Assembly: GCA_965371515.1 (NCBI GenBank)
Contig: CBDUYR010000002.1
Span: 1-64,000, forward strand
DNA length: 64,000 nt
Source: an uncultured bacterium
Lineage (GTDB): Bacteria > Krumholzibacteriota > Krumholzibacteriia > Krumholzibacteriales > Krumholzibacteriaceae
Direction of reading: 5' to 3'
The notes under the pieces are model-generated. The model did no database searches and was not told where the DNA came from. It worked only from the letters and a program-made list of their open reading frames with translations. Positions within the stretch are counted from its first letter, which is position 1, and each line of letters begins with the position of its first letter. The translations under genes were made by a program, and so were the position numbers. This document shows positions 1 through 64,000 of the stretch, piece by piece.

Positions 1-1119
1 GTTGTTGAACTCGAGCCGGACGCCGAGCCTCTCGGGAAATTTCTCCGCCAGTTCCGTGTAGAGCTCGTGGTATTTCTGCTGGCCCGTCCCGAGGATGACG
101 ATCTTCATTTCGAGATCGAGCAGTTTCTCGAGCGAGTCTGAGAGAATATCGAAGCCCTTCTGGTCGACAAGCCTGGAGACAATGCCAACCACCGGCTCGT
201 CCCCGGGGGGCAACCCGAACTCCTCGAGCAGCGCCGCCTTGTTTTCCTTCTTTCCCGAGAGGTCATTCCTCGTGAAATTAGCGGGGATCAACTCGTCCGT
301 TCCCGGGTCCCAGGCATCGGGATCTATGCCGTTGAGGATACCTACGAGATCACTGCTCCTGTACCGGAGCACCCCCTCGAGCCCGAATCCATACTCTTCA
401 GATGCAGATATCTCTTCGGCGTACGTCCTGCTCACAGTACTTATTATTCCCGTGAACATCAGCGCCATCTTCATCACGTTCACCCTGCCCCAGAACTCAA
501 ACGGGCTCATCGGCTGGAAGAGCTCCGCGTCGAGTCCGGCCTTCTCGAGAAACTCTGGCTCGAAGAGGCCCTGGTAGGCGAGGTTGTGCACGCTGAAAAC
601 GGTACCGGTATTCTTGAAATGCGAGTTCGTCTCCTTTTCCCTCGCGAGGTAGACGGGAATGAGCCCCGAGTGAAAATCGTTGCAGTGGATGACGTCGGGC
701 GACATATCGAGTGCCTTGAGCGCCTCCATCACGGCGAGGTTGAAAAATATCGTTCTCTCGTCCTCGTCCTCGAACCCTTCTCCATCTGCGGTGGTGTAAA
801 TGTTTTCACGCCCGTAGAAATGGTCGTTGTCAATAAAGTAGATTTCTATATCAGTGCCCGGTTTCGTACCTGCGTATATACCGAAAGAATACACCGTGCC
901 CCCGACCGTGACGCTCAGACCGTCGATGCCGCCGACCTTCTCGATGATATGCTTCTCGCGGTCGATCGATGCGTAGAGCGGGGTGAACACGGTCATGCTC
1001 GCTCCGAGCTTCTCGAGCTCGTCAGGCAGCGCGCCCATGACGTCGGCCAGTCCTCCGACTTTCGAGTAGGGCACGATCTCGGTCGTCACAACCGCTACTT
1101 CGATTTTTTCTGAGGCCAT
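1..1119 (-). CDS. glgA: Glycogen/starch synthase (GT5), 3' end outside the window
   Basis: Not in the ORF track; read by hand from ATG 1119: MASEKIEVAVVTTEIVPYSKVGGLADVMGALP (KxGGL ADP-glucose motif). Later parts read HCNDFHSG, HNLAYQG, GILNGID and GIVSRLVDQKG. AAGGA lies just upstream of the start. Confidence 0.93.
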   Translation of the reverse strand, partial: MASEKIEVAVVTTEIVPYSKVGGLADVMGALPDELEKLGASMTVFTPLYASIDREKHIIEKVGGIDGLSVTVGGTVYSFGIYAGTKPGTDIEIYFIDNDHFYGRENIYTTADGEGFEDEDERTIFFNLAVMEALKALDMSPDVIHCNDFHSGLIPVYLAREKETNSHFKNTGTVFSVHNLAYQGLFEPEFLEKAGLDAELFQPMSPFEFWGRVNVMKMALMFTGIISTVSRTYAEEISASEEYGFGLEGVLRYRSSDLVGILNGIDPDAWDPGTDELIPANFTRNDLSGKKENKAALLEEFGLPPGDEPVVGIVSRLVDQKGFDILSDSLEKLLDLEMKIVILGTGQQKYHELYTELAEKFPERLGVRLEFNN

Positions 1120-2171
1120 TCCTTGTCCTCTACCTTCTCTTTCTCTTTTCTGTTTTTCTCGTCATCCGCGCCGCCGATCTCGACATTCCTCAACGTTTCG
1201 GCCGCGTATTCCGGCGGAGTCGGATTGATGTAGAATCCGCTGCCCCATTCGAACCCGGCCACTTTCGTCAGCTTGGGCATGATCTCGATATGCCAGTGGT
1301 AGTAGTCGAGATCGGGGGTCTTGCAGGGAGCGGAGTGTATGATGAAATTGAACGGCGGCTCGTCGAGAGTTATATCCAGTCTGGTGAGGACGTTAATCAT
1401 TATATCCGCCAGTGCCGGGAACCATTCGGTAGGGGTCTTCTCAAAGGCGGAGATATGTTCGAGGGGCAGTATCCAGGTCTCAAAGGGGAACCGCGAGGCG
1501 TATGGCGCGATCGCGATGAAGCGCTCGTTACGGAAGATGATCCTCGTCCCTTCCTTCTGTTCCTGCTTGAGGATGTCGCAGAATATGCACCTTTCCTTCA
1601 GCTTGTAATGGAACTTCGCTCCCTCGAGCTCCTCGATCGCCCTCTTCGGGATGATAGGGGTGGCAATGATCTGCATGTGCGAGTGCTCAAGGGACGCTCC
1701 CGCTTCTTCTCCCCAGTTCTTGAAGATGAGGATGTACCTGAAGCGCGAGTCCTTCTTGAGATCGATACAGCGGTCCCTCAGAGCCCAGAAGATGCTCTCT
1801 ACATGCTCCTGCGGAAGATGGTGCAGGTTCTTGAGATGTTCGGGCGACTCTATCAGCACCTCATGCGCACCGACGCCGCGCATCGTGTCGTATATGCCGT
1901 CGCCGCGCTTGTCGAGTTCTCCTTCGATCTGCAGCGCGGGGAACTTGTTGGGAACGACTCTGACCTTCCAGCCGGGACTGTTCGGCCTCGAAAGCGGATC
2001 CCTGTAGGCCAGGACCTCGGGGGGTGTCTTGTCTTCCTTGCCCGTGCAGAAGGGACAGAATCCGCCCTTTTTCGGCTTCTTCTCCATCTTGAAATCGAGG
2101 GGCCTCTTTCCCCTCTCGGTGGAGATGATCACCCAGCGTTCCATGATCGGACTCTTGCGAAGTTCAGGCAT
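1095..2171 (-). CDS. galT: GalT-family (HIT superfamily) hexose-1-phosphate nucleotidyltransferase
   Basis: CPFC zinc site, RVVPNKFPAL, GAHEV, GASLEHSHMQ (HxHxQ catalytic motif), HWHIEI, GFEWGSG. Overlaps the glgA start by 25 nt. Confidence 0.9.
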   Translation of the reverse strand: MPELRKSPIMERWVIISTERGKRPLDFKMEKKPKKGGFCPFCTGKEDKTPPEVLAYRDPLSRPNSPGWKVRVVPNKFPALQIEGELDKRGDGIYDTMRGVGAHEVLIESPEHLKNLHHLPQEHVESIFWALRDRCIDLKKDSRFRYILIFKNWGEEAGASLEHSHMQIIATPIIPKRAIEELEGAKFHYKLKERCIFCDILKQEQKEGTRIIFRNERFIAIAPYASRFPFETWILPLEHISAFEKTPTEWFPALADIMINVLTRLDITLDEPPFNFIIHSAPCKTPDLDYYHWHIEIMPKLTKVAGFEWGSGFYINPTPPEYAAETLRNVEIGGADDEKNRKEKEKVEDKEWPQKKSK

Positions 2172-2194
2172 CCGGTGTCGTTCTCCTTCTTGCG

Positions 2195-2776
2195 CTATTT
2201 CGCCTTCATGATCGTGGTCCGCACTATCCAGCAGTCGGGATAGTCGGCGGCGAGCCTGGTGCGGGCTTCTGAAGCCTCCGCGCGAGTGGAATAATCCCCC
2301 GCTCTGACCTTGTACAAACCATCTTCGTAGTCTATATAAACCGTGACACCCGCTGCCGCCATGACTTTTTTCTTCAGGTCTCTCGCCCCCGCTGACTCTG
2401 CGAACGCGGCGAGCTGAACCCTGTATCCAAGATCATATCCGGCATTGGGCGCGGGAGGTTCCACTGTCTCTTCGACTGAGAAAGTATCAGCCTTTACCGG
2501 CTCTATGTTCTCTTCCTCCGCCTCTCCCTCGCCGACTGAATCATCCTCGGGCATTTCGCTCTCGAGGTCGTACGTCTCGTCGGCTATCGGCTTTTCCGTC
2601 TTCGGTTCCTGCTGCGTCTCGCTCTGTGGAGGCGGCGGCGGGATGGTCTCCCGCTCTTCTACTGTCGTACCGGTCGACCTGCCGGTCCCCGCGCACCCTG
2701 CGAGAAGACAGATAAATATAACGAAAACAGCCGTCGCAGTCAGTGGGTAGAAATGCCTGATTTTGCTTCTCATCAT
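2195..2776 (-). CDS. SPOR-domain lipoprotein
   Basis: Lipobox LLAGC, Pro/Glu-rich linker, C-terminal GYRVQLAAF...LYKVRAGDY..RAEA SPOR signature. Confidence 0.85.
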   Translation of the reverse strand: MMRSKIRHFYPLTATAVFVIFICLLAGCAGTGRSTGTTVEERETIPPPPPQSETQQEPKTEKPIADETYDLESEMPEDDSVGEGEAEEENIEPVKADTFSVEETVEPPAPNAGYDLGYRVQLAAFAESAGARDLKKKVMAAAGVTVYIDYEDGLYKVRAGDYSTRAEASEARTRLAADYPDCWIVRTTIMKAK

Positions 2777-2903
2777 CGACCTCCCGACCCGTTCGAGTGA
2801 ACCTTAATATCGATTTTCTCTATCAGAATTAGGTACGCTGTGTCAATACAAATTGACATCCGCGGAGAACTGAAAGCGCCTCGATCTGACCCACAACACC
2901 TTA

Positions 2904-4016
2904 TCATGACAACAGTTCCCTGTAGAGATCCTCGAGGGAAACTGTGATCCTGTCCCAGTCGTACTCCTTCTCGGCCTTGATGCGTCCCGCTTCTCCCATC
3001 CCGGCGAGTTCTTCAGGCCTCAGCGACAGGATCCTGTTCATGGCCCTGAGCAGATCTTCGGAATCGCCTGCTCTGAATGACTCGGCAATACCCCCTGCGA
3101 CCTCGAGATTTTCGGGAATGTCGCTCACAATCACGGGGCGTGAGTGGCTCATCGCTTCGATAAGGGATATCGGCAGACCCTCGACCAGCGAGGGCAGAAC
3201 GTAGAACGCGCAATATGCATATAGTTCTTCTATCTTTTTGCCCGCCACGTATCCCGGCAGCACCACTCTGTCACCTGCCATCGCTTTTATTCGAGCCGCA
3301 TAATCCTCTTCGAATCTGGCATCCCCCGCGATTACCAGCTTCATGTCGGTAGCGAGCCTGTCGAAGGCATTGATCAGCGTATCGAATCCTCTTTCCACGA
3401 TGAACCTGCCTACGCTGAGAATGTAACCGCCCGGCTTGATCCCGAGCCCGGCGACTTCCCCGAATTCCGGGCTCTGTCGGGTTGTTGCTCCATTCGGGAT
3501 ATATCTGACATCTTTTCCGTACTTTTTCGACAGCTGATCCGTCATCAGCCTGGATACTGCTACGGCCGCATCGGCTTTCGTGACGGCCTTCTTTTCTCCC
3601 AGCATGAGAAGCTTTTTCGCCTTCTCCCCCCACTTGCTCTGCCTGTAGTCGAGGGCGTGGACCGTGCAGACCGTTTTCGAGCGGGACCGCACGGGGATCC
3701 AGCAGAAGATCGATGGGCCGATGCCGTGAAAGTGTACGATATCGTAATCGCCGAAAAAGGCAGCTATGCTCGAGAGCAGGGAATTCGATGCCGTATCGAG
3801 GTTCTTCGTGGAGATAGACGGGAGTATTTTCACTGTGACTCCGCCGTGAATCCCGCTGCTGCTGAAGGGGGCACGCCCGTAGACAGTTACCCTATGGCCT
3901 CTGGACGCGAGCCTCGTGGAGATCTCCTCGACATGCTTTTCGATACCGCCGAAAAGAGCAGGAATCCCCTTCGAGCCAATCATCGCTATCTTGAGGGAAC
4001 GATTATCCATGATCAA
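2904..4016 (-). CDS. GT4 glycosyltransferase
   Basis: GSKGIPALFGGIE N-terminus, IPNG, VGRF, EGLPISLIEAM (EX7E motif). Confidence 0.9.
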   Translation of the reverse strand: MIMDNRSLKIAMIGSKGIPALFGGIEKHVEEISTRLASRGHRVTVYGRAPFSSSGIHGGVTVKILPSISTKNLDTASNSLLSSIAAFFGDYDIVHFHGIGPSIFCWIPVRSRSKTVCTVHALDYRQSKWGEKAKKLLMLGEKKAVTKADAAVAVSRLMTDQLSKKYGKDVRYIPNGATTRQSPEFGEVAGLGIKPGGYILSVGRFIVERGFDTLINAFDRLATDMKLVIAGDARFEEDYAARIKAMAGDRVVLPGYVAGKKIEELYAYCAFYVLPSLVEGLPISLIEAMSHSRPVIVSDIPENLEVAGGIAESFRAGDSEDLLRAMNRILSLRPEELAGMGEAGRIKAEKEYDWDRITVSLEDLYRELLS

Positions 4017-4026
4017 ACCCGTATCG

Positions 4027-5019
4027 TCAGTCGGAGACGCCGCGACCGGCCAGGAGCCTTCCCCAGTTCTTCATGATCCAGCCTGCCGGCCTGTCGGGCC
4101 GCCTCTTCATAGCTGTCCTCGCCGTACATATCATCCAGCAGGGCATACTGCAAGCGTTGACGGCCTTCCGCGCGTTTCGAGACGCTTCGCTCTGCCAGAT
4201 CTCCTCAAAAGAGTGCTCGAGGATGTTACCCATCTTTCTCTCCAGGGTCAGGCACGGGAAGATGTTGCCTTCGGGATCGAGGAAGAAGGAATCCCGTCCG
4301 GCCCTGCAGCCGAGCACCCTGCTTCCCATGGCGTTGTACTGGAGCACGCCCGAGTAGAAGTACGCCCTGAGCCATCTCTTTGGATTGAGGCTGAGCAGCT
4401 CCTCGCGCATCACGTATTTCAATTCGTCCCTGAGCTTGTCGGGCTCGACCTTCTGGTTCTCGTTCGTTGAAAAGTAAAAATCAGAATTCTGCGCTACTGA
4501 CGTCGTGAACTGGAATCCGAACTGCCTCGAGAGATCGTATACCGTTCCGAGGTGCTTTACGTTCTCCCTCTGAGCGGTGAAAGCCACACGAACGTTTCTG
4601 TACCCCAGTTTCCCCAGCTGCTTGAGTGTCTCTATGACCTTTTCGAATCCACCGTCAACCCCTCTGATCCTGTCGTGCGTCTCTCCGATACCATCGAGAG
4701 AAACGGCGATACCGATCTTTCTCCCGATCCTCATGAGGGACGGTGCGGCATGCAGGATCCTGCGGTGCTGAAACCCGTTCGTCGAAATCACGATCCTCGG
4801 GGATTGGCAGCGTTCGTATATGGTGCCGGTGATCTCGACGATATCCTCCCTGAGAAAAGGCTCGCCTCCGGTGAGATTCACGTCTTTGAGGGTGGACGGA
4901 ATCCGCCGGTAGTCCTCAGGCGCCATCTCCCTGCCGGGAGGGAACTGCCATATGTTGCACATGTTGCACCGCGAATCACATCTGTATGTGACCGCTATTA
5001 CTGCATCGGCAGGTATCAT
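4027..5019 (-). CDS. Radical SAM protein with SPASM/twitch domain
   Basis: CDSRCNMC (CxxxCxxC), TGGEPF, STNG, VSLDG, C-terminal CRAG...GNIFPC...GNI...FEEIW...C..PC..IC. Confidence 0.9.
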   Translation of the reverse strand: MIPADAVIAVTYRCDSRCNMCNIWQFPPGREMAPEDYRRIPSTLKDVNLTGGEPFLREDIVEITGTIYERCQSPRIVISTNGFQHRRILHAAPSLMRIGRKIGIAVSLDGIGETHDRIRGVDGGFEKVIETLKQLGKLGYRNVRVAFTAQRENVKHLGTVYDLSRQFGFQFTTSVAQNSDFYFSTNENQKVEPDKLRDELKYVMREELLSLNPKRWLRAYFYSGVLQYNAMGSRVLGCRAGRDSFFLDPEGNIFPCLTLERKMGNILEHSFEEIWQSEASRNARKAVNACSMPCWMICTARTAMKRRPDRPAGWIMKNWGRLLAGRGVSD

Positions 5020-6182
5020 TGCTTCTCCGATATATCTTCCTGGCCCTTCATCTCCTCGAAGAGCCGCGCGTAGGAATCTACCATGCCCCTTGCGGAATAT
5101 CTATTTTCCGCTTTAACCCTGGCTCTGGCGCCGATAGCGGCCGCCTTCTCGTCATTTCCCGCAAGCGCCTCTATCGCCGCCGCAAGCCCTTCCGTATTTC
5201 CACTCTCAATAATCATGCCATCGACACCGTCCTCGATGATCTCGGGTACAGAACCGACACCTGTGGATATTACCGGGATGCCAGTGGCCATCGCTTCGAG
5301 TACCGCCAGCGGAAAGGTCTCTACCACAGGGAACGAGCAGAGCACCGATGCGTCCGAACATTTCAGGATCATGTCGACATCATCCCTGTCTCCGAGGAAT
5401 CTGACGGAATTCCCCAGCCGGAGTCGTGAAACCAACTCCTTGAGTTTTTTCTCCTCCGTTCCGGATCCGGTTATAAGAAAGACGAATCTATCCCCGTGCC
5501 TCTCCTTCAGAAGAGCGGCGGCATCGATGAACATCCCGTGATTCTTCTCCGGCCTCAGAGCAGCAACGATCGAGACGGTGAAACGATCGTAGTCTATCCC
5601 CAGTTCCTCCCGTACTGCGGCCTTCGTAGCGTCATCTGCGGGGATGAACCTGTCTGTATCGACACCGTTATTGATGACGCTGATCCTCCCCGGCTCTATC
5701 CCTTCCTTCTCGACAAGATGGTCCCTGTGCATTGCTGCAAGGGCCACTATACGTCCGAAGCCTCCGAGAAAGAAGCGGTCGAGCCTCGTGAAGCTGCTCC
5801 CCTTTTCCCACAGGCCTGTCGAGTGGACCGACAGGACCCTGCGACTCAACCCGGCGAGCCTGGCCGCTCCGATACCGACCGCAATGGCGTCGTGATGGTC
5901 AAGCGACAGCAGGATGCCGTCGCTGTTCCCTGAGAACAGACGGGATAGCCTGACTGCTGAGAACGGATCGTACTTCGCGCTGAGAAGCCCGTGCCTGACC
6001 GGCACGCCGGCCGCTATGAGGCGTTCGCCCGTCCTGCCTGGTGCGTGGAGGCAGATCACATGCGGCTCGTATCCCAGCCGCGGCAGCCCCAGGACCAGAG
6101 ACTCCACGACCATCTCCGCTCCTCCCGTTACGAGAGTCGAAGCAAGCATGAAGACTCTCGTTCCGCCTTCTGGCCGTGTCAT
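5016..6182 (-). CDS. GT4 glycosyltransferase
   Basis: GGAE, INNGVD, LRPEKNH, ETFPLAVLEAMATG. Confidence 0.9.
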   Translation of the reverse strand: MTRPEGGTRVFMLASTLVTGGAEMVVESLVLGLPRLGYEPHVICLHAPGRTGERLIAAGVPVRHGLLSAKYDPFSAVRLSRLFSGNSDGILLSLDHHDAIAVGIGAARLAGLSRRVLSVHSTGLWEKGSSFTRLDRFFLGGFGRIVALAAMHRDHLVEKEGIEPGRISVINNGVDTDRFIPADDATKAAVREELGIDYDRFTVSIVAALRPEKNHGMFIDAAALLKERHGDRFVFLITGSGTEEKKLKELVSRLRLGNSVRFLGDRDDVDMILKCSDASVLCSFPVVETFPLAVLEAMATGIPVISTGVGSVPEIIEDGVDGMIIESGNTEGLAAAIEALAGNDEKAAAIGARARVKAENRYSARGMVDSYARLFEEMKGQEDISEKQ

Positions 6183-6192
6183 ATCGCGGCAC

Positions 6193-6831
6193 CTAACGGT
6201 ATGGGGCCTCTCGCCTGCCGGTCTTGCACTTCAGGTCATTCAGCTCGGCATGGACGCGCGCGGGATTTCCGTACGCCAGCACGTTCGGAGGCAGGTCTTT
6301 CGTAACGACGGAGCCGCCGCCAACGAGGGTTCCCTCCCCGATCGTCACGAACGGCATTACCGTGACATTGACACCGAGCCGGCAACCCTTCTTCAGGACC
6401 GGTCCCTTCATACATTCGCCGGATTCCGGACATCCGGGGTGAATATCGTTGGCGATAGTGACGCCGGGCGCCATGAAGACGCCGTCCTCGATCACGGTGA
6501 ACTGAGCTATGTAACTGTTGCAGTGGATCTTCACGCCCACGCCGATCTTGCAGCCGTAGTCGATGACCGAGTTGTTCCAGATCGAGAGATCATCGCCGAT
6601 CTCGTTCTGCTCCCTGATCACAACGTTGTGTCCCGTCTCGAGGCCGGCGCCGATTGTGGAGCCTGCATAGACGACACTCCCACTCCGGATCCTCGCCCCC
6701 TCCCCGATGACGAGTTCGTCCGAAACACCGCTCCTCGGCGAAAGGTAGCCGACGAGCGCCTCGGGCTCTATCTCGCAGCCGGGGCCGAGGCGTACCCGTC
6801 CCAGCCTGGAATCGACTCGCTTGTCTTCCAT
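6193..6831 (-). CDS. Hexapeptide-repeat (left-handed beta-helix) sugar N-/O-acyltransferase
   Basis: Repeated [IV]G-x-G hexads, FMAPGVTIAND, VGGGSVVTKDLP...GNPAR. Confidence 0.88.
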   Translation of the reverse strand: MEDKRVDSRLGRVRLGPGCEIEPEALVGYLSPRSGVSDELVIGEGARIRSGSVVYAGSTIGAGLETGHNVVIREQNEIGDDLSIWNNSVIDYGCKIGVGVKIHCNSYIAQFTVIEDGVFMAPGVTIANDIHPGCPESGECMKGPVLKKGCRLGVNVTVMPFVTIGEGTLVGGGSVVTKDLPPNVLAYGNPARVHAELNDLKCKTGRREAPYR

Positions 6832-6838
6832 CTTCCCC

Positions 6839-7864
6839 CTATCCCAGGGTTTCGGGATACTCTATCTCGATTTCCGTGCCGTTCTGCCTCATCGACCTGT
6901 CGATCGCGTCGAGGACTATGAGGACCTCGAGCCCGTGCCTCCCGCTGCTCCGCGGCTGGGAACCTTCGATGCAATCGATGAAATGCTGGCACTCCATCTT
7001 GAGAGGCTCGGCATCGTCCAGCTTCGGGATATGGATGTCCCCGTACCTGTAAGAGAGCTGGAATTCGCCGAAGGTGTCGTAGTGGGGGATCACATCCACA
7101 CCCTTGTCGTAGATGCGTATCTTTTCGAGACTGGATATATCGTCGTAGACAAGCATCTTCTTGCTACCCACAACTGTCGTAGACCTGATCTTGTTCGGGT
7201 TGAGCCATGATACGTGCAGGTTCGCGATGATCGAGCCCGGATAGCGCAGCGTAACGAACGATACGTCCTGTATCTCGGGCTGGATGTACGAGTGCCCGAC
7301 AGCGGAAACTGCCACGGGCCTCACACCCAGGATGTAATTCATGATCGAGACGTCATGCGGCGCGAGGTCCCAGACGACATTGATGTCTTCCTGGAAGAGT
7401 CCGAGATTCACCCTCGCCGTCGACATGTAGTAGATGTCGCCCAGCTGGCCCGAGCTGATAAGGTCCTTGACCTTGTTGACGGCGGCCGTATACACAAATG
7501 TGTGCCCGACCATCAGAGTCCTTTCATTCTCGTCCGCCAGGTCGACAAGCTTGACCCCTTCTTCCACCGACTGCGTAAGAGGCTTCTCGCAGAAGACGTG
7601 CTTCCCTGCCTCAAGAGCCTCGGAGGCTATTTGATAATGCGTAGAGACCGGAGTCGCGATGACAACGGCGTCTATGCTCTCATCCTTTATGATTTCCCTA
7701 TAGTCCGTCGTGGTGGCGAGTGACGGATAGAGCTGCTTCATGTGCTCGAGGCGGCCTTCGTCGAGATCACTGCATATTCTGACGTCGGCTTCCTTGAGGT
7801 TGATGAAGTTTCTAATCAGATTTGGTCCCCAGTATCCGCAACCGATTACTCCGACTGTAAGCAA
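6839..7864 (-). CDS. Gfo/Idh/MocA-family NAD-dependent oxidoreductase (nucleotide-sugar oxidase-like)
   Basis: GVIGCGYWG, ATP..TH, GKHVFCEKP, WDLAPHD. Confidence 0.9.
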   Translation of the reverse strand: MLTVGVIGCGYWGPNLIRNFINLKEADVRICSDLDEGRLEHMKQLYPSLATTTDYREIIKDESIDAVVIATPVSTHYQIASEALEAGKHVFCEKPLTQSVEEGVKLVDLADENERTLMVGHTFVYTAAVNKVKDLISSGQLGDIYYMSTARVNLGLFQEDINVVWDLAPHDVSIMNYILGVRPVAVSAVGHSYIQPEIQDVSFVTLRYPGSIIANLHVSWLNPNKIRSTTVVGSKKMLVYDDISSLEKIRIYDKGVDVIPHYDTFGEFQLSYRYGDIHIPKLDDAEPLKMECQHFIDCIEGSQPRSSGRHGLEVLIVLDAIDRSMRQNGTEIEIEYPETLG

Positions 7865-7889
7865 AAGGCCTCCATTCTTCCAGCTTGCG

Positions 7890-8672
7890 CTAGATTCCGC
7901 CCGTTCCTGCCAGCATCACTGGCACGGTCTTGAGCATGATCTTGAAGTCCAGCATCAGCGACCAGTTCTCGATATAGTAGATATCCATCTTTACCATCTC
8001 GTGAAACTGCACTGTGCTTCGCCCGTTTACCTGCCACAACCCCGTGAGCCCCGGCCTGACCTTCAGCCTCAACTTGTGCCACTCGTCGTAGCATTCGTAT
8101 TCGTAAGGCAACGGCGGCCTCGGCCCCACGATCGTCATCTCACCTCTTAGGATGTTGATGAACTGGGGCAGTTCATCCAGGCTCGTCTTCCGCAGGACTC
8201 CGCCAACGGCGGTGATCCGCGGATCGTCTGTCATTTTATAAACCTCGCTCTTTCCTGCGTCAAGCGAAGGTTCGGGCTGGCGCCCCTGGATGAAATTGCG
8301 GGTGAACTCTCTATGGAGGGAATCGTCACAGTCGGTCCTCATCGTTCTGAACTTGAAAAGAGCGAAGCTTTCCCCATTCTCCCCGACCCGTTCCTGTTTG
8401 AAGAAAACGGGCCCCTTGGAGGTCAACTTAATCAACAGAGCGATAGCGAGAAAGAACGGGAATCCAAATACGAGCACCGCGATTGACGCCACGATGTCCG
8501 TGCTTCTCTTCAGGATTCTGTCGAACCACCTTCTCCTGAAAATCGCGTGACTCGTCTTAGTGGCCAGTTCCGCCGTTCCGAATTGCTCGGTGTTGGTGTA
8601 ATTTTCCAGGGCCGCTGAATACTTTTCCATAGCAGCAATGTCCCGCCTGAAGACCCTAGTCTCGTATGTCAT
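7890..8672 (-). CDS. Polyprenol-phosphate phosphoglycosyltransferase (priming sugar transferase)
   Basis: KR..D + single TM, GPVFFKQERVG, KFRTM, DPRIT..G..LRKTSLDELPQ, VGPRP, PGLTGLWQV.GRS. Confidence 0.93.
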   Translation of the reverse strand: MTYETRVFRRDIAAMEKYSAALENYTNTEQFGTAELATKTSHAIFRRRWFDRILKRSTDIVASIAVLVFGFPFFLAIALLIKLTSKGPVFFKQERVGENGESFALFKFRTMRTDCDDSLHREFTRNFIQGRQPEPSLDAGKSEVYKMTDDPRITAVGGVLRKTSLDELPQFINILRGEMTIVGPRPPLPYEYECYDEWHKLRLKVRPGLTGLWQVNGRSTVQFHEMVKMDIYYIENWSLMLDFKIMLKTVPVMLAGTGGI

Positions 8673-8711
8673 TTAACCGTTCCCTATAATGTCCCTCCTG
8701 TTTAAGCCTCC

Positions 8712-9818
8712 TCAGGTAGACGCGATGCTCTTGAGCACCTCGCAGATTTCATCTACCTGTTCCTGTTTCAGTTCCGGGAACATCGGAAGTGTGAGGCTTG
8801 TTCGCATGAGCTTTTCCGCGATGGGAAAATCTCCTTCCGAATATCCCAGATAAGAAAAGGCCGGCTGAAGATGGACAGGTATCGGATAGTGCTGTCCCCA
8901 GCCTATCCCCGCCTCGCTCAGGGCCTTTCCTACTGCTTCCTTGTCTTTGCGACCAATCGGGAAAAGATGATATACAGGCTCACAACCGGGATCCGTCGCA
9001 GCCATCCAGAAGCCGGAGCCCTCCAGGTTCGCCTGGTACCGCGCTGCGAGCTGCCTGCGCTTTTCGTTCCAGCCGTCAAGATGCTTCAGCTTCACGCCGA
9101 GTACCGCGGCCTGCATCGAATGCAGCCTGTAGTTGTATCCCAGCACCGAATGCTCGTTCTTGACGATCTGTCCGTGGTGCCTCAGTCCCTTGATTGTCAC
9201 AACGACATTCTCGTCGGAAGTCGTTACCGCTCCTCCTTCCCCGAACGCACCGAGGTTCTTGCTCGGATAGAACGAGAAGGCAGCGGCATCTCCGAGGGAA
9301 CCGGCCCTGCGTCCCTTGTACCTGGAACCGTGCGCCTGACAGGCATCCTCGAGTACCTTTATTCCATGGCGGGCCGCTATCTCGTTTATCGGATCCATGT
9401 CGCAGCATTGTCCGAAGAGATGGACCGGTATGATGACCTTAGTCCTGTCTGTGATGGCATCCTCGAGCTTCGACGGGTCCATCAACCCCGTATCTTCCAG
9501 AACATCCATCACGACCGGTTTTGCGCCTGTCATGGCGATTGCTTCTACGGTAGCTATAAAGGTATTTGCGACCGTTATAACCTCGTCACCCTCACCCACA
9601 CCGAACGCAATCATTGCGGAATGAAGGGCTGAAGTGCCCGAACTCGTTCCCGCACAATATTCTGCGCCGCAAAATGCGGCAAATGTCTTTTCGAACTCCT
9701 CCAGGCCGGGCCCCAGAACGAAAGCGGTATTATCAACGACACCGCTTATCGCCTGATCTACTTCATCCCTGATGGCGTTCGTCTGCTCACTGAGATTGAA
9801 AAAAGGGATCTTACTCAT
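8712..9818 (-). CDS. DegT/DnrJ/EryC1/StrS PLP-dependent sugar aminotransferase
   Basis: SGTSAL, VHLFGQ, EDACQAHG, FSFYPSKNLG (PLP lysine), GYNYRL, LPMFP. Confidence 0.93.
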   Translation of the reverse strand: MSKIPFFNLSEQTNAIRDEVDQAISGVVDNTAFVLGPGLEEFEKTFAAFCGAEYCAGTSSGTSALHSAMIAFGVGEGDEVITVANTFIATVEAIAMTGAKPVVMDVLEDTGLMDPSKLEDAITDRTKVIIPVHLFGQCCDMDPINEIAARHGIKVLEDACQAHGSRYKGRRAGSLGDAAAFSFYPSKNLGAFGEGGAVTTSDENVVVTIKGLRHHGQIVKNEHSVLGYNYRLHSMQAAVLGVKLKHLDGWNEKRRQLAARYQANLEGSGFWMAATDPGCEPVYHLFPIGRKDKEAVGKALSEAGIGWGQHYPIPVHLQPAFSYLGYSEGDFPIAEKLMRTSLTLPMFPELKQEQVDEICEVLKSIAST

Positions 9819-9880
9819 CGAACAAGCCTCTTACGGTTACGGTTGCTCAAAACCTATGTTACCCTGACCCACGTCCGTTG

Positions 9881-9889
9881 ATTATAACA
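9881..9889 (-). promoter_or_regulatory. Extended -10 promoter element (TGtTATAAT) upstream of the aminotransferase operon
   Basis: Minus strand reads TGTTATAAT about 60 nt upstream of ATG 9818, in an AT-rich divergent intergenic region. Confidence 0.4.
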
Positions 9890-10031
9890 CGTTCGTCCAT
9901 TATTTTCTACCCCATAAATCCCACCAATTTACCGGCGATACGGCTTCTGAGGCTTTTTTCATTGCGGCGAGCATCGCCGATAGGCCATAATTCTGCTTTA
10001 AGCAGTCTTTTTGCTTTAAATGGAATATGTT

Positions 10032-11090
10032 ATGAGAATCGTAGTCATCTCGGAAGAGATCACATCCAGACCGGTCGAGGGATTGCTCGTCTTCCTGATG
10101 CACATGTGCAGGTATCTGTCGAGCCGGCACGACCTGCTGGTGCTGCATGAAAGGGGCAAGCCCGATCCGGACCTCGACACCAGACGGGTACTGAAGGGCA
10201 GGTCCCTCCTCTCGCGCGAGCTGGCCGGTGTCTTCGAGAGCTGGAAACCAGATCTCCTCATCTATACGCCTGCCTCCGGACTGACAGGGTTCGGGATGCT
10301 GAGGAGCGTCCTCCTCAAGCGCATGGCGGGCAGCCCTGCCATCGTTGTGGCGCTGCAGGCCCGGGACACGGGAAAGATACACAGGGCGGTATCCCTCTGG
10401 TCGGCGCCGGAGCTCATCCTATCCCCGGTAAGGGAGATGCGACAGGCCCTGGATGACCTGAGGATCAACGCCGATTTCATAATGCCCGGCTATGACCCTG
10501 AACGGTTCAAGCCGGCCGACTCGGAAATGAAGATAAAACTCAGGGCCAGGTACGGCATCCCCGGCGACAGGTATATCGTCCTTCATGTCGGACATGTCAA
10601 GGAGAGCAGGAACCTTCAGGCTTTCCTCCGGTACAGGGACTGGGGGCCGGACATCCAGCCGGTAGTCAAGGCGGGAGATGTCGATCCCGTATGGCGCGAC
10701 CACCTCAGGCAGGCGGGCATAATCGTGATAGACGAATATATCGATGATATCCACGAGATCTACCAGGCGGCAGATCTTTATTTCTTCCCCGTTTCGATCA
10801 GGACGGGGGCACTGGAATTTCCACTCTCCGTAATAGAGGCTTCTGCATGCAATCTGCCCGTCCTCACCACGCGGTTCGGCGCCCTGCCGGAGGTGCTCGA
10901 GGACGGAGGCGGCCTCGAATGGTTCTCCGGTGTGGCGGAGATCCCGGGCAAGATAGAAAGGTTGAGAAGCGGCACAGTCGATACCTGTACAAAGGTCGCG
11001 GACCTCTCGTGGGAAAGGATGTTCGATAGATATCTCACTCCCCATCTCGAGAATCTCACATCGCTTCCCGGAGGAGGTCAGGAGAGTTGA
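10032..11090 (+). CDS. GT4-like glycosyltransferase (ORF open from 10020)
   Basis: PGYDPERF, LHVGH, IYQAADLYFFP, EFPLSVIEASACNLPV. Confidence 0.8.
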   Translation: MRIVVISEEITSRPVEGLLVFLMHMCRYLSSRHDLLVLHERGKPDPDLDTRRVLKGRSLLSRELAGVFESWKPDLLIYTPASGLTGFGMLRSVLLKRMAGSPAIVVALQARDTGKIHRAVSLWSAPELILSPVREMRQALDDLRINADFIMPGYDPERFKPADSEMKIKLRARYGIPGDRYIVLHVGHVKESRNLQAFLRYRDWGPDIQPVVKAGDVDPVWRDHLRQAGIIVIDEYIDDIHEIYQAADLYFFPVSIRTGALEFPLSVIEASACNLPVLTTRFGALPEVLEDGGGLEWFSGVAEIPGKIERLRSGTVDTCTKVADLSWERMFDRYLTPHLENLTSLPGGGQES

Positions 11091-11788
11091 AACGCGTATT
11101 CCACCCGGGCGGGCATGGCAGGATACTCGTCCTCAGCGGACTCGATGGAACTGGCAAGTCGACCCAGGCGACAATAATCGCCGAGCGTCTCGCGAGGCAA
11201 GGCATCGAGACGGCAACGGTATGGAATCGATGGTCGCCCGCGATTACAGCCCCGCTGATATCGTTCGCGCGAAAGCGGATCGATCCACGTCCCGACGCCG
11301 CCACGGAGGAATACACCGATTTCACGCATTCCAAGAGGAAACAGATGCGAAGCCCGGTGAAGCAGGCGTTGTGGCAGGCCATGGTCTGGGGCGAGTACAC
11401 GGTACAGGTCCACTCCCGCCTGCTCGGCGCAGGGTATCCTCGCAGGGCGATAATCTCCGACAGATATGTATACGATACACTGGTGGACATGGCGGTAAAC
11501 TTCTCACTCGAGCCCGCCGGGCTTGAGAAGCTGTGTTCCCACGCGCTCATGTCCCTCTTTCCCGCACCGGCATCGGTGGTGATCATCGACATCGATCCCG
11601 AAACGGGAGCGGCGAGAAAGAGCGATGGTACTCCTCCGGAATACCTTGCCGACCGCCGGCCCTTCTATCTCGAGATCGCGAGGCTGACAGGCGCCGCGGT
11701 CGTGGACGGGAACGGCACGATAGAGGAGACCGCAGCCGGAATCTGGAAGGGCTGCTCCCGGTGGAGAGAAAATCTGGTAAAAGGATGA
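11087..11788 (+). CDS. Thymidylate-kinase-like P-loop kinase
   Basis: Walker A GLDGTGKST and ISDRYVYD (DRY motif of dTMP kinases); overlaps the upstream GT by 4 nt. Confidence 0.8.
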   Translation: MKRVFHPGGHGRILVLSGLDGTGKSTQATIIAERLARQGIETATVWNRWSPAITAPLISFARKRIDPRPDAATEEYTDFTHSKRKQMRSPVKQALWQAMVWGEYTVQVHSRLLGAGYPRRAIISDRYVYDTLVDMAVNFSLEPAGLEKLCSHALMSLFPAPASVVIIDIDPETGAARKSDGTPPEYLADRRPFYLEIARLTGAAVVDGNGTIEETAAGIWKGCSRWRENLVKG

Positions 11789-11801
11789 CGAGAGGATACC
11801 G

Positions 11802-13304
11802 ATGAGAAAAGTCGTTGTGATCGGGCTGGACGGGCTGGACTGGCTGGTGGCAAGATCCCTGATGGACCGCATGCCAGTAACGTCCCGGCTGGCCGAAAAG
11901 GGGTGGGCCGGTGAGATCGAGGCCGTATTCCCTCCCGACTCGATACCTTCGTGGATAAGCATATTCACCGGGCTCGACCCCAGCGGTCACGGCATTCTGG
12001 AATCGGTCGACTACTTCAAGAAGGACGCGAGGCACTTCTCTGTCGATACTGGAGCTTTCAGGGGCAGGACCTTCTGGGACAGGGCGAGCGATGCCGGCAG
12101 GAAAGTAATCGTGGTGAACCCTCTTCTCGCCTACCCTCCATGGGACGTCGACGGAGTCATGGCCTCGGGTCCCGTATTCATTTCCGGCAGTACGTCGGTC
12201 GCTCCCGATGGTGCCGCTGGTGATATCGAGATCCCCCCTCTCGGTGGAATAGTCGACTTTCCGGAGAAAAAGGAACTCGCCGCTTTCTACGAGAAGACAA
12301 AGACCGAGACGATTGCCCTGACCGAATTCACGGCCAGGCTCATGGAGACGAGAGAATGGGATCTGACCTTCCTGACCATTCTGACCACCGACAGGGTCTT
12401 TCACTTCTTCTGGCGATTTTTCGACAGGGAAGATCCGACCTGGCCAGGAGATGGTCAGTTCAGCGATGTCATTCCCGATTTCCACGAATTCATCGACGGG
12501 TGCGTCGGCAGGCTGGTCGAAGCGGCAGGCGATGACGCGATCTTCATCCTGATCAGTGATCACGGTCACGCCATGCGTCCGCCGATGCTTTTCAATCTCA
12601 ATCAGCTCCTGCTCGACGCAGGATTTCTCGAGAGCAGGATTAAGGGTCCGAGGCTCCTCAGCCCGAGATATCTGCTCGACAGGACGAAGAACGTAGCGCT
12701 GGAGACCCTGCACAAGCTCGACCTCGAAGACATCGCCTACCGTTTCGCGCACGTATTCCCGTGGACCCGCCAACTCAAGAAAAGCAATTTCATGACCGAA
12801 CCGACGGCCAACCTCGCTACCGCATCCTCTTTCGGAGGTACCAACCCGTTCGGAGGCGTAGAGATCTCGACCGAGAGATGCCGGGCGGAGTCACTCGACT
12901 ACGAGGAGGTCAGGAGCAGGATCATAGATCTCCTTCTCGATACCAGGGACGAGGATGATATCCCATACTTCCTCTGGGCGAAACGCCGTGAACAGGTCTA
13001 CAACGGAGAGTATATCGACCGCTATCCTGACGTCCTCTACGAGCTTCGACCGGAGTTCGGGACAAGCTGGTCGGTGCACCTCCCTCTCGTCACTGTCAAT
13101 CCGCGGCACAGGAAAATATCAGGAGGCCACAGGAAGAACAGCGTCTTTATCGCAGGACCCCTCGACGGAATGAGCGTCAGGGAGGAAAACCTCCGTTCGC
13201 TCAACCTTCACGCTACGATTCTTACCCTCCTCGGAATAGAAGGAGAAAACCTCGCTTCGAAGAGTATAATCACTAAAGATGGAGCTTCCCTCTCATCGCC
13301 TTGA
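11802..13304 (+). CDS. Alkaline-phosphatase-superfamily protein (type I phosphodiesterase/nucleotide pyrophosphatase-like)
   Basis: VIGLDG, PPDSIPSW.S..TG (nucleophile region), DRVFH, LISDHG, C-terminal SGGH. Confidence 0.85.
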   Translation: MRKVVVIGLDGLDWLVARSLMDRMPVTSRLAEKGWAGEIEAVFPPDSIPSWISIFTGLDPSGHGILESVDYFKKDARHFSVDTGAFRGRTFWDRASDAGRKVIVVNPLLAYPPWDVDGVMASGPVFISGSTSVAPDGAAGDIEIPPLGGIVDFPEKKELAAFYEKTKTETIALTEFTARLMETREWDLTFLTILTTDRVFHFFWRFFDREDPTWPGDGQFSDVIPDFHEFIDGCVGRLVEAAGDDAIFILISDHGHAMRPPMLFNLNQLLLDAGFLESRIKGPRLLSPRYLLDRTKNVALETLHKLDLEDIAYRFAHVFPWTRQLKKSNFMTEPTANLATASSFGGTNPFGGVEISTERCRAESLDYEEVRSRIIDLLLDTRDEDDIPYFLWAKRREQVYNGEYIDRYPDVLYELRPEFGTSWSVHLPLVTVNPRHRKISGGHRKNSVFIAGPLDGMSVREENLRSLNLHATILTLLGIEGENLASKSIITKDGASLSSP

Positions 13305-13330
13305 CAACAGACGCCGGGTGCGATTACATT
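13301..13330 (+). promoter_or_regulatory. Putative sigma-70 promoter for rmlC-rmlD
   Basis: TTGACA (13301-13306), 18-nt spacer, TACATT (13325-13330). Confidence 0.4.
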
Positions 13331-13382
13331 CATCATGTCCGGTCCCGGCGGTGGACCGGAACCAGCCTGGAAGGAGTCATCG

Positions 13383-13838
13383 ATGATAGACGGTGTCAAT
13401 GCAAAGAAACTGAACGTAATTCCGGACGAGCGCGGCAGGCTGATGGAGATGGTGCGCTCGGATGACGACGATTTCGTGAAGTTCGGACAGGTGTACATGA
13501 CTACATGCTACTACGGCGTGGTAAAGGGATGGCACTGGCACAAGGTCCAGACCGATTACATGACCGTAATAGACGGTATGATGAAGATCGTGCTCTATGA
13601 CAACAGGGACGGCTCACCGACGAAGGGCGAGATCAACGAATTCTTCGCCGGGACGCATAATCCAGTAAGGATCACTATCCCTCCCGGAGTCTGCCACGGC
13701 TTCAAATGCATCGGCGGCGGAGAGGCCGTCGTAATCAACACAGTGACCGAGCCGTACAACTACGACGATCCGGACGAGTTCAGGATCGATCCACACGACA
13801 AAGACATCCCGTACGACTGGGGACGCAGCGACGGCTGA
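13383..13838 (+). CDS. rmlC: dTDP-4-dehydrorhamnose 3,5-epimerase family (RmlC-like cupin)
   Basis: DERG..ME, GVVKGWHWH, IPPGVCHGF. AAGGAG RBS favours ATG 13383 over 13335. Confidence 0.85.
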   Translation: MIDGVNAKKLNVIPDERGRLMEMVRSDDDDFVKFGQVYMTTCYYGVVKGWHWHKVQTDYMTVIDGMMKIVLYDNRDGSPTKGEINEFFAGTHNPVRITIPPGVCHGFKCIGGGEAVVINTVTEPYNYDDPDEFRIDPHDKDIPYDWGRSDG

Positions 13839-13857
13839 TCACGGCAGGTGATACGTT

Positions 13858-14724
13858 TTGAAAAAGATCTACGTTACCGGGGCCGATGGGATGCTCGGCA
13901 GGACTCTCGTGCCCCTTTTCCAAACGGCGTATGACGTCAGGGGGACTGACCTTCCTGAACACGATATCACCGATGACGTCGCTATAAGAAAAGACATATG
14001 TTCCTTCTCCCCCGATATAGTCATCCACCTCGCTTCGATGACCGACGTTGATGGATGCGAGACCGATCCGGAGACGGCCCGCAGGGTAAATGCGAAAGGC
14101 ACGGAAAACATCGCAGTTTCGTGCCGAGACTGCGGAGCGACGATGATCTACCTCAGTACTGGAATGATCTACAACGGACGGAAACCGGGCCCGTATATCG
14201 AGTACGACTCGCCCGACCCGGTCAACACCTACGGACAAACGAAATACGAGGGCGAGCTGGCCGTCAGGAAGCACCTGAGCAGCTACTATATCTTCAACAC
14301 GTGCTGGATATTCGGTGGAGGGCCTGAAGACAAGAAATTCGTCGCGAAGATAATCGAACTCGGAAGAGAAAGAGACAGGCTCGAGATCGTCGACGACACA
14401 TTCGGTTCTCCGACATACACTGTAGATCTCTCACACGCGATATTCGAATTTCTTGGGGAAGACGACTTCGAAAAAAAGTACGGGCGCTACCACTGCGCCG
14501 GCAGGGGCCGCGTCAACCGCTTCGATCTAGCCCGAGAGATATTTTCTATCGCCGGCATCGAGGACTGCGAACTCGTTCCCGTCTCTTCGAAAAAATTCGA
14601 CCTGCCGGCTCCCAGGCCGCGGACGGAAGCACTGGATAACTACTCCCTCGACCTGCTCGGCCTTCATCTGATGAGGGACTGGCGTGAATCTCTCCGGGAT
14701 TATGTGACGTCGACTTTCATCTGA
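13858..14724 (+). CDS. rmlD: dTDP-4-dehydrorhamnose reductase
   Basis: VTGADGMLG, TDVDGCE, YGQTK (YxxxK), VDDTFGSPT, APRP. Confidence 0.9.
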   Translation: MKKIYVTGADGMLGRTLVPLFQTAYDVRGTDLPEHDITDDVAIRKDICSFSPDIVIHLASMTDVDGCETDPETARRVNAKGTENIAVSCRDCGATMIYLSTGMIYNGRKPGPYIEYDSPDPVNTYGQTKYEGELAVRKHLSSYYIFNTCWIFGGGPEDKKFVAKIIELGRERDRLEIVDDTFGSPTYTVDLSHAIFEFLGEDDFEKKYGRYHCAGRGRVNRFDLAREIFSIAGIEDCELVPVSSKKFDLPAPRPRTEALDNYSLDLLGLHLMRDWRESLRDYVTSTFI

Positions 14725-14740
14725 CCCCGCCGATCGCGGA

Positions 14741-15472
14741 TCAGTCCATCCTGTTCGCCCCCGTCTCAAGCACAAGACTGGCTGCCCGAAAGAGGGACTC
14801 GAACGTCCCCGCGTCGGTCCACCATCCATCGAGTATATCCCATTCGAGATCACCCCGCTCTATATATGCGTTGTTTACATCTGTGATCTCGAGTTCACCC
14901 CTGTCGGAGGGCCTCAGCGTTTCGATGATATCGAAGACGGTGTTGTCGTACATGTATATCCCGGTCACCGCATAGTTCGATTTCGGATCGGAGGGTTTCT
15001 CTTCGATCTTTACAACCTTCTCCCCGTCGAGGACTGGTACACCGAACCTTTCCGGATCCGGGACCTCCTTGAGGAGTATCCTCGCCCCGCGCTCCTGCTT
15101 TCCGAAAGCCCTGGCTGCGGCAACAAAATTCTTTTCGATGATATTGTCGCCCAGGGCTACGCATACCCTGTCGTCACCTGCGAAGTATTTCGCCAGGCCT
15201 AGGGCTTCCGCTATTCCGCCTTCACCGGACTGATAGGTGTAATTGATATGCTCGAGACCGAAATCGGAACCGTTGCCGAGCAGTTTCAGGAAGTCTCCCG
15301 CGTTATTGCCGCCCGTTACGATGAGGATATCCCTGATCCCTGCGTTGATCAGCGACTGGATCGGGTAGTATATCATCGGCTTGTCGTACACGGGGAGAAG
15401 ATGTTTATTGGTTACCTTAGTCAACGGGTGCAGTCTCGTGCCCAGGCCGCCAGCGAGTATGATTCCCTTCAT
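14741..15472 (-). CDS. rmlA: Glucose-1-phosphate thymidylyltransferase (short RmlA/SpsI type)
   Basis: GIILAGGLGTRLHPLT..NKHLLPVYDKPM, LGDN, EEKP, RGELEITD, WTDAGT. Confidence 0.88.
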   Translation of the reverse strand: MKGIILAGGLGTRLHPLTKVTNKHLLPVYDKPMIYYPIQSLINAGIRDILIVTGGNNAGDFLKLLGNGSDFGLEHINYTYQSGEGGIAEALGLAKYFAGDDRVCVALGDNIIEKNFVAAARAFGKQERGARILLKEVPDPERFGVPVLDGEKVVKIEEKPSDPKSNYAVTGIYMYDNTVFDIIETLRPSDRGELEITDVNNAYIERGDLEWDILDGWWTDAGTFESLFRAASLVLETGANRMD

Positions 15473-15510
15473 TTCGTCATCTCCTTGATCTCAAAATATG
15501 TGACCCCGCC

Positions 15511-15539
15511 ATTATAATCGCAGCAGGCCGTCAATACAA
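15511..15539 (-). promoter_or_regulatory. Putative sigma-70 promoter for rmlA
   Basis: Minus strand TTGTAT-17 nt-TATAAT. Confidence 0.5.
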
Positions 15540-15543
15540 GCAG

Positions 15544-15572
15544 TTGACACCACTGCGGAATTTCCGTAACAT
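15544..15572 (+). promoter_or_regulatory. Putative sigma-70 promoter for the trehalose operon
   Basis: TTGACA-17 nt-TAACAT, back-to-back with the rmlA promoter. Confidence 0.5.
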
Positions 15573-15617
15573 CGTGTCGCGTTTCGGACCGCATACAGTA
15601 TTGATACATATAATATT

Positions 15618-16292
15618 ATGCCGAAAAAGAAAATAACTCACGAACCGTTTGAAATCAAGGACTGCGCCCTTGCGGCTATCGCCACGGGCCAGAAGGCACA
15701 GAACCTCAAGGAACTTCGCGATAACATCGAGACGGTCGTACCGGGCAGCATCGCCTATCATTTCTGGGCGGGAAAGCTCAGGCCCCGGTTCGACGATCCC
15801 GAGTTCAACAACGATTTTGCCGCATGGTCGAGTCACGCTCTTCACGACAAGGTCCTCGCCGAACGGTTGGGAATGCTCGATCCAACCTCCTTCGACAGGT
15901 TCGAAGAGATGAAACAGGAACTCCTCGACATAATCGAGGAACGTCTCGACGAGAGCGAACAAATCCCCTGGGCCCGCCCGGACCAGCAGTTCTATTTCAT
16001 CACTTCACAGACAGTAGTATTCAGCTCCCGCAAGACTATCGTCAAACCCGCCGAGCTCGTATCTTTCGTTCCGGAAATGACTTCGAGCAGCATATTCTAT
16101 CACTTTATAGACGCTCGCCGGAGGACCTTCGGGCACATCGACGATTTCAAAGCATGGCTCTACGGCTTCGAAGACAGCTACCGCGACCTCTGCGACATAC
16201 TCTCCAACGTCGACCCGTTCTTCTCGACGCTGCCCGAGCTGAGACATCAGCTCTGTGATATCTTCATCGATTACTTCGGGAAGGAGCGATAA
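15618..16292 (+). CDS. DUF5752-like (OrfY-like) TreT-associated protein
   Basis: Two internal repeats (SIAYHF...NDFAAW and SIFYHF...DDFKAW); stop overlaps the treT start (TAATG). Confidence 0.75.
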   Translation: MPKKKITHEPFEIKDCALAAIATGQKAQNLKELRDNIETVVPGSIAYHFWAGKLRPRFDDPEFNNDFAAWSSHALHDKVLAERLGMLDPTSFDRFEEMKQELLDIIEERLDESEQIPWARPDQQFYFITSQTVVFSSRKTIVKPAELVSFVPEMTSSSIFYHFIDARRRTFGHIDDFKAWLYGFEDSYRDLCDILSNVDPFFSTLPELRHQLCDIFIDYFGKER

Positions 16293-17533
16293 TGCCGTCG
16301 GCGCTGGATAGATATGCCGAGATCTGCGGACCTAACGTCATCGATCAGCTCCGGCAGCTCGTCGTCCCGCTGAAGGGCATCAAGGTGATCCACGTCAACT
16401 CGACACGAAAGGGAGGCGGGGTGGCCGAGATCCTCGCCAAGCTCGTTCCCCTGAAGAAGGAACTCGGGATAGACGTCTCATGGGAGGTCATCGATGGAGA
16501 CGCCGATTTCTTCAAGTGCACGAAGGGATTCCACAACGCGCTCCAGGGAAACAAGGTCGAGATACCGAAATCGCTCCTGAATAATTACGAGCAGACCAAT
16601 CGCCGCAATTCCGAAGAGCTCCGCAAAAAGCTCGAGAACGCCGACATAGTGTTCATCCATGATCCGCAGCCCGCTCCTCTTCTGGAGTACTGCACGGAAC
16701 GCAAGGGCAAATGGATCTGGCGCTGTCATATCGACGCGAGCAGGCCATACAGGCCGATCTGGAAATACCTCCGCAACTTCGTCTCGGGTTACGACGCCAG
16801 CATCTTCTCGCTCGCCGCGTTCGCCCAGCCTCTTCCACACGTGGAATACCTCATCGCTCCGAGCATAGACCCGCTGAGTGATAAAAACATCGAGCTCGAC
16901 CGATCCGAGATCGAAGCCGTAGTCTCCGATCTCGGCGTCGATCTCGAACGTCCCGTGATGACGCAGATCTCCCGATTCGACATATTCAAGGATCCGGTCG
17001 GAGTTATCCGAGCCTACAGGCTCACGAAGAAGTTCGTACCGACCCTGCAGCTTATACTCGCCGGCGGAGAAGCTACGGACGATCCCGAGGCACTTTCCGT
17101 TCTCAATGAGGTCAGGACCGCGGCAAACGACGATCCTGACATACACATCATGCTGTTCCCGCCCGACGCGCACCGTTCGATTAACGCCATCCAGCGAGCT
17201 TCCGATATCGTTCTCCAGAAATCGCTCAGGGAAGGCTTCGGACTGACTGTGACCGAGGCGATGTGGAAGGGCAAACCTGTGATCGGGGGGGATACGGGCG
17301 GCATCAGGATACAGGTCGTCAACCACCAGACGGGATTCCTCGTCAACACGCCCGAGGGAGCGGCCCTTCGGGCGAGATACCTTCTCTTTAACAGGGATCT
17401 CCTTCAGGAGATGGGAGAGAAAGCGAGGAACTTCGTTCGGGAAAACTTCCTGCTCACCCGGCACCTTCGTGAATACCTTACTATCATGGTGTCTCTGCTG
17501 CACGGCCGGGGCGACAGGATAGAGCTCGAATAG
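16292..17533 (+). CDS. treT: Trehalose glycosyltransferring synthase TreT (GT4)
   Basis: HVNST..GGGVAE, TK.FHNALQG, IHDPQP, WRCHID, PSIDPLS.KN, QISRFD.FKDP.G, EGFGLTVTEAMWK. Confidence 0.88.
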   Translation: MPSALDRYAEICGPNVIDQLRQLVVPLKGIKVIHVNSTRKGGGVAEILAKLVPLKKELGIDVSWEVIDGDADFFKCTKGFHNALQGNKVEIPKSLLNNYEQTNRRNSEELRKKLENADIVFIHDPQPAPLLEYCTERKGKWIWRCHIDASRPYRPIWKYLRNFVSGYDASIFSLAAFAQPLPHVEYLIAPSIDPLSDKNIELDRSEIEAVVSDLGVDLERPVMTQISRFDIFKDPVGVIRAYRLTKKFVPTLQLILAGGEATDDPEALSVLNEVRTAANDDPDIHIMLFPPDAHRSINAIQRASDIVLQKSLREGFGLTVTEAMWKGKPVIGGDTGGIRIQVVNHQTGFLVNTPEGAALRARYLLFNRDLLQEMGEKARNFVRENFLLTRHLREYLTIMVSLLHGRGDRIELE

Positions 17534-17565
17534 ACCAGCCGCCTGGGGGAGGTCGTCTCAGACTG

Positions 17566-18357
17566 ATGAAGATACTCACCTCGGGAACAAATCTGGATGC
17601 TTTCTTCGAGCGCCTGAAATGCTCGGAAGGAAAGCTGCTGATGCTCGATTACGACGGTACACTTTCGCCGTATTATATAGAGCGTCACGAAGCGGTACCT
17701 TATCCCGGCATCAGGGACATCCTCGCAGAGGCACTTGCCTCCGCGGACTGCAGGACTGTGATAATCAGCGGTCGGTCGATATCCGACCTTCGCCCCCTTC
17801 TCGGTATAGAGAGGGGAATCGAGATCTGGGGTTGCCACGGCCTCGAGAGACTCGGTCAGGACGGTGACTACACAGGGCCTGACCTCGATGCTGACACCTC
17901 TGCGGGCCTGGAGCAGGCGGCCGGATGGGCATCATCCGAGGGCCTCGAGAAAAGGCTCGAAATAAAGACCGCTTGCGTCGCGATACACTGGCGCGGGCTT
18001 GGCGGGAAAGAGACCGCCGGAATCGAGAGAGCTGTCAATGAGAGCTGGAGCGAAATAGCTGATGGGAGGAAACTGGAGCTGCATCGATTCAACGGAGGGA
18101 TCGAACTACGACCGATGGGGATGAACAAAGGCATGGTGGTCGACAGTCTTCTGTCCGAGGGTGCGGGAGCAGCCGCCTACCTCGGCGACGACATTACCGA
18201 CGAAGACGCCTTCAAAGCCATCTCAGGTCGAGGCCTCGGCATCCTCATCAGCCCCGGCTGGAGGAATACAGCTGCGGACATCTGGCTCACACCTCCGGAA
18301 GAGCTGATATGGTTTCTCGAGAACTGGATCGAAAGCTGCGGTAAGAAAAATGGATAA
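17566..18357 (+). CDS. otsB: Trehalose-6-phosphate phosphatase (HAD)
   Basis: LDYDGTL, ISGR, GCHGLE, HWR, NKG, GDDITDEDAF. Confidence 0.92.
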   Translation: MKILTSGTNLDAFFERLKCSEGKLLMLDYDGTLSPYYIERHEAVPYPGIRDILAEALASADCRTVIISGRSISDLRPLLGIERGIEIWGCHGLERLGQDGDYTGPDLDADTSAGLEQAAGWASSEGLEKRLEIKTACVAIHWRGLGGKETAGIERAVNESWSEIADGRKLELHRFNGGIELRPMGMNKGMVVDSLLSEGAGAAAYLGDDITDEDAFKAISGRGLGILISPGWRNTAADIWLTPPEELIWFLENWIESCGKKNG

Positions 18358-19813
18358 CGACAGTCGAAAACTGATTATAGCATCCAACAGGCTCCCTTTC
18401 GTACTCGAACGCAAGGGCGACTCGTGGAGGCTCGTACCCGGTTCGGGAGGGCTCGTCACTGCTCTCGCCCCCGTGCTGAAGGACCGCGGCGGCATCTGGA
18501 TAGGCTGGCCGGGAATAGTGGGAAAGGTAGACATTTCCAATCAACTATCCTTCGCCTCGAAAACCGCCGGATTCTCCATGAAGCCGGTCCATCTCGAAGA
18601 AAAAGACGTCAGACAGTATTACATCGGCCTCTCCAACGAGGTGCTCTGGCCTCTCTTCCACGATCTCCAGTCGTACTGCAACTTCGATCCCTCCTACTGG
18701 CAGGCGTACATGGACATCAACGCCCGCTTCGCACAGGTCATAGGCGAGAACGCGGGGCCGGATGATTTCATCTGGGTCCATGATTATCATCTTCTCTGCA
18801 CTGCCAGCGAACTCAAGAAAATCGGGATCACGACGAATACAGGATTCTTTCTCCATATTCCCTTCCCCCCTCTCGACATCTTCGTCAAGCTTCCATGGAG
18901 GAAGGAGATCCTCCACTCGATGCTCGACTACGATATAATCGGCTTCCAGACGCTTAGGGACAGGCGCAATTTCATCCAGTGCCTGCGCACTTTCGTCGAC
19001 GACATCTCCATCGAGGGAAAGGGACAGGTCCTTACCGTGGACGCCGGTGAAAGATCGATCAGGATCGGCTATTTCCCGATAAGCATCGACTACAACGAGT
19101 TTGCCCATATGGCGGAATCACGGGAGGTGGCGGACGCAGCATGGTACATCCACGAGGACATCCCCAAGGGCAAGATCGTCCTCGGCGTCGACAGGCTCGA
19201 CTACACGAAAGGCATCCCTTACAGGCTCAAGGCCTTCGAGAACCTGCTTGAAAAGCATCCCGAGCTGCACAGGAAGATCACTCTGTTGCAGGTAGTCGTC
19301 CCGAGCAGGCGCAACATCCCGATGTACGAGGACCTCAAGATCAAGATCGAACGGATGGTGGGCGAGATCAACGGAAGGTTCACCCGTTCCGGCTGGGTAC
19401 CGATCCATTACATCTTCAGGTCTCTCGACCGTCCCGAGCTGCTCGCATATTACAGGACGGCTGAGATCGCCCTGATCACCCCCCTGAAGGACGGGATGAA
19501 TCTCGTCGCGAAGGAATACTGCGCATCGAACACCGAACAGTCCGGTGTCCTGATCCTCAGCGAATTCGCGGGCGCTGCTCCGCAAATGAGGAAAGGGGCT
19601 ATTCTAGTTAACCCGTACAATATCGAAGAGGTCTCCGACGCCATCTTCGACGCCTGGAGTATGGATCTTCGTGAACGCCGTGCACGAATGAAGAAGCTGC
19701 AGAGTTTGATAGCGAAGAACGATATATACAGGTGGGTGAATTCGTTCCTCAACGCCTCCATAGCTAGTAACCTCGATGATTTTCCGCCTGTCGGACACAT
19801 GGAACCTCTCTGA
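18350..19813 (+). CDS. otsA: Trehalose-6-phosphate synthase (GT20)
   Basis: SNRLP, GGLVTAL, WIGWPG, LWPLFH, WVHDYHL, FLHIPFP, VDRLDYTKG, DGMNLVAKEY, LSEFAGA. Confidence 0.95.
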   Translation: MDNDSRKLIIASNRLPFVLERKGDSWRLVPGSGGLVTALAPVLKDRGGIWIGWPGIVGKVDISNQLSFASKTAGFSMKPVHLEEKDVRQYYIGLSNEVLWPLFHDLQSYCNFDPSYWQAYMDINARFAQVIGENAGPDDFIWVHDYHLLCTASELKKIGITTNTGFFLHIPFPPLDIFVKLPWRKEILHSMLDYDIIGFQTLRDRRNFIQCLRTFVDDISIEGKGQVLTVDAGERSIRIGYFPISIDYNEFAHMAESREVADAAWYIHEDIPKGKIVLGVDRLDYTKGIPYRLKAFENLLEKHPELHRKITLLQVVVPSRRNIPMYEDLKIKIERMVGEINGRFTRSGWVPIHYIFRSLDRPELLAYYRTAEIALITPLKDGMNLVAKEYCASNTEQSGVLILSEFAGAAPQMRKGAILVNPYNIEEVSDAIFDAWSMDLRERRARMKKLQSLIAKNDIYRWVNSFLNASIASNLDDFPPVGHMEPL

Positions 19814-19823
19814 AAGGAATCCG

Positions 19824-20963
19824 GTGAAAGTCTGCTTCTTCTCTCCTACCGCGTACGGGTACTTCAATCCGGACGGTGAAAACTGGGCCGGCGGGGCGGA
19901 GACCCAGCAGGTACTGATCGCCAGACACCTCGCGGGCAGGGGTATAGATGTCTCCTTTATCGTCGGGGACTGCGGACAAGCCGATGTGGAACTCTATGAC
20001 GGGATCACCGTGATCAAATCGTTCACACCGTTCAAGGGAAACAGAAAACTCAGATTTCTGCCGGATATGGCCAGGATCAGGCGCGCGATGGAAATCGCCG
20101 ATGCGGACGTGTACAATCAGAGATCAACGTCTTTCTATACCGGTCAGCTCGCCTGGTTCGCTTCCACGATGAATAAGTCCTTCACCTTCTCTATCGGCAG
20201 CGACTATAACTGCTACCGGAACTGCATGGGCCGCCTGTCCTGGCCGATGACCTCCCTGTATGGATACGGGATCAGGAGATCCGACGCCGTCATCGCCCAG
20301 ACGGAAAAGCAGCGCGAGCTGCTCGAGAAGAACTTCGGGAAGAAATCGGTCGTAATCCGTAACGGTATCCCAATACTTCCCGTACCGGAGACGACAGGAC
20401 ATCTGTGCGGCCCCGATGAGAGACCGGAGTTTCTCTGGGTAAGCAGCATAAGGAAACTAAAACGTCCTGAACTGATCCTCGAACTCGCGCGCCGCGTGCC
20501 TGAAGCCGATTTCACGATCATTGGAGGGCTTAATCTAGAGGGCCAGTACTCTTCGTCTATCGCCGATGAAGCTTCCAGGATCCCGAATGTCTCTTTCCTC
20601 GGATTCGTTCATCCGAACAACATCGACAAGTATTACAGTCGAGCATATTTATATATAAATACTTCGACTCTCGAGGGCTTCCCCAACACATATCTTCATT
20701 CCTGGCGGTACGGGCTTCCCGTATTCACCATAGAAATCGATCCCGATTCTATTATCGAGAATAACGGTATCGGTTTCACGGCGGGCAGTTTCGAGAGACT
20801 CCTCACGGAGGTGAAGTCTTTAATCGCAGACCCGGCACGGAGGGACGCCATGTCATCGCGGGCTCTCCAATATGTGCGGAAGAATCACGATATCCGCGAG
20901 CAGGGCGACCGGTACGCTGAGCTCTTCGAACGGGTGACCGGCCTTCACAGAATTTCCTCGTAG
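19824..20963 (+). CDS. GT4 glycosyltransferase (GTG start inferred; ORF open from 19776)
   Basis: AGGAE, IRNG, KRPE, EGFPNTYL; AAGGA upstream of GTG 19824. Confidence 0.85.
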   Translation: MKVCFFSPTAYGYFNPDGENWAGGAETQQVLIARHLAGRGIDVSFIVGDCGQADVELYDGITVIKSFTPFKGNRKLRFLPDMARIRRAMEIADADVYNQRSTSFYTGQLAWFASTMNKSFTFSIGSDYNCYRNCMGRLSWPMTSLYGYGIRRSDAVIAQTEKQRELLEKNFGKKSVVIRNGIPILPVPETTGHLCGPDERPEFLWVSSIRKLKRPELILELARRVPEADFTIIGGLNLEGQYSSSIADEASRIPNVSFLGFVHPNNIDKYYSRAYLYINTSTLEGFPNTYLHSWRYGLPVFTIEIDPDSIIENNGIGFTAGSFERLLTEVKSLIADPARRDAMSSRALQYVRKNHDIREQGDRYAELFERVTGLHRISS

Positions 20964-22045
20964 ACTTCCACCGTCCTGGCGACAGACCTGTCCAGAGTAA
21001 AGCGATCCTCGTACATCTTCCTTCCAGCTTCCCCCATCCTTCTGATCATGTCCGGGTCCACAGAGAGGCGTAAGATCGCTTCCGCGATAGAGACTTCGTT
21101 ACCCGGCTGCACGAGCATGCCGGTCACGCCATCCACAACCTGTTCCGGAATGCCGAAGATCGAGGATGCGACTACCGGCCTGCCTGCCGCCATCGCCTCG
21201 AGTATAACGTATGGTGTCGCATCGAGCAGGGACGGGACGACGAGTATGTCAGATTGCGATATCAGTCCCGGCATATCCTCGACTCCGCCGAGCAGAGTCA
21301 CCCTTCCGCCGTACATTCCTGAAGCGAGTTCCTTCTCGATCCTTCCCCGAAGGGGCCCTTCTCCGGCGATGGAAAGACGGATCCTGTCGGGAAGCCGCTC
21401 CATTGCGGACAGGATCACCAACAGTCCCTTTCTTTCCTCCAGAGCTCCGGCCACAAGCAGGTTCACAGGCCCGTCACGCTCCCTATCCTCACATACAGTC
21501 CACCCCGGATCGGGGATACCGTTATGCACCACCCTGATCTTTCCTGCGGGAACTTCGTGCTTCTCCACGAGATAAGACCTGTTGTCCTCACTTACCGTGA
21601 TGAACCTCGAGACGTGCGACATGTGAACTGATCTGAGGACTTTCGCCTTCGCAAACGACTCGACCATGGGCAGATGCTCGGTCGTCACGATCCTCCTCAC
21701 TCCGGACAGCCTTGCCAGCGAGACGGGCAGCCCGTATGCGCAATCGAAGGGACCGGGCATGTTGATGTGAACTATATCGGGGGAGAGTCTTCTCATGATG
21801 CCCGAAAAGAGCCATGCCCCCCTCGCCGAGGAAAGGGGTTTTCCTTCAGTTGTCTCGCTCGGCAGGCCTGCACTTTGAATGGCCGCCCGTAGAGGTTCGA
21901 GCCCCGGCGAGCCGGATGTGACGAAAACAGGCTCGAACCGTTCACGGTCGAGCCCGCCGGCGAGAAGCACGACATATTTCTCTGCTCCGCCTGCGTAGGC
22001 GGCTCCGGATACGTATGCTATCCTTGTTCGACCGTCAGCTCTCAT
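20945..22045 (-). CDS. GT4 glycosyltransferase
   Basis: GGAE, VHNGI, ERKG, PYVILEAMAAGRPVV, G.LV.PG. Confidence 0.88.
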   Translation of the reverse strand: MRADGRTRIAYVSGAAYAGGAEKYVVLLAGGLDRERFEPVFVTSGSPGLEPLRAAIQSAGLPSETTEGKPLSSARGAWLFSGIMRRLSPDIVHINMPGPFDCAYGLPVSLARLSGVRRIVTTEHLPMVESFAKAKVLRSVHMSHVSRFITVSEDNRSYLVEKHEVPAGKIRVVHNGIPDPGWTVCEDRERDGPVNLLVAGALEERKGLLVILSAMERLPDRIRLSIAGEGPLRGRIEKELASGMYGGRVTLLGGVEDMPGLISQSDILVVPSLLDATPYVILEAMAAGRPVVASSIFGIPEQVVDGVTGMLVQPGNEVSIAEAILRLSVDPDMIRRMGEAGRKMYEDRFTLDRSVARTVEVYEEIL

Positions 22046-22054
22046 ATCACCAGT

Positions 22055-24628
22055 CTAATCCGTGATGGTTACGGTTCCCGCGCGATAACCGGCAAACGTA
22101 TCCTCATTGAGAAAATAATCCTTCAGATGCCTGTTCTGCAGGTAAGCCCGTCTGTTTACGGATATCCTTACCGTGTAATCCCCATCAGCCATCGTCGGGG
22201 GTATTCTCACGCGGATCTCCTGCTGCACCCTCTCTCCCATGATCCACATGTCGGGTTTTCTGCCGTTACTTTCCAACCTTCCTGAGACAGTATACCTGTA
22301 GCGTTCCCCTCTCTTCCGTTCTATCTTTCGCCTGTACTGCTTACTGTACCACTCCCTGTAGAACGGCCCCTTTCTGAAGTCTGTGTCAAATCTTACCGTC
22401 CAGTAAAGAGGAAGCCCGAACTCCACCTGCTTCGTCTCAGCCCAGCAGACTGTGATAACGGCTGTATCACCAGGAGCGTAAGCGTCTGAATCCATGGTGA
22501 AGTCGCCGAGAATAATCTCCTCTCCGATCGGAATATCCCCTTCGCCGGAACAGGCACCTGTCACGCTCGGAACTCTATCGGAATATGCCGATGAGGTGGT
22601 GTCGACAGCAAAAAGCTTCATCGTTCCTCTTGAACGTATCTCCCTTAGGAATTCGTACGACCCGAACCTTAGCATCGAGCGTAGGCCTGATTCCTGCGAA
22701 TTTACGCCGAAGAAATCCTCCATCATCGGCGGCGCGGCATCCACAAAAAGATATTCAGCGCCGCAGGTAAGTATCCGGTCGAGAACGATCGAATCGGAAA
22801 GCGATGGAGAATGGATATCCCTCGACATCCTAACTCTGACAATGGCCGACGTATCGGCTGGCGAGCAGTGCTGGTCCAGTATTACCGTAACGAAATGATC
22901 CGAGAATGCTGATATGTAATAGCTCGAAACGGGATCGGCCGCGATCACCGAGCCGGCAGGGATATCCGAGAGGAAGTCCGAGATCAGTTCCCCCTTTTCC
23001 TCTTTACCGGCGCTACCGTGCCCGAGCGCCGAGGACATCCTCACAGGCAGTGATACGGCTGACGGCCTGAGGAATACGGCAGCGAACAATATGAATATGA
23101 GAGTGCCAGCCACCCGGACCATGGCCCTGTGTTTCCATCCTCTGTCACGACTATCGAGTCTCCAGCCCCCGGTCAACGCTCCCCTCCCAGCCCCGAAGAT
23201 GGCGAGGGCGAGATAGACCATCACCGGCGCGGCGTAGAGCAGACGGTAGTGCATGTAGCCGGCCACCATATCAAGCGGGGTGGCCGTGAGCGGATTGAGC
23301 ACCAGGAGAACGGGAACCGTGAAAAGCAACCAGACCAGGCGGGATTTCCTGTACGCGGATGTCATGATGGGGAAAAGCGGGATTACGAGGACTGCGAAGA
23401 GAAACGGGAATCCCATGCCAACGATGAGTTCCGCAGGGTCGGTCACCGTCAGCCCGGCGCCTATTTCCATCATTCCCTGAGTGTGGGTATGTATCATGTT
23501 AGGCCGGTCCGGAAAATGTATCAGCCTCACGGCGAGAGGAAGCGCAACGGCTGCCGATACCAGCGGGACGACCTTCCAGAAGCGGCCCGTCCATTCCCCT
23601 CCCCAGCGTGCTATCGAAACGTAGACCATCATTCCTAACAGAAACACAGCCAGGACGGGAGCGTACGAGAGATGTATCGCGGTACCGGCCGCCGCCGTGA
23701 TGACAACCATACCGAGGTCCGTTCCCCTCAGCGTTCTGAGATACCTGATCAAGAATGCGGCCGTTCCCCAGAAGACGATCTGCGAGATGTTCCTGCTGTA
23801 CGAGAGCTTTGTCAACCACGCAAACCCGTCGCCTCTGAAGAAGAGAAACAGGAAAAGAACGGAGAGGACCTTCACCGGAATCGAACCGGAAAGCTCACCC
23901 GCGAAGAACCAGAACACTACGATGGCAAAAAACGACAGGAAGGCAGGCATCATCGTCCACAGCACGTGGGGTTCGGTATCGGCCTGCCACGCCCAAAGAG
24001 ATACGACAGGATGCCACAGCCCCTTGCGCGGATCGAACGATTCTCCGTCTCCCTCGATATAGAACGAGTCACCTGGAAGAAGCTCGCCTGTGTTCAAGCC
24101 TCTCCTGATGAAGCTGATATGGTCGGGAGCGTCGGTGTCCACCCCCATCTCTCCATTTCCCGCCAGAAGAACGGCGCATATGCCGAAGAGGAGGATGAAT
24201 ACGACCAGTATTGCCTTCTTTTCCCTCGCCGAATAATCTTCCCTGCGGGAAAAGGATCCGACGAGATCGATCTCCTTGCCTTCCTCCCCCTTCCCCGTGG
24301 TGATACCCCGATATGCGAGGGCGATGATGATCGTCGAAGCGTATGTCACAGCGATGAACGGATATGATATTCCAGGGATGAACCCTATGCAGACGACGAG
24401 ACACGAGGCCGACAACCCTGTCAGAAAAATCCTCGTTATACCCTCGAAATCGGCCTTTACCCCTCCAAAGAGCATATCCGAAAGAAGGATACCTGGGAGC
24501 ACGATCAGCGAATAAAAAGCAAGCGCTATCCCCGCGCTGTCAGGACCGGGCAGGATCCGCAGGCCGGTAAGAAGCGACAGCAATACAATCGAGATATTTA
24601 CGCTTAGAAAAGTAGTTCGTTTTATCAA
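22055..24628 (-). CDS. Large polytopic membrane protein, probable GT-C glycosyltransferase with a C-terminal soluble domain (start uncertain; ORF open to 24709)
   Basis: Many hydrophobic segments, acidic DTDAPDH motif in an early extracytoplasmic loop, ~300-aa soluble C-terminus with an Ig-like pattern (TVCW...GE.V...IP...G.Y.V.I). Confidence 0.6.
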   Translation of the reverse strand: MIKRTTFLSVNISIVLLSLLTGLRILPGPDSAGIALAFYSLIVLPGILLSDMLFGGVKADFEGITRIFLTGLSASCLVVCIGFIPGISYPFIAVTYASTIIIALAYRGITTGKGEEGKEIDLVGSFSRREDYSAREKKAILVVFILLFGICAVLLAGNGEMGVDTDAPDHISFIRRGLNTGELLPGDSFYIEGDGESFDPRKGLWHPVVSLWAWQADTEPHVLWTMMPAFLSFFAIVVFWFFAGELSGSIPVKVLSVLFLFLFFRGDGFAWLTKLSYSRNISQIVFWGTAAFLIRYLRTLRGTDLGMVVITAAAGTAIHLSYAPVLAVFLLGMMVYVSIARWGGEWTGRFWKVVPLVSAAVALPLAVRLIHFPDRPNMIHTHTQGMMEIGAGLTVTDPAELIVGMGFPFLFAVLVIPLFPIMTSAYRKSRLVWLLFTVPVLLVLNPLTATPLDMVAGYMHYRLLYAAPVMVYLALAIFGAGRGALTGGWRLDSRDRGWKHRAMVRVAGTLIFILFAAVFLRPSAVSLPVRMSSALGHGSAGKEEKGELISDFLSDIPAGSVIAADPVSSYYISAFSDHFVTVILDQHCSPADTSAIVRVRMSRDIHSPSLSDSIVLDRILTCGAEYLFVDAAPPMMEDFFGVNSQESGLRSMLRFGSYEFLREIRSRGTMKLFAVDTTSSAYSDRVPSVTGACSGEGDIPIGEEIILGDFTMDSDAYAPGDTAVITVCWAETKQVEFGLPLYWTVRFDTDFRKGPFYREWYSKQYRRKIERKRGERYRYTVSGRLESNGRKPDMWIMGERVQQEIRVRIPPTMADGDYTVRISVNRRAYLQNRHLKDYFLNEDTFAGYRAGTVTITD

Positions 24629-24668
24629 GGACCGCTGCCCCCGTCCTGATATACCGTTCCCGTCTCTC

Positions 24669-25043
24669 CTACTGACCGGAAAATGTCCGGCCCACGAGGA
24701 ATACGCCAAAGCAGATCACTAGGACGCCTATGAACCTCTGTACCGAGAAAGACTCACCGAGCAGTACCGGAGAGAGGATCGCAGTGAGCACGTATGACAG
24801 ACTCACCATGGGAAATGCCCAGCTCAACTCCGCGCGGGAAAGGATCACGATCCACAGCGCTGCGCTGAAGGCATAGGCGACAAAACCCCCGATTACGAAG
24901 CCGGACGCAGCCACCCGGGGAAGGTACTCGAAGAATCGCGACGGTTCTATCTTACCGATCTTGTTTATCCCTACTTTCATCATGAACTGCCCGGCGGTGT
25001 TGAGACATACAGTTATGCCTATCAAGATCAGGTTCTTCAGCAT
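24669..25043 (-). CDS. Small DMT/SMR-family 4-TM protein, ArnE/ArnF-like flippase
   Basis: GQFMMKVG, WIVILSR.ELSWAFP..SLSY, LGE.FS..R..G; AAGGA RBS before ATG 25043. Confidence 0.8.
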   Translation of the reverse strand: MLKNLILIGITVCLNTAGQFMMKVGINKIGKIEPSRFFEYLPRVAASGFVIGGFVAYAFSAALWIVILSRAELSWAFPMVSLSYVLTAILSPVLLGESFSVQRFIGVLVICFGVFLVGRTFSGQ

Positions 25044-25054
25044 TTTGTCCTTCC

Positions 25055-25738
25055 CTATTTCTTCAGAGGTGCGAATCTCAGCTTGACCAGGTATATGAGG
25101 TTCTCGAATCCATCTTTCCACTTGTTGAGTTTGACCTCGCCGACCCTAGGATGATAGTTGACATGGTACTCGTCGAATTTCAGTCCCGGATGCCTTATCG
25201 CATTGATCTTGATCTCCTCGCTCAGCGGCATGCCATCGCTCTTCAGCTGGAGCTTCGGATAGATCTCACTTCTGTAAATCCACATCCCCGACTGCGAATC
25301 CCTGATGCCGCGCATGAAGAGAACAAGCGTACCGAAAGTGAGTATCCCGTTCCCCATCTTATTGGAAAAATTCATCGCCTTCCGGTCCTTGAGGGGAAAT
25401 CTCGAGGCGGACACAAAGTCGAGATCGTTGTCGAGAAGGAAATCTATGCATTCCTCTATCTGCTCTACCGGATATGTGCCGTCTCCATCCATAGTCACGG
25501 TTATGTCGCCCGTGACAGCGGGCAGCCCGGCCTTGTATGCCGCGCCGTATCCCTTCCGCTCCTCAAATACGATTCTGGCGCCCCTGTCCCGCGCCACCTC
25601 AGCAGTCCTGTCGGTCGAGTTGTTATCAATGACAATGACCTCGTCCACCGATTCCGGCAGTGAATCGATTACCAGGGCAATGCCTTCTTCCTCGTTGAAG
25701 CACGGGATGACTACGGAGATCTTTTTATCACGGTACAT
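25055..25738 (-). CDS. GT2 polyprenol-phosphate glycosyltransferase (DPM synthase/GtrB/ArnC-like)
   Basis: VVIPCFNEE, DNNSTD, GYG.A, MDGDG (DxD), ASRF, DSQSG, R.GE.KL..W.DG. Confidence 0.88.
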   Translation of the reverse strand: MYRDKKISVVIPCFNEEEGIALVIDSLPESVDEVIVIDNNSTDRTAEVARDRGARIVFEERKGYGAAYKAGLPAVTGDITVTMDGDGTYPVEQIEECIDFLLDNDLDFVSASRFPLKDRKAMNFSNKMGNGILTFGTLVLFMRGIRDSQSGMWIYRSEIYPKLQLKSDGMPLSEEIKINAIRHPGLKFDEYHVNYHPRVGEVKLNKWKDGFENLIYLVKLRFAPLKK

Positions 25739-25753
25739 GTTCGGGTTCCTTCG

Positions 25754-27256
25754 TCAGAATATGGATACGATCTTCTCCTTCAGCGGAATCGGGAGCCTCA
25801 TCATGAGAGCCTTCTCCCTCTCGCCGAATAATTTCAGCACCTTTACTCCTGCCAGCAGCAAGACTACCCCGATCAGCATCTGCACGGCAAGCGCTATGGG
25901 AGAATTCCATCTCGAAGCGCTTATTCCGAGCAGAGCGGTCGGCAATGCTGCAAGATAACACCTGGCCACGAATCCGACCGGTATCGCAAGACCGGAATTG
26001 AACCTTGCAGCAACCCTCCCGAAAACCACGACGGCCAGCAGCATGACGACAGCTACAGGGAAAAATGCCCCCCACAGCCCGAATCTGGGGATAAATGCAA
26101 GATCCAGACCGATATTGACGATGGCGAGGGCAGCGAATACGAGCATGTTGACCCAGCTTTTCTCCATGACATACAGGGCCATGCTAAGTGGAGTATAGAG
26201 AAAGGAGTACGAGAAGACAACGAAAAACAGTCTCGTCATTTCGCCCGCAGGGACCATCCCCTCTCCGAAAAGGAGCGGTACGAGAGGCCCTGAGAATGCA
26301 AATCCCATCGCCGCCACAGGGACGACGAGCAGAAAGAGCAGCCTGTAATAGACATCTACCGATTCGGGGAGTTTTCCGGGGTCCTTCGCGTAAGCCTCTG
26401 ATATACCCGCCATGACGATCGGCCATATCGAGAGCGGGATGAACTCGAGCGCCATCTGCGGTATCCTGTAGGCGAGCCCGAAATAACCGGCAGCTTCCAT
26501 TCCGGTGAAATGACCGAGAAAGAGGACTTCCGAATGCCTCCAGACGATCTGGTTCAGAATTCCCGTCGCCACGAAGGGAAGGGAATATTTCAGCATCCGT
26601 GCCGTTCCCGGACCGGGAGCGGTATCGGACAGGGCCTTCCTGCTCAGCTCGACTACCTCGGGCATCAGGAACAGGATCATCGCCAGATTGACTGCGCCCC
26701 CGGCGGCAAGCACTCCGACGATACCCCACCCTGCCTTCATAAACAAGATTAATAGAATAACGTATATAATGTTCCCTACTATCATTACAACAGCAAGGCG
26801 CCTTGTCTCATACCAGGACTGAAGTGCGTTCATAGTAAGCGACATCCCCGCCTCGAAGAGAACGAGCCCGAGAGCGATGACGAGATATGTCCTGAATACG
26901 GATGGATCCTGGTGGAACACCGAGGCCAGCCAGTCTCCCGAGAGGTATCCGGCGAGTGTCAGCAGGGTCCAGACCAGCGACTGGAACACGGCCAGCCGTC
27001 TCAGGTCGGACAACAATCCCCTCATGCCTCCCTTGACCCTCACCTCCGGGATATACCGCAGAACGGCTTTGCCGCCGCCGAGCATCACGATGACGAGCGC
27101 AAACCCGGTTATTGTCCTGAGGACGTTGAGTACTCCCCAGTCATGCTCTCCCAGTGAACGGACTATGACGATATACGAGAGAGGCATCGCGAGGAACCGG
27201 CCGATCTTCGCCACTACGCTCCACGACATCGCCTTTCCCACCTTCTCCACTATCAT
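25754..27256 (-). CDS. wzx: Wzx-type oligosaccharide flippase (MOP superfamily)
   Basis: Real start MIVEKVGK at 27256 (ATGA overlap with the upstream gene). About 14 TM segments, R.LG...WG, G.F..AYRI, LIP.FG.WGA. Confidence 0.85.
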   Translation of the reverse strand: MIVEKVGKAMSWSVVAKIGRFLAMPLSYIVIVRSLGEHDWGVLNVLRTITGFALVIVMLGGGKAVLRYIPEVRVKGGMRGLLSDLRRLAVFQSLVWTLLTLAGYLSGDWLASVFHQDPSVFRTYLVIALGLVLFEAGMSLTMNALQSWYETRRLAVVMIVGNIIYVILLILFMKAGWGIVGVLAAGGAVNLAMILFLMPEVVELSRKALSDTAPGPGTARMLKYSLPFVATGILNQIVWRHSEVLFLGHFTGMEAAGYFGLAYRIPQMALEFIPLSIWPIVMAGISEAYAKDPGKLPESVDVYYRLLFLLVVPVAAMGFAFSGPLVPLLFGEGMVPAGEMTRLFFVVFSYSFLYTPLSMALYVMEKSWVNMLVFAALAIVNIGLDLAFIPRFGLWGAFFPVAVVMLLAVVVFGRVAARFNSGLAIPVGFVARCYLAALPTALLGISASRWNSPIALAVQMLIGVVLLLAGVKVLKLFGEREKALMMRLPIPLKEKIVSIF

Positions 27257-28386
27257 CCCTTCCTCCCACCCCCTCTGAATCCCGGCAGGATAAATCCGGC
27301 GATTCCGGTTACATCTGCCTCGTCCCCCTGAAATTCCTCGCTGGAGAACATTACGCTGTCCATGCACGGGGCGGCGGGATGATACCCGTGCATCCCCTTC
27401 ACGGGAGCGCTTCCCATGTAGCTCGGCAGAATGATCATTCCCGGATCGCACAGGAAAACGATGTCGCCGTACTCTTCCCGGGGAAAATGCACTCCGAGTG
27501 ACTTCAGCTCTTCCTTCCCGAGTATCCTCCCGCCCGGCGACCTCTCGAGCACTTCCGATATCACCCGGGAGACCCTCTCCCCTGAAACTTTGAAACGCGC
27601 CATCGTCGAATCGTAGAATGGAACGTAGTCGACGGGGATCTTCAGACCTGTCGCCTCCACAGACTTGATCAGGTCGACATGGCCTGTCACATCGCACATG
27701 CCGTGATCGCCCAGCACGATGAACCTCGGGTCGGGGAATCTCGATACCAGCGAGTCGATCCTCTCGCTGTAGTGTCTCAGCCTCGATCCAATCGCCTCTT
27801 CCCTGGATCCGTGCCTGTGCAGATCCGAATCGAGCCCGGCCGTATAGACAAGATGGAACGAAGTCTCCCCCGTTTCTAGTGTGGATTCGAGCTCGTCGAA
27901 GGCCTGTTCCTCCGGAGTGTTGTAGTCCCTGATGAAAACACCGCCATCTTCACTCGCCTGGTCTATGACACTGCGCCTGTTCCCACCTCCCAGCGGACCG
28001 AACACCGATCTCCGTGCGGGGAGATCGAGTCGTTCCAGTAGCTCGCCCGGAATATCGTAGAGGTTGTAATATGCCGTTATGTGGTCGATCCTCGACAGCT
28101 TCCATCTGAGAAGATTGCGTACCCATAGTCTCTCAGGCCCGCCGAACGGCCTGAGTCCCCGGAGCAGGCCGAAAGGCGATCTCTCTCCGGCGAAGGAAAA
28201 CATCATCCAGAGCCCGTGAACGTCAGGGAAACTTCCCGTGAGAATCGAGGTAAGCGCCGCCTGGCTGAAACCGAGGACCGTCTTGAGCCTGGTCCTGAAC
28301 GGCAGTTTCACGGGGCTGAAGCCATGGTGATCGGCCAACTCGCAGCCGAGCGCGTCTAAGAGAATAACGACCGTCCTCTCACCCAA
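27253..28386 (-). CDS. Alkaline-phosphatase-superfamily (phosphodiesterase/NPP-like) protein
   Basis: ILLDALG, GFSQAALTSILTG..P..HG, LDSDLH..G, LGDHGM, KGMHGYHP. Confidence 0.82.
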   Translation of the reverse strand: MGERTVVILLDALGCELADHHGFSPVKLPFRTRLKTVLGFSQAALTSILTGSFPDVHGLWMMFSFAGERSPFGLLRGLRPFGGPERLWVRNLLRWKLSRIDHITAYYNLYDIPGELLERLDLPARRSVFGPLGGGNRRSVIDQASEDGGVFIRDYNTPEEQAFDELESTLETGETSFHLVYTAGLDSDLHRHGSREEAIGSRLRHYSERIDSLVSRFPDPRFIVLGDHGMCDVTGHVDLIKSVEATGLKIPVDYVPFYDSTMARFKVSGERVSRVISEVLERSPGGRILGKEELKSLGVHFPREEYGDIVFLCDPGMIILPSYMGSAPVKGMHGYHPAAPCMDSVMFSSEEFQGDEADVTGIAGFILPGFRGGGRKG

Positions 28387-29614
28387 GTGTCTCCTCCTCC
28401 CTGCCTGTCACCAGCCTGCGCCATTCCGCCGACGTCCTGGAAGCGGCTTCCTCCCACGATGTCCTGCCGTGGGGGTATCCTCCCGGAGCAGATCCTACGA
28501 TGCCGCCGGCGCCCTTCTCCACCACATGTCTGATCAGCCTGAGGGATTCTCCCCTGACATGCCCGCCGGGCTCCCGTCCCGAGAACAACGATCCGATAAA
28601 CAATTTCAGCCTTTCCAGGATCGAAATATCGGGAACGGCTGCATTCCAGGCCCGGAAGAGATCTGTGAACCGGGGACTCCCTGCCCGGGCACTTCCATGA
28701 TCCTTCCTTGAGATCCCGTCCCTTACTGCCAGCAGATCTCCGGCAGCCTCGAGCCACATGTGCCATGCTCGATCCTCTCCCGCCCAGACTCCCTCCATAA
28801 CGGGATCGGTCTTGAATCCAGTCCACTTCACTGTTTTTTCCGTGAGAGATCCTCCCAGTTCCCTGCGGACTTCCGAAGCCCGCGGCGATCTGGCGAGGAA
28901 CTCGGCTCTCGCTTCGTAACCCGACCGGTACATGCCCCCGGCACACAACGAAGCAGTCACAATATCAGTATACACACGGGACACTCCGTATAGAAACCCG
29001 TAGAGATCCATGCCCTCCGGCCTGTCCGTTACGGGCCTGCCGCCGAGGAATGCGGCCATCCTGTTCTCGAGAAGCCTCAAGGCTTCTCCGGCCGCTATCT
29101 CACCTGGGCCGAACGACGGGAAACGGTCGAGGAGCCCCCTTTCGCCACACAACAGCACTCCCCTCTCACGCATGTCGAATACACCGGGGGACAGAGGCAT
29201 CGCTGCAAGCTCTCCCGACGTCATGATGCCTACGTCTATCCTGCCTTCGAATCGGGCTTCGGGAAGGAGGTCCTCGCATGCCTTCCCTATGATCGATCTT
29301 CGAGAGTAAAGCGCTGCATGAGCCGCCTTTGAAGGAACTATCAGCAGAAGATCTATGTCAGAGAGAAAAACGGGACCGCCCTCGAGCATTACAACGCATC
29401 CCTCGCACGAGGCAAAGCTGCCCGAAAGGATCAGCCCCTCCACATTGCCAGGCCTGGTCTGCTCCACTATCAGATCGCGGCACCGTTCGATGAATACTGG
29501 GAATACATTGGCGTACCATGACTCCAGAACGCTGTCGCTGCATCGGCGCTCGAGAGAATAATCCCCGTGTCCGGGATTACATTGGGAAAGATCTTCGCGG
29601 CTTTCGCCCTGCAC
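28379..29614 (-). CDS. Pol-beta-superfamily nucleotidyltransferase-domain protein
   Basis: LILSGSFASCEG...LSDIDLL (hG[GS]...DxD) and a third Asp in IDVG; helical C-terminal region. Confidence 0.65.
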   Translation of the reverse strand: MQGESREDLSQCNPGHGDYSLERRCSDSVLESWYANVFPVFIERCRDLIVEQTRPGNVEGLILSGSFASCEGCVVMLEGGPVFLSDIDLLLIVPSKAAHAALYSRRSIIGKACEDLLPEARFEGRIDVGIMTSGELAAMPLSPGVFDMRERGVLLCGERGLLDRFPSFGPGEIAAGEALRLLENRMAAFLGGRPVTDRPEGMDLYGFLYGVSRVYTDIVTASLCAGGMYRSGYEARAEFLARSPRASEVRRELGGSLTEKTVKWTGFKTDPVMEGVWAGEDRAWHMWLEAAGDLLAVRDGISRKDHGSARAGSPRFTDLFRAWNAAVPDISILERLKLFIGSLFSGREPGGHVRGESLRLIRHVVEKGAGGIVGSAPGGYPHGRTSWEEAASRTSAEWRRLVTGREEETLG

Positions 29615-30379
29615 TTATACCCGCCTGTATATGAACTCGGGGATATAGTATGTTTTTCTGTTCAGCACTGTCCCGAGAAATCTTCCGTCGAGCTTCTCGA
29701 TCATAAGCATAGCCCGCTTTATGACCTCGCGCTTCGTCTTGCCTGACTGCACGACTATCACGGTACCTGATGCGTACGAACCGATAATCGGCGTCTCGGG
29801 CGCCTCAAGGACGGCGGAAGTATCGATCAGGACATAATCGTACATCTCTCTTGTCGTGTGGATGAAGGTTGACATCTTCTCCGAGTTGAACAGAGGCTGT
29901 GTTATGTCAGCTCCCTTACTCTGACCGATCGTCACGATGTCGAGGAACCCCTCGTCGACATTCTTGACGACTTCTTCGAGAGTTGCGCTTCCGGCGAGGT
30001 AGTCGAGCATCCCCATGTCGTTCTTCATCCCGAACAACGCATGGATCTCAGGATTGAGAACGGCGCAGTCGGCGAGCAGCACACGGTCGACCTCGCCCAG
30101 TGCCAGCATCCTGGCAAGGAATGACACTATCGTCGTCTTCCCCTCGCCGGCGATTGCAGATGTGAACACGATCACTCTGAAATCGTTGTTCTTCAATTCC
30201 GAATCGATCGAGTTTCTCAGTGTCCTCAGCCCGCGCTTGAAGTTCTCATCGACTCCACGGAGAAAAGTGCCCCCTTTTTTGTCCCCCGGATTGCGTCGTA
30301 CGCGCAACTGTCTCTTTTTTCGGGGAGCTCCCGATTTTTTTATCTCGGCTTTTCTCATCGCGTCGAAGATCTTGCTCAC
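29615..30379 (-). CDS. CpsD/CapB-type bacterial tyrosine kinase (Wzc C-terminal module)
   Basis: TSAIAGEGKT Walker A, VLLAD, VLIDT Walker B, G.VLN, C-terminal tyrosines YYIPEFIY. Confidence 0.88.
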   Translation of the reverse strand: MSKIFDAMRKAEIKKSGAPRKKRQLRVRRNPGDKKGGTFLRGVDENFKRGLRTLRNSIDSELKNNDFRVIVFTSAIAGEGKTTIVSFLARMLALGEVDRVLLADCAVLNPEIHALFGMKNDMGMLDYLAGSATLEEVVKNVDEGFLDIVTIGQSKGADITQPLFNSEKMSTFIHTTREMYDYVLIDTSAVLEAPETPIIGSYASGTVIVVQSGKTKREVIKRAMLMIEKLDGRFLGTVLNRKTYYIPEFIYRRV

Positions 30380-30397
30380 AGCGACTTCCCTCCGGGA

Positions 30398-31243
30398 TCA
30401 CATCGGCCTGTTGCGTCTCTGGGTGACAGGCGCTTCCTTGTTCTCGAGATCCCTGATTCCCTCCCGGACGATGCGTCCGTCGATTGTCCTCGTATTCGAT
30501 ACGAAGCCTATCAGAAGAGCTCTGTCGCAGAGGACATTGATCAGCCTCGGAGTGCCCCCGGAGTAATGGTATATCTCGTCCATCGCGTCATGCGTGAATA
30601 CCGCGCCCCCGTTATGGTTTCCCGCGACCTCCAGCCTGAATTCGATGTATTTCTCGAGATCCTCCCTGCTGAGGATCGATATCCTGCATATTCCGGGAAT
30701 GCGCTGCCTCAGCTGGCGCATCTCGTTGAGATTAAGCATCGTCTCGAGTTCCGGTTGTCCGACGAGCATTATCTGTATCAGCTTCCGGTCGTGGGTTTCA
30801 AGGTTCGAGAGCATCCGAAGCTCCTCGAGAACGTCAGGAGTCAGATTCTGCGCCTCGTCGATGATCAGAACAGTGTTCCTGTTCTTCTGGTACTGCTCGA
30901 TCAGAAACTTGTTCAGCGTCAACAGCATCTGCGCTTTGTTCTGTCCCTCCACTTCCAGTTCGAAATAATTGCATACGAGATAGAGGAGCTGGTCGAAAGG
31001 AAATTTCGTCGTGAATACGAAAACAACCTCCAGCGAGAGCTGGAACAGGTCTATAAACGTTTTTACCACCGTCGTTTTCCCTACGCCCACTTCTCCGGTG
31101 ACCGCGATGAATCCCTTCTTCTGGAAAATTCCGTAGGTGATATATGCAAGCGCATCCCTGTGACTCGTGCTCCTGTACAGAAACCTTGGGTCAGGCGTGA
31201 CGTTGAAGGGAAGCTCCTTGAAACCGAAATATTCTTCGTACAT
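30398..31243 (-). CDS. ExeA/GspA-like AAA ATPase (type found in PEP-CTERM/EPS loci)
   Basis: MYEEYFGFKELPF..TPDPRFLY, GEVGVGKT, IIDEAQ, LVGQPEL, LRQRI, GTPRLIN.LCD. Confidence 0.9.
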   Translation of the reverse strand: MYEEYFGFKELPFNVTPDPRFLYRSTSHRDALAYITYGIFQKKGFIAVTGEVGVGKTTVVKTFIDLFQLSLEVVFVFTTKFPFDQLLYLVCNYFELEVEGQNKAQMLLTLNKFLIEQYQKNRNTVLIIDEAQNLTPDVLEELRMLSNLETHDRKLIQIMLVGQPELETMLNLNEMRQLRQRIPGICRISILSREDLEKYIEFRLEVAGNHNGGAVFTHDAMDEIYHYSGGTPRLINVLCDRALLIGFVSNTRTIDGRIVREGIRDLENKEAPVTQRRNRPM

Positions 31244-31248
31244 GGTAT

Positions 31249-32616
31249 TTACTGCTCGGAGTCAGGAAAACTCGCCAGCACCTGGCATCCGAGCGTCTCC
31301 TCTGCCTCGGCCACGTTCTTGATGGAATGGTCGAGATTATCAACAAAAAATGCAAATCCCAACGCCACGACGAGACTGAACATGGGTCCGAGAGCCATCC
31401 TGACGTAATCTCTTGTCTTTTTCTGGTATGCTGGCGCTGCGGGCGAAAGGATGGTGACGTTCCACTCCGGATTGCTCGCCACCGATATCCTCGCGTTCAT
31501 ATGCTGCTTCGAAAGTTCTCTGAACTCGGTCTCGGCCTGTTCAAGATCTGTATTGATCTCGTGGAGTTCGACCTCTTTCGCGGGGAATGATTCCTTCTCG
31601 AGTTCGAGCTCATCGACCATTTTGGCCAGAGACCTCTCTTTTGTCTTCAATATGTCGAGCTTCGCCACGCTGACAGTCGAGAACGAGGCAAGCTCCTTGT
31701 CCATGTAGTAGTAGAGATCCTCGATCTGCTTGCGGACCTTCTTGAGTTCCTTGTGTGCCGCCGTATACCTCACGGACAGTTCCGATTCCTCGAGGCGCAA
31801 CTCCATCAGCTTGTTGGTGTATCTCTCTATTGCTGACTGCTTCGGGGCATCCTGCGTCAGAGTATTGGACAGAGCCGCCTGCTCATCGATATCGAGATCC
31901 CTGAAGCTTTCGAGCTTCTTGATTATCGCTTCCTTCTCCCTGATCTCCTGGCGGGCTTCTTCGAGCTCGATCAGATATCTGTCAAGCCTGTTCAGTATCG
32001 AAATCTGCTGGTGCTTCAGGTCGATGATACGCCACTCGGTCCCGAACCGGGCCTTCCTCTTCCGCAGGTGGTCTATCCTCTCCTGCAGACCTGACAGCTC
32101 TTCCATGAAGAAATCTTCCATCTCGGGAGGAGCCCTCACGGTGAGATAATATTCCTTGTACGAATTGAGGACCGCGTCGGTCGCAGCCCTGCAGAAGATG
32201 GGATCTCTCGAAATATAATTGACCCACAGTACGTTTGACGTGCCAACGACACCGGATTCGACACTGCTCACGTACAGTCTTTCATCGCTGGAATAACCCT
32301 CGGGGAACATGTCTTCGACTATCTCCCGCGCCCTGCCGACAACAATCTCGGACTTGATCATTTCGATCTGCGAGGCGATCTCCTCTTCCCAGGTCAGTAC
32401 CCTCACGTAGGGATTGAAAACGCCGGTAGCCTCTCCGCGCTGCACCATGAGCCTGCCCGACGAAGCATAGACCGCCGGCTCTTTCATGTTCATTATGAAG
32501 ACTACCGCGGTGGCCACGACCACGATGCCGATTATCATCCACTTCCTGCGGAAGATCACCTCGAGGAAATCCTTTACGGTCGATTCTTTGCTTGTCGTGA
32601 GGTTCTTCTCGTCCAT
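31249..32616 (-). CDS. Polysaccharide co-polymerase / chain-length determinant (Wzz/GumC, Wzc N-terminal module)
   Basis: N-terminal RRKW + TM, P.Y, long coiled coil, C-terminal TM then D.SIK...E..LG..VLA..P. Confidence 0.85.
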   Translation of the reverse strand: MDEKNLTTSKESTVKDFLEVIFRRKWMIIGIVVVATAVVFIMNMKEPAVYASSGRLMVQRGEATGVFNPYVRVLTWEEEIASQIEMIKSEIVVGRAREIVEDMFPEGYSSDERLYVSSVESGVVGTSNVLWVNYISRDPIFCRAATDAVLNSYKEYYLTVRAPPEMEDFFMEELSGLQERIDHLRKRKARFGTEWRIIDLKHQQISILNRLDRYLIELEEARQEIREKEAIIKKLESFRDLDIDEQAALSNTLTQDAPKQSAIERYTNKLMELRLEESELSVRYTAAHKELKKVRKQIEDLYYYMDKELASFSTVSVAKLDILKTKERSLAKMVDELELEKESFPAKEVELHEINTDLEQAETEFRELSKQHMNARISVASNPEWNVTILSPAAPAYQKKTRDYVRMALGPMFSLVVALGFAFFVDNLDHSIKNVAEAEETLGCQVLASFPDSEQ

Positions 32617-32625
32617 ACCGCTACC

Positions 32626-33417
32626 TTACAAGCCCCTCGTGTAATATTCGTACAGGACCCCAGCGTTGGCGATCTGCCAGCCTTTGAGGTAAACATCCAA
32701 GGGTCTCCCGATGATGGTCCACAGTCTGTCGATGAACTGCTCGGTTGTCGCTATCCTCGACTTGGGTACAAATATGATGTCAAAAGGCTCCAGTGGAACG
32801 TCGAGTGAAAAATCGTTCTTTGTCAGTATCGCGTCGATGTTTACCTCTATTCCGACAATGTGATTCTCCCCGACGCGTCTTATGACCAGTACGTTGCTCT
32901 TACGCGCATCATTCGTGTAACCGTTTCCGATGGCAAGTGCCTGCATGAGTGTCATATTGCGAACATAATCGTAGTTGCCCGGATTCCCCACCTCACCAAG
33001 AACATAGACCCTCTGCGGCAGGAAATCCTTCACGATCACGGTTATATGGGGGTCGACGATGATCTCGGAGAATTTCTCGGTCAGTAAGGTGTCGAGGCTG
33101 GAGGGCGTCATGCCGGCTATAAACATCTCCCCGGCATATGGATACGATATTCTACCATCAGGCCGTACCTTCATCGATTGCCTGGAATACTTGCTCTCGT
33201 AGAGAAATACCACGTCGAGGACGTCGCCGTAGCCGATATAATAACTGTCGGCTTCCGGAGCGGCCGGAACGCTGTCGGGATTCAGCTCCGACCAGGTGAT
33301 CTCGCCGTCAATCTGGTCGTAGACTCGACTCTTGTTTGCTCCACAACCGGCAGATACTGCGACTGCCAGAAGCAGTGCAGTTAACATGTTGTAAAAACGG
33401 ATTCTTCGACCTTTCAT
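32626..33417 (-). CDS. wza: Polysaccharide export outer-membrane lipoprotein (Wza/OPX)
   Basis: Lipobox VSAGC, YYIGYGDVL, VRPDGRISYP.AG...AG.T, VYVLGEV.NPG, TL.QAL...G. Confidence 0.9.
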   Translation of the reverse strand: MKGRRIRFYNMLTALLLAVAVSAGCGANKSRVYDQIDGEITWSELNPDSVPAAPEADSYYIGYGDVLDVVFLYESKYSRQSMKVRPDGRISYPYAGEMFIAGMTPSSLDTLLTEKFSEIIVDPHITVIVKDFLPQRVYVLGEVGNPGNYDYVRNMTLMQALAIGNGYTNDARKSNVLVIRRVGENHIVGIEVNIDAILTKNDFSLDVPLEPFDIIFVPKSRIATTEQFIDRLWTIIGRPLDVYLKGWQIANAGVLYEYYTRGL

Positions 33418-33515
33418 CTCAGTGACCCCTGCACAGGATCCTACCGTAATCGTAAAATCTGCTTAACCGGCGAGAACTTAACCTCTTAGGTACAATATTT
33501 CAATCAAGTTTTAGG

Positions 33516-33530
33516 GCAAGAATAGTGCCA
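33516..33530 (-). promoter_or_regulatory. Sigma-54 (-24/-12) promoter upstream of wza
   Basis: Minus strand TGGCAC-TATTC-TTGC, an exact GG-N10-GC spacing, about 100 nt upstream of wza. Confidence 0.7.
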
Positions 33531-33534
33531 GAAA

Positions 33535-34230
33535 TCAATAGGCCCCTTTCCTGGCTATCACGGCTGGAATAGTTTTGAGAATGATCTTCGTATCCGTAAC
33601 AAGGCTTCTGTTGCGGATATATTCCAGATCGAGTCTCATCCACTCCTGGAATCCGATATGGCTCCTGCCAGCAATCTGCCAGTAGCATGTGATTCCTGGA
33701 GTTACATCCAATCGTCTTCTCTGCCAGGGAAGGTACTGTGAGACCTCAGATGGGAGATTGGGACGCGGACCTACGATACTCATGTCACCCTTGAGCACGT
33801 TGAGCAGCTGTGGGAGTTCATCGAAGCTCGACTGTCTCAGGAACCTGCCCGTGCCGGTGACCCTTGGGTCCTTCTTCAGCTTGAAAACGGGTCCGTCGAC
33901 GCCGCTGAGGGGCCTGAGAGACGCTATGATGTTCTCCGCCCCAACGTGCATCGAGCGAAACTTGTAGAAAACGAACTCCCGACCGTCCTTTCCTACTCTC
34001 TTCTGCCTGAAGAGTACGGGGCCGGGAGAATCGAGCTTGATAAGGAGCACTATTACGGGTATCACCGGAAGGAACAGGATCAGTATCAGTAAAGCTACAG
34101 CGATGTCCGTAAATCTCTTGAAGATGCCGAAGCTCCTCTTTCTCTCGGCGGTGAGGCTGTAGGCGGGATCTTCGACCATGGAGCTCGCGGGCTCTGTGAT
34201 AAGTTCTTTCATTTCGGGGTACCCAGTCAT
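33535..34230 (-). CDS. Polyprenol-phosphate phosphoglycosyltransferase (priming sugar transferase)
   Basis: KRFTD + TM, DSPGPV.F.Q.RVG, KFRSM, DPRVT..G.FLR..S.DELPQ, VGPRP, PGIT..WQ..GRS. Confidence 0.93.
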   Translation of the reverse strand: MTGYPEMKELITEPASSMVEDPAYSLTAERKRSFGIFKRFTDIAVALLILILFLPVIPVIVLLIKLDSPGPVLFRQKRVGKDGREFVFYKFRSMHVGAENIIASLRPLSGVDGPVFKLKKDPRVTGTGRFLRQSSFDELPQLLNVLKGDMSIVGPRPNLPSEVSQYLPWQRRRLDVTPGITCYWQIAGRSHIGFQEWMRLDLEYIRNRSLVTDTKIILKTIPAVIARKGAY

Positions 34231-34239
34231 TGCTCCTCC

Positions 34240-34273
34240 AAAAAAACCCGGGTCTGATCTTTCAGCCCGGGTT
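34240..34273 (-). terminator. Intrinsic terminator in the 5' leader of the priming sugar transferase
   Basis: Minus strand AACCCGGG-CTGA-AAGA-TCAG-A-CCCGGG followed by T7, then immediately GGAGGAG RBS and ATG 34230. Confidence 0.75.
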
Positions 34274-34302
34274 CCAGCGCATAAAAAAACTGCTGCAGAA
34301 AC

Positions 34303-34374
34303 TCACTTCACGAATATCGTGTTGCCAAAGCTGAAGTAAATATCTATAGCAGACTTCTCTAAGTACACCTCCAT
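34303..34374 (-). CDS. Putative 23-aa leader peptide MEVYLEKSAIDIYFSFGNTIFVK
   Basis: ATG 34374 to TGA 34303, between a predicted promoter and the leader terminator; no homology evidence. Confidence 0.35.
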   Translation of the reverse strand: MEVYLEKSAIDIYFSFGNTIFVK

Positions 34375-34385
34375 GTACAAAACAC

Positions 34386-34415
34386 ATATTAGCATAAAAC
34401 GGTGCGCATTGTCAA
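34386..34415 (-). promoter_or_regulatory. Sigma-70 promoter for the leader/sugar transferase transcript
   Basis: Minus strand TTGACA-18 nt-TAATAT, with an extended TG just upstream of the -10. Confidence 0.55.
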
Positions 34416-34489
34416 TAGATATGTTCAGCCCCTGCCCTGTGATTACAGCTGTTTGAGTATATTTCGAGGAACGGCCGGAAAAGCAGCCG

Positions 34490-35437
34490 TTACGTGAGCA
34501 GTGCCGAGTAGATCAGCGGGATCATTATCTCGTGATGGCCGGTAAGCGATATCGCATCTCCGCCGAAGGCAGCAGGCCTTGCGAGGACGTTCTCTCCGGG
34601 ACGGTAATGGCCTATCATGTCCAGATTGCAGGCGGTTATCCCCTCGAAGCCTGCGCCCAGGTTCCTAGCGACACTCAGCGCCTTGAGGAATACTTCCGGC
34701 AGTATCACGGCGGAACCTGCGTTGACGATAACGCCGCCGTTCTCCCCCAGCGCACGCACCCTCGCGGCAAATATCCTGAAGTCCCTTGCGGAAAGCTCGC
34801 CCCAGATGGACCCGTCGAAACCGGGGTGCTGAACGACGATATCGGTACCGACAGCCACGTGGACGGTGACTGGCACCTTCTCGATCGCGGCCCTCGATGT
34901 GATGCTGACATCCCTGTAGGGGGCATCGCTCGCGGCGATGAACCTCCCGACCGCCTCTCCCAGGCCGAGGTCCTCAGCCGCTCCCCTGTCGACCGCTTCG
35001 AAGAGGAGCCCGGCAGTCTCCTCAGCGAAACCGAATTCGCCCTTCTCTAGCTGTGCCGTCACGTCCTCCGACGTCTTCCCGAAGAACGCCAGCTCGAGGT
35101 CGTGGATGATCCCCGCACCGTTGAGGGCAAGGGCGGTCACATAACCCCTCTTCATCATGTCTGCCAGGTAGGGAGACAGGCCGCACTTGATGACGTGGGC
35201 ACCGGCCATCCAGATCAACTCGCGTCCCTTCGCCGATCGTGCCCTCCGCATGGCGAGCGTCAGCTTCCTGAGCCGGCTGACCGCCAGCTGGTCGGGCAGC
35301 GAATCGAGCCATTTCCTGAACGCCTTGCCGCCCTTGACGGGACTCCCCATCATGTCGACGGTGACCTTGCTCTCCCGTTCGGAGATCGGCGACGTCCTGA
35401 CATTGCTGAGATCGATCTCTTCGTATTTGCTTGCCAT
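34490..35437 (-). CDS. Uncharacterised protein resembling the deoxyhypusine-synthase-like fold (GSU2086-like family)
   Basis: GAHVIKCG, NGAGIIHD, LGLGEAVG, HVAVGTDI, GSAVILPEVFLKAL, GHHEIMIPL. Confidence 0.6.
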   Translation of the reverse strand: MASKYEEIDLSNVRTSPISERESKVTVDMMGSPVKGGKAFRKWLDSLPDQLAVSRLRKLTLAMRRARSAKGRELIWMAGAHVIKCGLSPYLADMMKRGYVTALALNGAGIIHDLELAFFGKTSEDVTAQLEKGEFGFAEETAGLLFEAVDRGAAEDLGLGEAVGRFIAASDAPYRDVSITSRAAIEKVPVTVHVAVGTDIVVQHPGFDGSIWGELSARDFRIFAARVRALGENGGVIVNAGSAVILPEVFLKALSVARNLGAGFEGITACNLDMIGHYRPGENVLARPAAFGGDAISLTGHHEIMIPLIYSALLT

Positions 35438-36324
35438 CAGCGGGATGACCCTTCCGATTCGAGGATTCGCGGCTCGTCCGAGGTCAGCGTATATTCCTTC
35501 AGCACCGCCTCGAAAGAGCCCACGACCACTTTCGACCGCATGAGCACGGGCATCCGGACGTTATCATCGGTCAGCCATATTGTCAACTTTCCCTTATTCT
35601 CAAAGATCGCGCTCGTTTCGAGCACCGGTTCGATCACGAGGCAGTCGAACTCGCCGGCCTGTACCTTGATCCGTTCCCTGCGCAGCGCCTTTATGAAGAT
35701 CGGGTAGTTTTTCCCGTCCGAATGGTTCGCCATCCAGACCGCCTGACCAGGTTCCAGTGGGAACGTCCTCACGTAATAAAACGCAGATATGAAATCCTGC
35801 GTGTTCGGAGGTATGCCTACCTGCCTGTCGGGATATATGGCGAGGTGTTTCGCCTGGTCGAAATCAACCTCCTTGTCCCTCCTGAACTTGCCCTCCCTGA
35901 TGTGCTTCTCGAATCTCAGCGAGTAGAGAAATTCCTTGTCCATGAACGACTCGTGCCTGTCCCTCACCTTGTACATCATGTCGAACGTCTTGTTCGTTCT
36001 CGCGGTCGATACGAGATGGTATGCCTGTCGGCCGTTCAGCTCGGCGTCGCTGCGGACCTCGAGGGTCGCGTCGCCGGCGTGGATAAGTCCGTACTGGATC
36101 GCGAAGAGAAAATACTCCCCCTCGCCGAACGGCACCCTGTCGGGCACGGGTTGAACAAGCTCGAAACCCTTGATCATCTCGTAGCCATGATCAGCGCCGC
36201 TCGTCGTCACGACATGAGCGGTTTCCTGTGCCCTTGCATCCACTGAATAATGACCGGAATAGAGGACAGAAAGTGTAAGCAGGAGGATAATCGGAATCTT
36301 GCTCTTCTTGATGTCATTTATCAT
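35437..36324 (-). CDS. DUF3108-like exported beta-rich protein
   Basis: Signal peptide, PF..GE...F.I.YG.I.AG.A.L, KVRD, V.AG.FDC..I.P, IWLTDD..R.PV. Confidence 0.7.
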   Translation of the reverse strand: MINDIKKSKIPIILLLTLSVLYSGHYSVDARAQETAHVVTTSGADHGYEMIKGFELVQPVPDRVPFGEGEYFLFAIQYGLIHAGDATLEVRSDAELNGRQAYHLVSTARTNKTFDMMYKVRDRHESFMDKEFLYSLRFEKHIREGKFRRDKEVDFDQAKHLAIYPDRQVGIPPNTQDFISAFYYVRTFPLEPGQAVWMANHSDGKNYPIFIKALRRERIKVQAGEFDCLVIEPVLETSAIFENKGKLTIWLTDDNVRMPVLMRSKVVVGSFEAVLKEYTLTSDEPRILESEGSSR

Positions 36325-36434
36325 GTCATTCTCCTAATATCCTATCACCATATCAAATAACGCCTAGTGTGATATTTTGCCGTCCGTCACGTAACTTATC
36401 CTGCTATCTATTACTGCAAGTGCCGTGCTCGAAA

Positions 36435-37526
36435 TCACCCGCTGCCGTCTCTCGCTGCTGCGAGCACCCTGCCGTATACATCGAGGGTCCCGTTCACCAT
36501 CCTCTCTACATCGAACAGAAGTACCCTTTCCGCCGCCCTCGAGGAGTACTCTTCTCTCGCTTTACGATCGGAGGCGAGATTCCCGAGAGCATCGGCCAGC
36601 CCTTTCGGATCCCCGGGTTCGAAGAGAAGAGCCGCGTCCTCCCCTGTCACCTCAGGGATACCCCCTGCCCTGCTCGCAACGCATGGCAGTCCAGCTGCCA
36701 TCGCGGCCATCAGCCCGGTCGACAGGCCCTCTTCGAGAGAGGGCAGCACGTATATGTCGAGAGCCTTGAGGAACGACTCCAGGGGGAGATCGTCTCCAGT
36801 ACGGAAGATCCCAGTATCGAGTCCGCGCTTCGAAGCTTCTGAAACAATCGAATCCTCGAGCCTTCCCCTGCCGGCCAGGATAAAACGCATCCGCACGCCT
36901 CTCGATTCGAGTATCGCAGCAGCCTCGAGCAGGACTGCGTGTCCCTTCTCCTCCTCGAAGGCCGCCACCGTCCCGACAAGAAGGCGCTCCCCTTCCACCC
37001 CGAGTCTCTTCCTCGTATCCGGATCCCTCACTGCCGATCCGAATCTGGCAATGTCTATACCACTATGTACGATCGTCATCTTCTCATCGGGGACTCCCCT
37101 GAGCCGTAGGCTCCGGGCTGCCGCTTCCGATATGGGGATATATTGCGCCACTCCCTTTCCGTATTTCAGTATGGACGCGGGTCCCCTGCCGCCACCGAAC
37201 GTGGTTCTCCTGCTAACAACGAGAGGCACAATCCCGGCGCATGCAGCCAGTGCGTGGGTGTGAGCCTTCGAAGTCTGGGCATGTACGAGGTCTGGACCCC
37301 ATCGGGAGATGAATCTCCTCAGACGAAGGGGTGTCGTAAAAGGCAGCGTCTCGAAGCGGGCCTCCAGCAATTCGCTGCCCGCTGGCAACGCCGCCGCCAA
37401 CTCCGAGCCATTGCGAACGGCAAAGGCCGTCTCGATGCCGCGGCCGCGCAGCCGCAGTCCCAGCTCGAGGGTCTGGCTCTCTCCTCCGCGCATCGTCTTC
37501 GCGCTGTTTACGAGGAGTACTCTCAC
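36435..37526 (-). CDS. GT4 glycosyltransferase
   Basis: RGGE.Q, VHAQTS, HSGID, EKGH, EGL....AAMAAGLP. Confidence 0.88.
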   Translation of the reverse strand: MRVLLVNSAKTMRGGESQTLELGLRLRGRGIETAFAVRNGSELAAALPAGSELLEARFETLPFTTPLRLRRFISRWGPDLVHAQTSKAHTHALAACAGIVPLVVSRRTTFGGGRGPASILKYGKGVAQYIPISEAAARSLRLRGVPDEKMTIVHSGIDIARFGSAVRDPDTRKRLGVEGERLLVGTVAAFEEEKGHAVLLEAAAILESRGVRMRFILAGRGRLEDSIVSEASKRGLDTGIFRTGDDLPLESFLKALDIYVLPSLEEGLSTGLMAAMAAGLPCVASRAGGIPEVTGEDAALLFEPGDPKGLADALGNLASDRKAREEYSSRAAERVLLFDVERMVNGTLDVYGRVLAAARDGSG

Positions 37527-38620
37527 GCTCCACCTTCCGGTTCGAGAATCCCGAGCAGCCTGGCAGCCACTTTTTCCGGGTTGTATTCCTCCCTGACCAG
37601 CCGGCCCCCTCTTTCGGCGATGGACGCGGCGAACCGCCTGTCCTCCCTCAAACGTTTCAGTTCACTGGCAAGCATCACCGCGTCCCCCGGCGGAACGCAT
37701 AAGAGATGCTCTCCAGGAATAAAGATCTCCCTTATCGCAGGAGTGTCTGCAGTCACTACCGGCCGGCCGCATGCCATCGCCTGATATACCTTGTTCGGGA
37801 TGACCATCCCTGTCTTGGGAGTCGTTCCGAAGATTCCGAGGACGGCGTCCGCTTCCGAGATCAGGCCGGGAAGCTCCTTTTCCGGCACGTTTCCGGAGAG
37901 CTCGAGCCTGTCTCCGTCGATCCCGTCTGCCCGCCTCCTGAACTCCTCCATCGTCTGCCCGCTCCCGACTATCCTGAACCGGAATCCGCTGTCGAGAAGA
38001 CGAGCTGCCTCTACTATCACGTCCGTCCCGTGAAGAGGCAGGAAAGAACCGTAAAACAGGACGCGGAAGACGCCGTCGTGTGTCCGCTCCGGGAATTGCC
38101 CGAAGACGGTATCATCGTATCCGAGGTAGAGAGTCCTCACCTTTCTCTCTTCCACGTCGAATTCACTTACATAGAAAGCAGCGTGAGCATCGGTATCTGC
38201 GAGGACCAGATCGGACATCTTCATCGTGATCCTGTCGATATTCCAGTTGTGCCTTGCCTGGGCGGAACCCTCCCCGGCATCGCCTCGATCGAGCACTCTC
38301 GTCTCATACCGAGAGACGAGCGGATCGAATATCAGCTGCCTGCGAGGCGAACGCGAGAGCAACCATGCGAGCGGTACGTCCTTGTGCCTGAAATCGGGAA
38401 CGAACAGAGGCGCGCCGCGCGCCGTCCCGGTAGTGAAAAACCTGGCCAGTAGAAGCGGATAACGGAACACGGCCCGTCTCGAACCATCCGCATGGCATGA
38501 CCGCACTTCGACGCCGAGCCGCTCGAGCCCCTTCCTTATGATCGCGTTTCTCGGATAATCCGGATCGTAGCCGCCGAAAAACACTATCTCGGTCGGTGGA
38601 GACTGTCTTCCAGGGTTCAT
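37523..38620 (-). CDS. GT4 glycosyltransferase (ATG 38620 inferred)
   Basis: YPRN, FYGSFLPLHG, LGIFG...K...VIPNKVYQAMACG; ATGA overlap and GGAGG upstream. Confidence 0.82.
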   Translation of the reverse strand: MNPGRQSPPTEIVFFGGYDPDYPRNAIIRKGLERLGVEVRSCHADGSRRAVFRYPLLLARFFTTGTARGAPLFVPDFRHKDVPLAWLLSRSPRRQLIFDPLVSRYETRVLDRGDAGEGSAQARHNWNIDRITMKMSDLVLADTDAHAAFYVSEFDVEERKVRTLYLGYDDTVFGQFPERTHDGVFRVLFYGSFLPLHGTDVIVEAARLLDSGFRFRIVGSGQTMEEFRRRADGIDGDRLELSGNVPEKELPGLISEADAVLGIFGTTPKTGMVIPNKVYQAMACGRPVVTADTPAIREIFIPGEHLLCVPPGDAVMLASELKRLREDRRFAASIAERGGRLVREEYNPEKVAARLLGILEPEGGA

Positions 38621-39393
38621 CTGCCTTCCTCCAGGCCACTGCGGGAAAGCTCCCTGAGCCATGCATACTTGAAGAAGACGCTGATAGCGGCAAGCGAGCA
38701 GAGCGTCAGCCCGGCGGATCCATCGAGAAAGCCGAGCTGGAGGATATACATCCTCAGAAAACGGGTAACCGGCCTGAGGACTATTCCGGGGATCCAGCCC
38801 CCTCCCCTTCTGTGAAGTTCGAGAGCCCCTCTTCTGCTGTAGCTCTTCATCCGTTCGATATAGTCGTCGAGGTCCCTGTAGGGAATGTGGTCGAGCCGCT
38901 CACGCATCCGTCCGGCCTCTCCGTCAAGCTCAAGACATTCGTGCACCGCTCGCTCGGGATACATCCCGCGTCCCCTTCGGAAAAGCCTCAGCACCCTGTC
39001 GCGGTCCCATCCACAGTGCATTATTACCCTGCCAAAAAACTCGTTCCTCCTGTAGAGCCAGAAACCGTTCTCCCGCGCCGACATGATTCTCTCCGCTATC
39101 TCCTCGCGCAGGTTGATGGAGAGGTATTCGTCAGCATCGAGGATCAGCACCCATTCGAGCGTTGCCTGTTCCATGGCCCAGTTCTTCTGGTTGGCGTTCG
39201 ATACGAACTCCCTGGTGAATACCCTCGCTCCGTATTCCCCGGCTATGCGCAGTGTGCCGTCGGTGCTCATCGAATCGACGACGATCACTTCGCCAACGCC
39301 GCGTGCGCTCTCCAGGCACCTGCCGAGATTCTTCTCCTCGTTCAGCGTGGTGACGATGAGAGATATCCGTGACAGATCGGTTTCAGTGCTCAT
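38617..39393 (-). CDS. GT2 LPS core glycosyltransferase (LgtF/KdtX-like)
   Basis: TLNEE.NL.RCL, VVDS.STD.T, QKN.A, WVLILDADE, LRLFRR, VHE, GFLDG..G. Confidence 0.88.
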   Translation of the reverse strand: MSTETDLSRISLIVTTLNEEKNLGRCLESARGVGEVIVVDSMSTDGTLRIAGEYGARVFTREFVSNANQKNWAMEQATLEWVLILDADEYLSINLREEIAERIMSARENGFWLYRRNEFFGRVIMHCGWDRDRVLRLFRRGRGMYPERAVHECLELDGEAGRMRERLDHIPYRDLDDYIERMKSYSRRGALELHRRGGGWIPGIVLRPVTRFLRMYILQLGFLDGSAGLTLCSLAAISVFFKYAWLRELSRSGLEEGR

Positions 39394-40469
39394 GATCTCC
39401 CTCCGATCGCCGCTCTCACTTCGCCCAGTACCTCATTGACCGTTATTGTCTCCATACACCTGTTGGGACTGCATTCCTTCTCCCTGCACCCTTCGGCGCA
39501 TTCAAGTTCCTTCCATAGAACCCGGTGGAGCCCGTTCATCGGATCCCAGATTCTCGGGTCTGTAGGCCCGAACAGCGTGACGGTCGGCACGCCGAGCAGG
39601 ACCGCGATATGTTTCGGGCCGGAGTCGATCCCGACAAGGATCTTCATCCTGCCGATGAGAGCGCCGGCTTCGGTTACCCCCGTCGGGGGCGGTACGATCG
39701 CACCGGGAACAGCCCCGGCGATCTCCTCGGCCAGTTCCTCCTCCCCCGGTCCCCACATGATCAACGGCCGCAGGCCCAGCTCGCCGGATATCCTCCTCGA
39801 CAGATCGATGAATCGCTCCCGCGGCCAGCCCTTCGAGTGGTATGTCGAGCCGGGAACGATTCCCGCAAGCCCGCTCCCCGTATCCCCGAGAGACCTCACG
39901 AAAGAATCGGCCCATTCCGCCGATGACTCGGATGCCGGAAAACCGTAAGGCTCATCACCGACATCGGTCCCGTTCCCTGTCCCGTCCGCTGACACTCCGA
40001 GCATCCTGCCGATCTCGAGGTTCGAATCGATCGCGTAGCATCTGACCCGTTTCCCGGCACGTACAATGGCCCTTGGCAGAACCTCGTGATAATACCCGTT
40101 ACGCCATCCCGTATCCATTCCGATCCTGAGACCGGCGCCGCAGAACCGCGTCAGCAGCGCGCTTCTCGGTGAGCTCAGCAGATCTACAGCCACATCGGGC
40201 TTTCTTTTTCTCAGAGACCTCATCACATCGAGCTGTCCGGCAGCCGTACCGGGGAGCGGGATCACCTCGTCGAGACCGGTATCTCCGGCCAGCGCAGCGC
40301 AATATCTCTCTTTCACGAGGTATCCGATCCAGGCACCGGGGAAAGCGGCCCTGATCCTATCGATGAGCGGAAGCGTCAGGACAATATCTCCCAGCGCAAA
40401 GAGCCGTACCAGGAGGATCGACTTAAGCTCTTCCATCTGTTTCAGATCGATGACTGCTGCGTCACTCAT
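39390..40469 (-). CDS. GT9 heptosyltransferase-family protein
   Basis: ALGDIVL..P, PG.....KGWP..RF, WGPGE, GIDSGPKHIA..LGVPTV.LFGPT. Confidence 0.88.
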   Translation of the reverse strand: MSDAAVIDLKQMEELKSILLVRLFALGDIVLTLPLIDRIRAAFPGAWIGYLVKERYCAALAGDTGLDEVIPLPGTAAGQLDVMRSLRKRKPDVAVDLLSSPRSALLTRFCGAGLRIGMDTGWRNGYYHEVLPRAIVRAGKRVRCYAIDSNLEIGRMLGVSADGTGNGTDVGDEPYGFPASESSAEWADSFVRSLGDTGSGLAGIVPGSTYHSKGWPRERFIDLSRRISGELGLRPLIMWGPGEEELAEEIAGAVPGAIVPPPTGVTEAGALIGRMKILVGIDSGPKHIAVLLGVPTVTLFGPTDPRIWDPMNGLHRVLWKELECAEGCREKECSPNRCMETITVNEVLGEVRAAIGGRS

Positions 40470-40472
40470 CCT

Positions 40473-41507
40473 CTACCATCCCGTTACCCTGCCGAGACCA
40501 TCCGCGACATCGTCGACAGTGATCTTCTCGAGACATTTCATGTCTTCGCACTCGTGGAGATGGCAAGGTGCGCACTCCTCGTTCCTCGTGATCACTTCGT
40601 AAGGTCCCATACCGGAATACGGGAACCAGATATCGGGCTCTGTCGGCCCGAAAATCCCGACCGTCGGGACGCCCAGCGCAACACCGGTGTGCATCACACC
40701 TCCGTCATTCGAAACGAGAGCATCGCAGACAGCGATCGCTGCGGCGGCCTTCCTTATCGGCATTGGAGGAATGGCGCAGGCCAGGCCTGCCGACTCCGAG
40801 ACGACCTGCTCCGATAAAGGCTCCTCGCCCGGGCCCGTGATGAGGAGCGATCTTGAGTCGAACCTCTCCATGACCACCCTTGCAAGTTCGGCGAACGAGG
40901 ATGCCGGCCAGCGTTTCGAGGACCAGGTGCCCCCCGCGTGAAAAGCAACGGTTCTGTCCGGAGCTCCTCCGCCGAAGGCCGAAACAACGGCCGATCTGCC
41001 CGACGCCAGTTCGTCTCCTTTCAGATAAACGCGTGGCCTTCTCTCGGATGCTGCGCATCCGAGTATTTCGAGGGAGGCAAGATGGTGGCCTATCGCGCTT
41101 CTGATACTGCTGTCCGGTTCAAAGATATCGGTGTAGAGCCGCCTTCTCCACCTCCGCCCTCCGCCGATCCTGACCGGGATACCGGAGAGTCTCAGAATAT
41201 TGGCGCTGCGCGGATTATAGAACAGATCGACGGCTGCCGTGAACCCGATCTTCCTGATCTTCCTGATCGTCGAGAGCATCGACGCGGCCCCCTTCCCCAC
41301 CTCGAGCAGACCCGATAGGCCGGGGTGGTTCTCGAGTATCGAGGAATATGGAGGCTCGGCCATGTACCAGATCTCCGCACCGGGGAAACATTCCCCGAGA
41401 GCATCGATCACCGGTGTGGTGAGGATCACGTCGCCGAGGTACCGCAGCCTCGTAACGAGGATCCTGACCGGGCCGTCCCTTCTAACGAAGATCGCGGCAG
41501 GATCCAA
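40473..41507 (-). CDS. GT9 heptosyltransferase-family protein
   Basis: YLGDVIL.TP, KRWP...F, SNDGGVMH...LGVPTVGIFGPT, C.PC. Confidence 0.88.
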   Translation of the reverse strand: MDPAAIFVRRDGPVRILVTRLRYLGDVILTTPVIDALGECFPGAEIWYMAEPPYSSILENHPGLSGLLEVGKGAASMLSTIRKIRKIGFTAAVDLFYNPRSANILRLSGIPVRIGGGRRWRRRLYTDIFEPDSSIRSAIGHHLASLEILGCAASERRPRVYLKGDELASGRSAVVSAFGGGAPDRTVAFHAGGTWSSKRWPASSFAELARVVMERFDSRSLLITGPGEEPLSEQVVSESAGLACAIPPMPIRKAAAAIAVCDALVSNDGGVMHTGVALGVPTVGIFGPTEPDIWFPYSGMGPYEVITRNEECAPCHLHECEDMKCLEKITVDDVADGLGRVTGW

Positions 41508-41508
41508 T

Positions 41509-41988
41509 CTATTCCTCCCGCCTCAGCCGCGCGATGATCCCCCGGCTCGACCGATCCTTCTGATCGCCGGTTATGACCGTGACGCAGCCGATCTCCCCGG
41601 CCGTCTCTATCTCGGGTACCGTCTCCACGGTGTAGTCCGTTCCCTTTGCGTGAACGTCGGGCCTGAGCTCTCTCAGCACACCGTCAACTGTATCCTCACC
41701 GAAGATCAGCACGTAATCGACGAATCGCATTGCCGAGAGTATCTCAGCTCTCTCGGCGGCCTTCATGACCGGCCTGCCCTCGCCCTTGAGGCGCCTCGTG
41801 GAATCGTCGTTGTTCACCGCCACCACGAGAACATCTCCGTGGGCCGCCGCTTCCTCGAGGTATCTCACATGACCGACGTGGATGATATCGAAACAGCCGT
41901 TGGCCAGAACCACCATCCCGCCCCCCGAGCGTATCTTCTCGAGGATCCCGGCCAGCCGGCCGGAGTCGTTGAATATGACTTCTTTCAT
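41509..41988 (-). CDS. hldC: D-glycero-beta-D-manno-heptose-1-phosphate adenylyltransferase (RfaE domain II)
   Basis: NGCFDIIHVGH (HxGH), VAVN.D.S.RRLKGEGRP, KGTDY. Confidence 0.88.
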   Translation of the reverse strand: MKEVIFNDSGRLAGILEKIRSGGGMVVLANGCFDIIHVGHVRYLEEAAAHGDVLVVAVNNDDSTRRLKGEGRPVMKAAERAEILSAMRFVDYVLIFGEDTVDGVLRELRPDVHAKGTDYTVETVPEIETAGEIGCVTVITGDQKDRSSRGIIARLRREE

Positions 41989-42992
41989 TCCGGCATCCTC
42001 CCTCCGCCGTCCAGGAGTGCGGCGAACTGCTCCGTCATCCTATCACAGACTTTTTCCCAGGTAAAATCCAGTATGCCCCTCGCACCTTCCAGCCCCATCC
42101 TCCTGCCCGCCTCCCTGTCGCGGTAAAGTCTCCTGAGCGCCTTTCCAATCGAGACCTGGTTTCTCTCCTTTACGACCAGTGCCGTGCGGCCGTTCACAGC
42201 AAAGTCGGTGGTGCCGCTCTTCGTGCAGACCAGAGGGAGCCCGCAGGCCGCCGCCTCCGCACTTGTATTGCTCCAGCCTGCCTTGCGCTCCGCAGATACG
42301 AACACGTCGGCGGATGTATACATGGCCGCCATCCTCTCCTGCGGCAGATCGATATAGAACCGGAACGGCAGCCCGGGATCGAATCCCGTCCGCGGATCGG
42401 TCGATCCGGGCGTCATGCTGTCGAAGAGGATCAGTTCAACGTCGTATCCCCTGCGATACATCGATTCGGCGGCTTTTATCATAAACCTCGTCCCTTTTCT
42501 CGGCCTCGAAAGCCGTCCATAGCTCATCACGCGGAACGGCCCTCCATTTACACTCCCCTCCCCCGTCAGAGGATGGAACAGGGCAGGATTGACGCCTCCC
42601 CGCCCATCGAGCACCTTCAACCGGTATTTTTTCCGCATCCTCTCCATAAGGCCCTTCGAGTTCGCCATAAGGAGGATGTCTCCCCCCGTGGCGATCTCGC
42701 TCTCACGCACCACTTTCTGGGTCTGAAGGTAGAATATCCTGATTCCGGCGGGGAGTTCCCTGAGCGTCTCCAGGTACTCCGGCGAGCCGGTGATCACGAC
42801 ATCGTGATCACTGCCGCCCGCATCGGAAAGTTTCCTGCACTCGCCCTTCAATTCGATCCAGTCGGGAAACTCGCCGTCGGGGGTATATATGATGAATTCG
42901 TGCCCGCGCGATGTGAATGCGGCCGACAGCTCGACGTACCGCCTTACTCCGCCGAAGAGATATGTATGCGGCAGGATCGCTCCTATCCTCAA
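41985..42992 (-). CDS. GT4 glycosyltransferase
   Basis: FGGV, GVNP..F.P, RKG, YTSADVFV, EAAACGLP. Confidence 0.82.
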   Translation of the reverse strand: MRIGAILPHTYLFGGVRRYVELSAAFTSRGHEFIIYTPDGEFPDWIELKGECRKLSDAGGSDHDVVITGSPEYLETLRELPAGIRIFYLQTQKVVRESEIATGGDILLMANSKGLMERMRKKYRLKVLDGRGGVNPALFHPLTGEGSVNGGPFRVMSYGRLSRPRKGTRFMIKAAESMYRRGYDVELILFDSMTPGSTDPRTGFDPGLPFRFYIDLPQERMAAMYTSADVFVSAERKAGWSNTSAEAAACGLPLVCTKSGTTDFAVNGRTALVVKERNQVSIGKALRRLYRDREAGRRMGLEGARGILDFTWEKVCDRMTEQFAALLDGGGRMPE

Positions 42993-44029
42993 CTGCCGCC
43001 TCCCCCTTTTTCTTCCATCATTGAATCGAGACTCGACAGGATCTCCTCCTGCCTCGTGACCGCAGTGCCTCTTTTCATTACCACGATCGACGCGGCCACG
43101 TTCGCCGCCAGCATCGCCTCCGTCATACCGGCACCGGCGGCGAGAGTCAGGGCGATCGCCGAAACGACGGTATCCCCCGCCCCCGTAACATCGGTCGCCT
43201 CCGGGCTTCCGACCACTCCTACCTTCAGGGTCTTTCTGCGCGGGCGGAACAGGGCCATGCCGAGCCTGCCCCTGGTAATAAGGAGAGAATCGGATCGCAG
43301 CATCCGCATCAGCTTTCTTCCCGTCTTTTCCAGTGCTTCTTCGGAACCGGGCTCTATCCCCGCGGCTTCGGCCGCTTCTACCTCGTTCGGCGTCGCGGTG
43401 GTGATCCCCCTTAACCTTTGGAGACCGAACCGGGAATCGGCGATCACGGGGATACCGGAAACGGAAGCCATTTCGATAACCGCCGGCGCCACACCACCAG
43501 TGAGCACTCCCTGTCCGTAATCACTCAGTATCACGGCCCCGCACCGGGGAAGGCGACTCTCTATCGCACGGAGGAGCCTCTTCTCGACGGAAGGAGTGAG
43601 CTCAGAGCGGCTCTCCCTGTCGATCCTTACGATCTGCTGCCGCTGCGCGTGAAAATCCCCGGCGAGGACCCTCGTCTTCGATGTCGTCATTCGTCCCGCT
43701 GACGCTATGATCCCGCCGGTATCGACACCTGACGAACGCAGCATCTCGCCGAGCCTGTCCGCTGCATCGTCCCTCCCGGTCACTCCGGCCGCGACGGCTC
43801 GTCCACCGAGAGAGGCGATATTTGTCGCCGCGTTTGCCGCACCACCGGGGCTCCAGGAGCTCTCGTCATACCTGACTATGACCACGGGGGCCTCTCTCGA
43901 TACCCTGTCGGTCATACCGTAGAGATATTCGTCGAGGATCATGTCACCCACGACGAGGACCTTCCTTCCTTTCCAGGAAAGGACCGTTTCCCTCACTCCG
44001 GAGTAATCTTCGATCGGTGTCCTGTTCAC
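42989..44029 (-). CDS. hldA: D-glycero-beta-D-manno-heptose-7-phosphate kinase (RfaE domain I, PfkB fold)
   Basis: VVGDMILD.Y..G...RVSREAPV, PGGAAN, SDYG.G, TPN..E, DVTGAGDTV. Confidence 0.9.
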   Translation of the reverse strand: MNRTPIEDYSGVRETVLSWKGRKVLVVGDMILDEYLYGMTDRVSREAPVVIVRYDESSWSPGGAANAATNIASLGGRAVAAGVTGRDDAADRLGEMLRSSGVDTGGIIASAGRMTTSKTRVLAGDFHAQRQQIVRIDRESRSELTPSVEKRLLRAIESRLPRCGAVILSDYGQGVLTGGVAPAVIEMASVSGIPVIADSRFGLQRLRGITTATPNEVEAAEAAGIEPGSEEALEKTGRKLMRMLRSDSLLITRGRLGMALFRPRRKTLKVGVVGSPEATDVTGAGDTVVSAIALTLAAGAGMTEAMLAANVAASIVVMKRGTAVTRQEEILSSLDSMMEEKGGGGS

Positions 44030-45078
44030 TCTTTACTCTCCCTCATGATTTCCATGGCCGCATCGAAAACATCGTCGGCACCTATATCCTGCAGGCAGTG
44101 CGTATCACCCTCGGGGCATTCCTTCCTGAAGCATGGAGAGCATTCAGCGCGGGACGTCACGATCCTCGAGCTCTGCCCGCGCGGAGAGGTCCATTCCGGA
44201 CTGGTCGACCCGAAGATCGAAACTGTGGGGATACCCATCGCAGCCGAGATATGGACAGGCCCGCTGTCGTTTCCGACAACCAGGTCCGCTCCCCTCAGAA
44301 TCGACATGAGGTCACCGATACCCGATCTGCCCGCGAGGTTGAGCGCACCATCGTCAGCTTCGGTGATACCACCCAGGTACTCCCTCTCCCGTTCAGAGCC
44401 GACAGTTACCGTCCTGAGACCCTTCTGCTCTCTCAACCTCCCTGCCAGAGCGGCAAACCTCTCCCGCGGCCACACCTTGGCCGGCCCGTAAGTAGCGCCG
44501 GCAGCAAATACTGCGTAGCCGCCCTCCAGTCCATACGCGGTGACCCGCTCCTTCCAGTCGTACGGCGGCACGACACAGGGTCCGGGGAGCGTTTCCGTTC
44601 CCGAACCGCTGTACAGCCCGGCGAACCGGGCGTATTCCTCCGCAAGATGGATTTTTCTGTGGAGATCGACCGACACCGGATCTGTCAACAGCCAGTCTCT
44701 TCCTCCGTTCCGGTTGCCGATCCTTCTCCTGCTCCCTCCGAAAAAGACGGCAAGAGCCGCCGAGAACGACATCGGAAGCACGAATGCTGCATCCCATCCG
44801 TGATCCGGGCGCTGCTCGCGTAGAGCAAGGATCGAGCTACTCACCCCCCATTTCTTCCTGTAGGTGATCAGTCTGTCGAGAAACGCGCATCTCCTCAACA
44901 GTTCCGATACATACTCCCTGCAGAGGACCGTTATGAAATCATCGGGATTCTCTTTCCTCAGCAGGGAGAGGAACGGCGTCGCCATCACCACGTCGCCGAT
45001 CCAGTTCGGAGCGAGTACGAGGAGTTCCTTACGCCCTGATCTGCAGGCTGTAGAGTTTCCGGTAGATCCCTTCCTCAC
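44026..45078 (-). CDS. waaF: ADP-heptose:LPS heptosyltransferase II
   Basis: APNWIGDVVMATP, SFS.AL, GA.YGPAK.WP, NLAG, NDSG..H..AA, FGSTSP. Confidence 0.85.
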   Translation of the reverse strand: MRKGSTGNSTACRSGRKELLVLAPNWIGDVVMATPFLSLLRKENPDDFITVLCREYVSELLRRCAFLDRLITYRKKWGVSSSILALREQRPDHGWDAAFVLPMSFSAALAVFFGGSRRRIGNRNGGRDWLLTDPVSVDLHRKIHLAEEYARFAGLYSGSGTETLPGPCVVPPYDWKERVTAYGLEGGYAVFAAGATYGPAKVWPRERFAALAGRLREQKGLRTVTVGSEREREYLGGITEADDGALNLAGRSGIGDLMSILRGADLVVGNDSGPVHISAAMGIPTVSIFGSTSPEWTSPRGQSSRIVTSRAECSPCFRKECPEGDTHCLQDIGADDVFDAAMEIMRESKE

Positions 45079-46885
45079 CGATCAACTCCTCATGTGTGCC
45101 GATCTGCCTTATCCTGCCGCCATCGAGGACGACGATCCGGTCGGCGTTCTTGATCGTCGACAGCCTGTGAGCGATAACGAGGGTCGTCCTGCCGCGCACG
45201 AGCCTGTCGATAGCCTCCTGGACCAGCGCCTCGCTTTCCACGTCGAGAGAGCTGGTGGCTTCGTCGAGTATCAGTATCTGCGGGTTTTTCAGGAGAGCAC
45301 GCGCGATAGCGAGTCGCTGTCTCTGCCCACCTGAGAGCTGGACTCCCCTGTCACCTATCACCGTGTCGTAGCCATGCGTCATCGCCTCTATGAACTCGTC
45401 CGCGTTGGCCGCCCGGGCGGCAGTGACAACGTCCTCGAGTGGACAGTCGGACATCCCGTACGCGATATTATTGAAGACCGTGTCGTTGAAGAGTATCGTC
45501 TCCTGCGTAACGATACCCATAAGGGCCCGAAGAGACGATATCCTTATGCAGGATATATCCCTTCCATCGATCATTATCCTGCCCGACCCGGGCTCGTAGA
45601 AACGCGGGAGCAGGTCGGCCAGTGTAGATTTCCCTGCGCCGCTCGCTCCTACCAGTGCTACGACCTCACCCCTGCCTACCTTCATGTCGACGTCGACGAG
45701 TACGGGTGTCTCTCCATCGTAGCTGAACCCTACATCCTCGTAACTGATCCCCTCACGGATCGCGTCGATCTCCTCGTCGCCCGCGAGCTCCTCCTCGGTC
45801 TTTATGTCGAGGATATCGAAGATCCTCTGCGCGCAGACGATTCCCTCCTGTACTACGTTGTTGAGCTTGCTGAGGTTCTTGATCGGGTTCACGACCCAGA
45901 GCATCGCACCTATGAACATCATGAGGCTGGCCGGTTCGAGCTGTTGCGAGATGACCAGTCTGCCGCCGTACCAGAGAATTACAACGCTCGCCATTATACC
46001 GAGTGTTTCGCTCGTCGGAGACGCCAGCTCGGCGAATTTTCTCATCTTGATGTACTCTCCGAGGTACCGGCGGTTGAAATCGCCGAACTTCATCTTCTCG
46101 AACCGCTCCATCCCGAATGCCTTCACTACCCGGACCCCCGATATCGTTTCCTGCAGGACGGAGGTCATGTCTGCCATCCTATCCTGCGCCCTCATGCTGC
46201 CCTTCCTGAGCTTCCTGCTTATGATGGCGATGAGGATGATATTGAGGGGAACGAGCATGAGCGTCAGAAGAGAGAGCTGCCAGGATGTGTAGAAGATTAT
46301 CGAAACGGCTATGACCGTCATCAGACCGTTACGTATTATGCTGGCAAGCCCGCCGACGACCGCTCCGCGCAGGTTGGTAACATCGTTCGTGATCCTCGAG
46401 ATGAGATGGCCCGTCCTCTGCTGGTCGAAAAACGCCATCGGGAGCATCTGTATCTTGCCATACAGCTCATCCCTTATCGACTTGAGTATCGACTGCTCGA
46501 GAAAGACTGTCAGGTACGTCCCGAAATATCCGAAGATGTTCTTTACTACCATCAGCGCGAAGAATATCAGGCAGAATCTCGCGAGGCGCTCCGTCGGAGT
46601 GCCCTGGTACATTATCCGTGTGACCTGACTCCGCACGCCGTCCATCTGCGACTCGATCCCTTCCGGTATAAGCGGCGAGCCATGGTCCCCTTCATCTCTC
46701 TCTTCGACAGGCGTGGGCTCCGTCGAGAAGACTATATTGAGGAATGGAGGGATCAGTGTAAGCGATATACCGCTTAACGCGGCGAATATCGTCGTGCATA
46801 TGAAGAGGATCACTACCTTCTTCCACCATGGCCGGAGATAGCCAAGTAGTCTGGTATATGTGCGTCCAGGGCTCTGGCCGTTCAT
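45029..46885 (-). CDS. msbA: ABC exporter, fused permease/ATPase (MsbA-like lipid A-core flippase)
   Basis: N-terminal TM domain, GASGAGKST, LSGGQRQR, ILILDEATS.LD, IAHRLSTI; lies in the LPS operon. Confidence 0.8.
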   Translation of the reverse strand: MNGQSPGRTYTRLLGYLRPWWKKVVILFICTTIFAALSGISLTLIPPFLNIVFSTEPTPVEERDEGDHGSPLIPEGIESQMDGVRSQVTRIMYQGTPTERLARFCLIFFALMVVKNIFGYFGTYLTVFLEQSILKSIRDELYGKIQMLPMAFFDQQRTGHLISRITNDVTNLRGAVVGGLASIIRNGLMTVIAVSIIFYTSWQLSLLTLMLVPLNIILIAIISRKLRKGSMRAQDRMADMTSVLQETISGVRVVKAFGMERFEKMKFGDFNRRYLGEYIKMRKFAELASPTSETLGIMASVVILWYGGRLVISQQLEPASLMMFIGAMLWVVNPIKNLSKLNNVVQEGIVCAQRIFDILDIKTEEELAGDEEIDAIREGISYEDVGFSYDGETPVLVDVDMKVGRGEVVALVGASGAGKSTLADLLPRFYEPGSGRIMIDGRDISCIRISSLRALMGIVTQETILFNDTVFNNIAYGMSDCPLEDVVTAARAANADEFIEAMTHGYDTVIGDRGVQLSGGQRQRLAIARALLKNPQILILDEATSSLDVESEALVQEAIDRLVRGRTTLVIAHRLSTIKNADRIVVLDGGRIRQIGTHEELIGEEGIYRKLYSLQIRA

Positions 46886-46906
46886 CGCTTGGTCTCCACG
46901 CTGTTA

Positions 46907-47998
46907 CTAGACGGTTATCTCCTCGCCCGTCGCGAGGACCTCTTCGACCTTGCCGAAGAAGCTCTTGAGCGAGAGTTTTTCTCCCTTGGTCCCCTTGAAG
47001 ATCTTGACATTAGGCATGTTCTCCGGGATCCAGGACTTTCCGTCATATTTCGTGAACAGTCCTATCGTCGGGACCTTCATCGCGGAAGCAAAATGGAAGA
47101 GGTTCGTATTTCCGGAGATGAAAAGATCGCACTGTGACAAAAGAGCAAGATTCTCGGCGGCGTTCGTCGGGACCAGGTCGATGACCTCGCCCTTCAGTTC
47201 TCCCGAGATCTTCTGCACGAGCTTCTCGTCCCAGGGTTCGGTCAGCACGAGAAACTTGACCCTCATGCGCCCGGCGAGGTTGTTGGCCAGATAGGCGATT
47301 ATCTCGGGGATGACCCGGTGCCTGCTCTTGCTCCTGCCAGGATCGATCCCGACCGTGATAACGCCCTTCTCCGGCTTTCTGAAATGAATCAGCTGCCTTG
47401 CGTGATTCAGGTCGGCCTGAGGCAGGATGATATCCCTCTGCACTCCTCCGGTAGGAAGCCCGAGGGACTCTATCAGCCTGACCATCCTCTCACCCTCGTA
47501 TCCCCGGGATGATATCCTCACCTCGAGGTTGATGAAGGGAAAGGCCAGCTGATGGTGAAATCCTATCCTCATCGGCGCACCCGACGCGAAGGCGAGAGTG
47601 TGCCTCTCCATCGAGATGCCTCTGCTCAACATTATCACCGTGTCGATGTGCTGCTGGCGGAGCTTGCGGATGAGGGCGTAGTAGTCGGCTGTGAAAAATC
47701 TCAGCTGTTTTCTGTTGTACGTCAGTATCGAATGGACCCTGAATATGCTCCTGGCAATGTCGGAATCGTCCGCGTTGACGAGCAGGGTCGTCCTTATTCC
47801 CGGGAAACGCTCGTGGAACCAGTTAGCAACTGGAGCGGCAAAGAGCAGGTCGGTCGCGTCACCGGAGTCTATGAACAGCATCCTTGTGGATCCGGTGATC
47901 CCCGCTGGAAGAGCGAAAGGTTCCTCCTTTCCCGTACGCTTGAGGAAATACGAGACCATCTTCGGCACAATATGTTTTTCGCCGCTATCTCTTCGCAT
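46907..47998 (-). CDS. Divergent GT9-like protein
   Basis: GT9-like layout (D..F..P, RIG, DLFIS.NT.L.H.A.A..VPT.GLF) with the canonical GD and DSG motifs altered. Confidence 0.6.
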   Translation of the reverse strand: MRRDSGEKHIVPKMVSYFLKRTGKEEPFALPAGITGSTRMLFIDSGDATDLLFAAPVANWFHERFPGIRTTLLVNADDSDIARSIFRVHSILTYNRKQLRFFTADYYALIRKLRQQHIDTVIMLSRGISMERHTLAFASGAPMRIGFHHQLAFPFINLEVRISSRGYEGERMVRLIESLGLPTGGVQRDIILPQADLNHARQLIHFRKPEKGVITVGIDPGRSKSRHRVIPEIIAYLANNLAGRMRVKFLVLTEPWDEKLVQKISGELKGEVIDLVPTNAAENLALLSQCDLFISGNTNLFHFASAMKVPTIGLFTKYDGKSWIPENMPNVKIFKGTKGEKLSLKSFFGKVEEVLATGEEITV

Positions 47999-50375
47999 TT
48001 CTTCTCCCGGCCTTTCTTGAGGATCCCTTCCCGCCGTCTCCGGCGAGCGCTATAGCTATCCCCTTGTCGACGGTATCGATGAAATCGAACCTAATTTCCT
48101 TCCTGATCCCGGCAGGAATATCGTCCAGGTCCTTCATATTCGATGTGGGAAGTATCACTTCCCTGATCCCCGCCCTGTGGGCGGCGATCACCTTGTCCCT
48201 GATCGCTCCTACGGGCAGCACCTTTCCGGTCAGCGTGATCTCGCCCGTCATCGCGACGTCGTTTCTGATCTTTCTTCCCGTTGCGAGTGAGGCGAGCGAG
48301 ACCGCTATCGCGATACCCGCGCTAGGGCCATCCTTGGGAACCGCCCCGGACGGAATATGCAGGTGAAAATCAGAGTTTTCAAAGAATTTCTCGTCCTTCA
48401 TCTCCTCTTCGAGGTTTGCGCGGACATAGCTCATAGCCGCCTGGGCCGATTCCTTCATGACGTCGCCGAGTTGTCCGGTCAGCCTGACGGACCCTCCACC
48501 CTTCATGCCGAGGGCCTCTACGAAGAGTATGACTCCTCCGGCGGCGGTTTTCGCCATGCCGGTCGCAACGCCTTTCTCGGGCCGCGGGAGCATCTGCTGA
48601 TCCGGATAATCGGCCGCGCCCAGCCAGGCCTCGAGATTCCTCGAAGAAACCTTCCACGGCCCCTTTCCACCTTCGACCAGTTTTTTCGCCGCCCTTCTCA
48701 TCACGGTGGAGATCTTCCTCTCGAGGTTGCGGACACCGGCTTCCCCCGTGTACCTCTCGATTATCATCCGCAACGCGTCATCAGTGATGCCGAACTTTCC
48801 CGATGGAACTCCGTTCTCCTCGAGCTGCCTCGGAAAGAGATACTTCCTCGCTATCTTGATCTTCTCGGCGGTAATGTACCCGGACAGTTCGATCACTTCC
48901 ATCCTGTCGAGCAGGGCCGGCGGAATCGTATCGCGGATGTTGGCCGTCGCTATAAAGATCACCGAGGAGAGATCGAAAGGAATGTTGACATAGTTGTCTT
49001 CAAACGAATTGTTCTGCTGCGGATCGAGGACCTCGAGAAAGGCCGAGGCCGGATCGCCCCTGAAGTCCTTCCCGAGCTTGTCGATCTCGTCGAGCATGAA
49101 AACGGGGTTGTTGCTCCCCGCGTTCCTGATACCCTGGACTATCCTCCCGGGCAGAGCGCCTACATACGTCCTCCGATGCCCCCTTATTTCAGCCTCGTCC
49201 CTTATGCCGCCAAGCGAGATCCGCACGAACTTTCTTCCCATCGCAGAGGCGATGCTCATGCCCAGAGACGTCTTTCCCACCCCGGGCGGGCCGGTGAAGC
49301 AGAGGATCGAGCCCTTCGAGTCCCTCTTCAGCTTTCTCACTGACAGGTACTCAAGGATCCTCTCCTTGACCTGCTCGAGATCGTAATGGTCCCTGTTCAG
49401 GATGCGTCTGGCCTTCCCGATGTCGTGGGAATCCTTCGTCGATTCCATCCATGGAAGCTCGAGAATCCAGTCGAGATAGGTCCGCGCCACTGTATATTCC
49501 GCCGAGCCGGAAAACATCCTCGAAAGCCTCGACCATTCCCTTTCCGCCGCGGTACGAGCCGCCTCGGGCATATCTTTCGAATCGATCCTCACTCTCAGTT
49601 CGTCGAGCTCGACCGATGAGTCCTCCTCTCCGAGCTCCTTCTGTATGACCTTTATCTGCTGGCGCAGATAGTATTCGCGCTGCTCTCTGTCCATCTCGTG
49701 CCGGACATCCTGCCTGATCTTTTCGCCCATGCGGGCTATCTCGAGCTCGCTGTTCAGCAGGCCGTACACATGATGGAGCCGTTTGACGGGATCGAGCATC
49801 TCAAGCGCGATCTGTTTCTCCTCTATGCCGGTGTTGACGTTCGCCGCCACGAGATCTGCCAGTCTTCCCGGCTCCCTCACGCCTGCGATAATTCCCTTGA
49901 GCTCGTCGGGATAACTCTCCGAGACGTCCACGAGCCTGGAAAAGGCGTTTACTACATTAAGCATCATCGCCCGGGATTTCCTCCTGCCATCTTCCCTCTC
50001 CTCGAGAGGAGAAACGATCGCCCTCATCATCGGCGGATCGTCCGTGAAATTCCGCACTTCTATACGGGTCAGTCCCTGGCCTATGATCCTGATATGTCCA
50101 TCGGGAAATCTCGCCATCTTCTGGATCAGCATCGCGCATCCGGTATGGTATATGGCGTCAGGCCCGGGCGAGGGCTCCGACGGGTCCTTCTGAGTAAAAA
50201 CGCCTATGATCTTGATCTCTCCGAGGGCCTCGTCGATGAGACTGATCAGGTTCTCGTCCGTGAGGATCAGGGGAACGAGCATGTACGGAAAGACTACGCC
50301 GTCGTTTATCGGTATGACGGCGAGTTCTTCGGGTATGTCCCCGACCGGATCGTGTTCTATCACTGATTCGTTCAA
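47985..50375 (-). CDS. lon: ATP-dependent Lon protease (TTG start inferred; ORF open to 50573)
   Basis: LON N-domain, QREYYLRQQ, DHY.L..VKERILE, GPPGVGKTS, RGHRRTYVGA.PG, LDEIDK, PKDGPSAG (catalytic Ser), AMTGEI, K..AA.R. Confidence 0.96.
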   Translation of the reverse strand: MNESVIEHDPVGDIPEELAVIPINDGVVFPYMLVPLILTDENLISLIDEALGEIKIIGVFTQKDPSEPSPGPDAIYHTGCAMLIQKMARFPDGHIRIIGQGLTRIEVRNFTDDPPMMRAIVSPLEEREDGRRKSRAMMLNVVNAFSRLVDVSESYPDELKGIIAGVREPGRLADLVAANVNTGIEEKQIALEMLDPVKRLHHVYGLLNSELEIARMGEKIRQDVRHEMDREQREYYLRQQIKVIQKELGEEDSSVELDELRVRIDSKDMPEAARTAAEREWSRLSRMFSGSAEYTVARTYLDWILELPWMESTKDSHDIGKARRILNRDHYDLEQVKERILEYLSVRKLKRDSKGSILCFTGPPGVGKTSLGMSIASAMGRKFVRISLGGIRDEAEIRGHRRTYVGALPGRIVQGIRNAGSNNPVFMLDEIDKLGKDFRGDPASAFLEVLDPQQNNSFEDNYVNIPFDLSSVIFIATANIRDTIPPALLDRMEVIELSGYITAEKIKIARKYLFPRQLEENGVPSGKFGITDDALRMIIERYTGEAGVRNLERKISTVMRRAAKKLVEGGKGPWKVSSRNLEAWLGAADYPDQQMLPRPEKGVATGMAKTAAGGVILFVEALGMKGGGSVRLTGQLGDVMKESAQAAMSYVRANLEEEMKDEKFFENSDFHLHIPSGAVPKDGPSAGIAIAVSLASLATGRKIRNDVAMTGEITLTGKVLPVGAIRDKVIAAHRAGIREVILPTSNMKDLDDIPAGIRKEIRFDFIDTVDKGIAIALAGDGGKGSSRKAGRRNAKR

Positions 50376-50386
50376 TTCCGTGACCT

Positions 50387-50776
50387 CTACTCTATCTCTA
50401 CCTTTCGGGCACGGCTGGAGGGATCGGTTCTTGCGATCCTGACCTCCAGCATGCCGCGATCGTAACGCGCAGTTGTCTTTTCGTGATCTACGGGAACCGG
50501 CAGGTCGATCTCCCTTGCGAACCTTCCTATCTGTATTTCTATCTGCTGGTACTGCTTCCTTCCATCGCAGCACGAGCTTCCCCTGACGCCGCCTATCCTC
50601 AGTTTGCTGCCGTCCGTCACGATGTTGATCGTATCGCTGTCCATGCCGGCGATATCGACGATCACGATCACCTCTTCCATGGTAACGATAACGTCCGTCG
50701 GCGGTTCCCAGGAAAGATCGGAGGGATACTTCATCCGGGCCTTCCCTGAACTTCGGCTTTCACGGTCGTTTCTCAT
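50387..50776 (-). CDS. Hsp20/alpha-crystallin small heat-shock protein
   Basis: WEPPTDV, DIAG, EI..G.F.R.I.LP..VD, A.Y..GML.V. Confidence 0.85.
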   Translation of the reverse strand: MRNDRESRSSGKARMKYPSDLSWEPPTDVIVTMEEVIVIVDIAGMDSDTINIVTDGSKLRIGGVRGSSCCDGRKQYQQIEIQIGRFAREIDLPVPVDHEKTTARYDRGMLEVRIARTDPSSRARKVEIE

Positions 50777-50828
50777 TGAAGGGCTTTACCTTTCGTCTTC
50801 CGGACGTTCGGTTCTCCAGATGAAGTCG

Positions 50829-50871
50829 AGGATAGAAAAGGCTGGAATCAAAGTCAATTCAAAAGGCTGGA
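50829..50871 (-). promoter_or_regulatory. Sigma-70-type promoter of hsp20-lon with flanking 11-bp direct repeats
   Basis: Minus strand TTGACT-17 nt-TATCCT; AAAAGGCTGGA occurs at 50836-50846 and 50861-50871. Confidence 0.5.
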
Positions 50872-50875
50872 TATG

Positions 50876-50943
50876 AAAAGACGGGATGCCCTCTTACCCC
50901 TGTCCCTGCTGAAACTCCAGGTATGGATCAGCGGGCATCCCGT
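50876..50943 (-). terminator. Inverted repeat / terminator-like structure downstream of the lipoprotein gene
   Basis: Perfect 11-bp inverted repeat ACGGGATGCCC (50881-50891) / GGGCATCCCGT (50933-50943), followed by CTTTT on the minus strand. Confidence 0.45.
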
Positions 50944-50953
50944 CCTCTGTGGT

Positions 50954-51400
50954 CTATTTCTTGCCCACGCCTATCGCCGGATCACTGCCGGGATATATGA
51001 GCGGCTGTTCGTATCCGACAAGGCTGTAACTGGACAGTCTCTTCTCGTCGATATCCCAGTCGTACAGGATGTTGTCCTCGTCGAAATCGAGCATGTAGAC
51101 GAGCACCGAGCCTGCTCCCCTGTCCTGGATGTAGTAGATGAAGCGTTCCTCGTCATTCACGCTCGAGGTCAGGTAGACGTTCGGCATCCCCCAGGAGGCG
51201 ACGATCTCGTCTCCGTTCATTCCCCTTACGATCTCGCCGTTCCGGATGTTCTCCTGGAAGGCGCTCTCGGGATGACCCTCGATATAGATCTCCCTTGCCT
51301 CGCTGGATGTAAAATTCTCCCTCTCGATATGGGAAGTACAGGAACACCCTGAGACGAAGATCAGCAGGGGCATGGCGAAAAGAAGTGGCAGGTACCTCAT
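50954..51400 (-). CDS. Lipoprotein with a BamE/SmpA-like small domain
   Basis: AAGGAGG RBS, lipobox FVSGC, G.I..GM..DEI.ASWG.P...E...Y motif. Confidence 0.65.
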   Translation of the reverse strand: MRYLPLLFAMPLLIFVSGCSCTSHIERENFTSSEAREIYIEGHPESAFQENIRNGEIVRGMNGDEIVASWGMPNVYLTSSVNDEERFIYYIQDRGAGSVLVYMLDFDEDNILYDWDIDEKRLSSYSLVGYEQPLIYPGSDPAIGVGKK

Positions 51401-51615
51401 TGCGCTCCCTCCTTGATGTTGGGAGTCCTCCACACACAATGCGCCGAAACCCTTTACGGCACATCGATTTCATGACATGAGAGCGATCAGCACGAGAAAA
51501 CACCACGGCCCTCTCGAGCTGCGGTGTCACAACTCCTGTCTCCTCGCGGTGGGGTCCGAAAGGACAAAAATCACCCCCTGTCAAATCACCTTTCATTATT
51601 AAGTATATTCCGCTT

Positions 51616-53145
51616 TCACGGGGTGTCAATGGGGACCGGGAAAGCCTCGTAGAGAACAAGCGTGACCCCGGGCAGATAATATTCCGCGGAACGGTTCATA
51701 CTGGTCTCGAGGTGATCGACGATATGACCCTCGGCATCGGTGTCCCACACCCTGCAGCTGACCAGCCAGACTCTCCTGCGCCCTTCTGTCAGCCGGCGGA
51801 ATTTCTCCTCGATGCCGTCACGGTCAAGATGCGCGGCATAGATCGATTTCACGGGCCGGCTTCCGCGGTAATAGTGCCGTACCGCTCTCTCCATCCCCGG
51901 GGCAAGGATTACATCGCCTGGCATGTCCGCATCCGAGATGATCTCGACTGCGCCCCTGATATCATCCCTCGAGTACCTGGGCTCGAAGTGATAATGCATC
52001 ACCGAAAAAAGCATCAGTGCGCACAGGGCCGATGTCGCCGCGACACGCGCTGTCCTGGCGCGTGGGATCCCGTGTGCGATGATCGCGATGAACAGCGGGA
52101 AAGCGCACATGAGGTACCGTACGTTGAGGACCTTTATCTTGAGGATCGCCGCTGCAGTCACGAGTCCGATCGTCGCCGACAAAACGCAGATATAGAGGGC
52201 GGCCCTGCGTTCCCTGAACAGCCTGGCCAGACCGTTTACTGCGGCCGCTCCGAACAGCAACGCCGCAAGGGCTATCTGCAGGCCGTACCTGCCGAGCAGG
52301 GAGGACACCGTTACCGATTCATGCAGTTCCCGGAGATCCGGACCGTATGAGAATCCCATGGCAAAGGCGAAAAGACCGTACGGATATGCCATCAGTTCCG
52401 ACAGGCCGGCACCCTCCATCCTGTAGACGACCGGGCGGCTCGATGCTACCACCGCCCTTATCCTCCTGAGAAAGAAGAACTCCCTGTATATCCATGGAGA
52501 GACGATGACAAGCGTGACTAAGGCGGCGAGCGCTCCGTATCTCAGGTGGTTCCCCCTGAGCCTGCCCGTCACCACCATGTACAGGGCAAGTCCGGCGCAG
52601 AGGAAAACCGCCATGAAATGCGACAGACAGGCGAGTCCGAGGGCCAGGCCAAGCAGAAGACCGCTCCGGAACGAAGGCTTCTCGTCGAAACGGCTGAAGG
52701 CAAGCAGGGAAAGGACGACAAACATCGTGAGGAACGAGTAGAACCGCAGCTCCTGGGAATAGTAGATGTTGAAAGGGTTGACAGCCATCAGGAGGGCTCC
52801 GGCCAGGGCGGTGCTCTCATTCGACTCGCGCCTGAGCCAGAAATAGATGAGGATCACTGTCACGACCCCGGCCAAGGCTCCCGGAGCGCGCAGCCAGGCC
52901 TCCGAGGAAGATGCCAGCGCCCAGAAATGCATAGCCAGCGAATAGAGCGGCCCGTGAACGTCCCACAACAGTTTGACGCCGTAGGGGATCCCTCCTTCCG
53001 GCGACGAATAAGACCCGATCGTGAGGATCTCGTCGAGCCAGAACGACTGATGACCAAGCCGGAAAAACCTCAGCACGGCGGCCAGCACGGCGACTGCCGT
53101 CAACACCGCAAGATTTCTGCTGTCTCCTCCTGTATTCCTCATCAT
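51616..53145 (-). CDS. GT-C membrane glycosyltransferase (ArnT/PMT-like, GT39/83)
   Basis: LRF..LG..SFWLDE, HGPLY, SEAWLR, NPF.IYYSQELR.Y, RY; many TM segments. Confidence 0.82.
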   Translation of the reverse strand: MMRNTGGDSRNLAVLTAVAVLAAVLRFFRLGHQSFWLDEILTIGSYSSPEGGIPYGVKLLWDVHGPLYSLAMHFWALASSSEAWLRAPGALAGVVTVILIYFWLRRESNESTALAGALLMAVNPFNIYYSQELRFYSFLTMFVVLSLLAFSRFDEKPSFRSGLLLGLALGLACLSHFMAVFLCAGLALYMVVTGRLRGNHLRYGALAALVTLVIVSPWIYREFFFLRRIRAVVASSRPVVYRMEGAGLSELMAYPYGLFAFAMGFSYGPDLRELHESVTVSSLLGRYGLQIALAALLFGAAAVNGLARLFRERRAALYICVLSATIGLVTAAAILKIKVLNVRYLMCAFPLFIAIIAHGIPRARTARVAATSALCALMLFSVMHYHFEPRYSRDDIRGAVEIISDADMPGDVILAPGMERAVRHYYRGSRPVKSIYAAHLDRDGIEEKFRRLTEGRRRVWLVSCRVWDTDAEGHIVDHLETSMNRSAEYYLPGVTLVLYEAFPVPIDTP

Positions 53146-53179
53146 TGTCCTTATACCCCCGCAGCGCGATTTTTTCCAG

Positions 53180-53214
53180 TTGAAAACGAGTTTATCGAAG
53201 CCGATACTCGATCC
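53180..53214 (+). promoter_or_regulatory. Putative promoter giving a leaderless DUF72 transcript
   Basis: TTGAAA-17 nt-GATACT-6 nt-ATG 53215, with no Shine-Dalgarno sequence. Confidence 0.35.
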
Positions 53215-54114
53215 ATGGCGTCAGCAGAGAAAAAAGATACGACGATCTACATCGGGCCCGCAGGCTGGTCGTACGCCGACTGGGAAGGAGTTGTCTACCC
53301 TTCAGGCACAGGGTATGACAGGCTTCTCTACATGGCACGCTACTTTAACGTAATCGAGCTCAACAGCTCATTCTACCGGATCCCCGGGGAAAAGATGGTC
53401 TCCAGCTGGCGGGACAGGCTTTCGACCGTGCCCGGGTTCAGGCTCACCATCAAGGTCAACGGTAAGTTCACGCACGAGAGGGAGTACGTACCGAGCGAGC
53501 TGAAGGCATTCACAGCCCGTTTCTCCCCGCTGCACGAGGCTGGTATCTCTGGTCCCTTTCTCCTGCAGTTCCCCTGGTCTTTCAGAAACACCCCTCGATC
53601 GAGAGAATATCTAGAGAGACTGACTCCCTTCTTCGAGGGCCGTCCGACTGCTGTCGAGTTGAGACACGGCTCCTGGGACGACCCCGAAACACTCGACCTG
53701 CTGTCGAGGTGCGGCTTCGCGTTCTGCAACATCGACCAGCCGCTGATCGGCGATTCCTTCCCGCCGTCGTCATTCGTGACCGATCATGACACGGGCTACA
53801 TCCGTCTCCACGGGAGGAACAGTAAGGACTGGTTCCGCAGCGGCGCCGGCCGCGACGCGAGGTACGACTATCTCTATTCACAGGAAGAGATGGAGGAATG
53901 GTCGAAACGTGCCAGCGAGATGATGGGCAGGGTCAGTTCGCTCTTCATAATCACGAACAATCATTTCAGGGGTCAGGCGCTGGTCAACGCCCTCCAGTTG
54001 AAGTCGATGCTCGAAGGAGGCCTGATCGAGGCTCCGGCTTCGCTCATGAGAACATTCGGATCTTTGAGGGATTTCGCCGCTCCCCTTCCCGGAGATGAGG
54101 AACTCGACTTTTAG
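53215..54114 (+). CDS. DUF72 (YecE-like) protein
   Basis: IG.AGWSY.DW.G..YP, F..IELNSSFY, LLQFP.SF, AVE.RH.SW, YIRLHGRN, RYDYLYS, NNH..G. Confidence 0.88.
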   Translation: MASAEKKDTTIYIGPAGWSYADWEGVVYPSGTGYDRLLYMARYFNVIELNSSFYRIPGEKMVSSWRDRLSTVPGFRLTIKVNGKFTHEREYVPSELKAFTARFSPLHEAGISGPFLLQFPWSFRNTPRSREYLERLTPFFEGRPTAVELRHGSWDDPETLDLLSRCGFAFCNIDQPLIGDSFPPSSFVTDHDTGYIRLHGRNSKDWFRSGAGRDARYDYLYSQEEMEEWSKRASEMMGRVSSLFIITNNHFRGQALVNALQLKSMLEGGLIEAPASLMRTFGSLRDFAAPLPGDEELDF

Positions 54115-54119
54115 GAAAG

Positions 54120-54695
54120 CTACCTCGTCAATATGCCCAGGAGCAGAACGAGCAGAAACAGTGCGACGTAAAACAGCAGCTTCTTCGGAGATAAATGGGA
54201 CCCTTCTCCACCCACCTTCAACGTCATCTTTTTCTTCTGTTTCCTGGCCCTGACAAGGGGCGTAAGGCAGAACTGGCAGAACTCGTCGTCCTTCTTCAGT
54301 GGAAAGCCGCATTTGATACAGTTCTTTTCCTCGATTTCGACGATCTCCTGTTTCTCTTCGGGGATCTCGACCTCAGGCTTCACTTCTTCGGGATTGCAAT
54401 CCTCTATGAAGCCGATGCCTCCGGCCTCTTCGATCAGTTCGAGCGCACCTCGAGCCTTCGATGCGATTTTCGTCTCTACGACCTTCTTCGGCAGGTCGCG
54501 AAGCATGAACTTTATCTTGGTAACGGGCGTGCTGGTCAGTATCCCATATTTGATGGCGAATGAATCGGGAGTCTCGATCTCTCGCTTTATCCCCTCGAGG
54601 GTGACCTTGTAGATCGTTTCTTTCGGTCTGACGTCTTTCTTATCATCACCATCTTTGGGCGTGGCAGATCTGTATATGGAATCCTGTACGGACAT
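54120..54695 (-). CDS. Membrane-anchored protein with an L7/L12-CTD-like segment and a zinc ribbon
   Basis: K..L..LP..V......KA......IEEAGG, then CIKC...CQFC, then a C-terminal TM helix. Confidence 0.6.
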   Translation of the reverse strand: MSVQDSIYRSATPKDGDDKKDVRPKETIYKVTLEGIKREIETPDSFAIKYGILTSTPVTKIKFMLRDLPKKVVETKIASKARGALELIEEAGGIGFIEDCNPEEVKPEVEIPEEKQEIVEIEEKNCIKCGFPLKKDDEFCQFCLTPLVRARKQKKKMTLKVGGEGSHLSPKKLLFYVALFLLVLLLGILTR

Positions 54696-54720
54696 AATAC
54701 TCCCTTCGGGGTTATAGAAA

Positions 54721-54735
54721 GCATTATCCGTGCCA
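54721..54735 (-). promoter_or_regulatory. Sigma-54 (-24/-12) promoter
   Basis: Minus strand TGGCAC-GGATA-ATGC, 25 nt upstream of ATG 54695. Confidence 0.6.
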
Positions 54736-54767
54736 CAGACAGTCGATCGGTTAAGCGAATCGGCGGG

Positions 54768-54798
54768 AAAAAAAGGGGCAGGAAACTATTCCTGCCCC
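54768..54798 (-). terminator. Intrinsic terminator after the FN3 lipoprotein gene
   Basis: Minus strand GGGGCAGGAA-TAGT-TTCCTGCCCC followed by T7. Confidence 0.85.
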
Positions 54799-54821
54799 AT
54801 TGAGAATTATTATTGAAACTG

Positions 54822-55217
54822 TTATCGCGTATTGATTACCGCACACTCCTCGCCGGCCCTCCAACCCTCTATCCCGAAGGTATCGACCGCTGACACCTGG
54901 TAGCAATACTCTACGTTGCCGACGAGCTTCGTGTCTGTGTATGTCAGGTCGGTCGTCGTCCCGGCCAGTTCGACCACGTCGAACGCGGCAAAGTAGTAAT
55001 AGACCCTGAATTCCTCCAGCGTCCCCATACTCTCCGGCGGGTAGTCCCACGATATCGTAGCCTGCTCCGTCCCCGGTGTGACCGTCAGCTCGGTCGGGGT
55101 CGGCGGAGCATCCACATCGAAGGGCGCAGGTTCCGTCCCGTGGTTATTCGAGCAGGAGACGAGGGCGGCAGCCGCGACAATCGTCAATGCCATTATCATC
55201 TTCTTCAGCATCGTCAT
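54822..55217 (-). CDS. Fibronectin type III domain lipoprotein
   Basis: Lipobox ALVSC, PP.P..L......ISW, F.VY, Y.DT.L.....Y.YQVSAVD..G.E. Confidence 0.8.
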   Translation of the reverse strand: MTMLKKMIMALTIVAAAALVSCSNNHGTEPAPFDVDAPPTPTELTVTPGTEQATISWDYPPESMGTLEEFRVYYYFAAFDVVELAGTTTDLTYTDTKLVGNVEYCYQVSAVDTFGIEGWRAGEECAVINTR

Positions 55218-55223
55218 CGCCTC

Positions 55224-55703
55224 CTAGAACGAGAATGTCTTCACGACCATGAAACCATCCGGCCTGATCTCCATCGAGACAGGGGGAACGCTCGCCTCGG
55301 GGCCAAGCGTGATGTCGAGAATACTCCAGACGTACATTCCAGCCAGGACACCGATCGCAATGTTACGGTACCCGTAGATATCATCCGCATCATTCCAGCT
55401 GTCCGTCATCTGCGAGTAGTACTCAACGGCGTCCCCGATGTAGGCTGCCTGCGCGTACCCCCTCTGCGCCTCCTCATACGAATCTATGTGCCGATTGTAC
55501 TGCAGGGTAAACCCGCTGATCACTGCGATCGAAACGAGCGCCGTTCCCATCATCACAGCGCCCCTCGTATACCGCCCGGTCGAGAACTGCCCCCACCCCG
55601 GGAATACGACCGACTTGATCACATCTTCGTTCCTTTCGGCGGCGGCGGCCAGAGACGGCAGCAGGAGCAATGCCAGGAGCACTGTCACCGCAATCTTTCT
55701 CAT
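55224..55703 (-). CDS. Exported/membrane protein, DUF5683-like (ATG 55703 inferred)
   Basis: Signal peptide ending AAAA, S.VFPGWGQF..G motif, two hydrophobic helices, terminal aromatic residue (TFSF). Confidence 0.6.
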   Translation of the reverse strand: MRKIAVTVLLALLLLPSLAAAAERNEDVIKSVVFPGWGQFSTGRYTRGAVMMGTALVSIAVISGFTLQYNRHIDSYEEAQRGYAQAAYIGDAVEYYSQMTDSWNDADDIYGYRNIAIGVLAGMYVWSILDITLGPEASVPPVSMEIRPDGFMVVKTFSF

Positions 55704-55819
55704 CCTGAATCCTTTCTCCAGGTCATTTCGTTTACGGCTCTTATCCGTTATGTACGAATTTCCGGCGAAAATGTTACATCGCCATACTATAACCTCTTGA
55801 GGACTGGAACAATAGCCGA

Positions 55820-55848
55820 TTGACATGTTTCGGGAAAGCACTTAGTTT
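55820..55848 (+). promoter_or_regulatory. Sigma-70 promoter of the Gld-like ABC operon
   Basis: TTGACA-17 nt-TAGTTT, upstream of a GGAGG RBS and TTG 55899. Confidence 0.5.
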
Positions 55849-55898
55849 TATGTCTGCTGCACGCTGGCGAGCAGCCGGCTTCATCGTGGAGGACGGAT

Positions 55899-56849
55899 TT
55901 GATCCGAATAAGGGAACTGTCAAAATATTACGGGATTACGAAGGCTGTGGATAACCTCTCCTTTACTGTCGAGAGAGGCGAAGTCCTCGGTTTTCTCGGG
56001 CCGAACGGCGCCGGCAAGACCACCACGATGAAAATACTCGCCTGCTACCTTCCCCCTTCTTCCGGTACGGCGGAGATCTTCGGATCCGACATACTGAATG
56101 ATTCGATGGCGGTAAGGAAGAGGATCGGCTACCTCCCCGAAAAGAATCCCCTCTACACCGACATGGACGTCCGCTCCTTCCTCGAGTTCGCTGCCCGCCT
56201 GAAGGGCGTGGAAAGAGAGTCGCTGAACGGTTCGGTGGGCGCAGTCATAGAGAGATGCGGGCTCGGGGAAGTGAGGCGCAGGAAGATCGGCAACCTCTCA
56301 AAGGGATTCCAGCAGAGGGTAGGAATCGCCCAGGCGATCGTGAACGATCCGGAGCTGCTGATCCTCGACGAGCCGACGATCGGCCTCGACCCGAGGCAGA
56401 TAATCGACATCAGAACGCTGATCAAGGAACTGGGCAGGGAGAGGACCGTCATACTCAGCTCACACATCCTCCCCGAGGTAAGCCAGGTCTGCGACAGGAT
56501 AATCATTATCAACAACGGACGTCTCGTGGCCGTCGATTCCCCGGACAACCTCCGCAACAGGCTCAAGAAATCCTCGATGACCAAGGTCCGCATTGCCGGA
56601 TCAGCCGATCCGGCCGACACCGAACGTGTCATCCTGTCAGTCGAGGGGACGCGCATGATCCGGATCGAGGAACCGGGCGGAGACGGGTCCGCACTTATCA
56701 CGGTCGAATCGTCTTCCGATTCCGATATCCGCAGCGCTCTCGCGAAAAGACTCGTCGAGGAGGATATACCCCTGCTCGAGATCTACAGCGAGGAACTCTC
56801 CCTGGAGGACATCTTCATCAGGCTCGTTACCGAGGAGGGCAACGCATGA
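55899..56849 (+). CDS. ABC transporter ATP-binding subunit (GldA-like)
   Basis: GPNGAGKTT, IGYLPE.NPLY, LSKGFQQR, LILDEPT.GLDP, LSSHIL. Confidence 0.92.
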   Translation: MIRIRELSKYYGITKAVDNLSFTVERGEVLGFLGPNGAGKTTTMKILACYLPPSSGTAEIFGSDILNDSMAVRKRIGYLPEKNPLYTDMDVRSFLEFAARLKGVERESLNGSVGAVIERCGLGEVRRRKIGNLSKGFQQRVGIAQAIVNDPELLILDEPTIGLDPRQIIDIRTLIKELGRERTVILSSHILPEVSQVCDRIIIINNGRLVAVDSPDNLRNRLKKSSMTKVRIAGSADPADTERVILSVEGTRMIRIEEPGGDGSALITVESSSDSDIRSALAKRLVEEDIPLLEIYSEELSLEDIFIRLVTEEGNA

Positions 56850-57616
56850 GCATAACCTCCGCGATATACGGCAGGGAACTGAGATACTTTTTCCAGTCGG
56901 TGACAGCGTATGTGGTCATCTTTATGTTTCTGGTAGTGTCAGGCGGATTCTTCTACTTCATCTTCCGTGCCTACAACCTGATGTCCCTGCAGTCGTTGCA
57001 GAGCGCATTCGCGCCGGGGGGCCTGAACCTCATCGACGGAGTGATGCGGCCGCTGCTCGGCAACATCAGCATCATGATCCTGCTCTTCCTGCCCCTTCTC
57101 ACGATGAGACTGATGGCCGAGGAAAAGAAGCAGGGAACCTTCGAACTCCTCTCCACATACCCCGTCTCCGACATAGCCATCGTATCGGGCAAGTTTCTCG
57201 CGGCGCTGACTGTATACGCGATAATGCTCGGCTGCACTCTGCTGTATCCAGGGATGCTCTTCTTATACGCCGAACCGGAGATCGTACCCATCGTCACGGG
57301 ATACCTCGGTCTTCTGCTCATGGGCACCGCTTTCATCGCAATCGGTACATTTTTTTCTTCACTTACCTCCAACCAGATCATCGCCGGCGTAGCCACCTTC
57401 AGCACTTTCCTCTTCTTTCTCCTGATCGGCTGGGGCGTCCCGTTTGTCGGACCGAAGTTCGCGGAGGTTCTCGCGCAGGTATCTATCCTCTATCATTTCG
57501 AATCTTTCTCAAAGGGAGTGATCGAGACGAGCGACGTGACATACTATATCTTCCTCGCTGCCTTTTTCCTGTTTCTGACGGTGAGGTCTCTCGAATCAAC
57601 CAGGTGGAAAAGCTGA
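56846..57616 (+). CDS. ABC-2 type permease (GldF-like)
   Basis: Real start MSITSAIY at 56846 (ATGA overlap); RELR.FF.S..AY, PLLTMRL.AEEKK.GT.ELL..YP, SSLT.NQ. Confidence 0.88.
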   Translation: MSITSAIYGRELRYFFQSVTAYVVIFMFLVVSGGFFYFIFRAYNLMSLQSLQSAFAPGGLNLIDGVMRPLLGNISIMILLFLPLLTMRLMAEEKKQGTFELLSTYPVSDIAIVSGKFLAALTVYAIMLGCTLLYPGMLFLYAEPEIVPIVTGYLGLLLMGTAFIAIGTFFSSLTSNQIIAGVATFSTFLFFLLIGWGVPFVGPKFAEVLAQVSILYHFESFSKGVIETSDVTYYIFLAAFFLFLTVRSLESTRWKS

Positions 57617-59166
57617 TGGGCAGCGTAATTTATAAAGTGCTCGGCGCTGCCGGTCTCGTCCTGATCGTCATCGGGGGAATAGTCTACGGGATCTTCTACA
57701 CGAGCGGGTGGCCCGCCGTACTCCCCCTCGCCCTCGGCATTGTGCTGACCATAGGGGCTTTCGCCGGTGGATACCGTTCCGAAAGATCGGAAGGATCGAG
57801 ACGAACCGCCCGATACGGAATAAGCGCTGGCCTTTCCGCCATAACGGTGGCTGCTATCCTGATCTTCCTCCAGACACTGTCTTTCAGGCATACTTCTACG
57901 ATCGATCTTACGAGCAACCGGCGTTTTTCCCTCTCATCCCAGACAGAAAAGGTCCTCGGCGCACTTGAAACACCCGTGCACCTCACTGGATTCTACAAGG
58001 AGACGAGCCAGGACAGGGTCGTGCTGCAGGACCTGCTCGAGAGTTATTCGGCGCGCAAACCGGCCGTGACATTTATCTTCATCGATCCCGACAAGTATCC
58101 AACTAAAGCACGAGAGTATGGAGTCACAAAACCAGGCATACTATTCGTAGAAACCGGCGAGGCGCGTGAAGAACTCGAGAATCCTGACGAGCAGCGTTTG
58201 ACAAACGCAATCGCCAGGGTGACTTCCGGCAGTGTGAAGACGGTCTGCTTCCTCACCGGCCATGGGGAAAAGTCGGTTTTCGAGACGGGGCCCCACGGTA
58301 TCAGCGGTCTGATGGAGGCGCTCCATATGGAAAATTTCGAGGTCCGTGACATCCTCGCTCTCAGCGCCGAGAAGATTCCGGAGGAGTGTGACATCCTCAT
58401 CGCCGCCGGTCCTGAGAAGGACATAGTCAAGCATGAGCAGAATGTGATCCTCGACTACCTGGTCGGCGGCGGACGTGCCCTCTTCCTCGTCGATCCGATG
58501 ACCGAGATCACAAACATCGAGGGGATACTGGCAGCCTACGGAATAATTCTCGGCGACGACGTTATCGTAGACATGCAGGGAAAACTACTTGCGGGCAACT
58601 TTCTCACTCCTGTTGTGAACAGTTACGGCAAGCATCCGATAACCGACGGATTCCGGCATTTCACATTCTTCCCTCAGGCACGGTCTGTCATCGCGCTGGC
58701 GGATACACCTCCATCTCTGGTGGTTACGGCCCTTTGCCGGACAAATGAAGGTACCTATTCCGAGACCGATATGTCGACCCTGCTCGAGGGCCAGACGCAG
58801 TACGATCCCTCGGAGGACACCAAGGGGCCGATCGACATCGCCGTGGCCTCGGCCATGGGATTCAGCCCTGATTCCATGTCCACGGTCATTGAATCCCGCG
58901 TGGTCGTTTTCGGCGACAGCGATTTCGCCGGGAACTCCAACCTTCGTCTTTCGGGAAACAGGGATCTTCTACTCAATACGATCCTCTGGCTCGCCGAGGC
59001 GGAAGACATGATCTCGATCAGGCCGACCGACAACCTGCAGCAGCCCGTCCTGCTGACAGCTGCCCAGGGACGTTTCGTCTTCTGGATCCCGGTCGTTGCC
59101 CTTCCTGCACTGGTACTGCTCACCGGAGCGGCGATCCTCACGTGGAGAAAGAAAACCGTCCGGTAG
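57604..59166 (+). CDS. GldG-family ABC accessory protein
   Basis: DLT.N.RFSLS.QT..VL, IDPD..P, FLTGHGE, GG.....DP, V.GDSDF, N.DL..N...WL. Confidence 0.85.
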   Translation: MEKLMGSVIYKVLGAAGLVLIVIGGIVYGIFYTSGWPAVLPLALGIVLTIGAFAGGYRSERSEGSRRTARYGISAGLSAITVAAILIFLQTLSFRHTSTIDLTSNRRFSLSSQTEKVLGALETPVHLTGFYKETSQDRVVLQDLLESYSARKPAVTFIFIDPDKYPTKAREYGVTKPGILFVETGEAREELENPDEQRLTNAIARVTSGSVKTVCFLTGHGEKSVFETGPHGISGLMEALHMENFEVRDILALSAEKIPEECDILIAAGPEKDIVKHEQNVILDYLVGGGRALFLVDPMTEITNIEGILAAYGIILGDDVIVDMQGKLLAGNFLTPVVNSYGKHPITDGFRHFTFFPQARSVIALADTPPSLVVTALCRTNEGTYSETDMSTLLEGQTQYDPSEDTKGPIDIAVASAMGFSPDSMSTVIESRVVVFGDSDFAGNSNLRLSGNRDLLLNTILWLAEAEDMISIRPTDNLQQPVLLTAAQGRFVFWIPVVALPALVLLTGAAILTWRKKTVR

Positions 59167-59179
59167 TGGAGGTCCCGAT

Positions 59180-60502
59180 ATGAAGGGGCGCAGCCTCATC
59201 ATCCTGATCGCCGTTCTCGTCATTGTGGCCGGGTATTTCTTCCTCGTCGAGGAGAAGCAGCACCGGGACACTGCAGATGCGAAGAGGACCTCTCGAATGC
59301 TCCTGCCGTACGGCCCTCTCGACATCGATGCCGTCTCCTTTATCAATCCATACGGCGAGACGATAATGTGGGAAAGGGACGGCGAGGGATGGATGATAAC
59401 ATTTCCCGTTACCGATATCGGCGAGAAGAGTACTATCGACATGTTCCTCGGCCAGATCGCTCCCGGGCGGAAGCTCGAGGAGTTTGCCGACGTGACCGAC
59501 CTCTCCTCTTACGGGCTCGCTCCGCCTTACGCCACCGTCATCATCGAGAGCGAAAAGTACGGAAGGACCGATACCGTTCATGTTGGCGGGAAGACTCCCA
59601 CAAGCTTCAGGTCATACGTGACTCTCGGATCGTCAGGGAATGTAGTGGTGACCCGCGAGCTCGCCCGCAACGTGATGCAGAAGAAGCTGTTTCACCTGAG
59701 GGACAAGAACTTCATCGCCCCGGCCGACAGGAACATCACATCGTTTTCAATCGTCTCGGGCGGAAACCTTCTCGCCTTTCAGCGGTCGGGAAACTCCTGG
59801 AAGGTAGCCGGCTCGACGCTGACAGTCGACCGCAACGTCCTTGAACCCTGGGTTACCGGGCTGGCCTCCGCCCTTGTATACGAATTCGCCTCCGAGAACC
59901 TGGCCGACACCCTTCTGTTCGGGATAGGCGATCCTCACAGGTCAACCGTCCTCAATACCGCAAGCGGTGAATCGATCAGGATATCGTTCGGCAGGCGCAG
60001 GGATTCCCTTGTTCCGGTCGTCAGGTCGGGGCGCAAAAATGTGATGATGATAAAGGCCGGATTCCTGGACGCGTTCCACTGGACGGACGACCGCCTCATC
60101 GTCATGAACCTCTCCCTCGTAAAACCGGGAGAGGTCGGCGCCCTCCAGTGGGAGACCCCCGATACCATCGCCTCGTGGAGTATGGAGGACGGCGTATGGA
60201 TGACGCGTGGGGACGACCCCACCCCCGTCGACCAGGAAGCCTTGAAGTATCTGCTGATGTATCTTCGATCGGCGACCTTCGAAAGTCTCGTGACAGACCG
60301 AGAACTCGTATCCGCGGCGAAACCGGACATCATGATCACCCTTGGAGACAGGTCAGGCGAGGTGTTCGACATCATATCGCTATACCGTTTCGAGGACGGG
60401 ACTGCCGGGGGCATTTCGCTTTCTGGCGGAAACGCCGGCCATATCAGCGAGGGAACGCTTGCGGAGATCCACCGGGCATATTCGGCGATTATCATCCGTT
60501 AG
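59180..60502 (+). CDS. DUF4340-like membrane-anchored periplasmic protein
   Basis: GGAGG RBS, N-terminal TM, repeated W...P and L..YGL..P / FG...P units, G..TP...Y, LRDK. Confidence 0.75.
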   Translation: MKGRSLIILIAVLVIVAGYFFLVEEKQHRDTADAKRTSRMLLPYGPLDIDAVSFINPYGETIMWERDGEGWMITFPVTDIGEKSTIDMFLGQIAPGRKLEEFADVTDLSSYGLAPPYATVIIESEKYGRTDTVHVGGKTPTSFRSYVTLGSSGNVVVTRELARNVMQKKLFHLRDKNFIAPADRNITSFSIVSGGNLLAFQRSGNSWKVAGSTLTVDRNVLEPWVTGLASALVYEFASENLADTLLFGIGDPHRSTVLNTASGESIRISFGRRRDSLVPVVRSGRKNVMMIKAGFLDAFHWTDDRLIVMNLSLVKPGEVGALQWETPDTIASWSMEDGVWMTRGDDPTPVDQEALKYLLMYLRSATFESLVTDRELVSAAKPDIMITLGDRSGEVFDIISLYRFEDGTAGGISLSGGNAGHISEGTLAEIHRAYSAIIIR

Positions 60503-60553
60503 ACCGGGACAACTGCAGTATCACCTTTTGAGATATTCTGCTATATTTAATGC

Positions 60554-61684
60554 GTGATGAACGATTCTCAGGCAACGATATCGAGAAGGGATTTTCTTTC
60601 CTGCACGGCGGGAATGATAGCGGCTGGCGCCGCTCTTGGAGGTGCGGCATTCGCCGATGACGGCGGGCCGCATCCGGCTCGGTACTGGGAAAAGCTCGAG
60701 GACGGCCGCGTCCGCTGCACTCTCTGCCCCCATCGATGTACGATCTCCGACGGCAGGCGGGGCGCATGTAGAGTCAGAGAGAATCGCGGCGGGGTCCTCT
60801 ATTCCCTCTCGTGGGGAAGGCCGTGCGCCCTTCACATCGATCCGATCGAGAAGAAGCCGTTCTACCATTTCCTGCCCGGCTCCATCTCCCTCTCGATGTC
60901 GACGGTGGGATGCAACATGACATGCCGTTTCTGCCAGAACTGGCAGATCTCGCAATCATCTCCCGAGGACATCGATACCGAGAGTGTGAGTCCGGGATTC
61001 TTCGCGAAAAAAGCCACAAAATCGGGCGCTTCTTCCATAGCATTCACCTACGGGGAGCCGGTCGTCTTCATCGAGTACGCGATGGATATTGCGGCGGCCG
61101 CCAGGGAATCAGGCGTAAAGAGCGTGGTCGTCACCAACGGATATATCGAGCAGGAGCCACTAGCCGATCTCTGTTCATCGGTCGACGCGATCAAGGTCGA
61201 TCTCAAGGCCTTCGAGGACGGATACTACAGGAAGATATGCGGTGCCGGGCTCGACCCCGTTCTGCGCTCCCTCGTGGAGATCAGATCCCGTGGCGTATGG
61301 CTCGAGATCGTCTACCTTATGATTCCGACGCTCAACGACAACGCGGAGACGATCGGCAGGATGGCCGCCTGGATAGAGGCCGAACTCGGGCCTGACGTTC
61401 CGGTCCATTTCTCGAGGTTCCATCCCGCCTACCGCCTTCCGGACCTCCCTCCGACACCCGTCTCTTCGCTCGACGCGGCAAGGGCAAGATGTCTCGACGC
61501 CGGATTGAACTACGTCTATATCGGCAACGTAGCCGGTCACGAGGGCGGCTCGACATTCTGCCGTTCATGCTCGAATAAGATTATTGACAGGTCCGGGTAC
61601 ACAATACTTTCCATCGAGATGGACGGAGACAAATGCCGGTTCTGCGGGACCGCCCAGCCCGGAGTGTGGAGGAAAGATTCATGA
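60554..61684 (+). CDS. amrS: AmmeMemoRadiSam system radical SAM enzyme with an N-terminal twin-arginine signal
   Basis: SRRDFL + h-region + AFA, C.LCP..C......G.C.VR.N, DPIEKKP.YHF.PG, GCNMTCRFCQNW (CxxxCxxC), TY.EP, HFSRFHP, YVYIGN, C..C...C..C. Confidence 0.92.
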   Translation: MMNDSQATISRRDFLSCTAGMIAAGAALGGAAFADDGGPHPARYWEKLEDGRVRCTLCPHRCTISDGRRGACRVRENRGGVLYSLSWGRPCALHIDPIEKKPFYHFLPGSISLSMSTVGCNMTCRFCQNWQISQSSPEDIDTESVSPGFFAKKATKSGASSIAFTYGEPVVFIEYAMDIAAAARESGVKSVVVTNGYIEQEPLADLCSSVDAIKVDLKAFEDGYYRKICGAGLDPVLRSLVEIRSRGVWLEIVYLMIPTLNDNAETIGRMAAWIEAELGPDVPVHFSRFHPAYRLPDLPPTPVSSLDAARARCLDAGLNYVYIGNVAGHEGGSTFCRSCSNKIIDRSGYTILSIEMDGDKCRFCGTAQPGVWRKDS

Positions 61685-63192
61685 GGATACGCGTGGCTAC
61701 CGGAGGGCTGATATTTATACTGATCCTTGCTGCGGCCGGTACTGATATTGCCGGCCTGAAAGGAAGCGATATGGTTAAATCGATCAGAAAACCGGCCGTT
61801 GCCGGACAGTTCTATTCTTCAGAACCGGAAGCGCTCCGCAGGGAGATAGAGAAATACATCGGCGAGGCCGATCCACCGGCCCTGGAGGACGACATATTCG
61901 CCCTCATATCTCCTCACGCCGGATACGTGTATTCGGGGCATGTAGCTGCATGGGGCTATTCGCTCCTCGATGAGGGGAGTTTCGAGACCGTCGTAATCAT
62001 CTCTCCCTGCCATGTCGATTACTTCCGTTTCGCCTCGATCTACGACGGCGACGCCTACGAGACTCCGCTCGGCCTTGTGGAGATCGATAAAGAGCTCTCT
62101 GAGGAGATCGCTTCGCGCAGCGACCTCGTGAGGATCGGCCCGGACGGACATGGTACGGGGTCCCGCGGAAGGGGCGAGCACTCGCTCGAGGTGCAGATCC
62201 CCTTCCTGCAGGTCGCCCTGGGGGATTTCAGGATCGTGCCGATAGTGATGGGTGACCAGTCCGCCGATGTAGTGCAAGGCCTGGGAGAAGCGCTCTCAGG
62301 GGCACTCGAGGGCCGCAACGTACTGATCGTCGCCAGTACCGATCTATCCCATTTCCATGACGACGCCTCGGCAAGGAAGCTCGACGGCGAGTTCATAGAG
62401 AAACTCGAGGCTTTCGACGCCGGAGGCCTCATGCACTCGATCGATGCGGGAAAGACCGAGGCGTGCGGCGGCGGACCATCGGCGGCGGCGATGATAGCCT
62501 CTGCCAGTCTCGGCGGCAGAGACTGCAAGGTACTGCAATACGCCAATTCCGGTGACGTCTCTGGTGACAGGGGAAGTGTCGTCGGTTACGTCTCCGCCGT
62601 CATCACGGGAATCCGCGGTAAAAGCGACGGTGACGACGTCGACAGGGAGACGAGGATATTCCTCCTGCGTTACGCCAGGTCGGTCATCCGCAAGAATCTC
62701 GGCATGGAGACAGAGGAGATCGAGAGACCTGACTCGCCCCTCCTCATGGAGAAGCGCGGAGGATTCGTCACTCTCAAGAAGAACGGCAGGCTCAGGGGCT
62801 GCATCGGATATATCGAGGCTGTCAAACCTCTTCTCGATACGGTCGGCGAGATGGCTTACTCGGCGGCATTCAGCGACCACAGGTTCGACCAGGTCAGGAA
62901 GGAAGAGGTCGACGACCTGGCGATCGAGATATCGGTACTCAGCCCGGTGCGCGAGACAACGGACCCTTCGGAAATCGAAGTCGGGAGGCATGGGATCATA
63001 ATATCGGCAGGAGGGCGGCGGGGGCTCCTCCTTCCCCAGGTGGCGGTCGAATACGGCTGGGACAGGGACACGTTTCTCGACCAGACGTGCGTCAAGGCCG
63101 GTCTCTCTCCCGGCGCCTGGAAGGATGCCGGTACCACTATAGAGATTTTCAGCGCCGAGATATTCTCCGAAAAGGAGATGGGATTACGTTGA
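61681..63192 (+). CDS. amrB: Fused AmmeMemoRadiSam proteins B (MEMO1-like) and A (AMMECR1-like)
   Basis: R.PAVAGQFY, PHAGYVYSG, EHSLEVQ.PFLQ, ASTDLSH, CG, SGD...VVGY; then GGFVTL...G.LRGCIG, D.RF, EISVLSP, GLLLPQVA.E..W...FL...C.KAG. Alternative ATG at 61771. Confidence 0.92.
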   Translation: MRIRVATGGLIFILILAAAGTDIAGLKGSDMVKSIRKPAVAGQFYSSEPEALRREIEKYIGEADPPALEDDIFALISPHAGYVYSGHVAAWGYSLLDEGSFETVVIISPCHVDYFRFASIYDGDAYETPLGLVEIDKELSEEIASRSDLVRIGPDGHGTGSRGRGEHSLEVQIPFLQVALGDFRIVPIVMGDQSADVVQGLGEALSGALEGRNVLIVASTDLSHFHDDASARKLDGEFIEKLEAFDAGGLMHSIDAGKTEACGGGPSAAAMIASASLGGRDCKVLQYANSGDVSGDRGSVVGYVSAVITGIRGKSDGDDVDRETRIFLLRYARSVIRKNLGMETEEIERPDSPLLMEKRGGFVTLKKNGRLRGCIGYIEAVKPLLDTVGEMAYSAAFSDHRFDQVRKEEVDDLAIEISVLSPVRETTDPSEIEVGRHGIIISAGGRRGLLLPQVAVEYGWDRDTFLDQTCVKAGLSPGAWKDAGTTIEIFSAEIFSEKEMGLR

Positions 63193-63201
63193 GGTTGACG
63201 G

Positions 63202-64000
63202 TCAGGCGCGGCCCGTAGCGATCTTTCGTGTAAGTATCAGGGCCGCCGCGCAGTGTATCGAAGCGGCCGTCGCGGCCGTCCACGCAAGCCCAGAAAGAGG
63301 CAGCAGCAGGGTTCCGGCAATCAGCCCTCCGGCGCACGCACCGAACATGTCCCACGAATAGAACAGTGCGGGAGGCGCGGCCGCTTCCGCTGGCCATGCC
63401 GTCTCGACGACTGTCCTGTAATAGAATCCCGTCAGCAGTCCGCCCGCTGTCGACAGGGCCGTGAATCCTGCAGTCCCCATCAGATGCCCGCTCCCCGCAC
63501 CGGCCTGAAGCCGGAGCCAGACAGGGACAAGGAGTGCCGTCACTGCCATCAGGATATGGCAGACAGCCAGCCTGGAAACTCCCTTCCCCTTCCGTCGTCC
63601 GCCGGCATATGCCCCGAGAGCGGCTCCCGCCATGAACAGGGAGGTCAGCAGCACGAGCGTGTGGTAGAGTATCCCCGAGAACGACTGGTAGGCAAGCATC
63701 ACTGACAGCTGAACCGTCATGCTGCACAGCCCCGTCAGGAACACCGCTGTTTTAGCCGCGGCACCACCCCTCACCAGTATCCCTGTAAGTATGGCGGCGG
63801 CAAGGATCACCGACGGCAGCACCCAGGATGGAAGATCCAGAATGGTTTCGAGAAACCTCACTGTCGCCGTTCCCGACTTCCAGCCGCGCAGTACCAGTTC
63901 AAAAGGCACCAGGACAGGATGTATGTCTGTGTTCAACCGTCGCGGCGCATCGGCCAGCGCGGAAGAGAGGTACTCTCTTCTCTCCTCCGAGATCCTGTAG
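63202..64000 (-). CDS. C-terminal part of a spermidine-synthase-like polytopic membrane protein (5' end outside the window)
   Basis: Frame is open to the window edge. NTD.HP motif, then TM segments with Q...G.LY...L...FMAG...G and FYSWD..GA..GG, as in membrane-fused spermidine-synthase-like proteins. Confidence 0.65.
   Translation of the reverse strand, partial: YRISEERREYLSSALADAPRRLNTDIHPVLVPFELVLRGWKSGTATVRFLETILDLPSWVLPSVILAAAILTGILVRGGAAAKTAVFLTGLCSMTVQLSVMLAYQSFSGILYHTLVLLTSLFMAGAALGAYAGGRRKGKGVSRLAVCHILMAVTALLVPVWLRLQAGAGSGHLMGTAGFTALSTAGGLLTGFYYRTVVETAWPAEAAAPPALFYSWDMFGACAGGLIAGTLLLPLSGLAWTAATAASIHCAAALILTRKIATGRA

Follow-up and report, generated by a model that had tools for sequence, protein, structure and literature searches.

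The AmmeMemoRadiSam set encoded in the window (the whole 64,000-nucleotide stretch that was analysed) probably acts at the outer face of the cytoplasmic membrane, judging from its predicted targeting signals and their conservation: the radical SAM enzyme AmrS would leave by the twin-arginine (Tat) route and the Memo-AMMECR1 fusion by Sec, while a neighbouring transporter-like protein would deliver S-adenosylmethionine (SAM). Radical SAM enzymes depend on SAM, on a donor of low-potential electrons and on iron-sulfur clusters that are sensitive to oxygen, and, as far as is known and in the literature that we searched, they are treated as cytoplasmic. The canonical AmmeMemoRadiSam system (TIGR04337 AmrS, TIGR04336 AmrB, TIGR04335 AmrA) is in its usual form also cytoplasmic and without targeting signals. 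Our search of the published literature found neither a radical SAM substrate of Tat nor a paper describing an exported AmmeMemoRadiSam system. Radical SAM chemistry has been known only inside cells; it likely takes place beyond the cytoplasmic membrane too.

Genes of the AmmeMemoRadiSam locus

The features of the locus, all but the last on the forward strand, are the following.

60554..61684, + strand: amrS, AmmeMemoRadiSam radical SAM enzyme, 375 aa from ATG 60557, with GTG 60554 as the first possible start
60557..60655, + strand: predicted twin-arginine (Tat) signal peptide of AmrS (S-R-R-D-F-L, h-region, AFA before DD)
60911..60934, + strand: CX3CX2C radical SAM cluster motif (C119, C123, C126), columns invariant
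61681..63192, + strand: amrB-amrA fusion (Memo + AMMECR1), 503 aa, with an ATGA start/stop overlap with amrS
61681..61770, + strand: Sec-type signal peptide predicted for the fusion, with a short linker (MRIR / VATGGLIFILILAAAG / TDIAGLKGSD, read by eye)
61771..61773, + strand: invariant internal ATG (Met31), a possible second start, with AAGGA upstream
63202..64000, - strand: 3' part of a gene for a transporter of MFS fold that a spermidine-synthase-like SAM-fold domain divides in two, 732 aa, convergent with amrB-amrA and 9 nt from it

The amrS reading frame opens with GTG-ATG and translates as (V/M)MNDSQATISRRDFLSCTAGMIAAGAALGGAAFADDGG. In a profile search its product scored 407.4 bits against TIGR04337 (cut-off 220, residues 41-373) and 64.9 bits against Radical_SAM PF04055, and the columns of C119, C123 and C126 are invariant in two AmrS alignments (A1, 40 sequences; A3, 33 sequences). 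The structure model (pLDDT 90.6) has a fold that begins near residue 40. The fusion lies in an open reading frame at 61633..63192 (+), in which ATG 61681, inside the ATGA, overlaps the amrS TGA stop at 61682-61684; from this ATG it reads MRIRVATGGLIFILILAAAGTDIAGLKGSDM. It matches Memo PF01875 (213.4 bits, residues 37-307) and AMMECR1 PF01871 (190 bits, residues 329-495), and it exceeds the cut-offs of TIGR04336 (279.5 bits against 26, residues 36-308) and TIGR04335 (185.5 against 99, residues 328-495). Its relatives in the PDB are PH0010 (1vaj, 6e-36) and MEMO1 (7kq8, 1.4e-14); PHAGY, SPCH and DLSHF, the motifs of the Memo part, line up with MEMO1, and the LRGCIG cysteine motif of AMMECR1 is retained.

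All three TIGR models exceed their cut-offs and the locus is an AmmeMemoRadiSam set; the coupled (ATGA) AmrS and AmrB-AmrA pair that an earlier note had read from this DNA is borne out by the open reading frames and these scores. The set resembles the canonical system in its three domains above cut-offs, its adjacent and coupled genes, the CX3CX2C, the Memo motifs and LRGCIG. It differs in the twin-arginine signal predicted on AmrS and the Sec-type signal predicted on the fusion; moreover, the exported forms occupy a separate part of the AmrS tree and are accompanied by an MFS/SpeE-like membrane protein.

Pyruvate formate-lyase activating enzyme (PDB 3c8f, 3cb8) is the best solved sequence match to the AmrS core (E 1.1e-08) and provides the best fold match as well (3cb8_A, E 1.5e-14, TM 0.81 on target), from which AmrS differs by extra Cys-rich N- and C-terminal parts. 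A role of AmrS as a glycyl-radical enzyme activase was considered and rejected, with scores below the cut-offs of TIGR02493 (61.6 against 231.75 bits) and TIGR02494 (57.9 against 174.35) and no glycyl-radical enzyme partner found in the amrS neighbourhood.

Signals and starts at the two N-termini

Residues 1-38 of AmrS are modelled at low confidence and form an extension outside the fold. S-R-R-D-F-L covers residues 9-14 (RR codons at 60584-60589, next residue S), followed by a weakly hydrophobic h-region at residues 15-30 and AFA at residues 31-33 before DD, the cleavage site being read by eye. The Tat consensus is S/T-R-R-x-F-L-K and then an h-region, and Tat h-regions are less hydrophobic than Sec ones; the median of the maximum 12-residue hydropathy is 1.81 for the AmrS h-region and 2.62 for that of AmrB-A, a difference that the test statistic exaggerates because the sequences are related to one another. 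Tat-exported iron-sulfur proteins (hydrogenase small subunits, DmsB/NrfC-type ferredoxin subunits) share with AmrS the S/T-R-R-x-F-L, a moderately hydrophobic h-region, an Ala-x-Ala end and an iron-sulfur passenger, whereas the passenger here is a radical SAM enzyme that needs SAM as co-substrate and a low-potential donor.

Among 120 AmrS homologues (54-98% identity), 110 keep RRxF in the pattern [ST]-R-R-x-F-[IL], the fourth residue being F in 108 of these and RR being preceded by S, T or N in 105; the other ten are fragments or gene calls that start inside or after the h-region. A sample of 151 more distant AmrS representatives has the RR motif in 36 rows and no N-terminal extension in 66. 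This conservation upholds the Tat-type N-terminus that the earlier note had proposed for AmrS, and the conserved S/T-R-R-x-F-L/I is predicted to be a Tat targeting signal, not an anchor feature. Against curated Tat models AmrS stays below the cut-offs (TIGR01409 13.6 against 16.7 bits; formate_TAT 19.1 against 48.45) and gives no PF10518 match at E 0.01 or better; a precomputed PF10518 annotation exists for 4 of the 120 homologues listed. Genome-wide, a relaxed Tat-like pattern matches 17 of 6853 open reading frames of at least 150 aa.

The signal-like N-terminus of the fusion was likewise found to be kept, a hydrophobic N-terminus being present in 104 of 120 fusion homologues; the gene calls of the remaining 16, and of some AmrS homologues, begin at downstream starts. 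These AmrB-A signals have positive residues N-terminal of the h-region and small residues after it at -3 and -1, and each of the 21 genomes examined has an upstream start, an uninterrupted signal-coding frame and an h-region. Ahead of the upstream start the anti-SD pairing energy is -10.0 kcal/mol, both in this genome and at the median, with the upstream start in this comparison chosen by best SD. The NTGA overlap with the amrS stop was verified in 8 of the 14 loci having the amrS end located, and in the 14 relatives that allowed the measurement the Memo motif lies at a constant distance of 98-112 nt from this stop. It is therefore hardly credible that the starts are mis-called and the "signals" a chance translation of upstream DNA: the downstream calls just mentioned speak for such an artefact, but it is contradicted by the conservation data, in which the signal features survive sequence divergence in those 110 and 104 homologues and across phyla, by the constant spacing and by the strong SD ahead of the upstream start.

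Translation from 61771 alone, the alternative that the earlier note had set beside 61681, is unlikely because 61681 has the stronger SD, overlaps the amrS stop and opens a signal stretch kept in all 21 genomes. The internal ATG may nevertheless have a use of its own. The sequence before it is GAAAGGAAGCGAT, and the Met31 place holds Met in 120 of 120 fusion homologues and is absent in other phyla. Before Met31 the anti-SD pairing has a median of -6.5 kcal/mol over the 21 genomes, a moderate SD-like stretch; the 152 other ATGs in frame, used for comparison, give -3.0, and 10 of them are as strong as -6.5. A second initiation at 61771 giving a cytoplasmic isoform is thus possible. The genome also holds a second AmrS (C94:1764-2762), signal-less and placed in the cytoplasmic clade of the tree, together with a single AMMECR1 domain, and the same pair of AmrS paralogues recurs in most of 30 relatives. 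These observations fit a dual localisation in which the upstream start yields the exported fusion for the Tat-targeted AmrS and Met31 yields a cytoplasmic form for the signal-less paralogue, a supplement to the main reading and not a substitute for it. We rate this as somewhat unlikely, since the purine-rich codons may serve merely to specify K, G, D, E and R in a charged linker, exported fusions of other phyla lack Met31, many signal-less AmrS homologues elsewhere have no Memo or AMMECR1 nearby, and the SD of the upstream start is the stronger one, though picked as the best.

Predicted exported forms among relatives and the Tat machinery

The signals on the two proteins go together in a survey of 80 loci from many phyla, scored for co-occurrence at the 38 with a complete Memo 5' end. 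The automated count gave 27 loci with an export signal on both AmrS and Memo, 4 with neither and 7 discordant; after manual reading these became 32, 5 and 1. The discordant locus is L060, and L077, L090 and the second AMMECR1 of L014 are without signals. The Memo-AMMECR1 partner in other phyla often bears a lipoprotein-type signal (lipobox), and in 12 of 81 AmrS (automated count), from Omnitrophota, Elusimicrobia and others, plain Sec-type signals, lipoprotein signals or TM anchors replace the RR motif. A split in the AmrS tree (SH-aLRT 95) has all 36 Tat rows and the 4 Sec/TM rows on the same side, and the other 82 rows have neither type of signal.

Fusions in relatives bear on the side of the membrane as well. 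Some place a signal and a beta-propeller, or a signal and CBM_11, ahead of AmrS with no further predicted TM helix. Others place NosR-like FMN_bind+Fer4_5 modules there, with an odd TM number that would put AmrS on the FMN side; this number comes from a rough hydropathy count that missed one expected helix in P0257.

In this genome tatA was found (contig C31, 73 bits) and tatC was not found in the assembly. Synteny would put tatC in the interval that separates the end of contig C145 from that of C94, so that loss and an assembly gap are both possible; 28 of 30 relatives have tatC, and about ten other open reading frames of the genome carry strong RR signals. On the basis of tatA, tatC in the relatives and these other RR signals, the lineage is probably Tat-competent. 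Nearby lpx genes point to a diderm envelope.

The missing tatC is one of three observations that could favour a different arrangement, in which both proteins are anchored through their N-terminal segments at the cytoplasmic face of the membrane, beside the transporter-like protein, and the chemistry stays cytoplasmic. The second is a triple fusion (P0248) with an N-terminal anchor whose flanking charges favour N-out/C-in, that is, a cytoplasmic-face tether. The third is the Sec-type N-termini of some AmrS homologues, as the Sec route is hard to square with iron-sulfur cluster insertion after export, and a hydrophobic N-terminus may therefore not always mean that an active enzyme is exported. 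Nonetheless we regard this arrangement as very improbable. The near-invariant S/T-R-R-x-F-L/I is the mark of Tat targeting, the AmrB-A signals have their N-terminal positives and small -3/-1 residues, partners in other phyla use lipobox-type signals, AmrS stands behind domains of periplasmic type (CBM_11, beta-propeller, FMN_bind) without an intervening TM helix, and the SAM-fold domain of the neighbour is predicted to lie outside.

The convergent neighbour, electron supply and proposed mechanism

The neighbouring gene extends past the window to contig position 65400. Its product scores 44.2 bits against PF01564, and its structure model (pLDDT 89.7) has 7+7 helices and aligns with VMAT2 (9kqa_A; VIA-align Z 28.3, 341 residues aligned, rmsd 3.7), with SotB (Z 27.5) and in total with more than 40 MFS entries at Z 20 or more, the alignments spanning model residues 1-732. 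By hhalign (98.5%, E 1.7e-15) each membrane half is a homologue of the other, and Pfam MFS gave no match for the membrane blocks. In the model, the neighbour is a complete MFS fold of two homologous halves. SpeE structures are the top fold match of the soluble part (1uir_A, Z 27.9). Loop charges, read as a positive-inside pattern over 33 homologues, place this inserted domain outside, and it is predicted to face outward.

SpeE relies on two elements, a GGG(D/E)G loop and, within D-x-x-D-P, an Asp that accepts the proton. When the neighbour is aligned to 1uir/3anx, GGGEG is replaced by GGGPG and IIDLTDP by IVNVPEP (N-V-P-E-P), and Asn stands at the place of the proton-acceptor Asp in most of 40 aligned family members. 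The neighbour is below the SpeE cut-offs (TIGR00417 55.4 against 249.55 bits; PRK00811 65 against 260). Membrane-bound polyamine aminopropyltransferases (PRK03612/NF002956) also combine a membrane domain with a SpeE fold, and PRK03612 aligns neighbour residues 6-421; yet the neighbour reaches 91 bits against a cut-off of 472, has GGGPG and Asn in place of the proton-acceptor Asp, and carries its SpeE-like domain between the MFS halves, predicted outward. Homologues were found by tblastn at 37 of the 80 loci, and at 1 of the 11 loci with a signal-less AmrS, so the spermidine-synthase-like gene to which the earlier note had drawn attention does recur.

Electron-transfer genes were also found in this and other genomes. 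DUF362 occurs at 20 of 81 loci, mostly with an RR signal. This genome has a Tat-signal DUF362 on contig C61 (PF10518 21.5 bits, DUF362 181.6 bits) that adjoins a NapH-like polyferredoxin, the pair being unlinked to the amrS locus, and in other genomes the exported AmrS set occurs with NosR/DsbD-like modules.

In the mechanism that we propose, AmrS would acquire its fold and its iron-sulfur clusters in the cytoplasm before leaving via Tat, and the Memo-AMMECR1 fusion would pass unfolded through Sec. The neighbour, whose SpeE-like domain is catalytically altered, would likely move SAM or some related adenosyl compound through the membrane and present it to AmrS; electrons would come from the Tat-exported DUF362 protein and the NapH-like membrane polyferredoxin encoded on the other contig; and an envelope or periplasmic substrate would be modified. 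What we infer here is the export itself, the delivery of SAM, the electron route and the envelope or periplasmic substrate. A fuller version, a self-sufficient extracytoplasmic machine in which Tat-exported holo-AmrS, SAM handover by the split MFS protein, a DUF362 plus NapH/NosR-type conduit and an envelope or periplasmic substrate are joined by a cytoplasmic Memo-AMMECR1 isoform for the signal-less AmrS, is put forward tentatively, as possible but not probable.

A periplasmic SAM pool or low-potential reductant is not known, which counts against the main reading. The lack of a known SAM pool favours an export without an external catalytic cycle, in which AmrS with prebound SAM acts once on its partner as a stoichiometric activase, or serves as an iron-sulfur redox or structural subunit, and the neighbour has a different role, e.g., in moving a polyamine-like or adenosyl product. 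Tat moves folded proteins with bound cofactors, the nearest solved fold is that of the pyruvate formate-lyase activating enzyme, which has a protein substrate, and the SpeE-like domain lacks the SpeE proton-acceptor Asp, all of which would fit. We still consider such a single-use or non-catalytic role unlikely, given that the persistent linkage with an outward SAM-fold MFS protein resembles a provision for repeated turnover, and the linkage or fusion with transmembrane electron-transfer modules and Tat-DUF362 likewise suggests turnover.

Returning to the catalytic, extracytoplasmic reading, a widespread and phylogenetically distinct AmrS branch with a Tat signal, partners that bear Sec or lipoprotein signals, a transporter whose SAM fold is predicted outward and transmembrane electron-transfer links makes, through these four features together, extracytoplasmic radical SAM chemistry a concrete and testable idea, and the parts for testing can be named: the two signals, the transporter and the DUF362/NapH-like pair. 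It would also narrow the role of Memo, AMMECR1 and their radical SAM enzyme. RNA base modification was proposed for the AmmeMemoRadiSam system in 2007 (PMC2034487); if the set is exported, cytoplasmic RNA cannot be its substrate, and no cytoplasm-confined substrate of this kind can hold for the exported branch. The HXS antiphage system (PMC13128918) similarly ties radical SAM chemistry to a periplasmic function, but there the radical SAM enzymes work inside the cytoplasm and it is their product alone that leaves it, whereas here the predicted export signal is on the radical SAM enzyme itself.

The two genes and their N-termini

The radical SAM enzyme of the AmmeMemoRadiSam system (AmrS) is encoded directly ahead of a fusion of amrB and amrA (AmrB-A), which joins a Memo and an AMMECR1 domain in one chain:

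60554–61684, + strand: amrS ORF, opening GTG-ATG, 375 aa from ATG 60557; N-terminus (V)MNDSQATISRRDFLSCTAGMIAAGAALGGAAFADDGG
ATG 61681 to 63192, + strand: amrB-amrA fusion, 503 aa; N-terminus from 61681 MRIRVATGGLIFILILAAAGTDIAGLKGSDM

ATG 61681 is part of an ATGA that overlaps the TGA stop of amrS. AmrS scores 407.4 bits against TIGR04337 (AmmeMemoRadiSam radical SAM enzyme; cut-off 220), and since this match is limited to residues 41–373, AmrS carries a 40-residue N-terminal extension. AmrB-A matches TIGR04336 (Memo-like) over residues 36–308 and TIGR04335 (AMMECR1-like) over residues 328–495. In the ORFs, the overlapping start and the three family matches, the earlier note, which had described an AmmeMemoRadiSam pair with a Tat signal on AmrS and a Sec-like N-terminus on AmrB-A, was correct. 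Between 59800 and 63600 no promoter or terminator rose above shuffled controls. Cleavage sites and topologies were read from motifs, hydropathy and charge counts.

The 48 N-terminal residues of AmrS stay under threshold with TIGR01409 (13.6 bits, cut-off 16.7) and with formate_TAT (19.1 bits, E 0.0012), so conservation is the stronger test of a Tat-like N-terminus. Among the 120 best homologues (54–98% identity), the twin-arginine motif is kept as RR-x-F in 110, with F itself in 108 of these and S, T or N directly before the RR in 105; the ten sequences that have no RR are fragments or gene calls starting inside or after the hydrophobic stretch. This stretch is mild, with a median maximum 12-residue hydropathy of 1.81 versus 2.62 for the signal of the partner protein. 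Residues 1–38 of the AmrS model (pLDDT 90.6) are of low confidence and lie off the fold. A relaxed Tat-like pattern is matched by 17 of the 6853 ORFs of at least 150 aa in the whole genome.

For AmrB-A, 104 of the 120 best fusion homologues (51–95% identity) begin with positive charge, followed by a strongly hydrophobic stretch and then small residues; in the other 16 the gene call starts at or close to an internal Met, or the sequence is truncated. The internal Met is the final residue of MRIRVATGGLIFILILAAAGTDIAGLKGSDM, encoded by ATG 61771, and the DNA just upstream of it reads GAAAGGAAGCGAT. The choice between the two starts was surveyed in the window and 20 relatives, 21 genomes in total: each has a start codon near the amrS stop from which the frame stays open and encodes a signal-like stretch. 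At the 14 loci where the amrS end was located (the pattern missed it at the remaining 7), 98–112 nt separate the amrS stop from the Memo motif, and the upstream start overlaps the TGA stop as NTGA at 8 of them. Anti-SD pairing before the upstream start has a median of −10.0 kcal/mol, a figure biased by choosing each start by the best SD among candidates. With frame and hydrophobic stretch kept throughout and a strong SD, the signal-bearing start that had been proposed is upheld, and we conclude that the form of AmrB-A predicted to be exported is made from the upstream start.

Translation from 61771 may give a second isoform, which would be cytoplasmic. The Met at this position is invariant in the 120 best homologues of this clade, and the stretch before it is purine-rich. 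Its anti-SD pairing in the survey has a median of −6.5; among the 152 other in-frame ATGs in these genes, 10 pair as strongly and 142 less well. Exported-type fusions of other phyla have no Met at the equivalent position. The interest of the internal start comes from a second AmrS that carries no signal, and from the genome having one AMMECR1 domain only:

C94:1764–2762 (contig C94 of the assembly), + strand: second AmrS, signal-less, 333 aa, TIGR04337 318.8 bits

This copy has no Memo or AMMECR1 beside it and is flanked by a polyprenyl synthase-like gene and by rsfS/argS-type genes, the latter named by sequence reading. Two AmrS copies are found in most of 30 relatives. The genome also has one further, weak Memo-like gene (contig C11:54248–55426, − strand), encoding a divergent 392-aa protein that matches part of PF01875 (63 bits) and adjoining an MFS transporter gene; most relatives have a weak second Memo match too.

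Co-occurrence of the signals and the AmrS family

A pattern scan in which each species, across many phyla, was represented by a single genome returned at least 600 matching loci, of which the best 80, together with the window, form a set of 81. Acidobacteriota, Desulfobacterota and Planctomycetota are among the carriers to which the loci point. By automated classification of this set, the AmrS N-terminus is Tat-like at 53 loci, Sec/TM-like at 12 (plain Sec, lipoprotein or anchor N-termini with no RR) and absent at 16. Co-occurrence was counted at the 38 loci with a complete Memo 5′ end. The automated count gave 27 loci with both proteins exported, 4 with neither, 6 where Memo alone bears a signal and 1 where AmrS alone does; revision of the discordant loci by eye gave 32, 5 and a sole discordant locus (L060). 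A signal-bearing AmrS accompanies a signal-bearing Memo(-AMMECR1) in both counts, in line with the earlier note. All five signal-less pairs are Bacteroidales-type, so the figures describe a clade contrast and not 38 independent events.

The automated class was wrong for L020, L027, L050 and L081, where a charge near the beginning of the h-region follows the RR (L020, L050 and L081 were among the discordant loci), and the automated Tat call was rejected for L032, L053 and L092, which have Sec/TM-like N-termini. The Memo “signal” of L073 was also rejected as probably an over-extended ORF, and a weak signal on the Memo of L042 had been overlooked by the classifier. At L079 (3600–4000), also discordant at first, AmrS is in two pieces, by a split or a frameshift: a membrane anchor and the first conserved residues (EAKYY) come from a small ORF upstream, and a different frame encodes the remainder. 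A separate signal-less AMMECR1 stands beside an RR-type AmrS at L077 and L090, and L014 has a second AMMECR1 without signal. Plain Sec, lipoprotein or anchor N-termini with no RR were seen on the AmrS of L033, L046, L051, L055, L061, L062, L075, L078 and L089, from Omnitrophota, Elusimicrobia, Chlamydiae and others.

For the family tree, 158 sequences were collected (150 representatives at 50% clustering, 6 nearer homologues, the window AmrS and its paralogue), of which 151 covered the domain. Among these rows, 36 are Tat-like and 4 Sec/TM; 14 have long fusions at the N-terminus and 15 have fusions at the C-terminus, the extension of 16 is unclear, and 66 have no extension. A branch with SH-aLRT 95 in a quick maximum-likelihood tree splits the rows in two: 82, which include the second AmrS of this genome, have no Tat or Sec/TM member, and the other 69 contain every one of the 36 Tat and 4 Sec/TM sequences. 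The exported form therefore appears as an old, distinct branch and not as a local oddity.

Fusion architectures were determined with Pfam on 23 long AmrS homologues (P-numbers, metagenomic representatives). P0272 holds a signal, Memo, AMMECR1 and the radical SAM domain in a single chain; P0244 and P0251 place a signal with a beta-propeller and a signal with CBM_11, respectively, before the radical SAM domain, and neither is predicted to have another membrane helix. DsbD_2-type membrane domains are fused to the AmrS domain in P0249 and P0278, and NosR/NapH-like FMN_bind and Fer4_5 modules precede it in P0254, P0257, P0276 and P0293. P0254 and P0257 have an odd number of helices by a rough hydropathy and charge count that missed one expected helix in P0257, which puts the radical SAM domain on the side of the FMN-binding domain. 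In P0248, the charges flanking the anchor suggest a tether at the cytoplasmic face. Together the fusions suggest how electrons might be supplied to a radical SAM domain outside, in the other organisms that carry them.

The MFS-fold neighbour and other candidate partners

A third gene converges on amrB-amrA:

63202 to contig position 65400, − strand: 732-aa protein with an MFS fold and a SpeE-like (spermidine-synthase-like) domain

PF01564 (spermidine synthase) matches it only weakly (44 bits), and none of the NCBIfam aminopropyltransferase models comes near its cut-off. The structural model (pLDDT 89.7, pTM 0.91) consists of seven helices, a soluble domain at residues 221–519 and seven further helices. 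When folds were searched against every representative chain, MFS transporters came top (VMAT2 with Z 28.3 over 341 residues at rmsd 3.7, SotB with Z 27.5), more than 40 MFS entries reached a Z of at least 20 with alignments spanning the whole model, and the insert matched SpeE with Z 27.9. By hhalign, the two membrane halves share homology (98.5%, E 1.7e-15), and Pfam gave neither membrane block an MFS match at E up to 1; we assign the membrane part to the MFS by its predicted fold alone.

Across 33 homologues, K+R content alternates between rich loops (N-tail 2.0, L2-3 3.0, L4-5 2.0, L6-7 2.9, L8-9 3.45, L10-11 3.4) and poor ones (L1-2 0.06, L5-6 0.18, L9-10 0), which predicts that the inserted SpeE-like domain lies outside. 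This placement agrees with the geometry, in which the cytoplasm is where an MFS half ends, and the extra helix on each side would take the insert through the membrane. In an alignment with Thermus SpeE, GGGEG has become GGGPG and IIDLTDP has become IVNVPEP, changes at what we take to be functional positions of SpeE; the Asn of the latter motif is the rule among 40 aligned family members, and the V-E-L-D strand end is kept. We infer that the neighbour may transport SAM, or an adenosyl compound related to it, and present it outside.

Whether the spermidine-synthase-like gene travels with signal-bearing AmrS had been proposed as a test, and it does: tblastn found a homologue at 37 of the best 80 of at least 600 loci, namely at 36 of the 69 with a signal-bearing AmrS versus 1 of the 11 without (manual classes). 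A “SpeE-like” ORF cluster of 49 loci was rejected, since single linkage had drawn in shadow ORFs; 35 loci have an ORF of at least 560 aa.

Other partner families were sought by all-against-all ORF clustering over the 81 loci. DUF362 genes, mostly with an RR signal, stand directly upstream of amrS at 20 loci, DsbD_2-like membrane proteins occur at 7, DsbD/FMN_bind/NosR-like proteins at 6 and a NapH-like polyferredoxin at 3, all three in Acidobacteriota. No DUF362, DsbD_2-like, NosR-like or NapH-like gene adjoins the window in this genome. A pair of this kind is found on contig C61:

C61:1617–4099, − strand: Tat-signal DUF362 protein (306 aa; PF10518 21.5 bits, DUF362 181.6 bits), then a NapH/NosR-like membrane polyferredoxin (518 aa)

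The C-terminal stretch of this polyferredoxin is 46% identical to a partial one at locus L026, and homologues of both proteins sit in the AmrS cassette of other phyla. From that association in other genomes, the pair is the likely electron route to AmrS.

Directly upstream of amrS lies a different group:

56255–60502, + strand: ABC-2 permease-like, GldG-like (ABC_transp_aux) and DUF4340 genes, 52 nt from amrS

These were rejected as partners of the system, the cluster of the ABC ATPase that heads them, the only one of these genes tracked across loci, occurring at 4 of the 81 loci only.

Tat machinery and comparison with known systems

tatA is present on contig C31 (73 bits), and neither PF00902 nor TIGR00945 detects tatC, even at E 1, in an assembly rated 99.6% complete in 171 contigs. 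Of 30 relatives, 28 have tatC, among them 5 of the 6 congeners. Contig C145 (2031 bases) matches over its whole length next to tatC in three congeners, and in two of these C94 matches beyond tatC, with tatC between the two matches; the missing stretch between the end of C145 and the start of C94 is about 5 kb. Because synteny places tatC between two contig ends, an assembly gap, and not loss of the gene, is the simplest reading. In the relatives, the second AmrS copy lies a few kb from tatC. A few kb away from the pair are lpxC-fabZ, lpxA, lpxB and lpxK, which show a diderm envelope.

The closest known system is the canonical AmmeMemoRadiSam trio, for which a 2007 analysis (PMC2034487) proposed an RNA base modification. 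If export is real, a cytoplasmic RNA substrate would be excluded for the exported branch. The radical SAM core of AmrS is nearest to pyruvate formate-lyase activating enzyme but falls outside that family. In the HXS defence system, as described in its report (PMC13128918), the enzymes act inside the cell and only the product leaves. In the literature searched, which covered few subscription journals, no radical SAM enzyme was described as exported, by Tat or otherwise, and no paper, judged by titles, abstracts and single occurrences of the word, had AmmeMemoRadiSam as its subject.

We know of no SAM pool or low-potential donor in a periplasm. RR-less, Sec-type N-termini on AmrS are hard to reconcile with the insertion of an iron-sulfur cluster before export, and being unexplained for such an enzyme they weaken the step from “signal” to “active outside”. 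These two points, together with the unassembled tatC and the sub-threshold Tat HMMs, argue against the export reading; all computational tests run support it. Judged from sequence, export of AmrS and AmrB-A is probable, and the mechanism in full, SAM delivery and electron supply included, is a plausible but somewhat doubtful proposal.

Several proteins of about 400 aa with strong RR signals, whose N-terminal domains look aldo/keto-reductase-like by eye, are encoded at C11:68306, C15:30207, C29:22086 and C29:24196 and are probably further Tat substrates. The gene next after tatA (74 aa) on C31 (27545–29020, locus L001) reads as a tyrosine recombinase similar to integron-type integrases.
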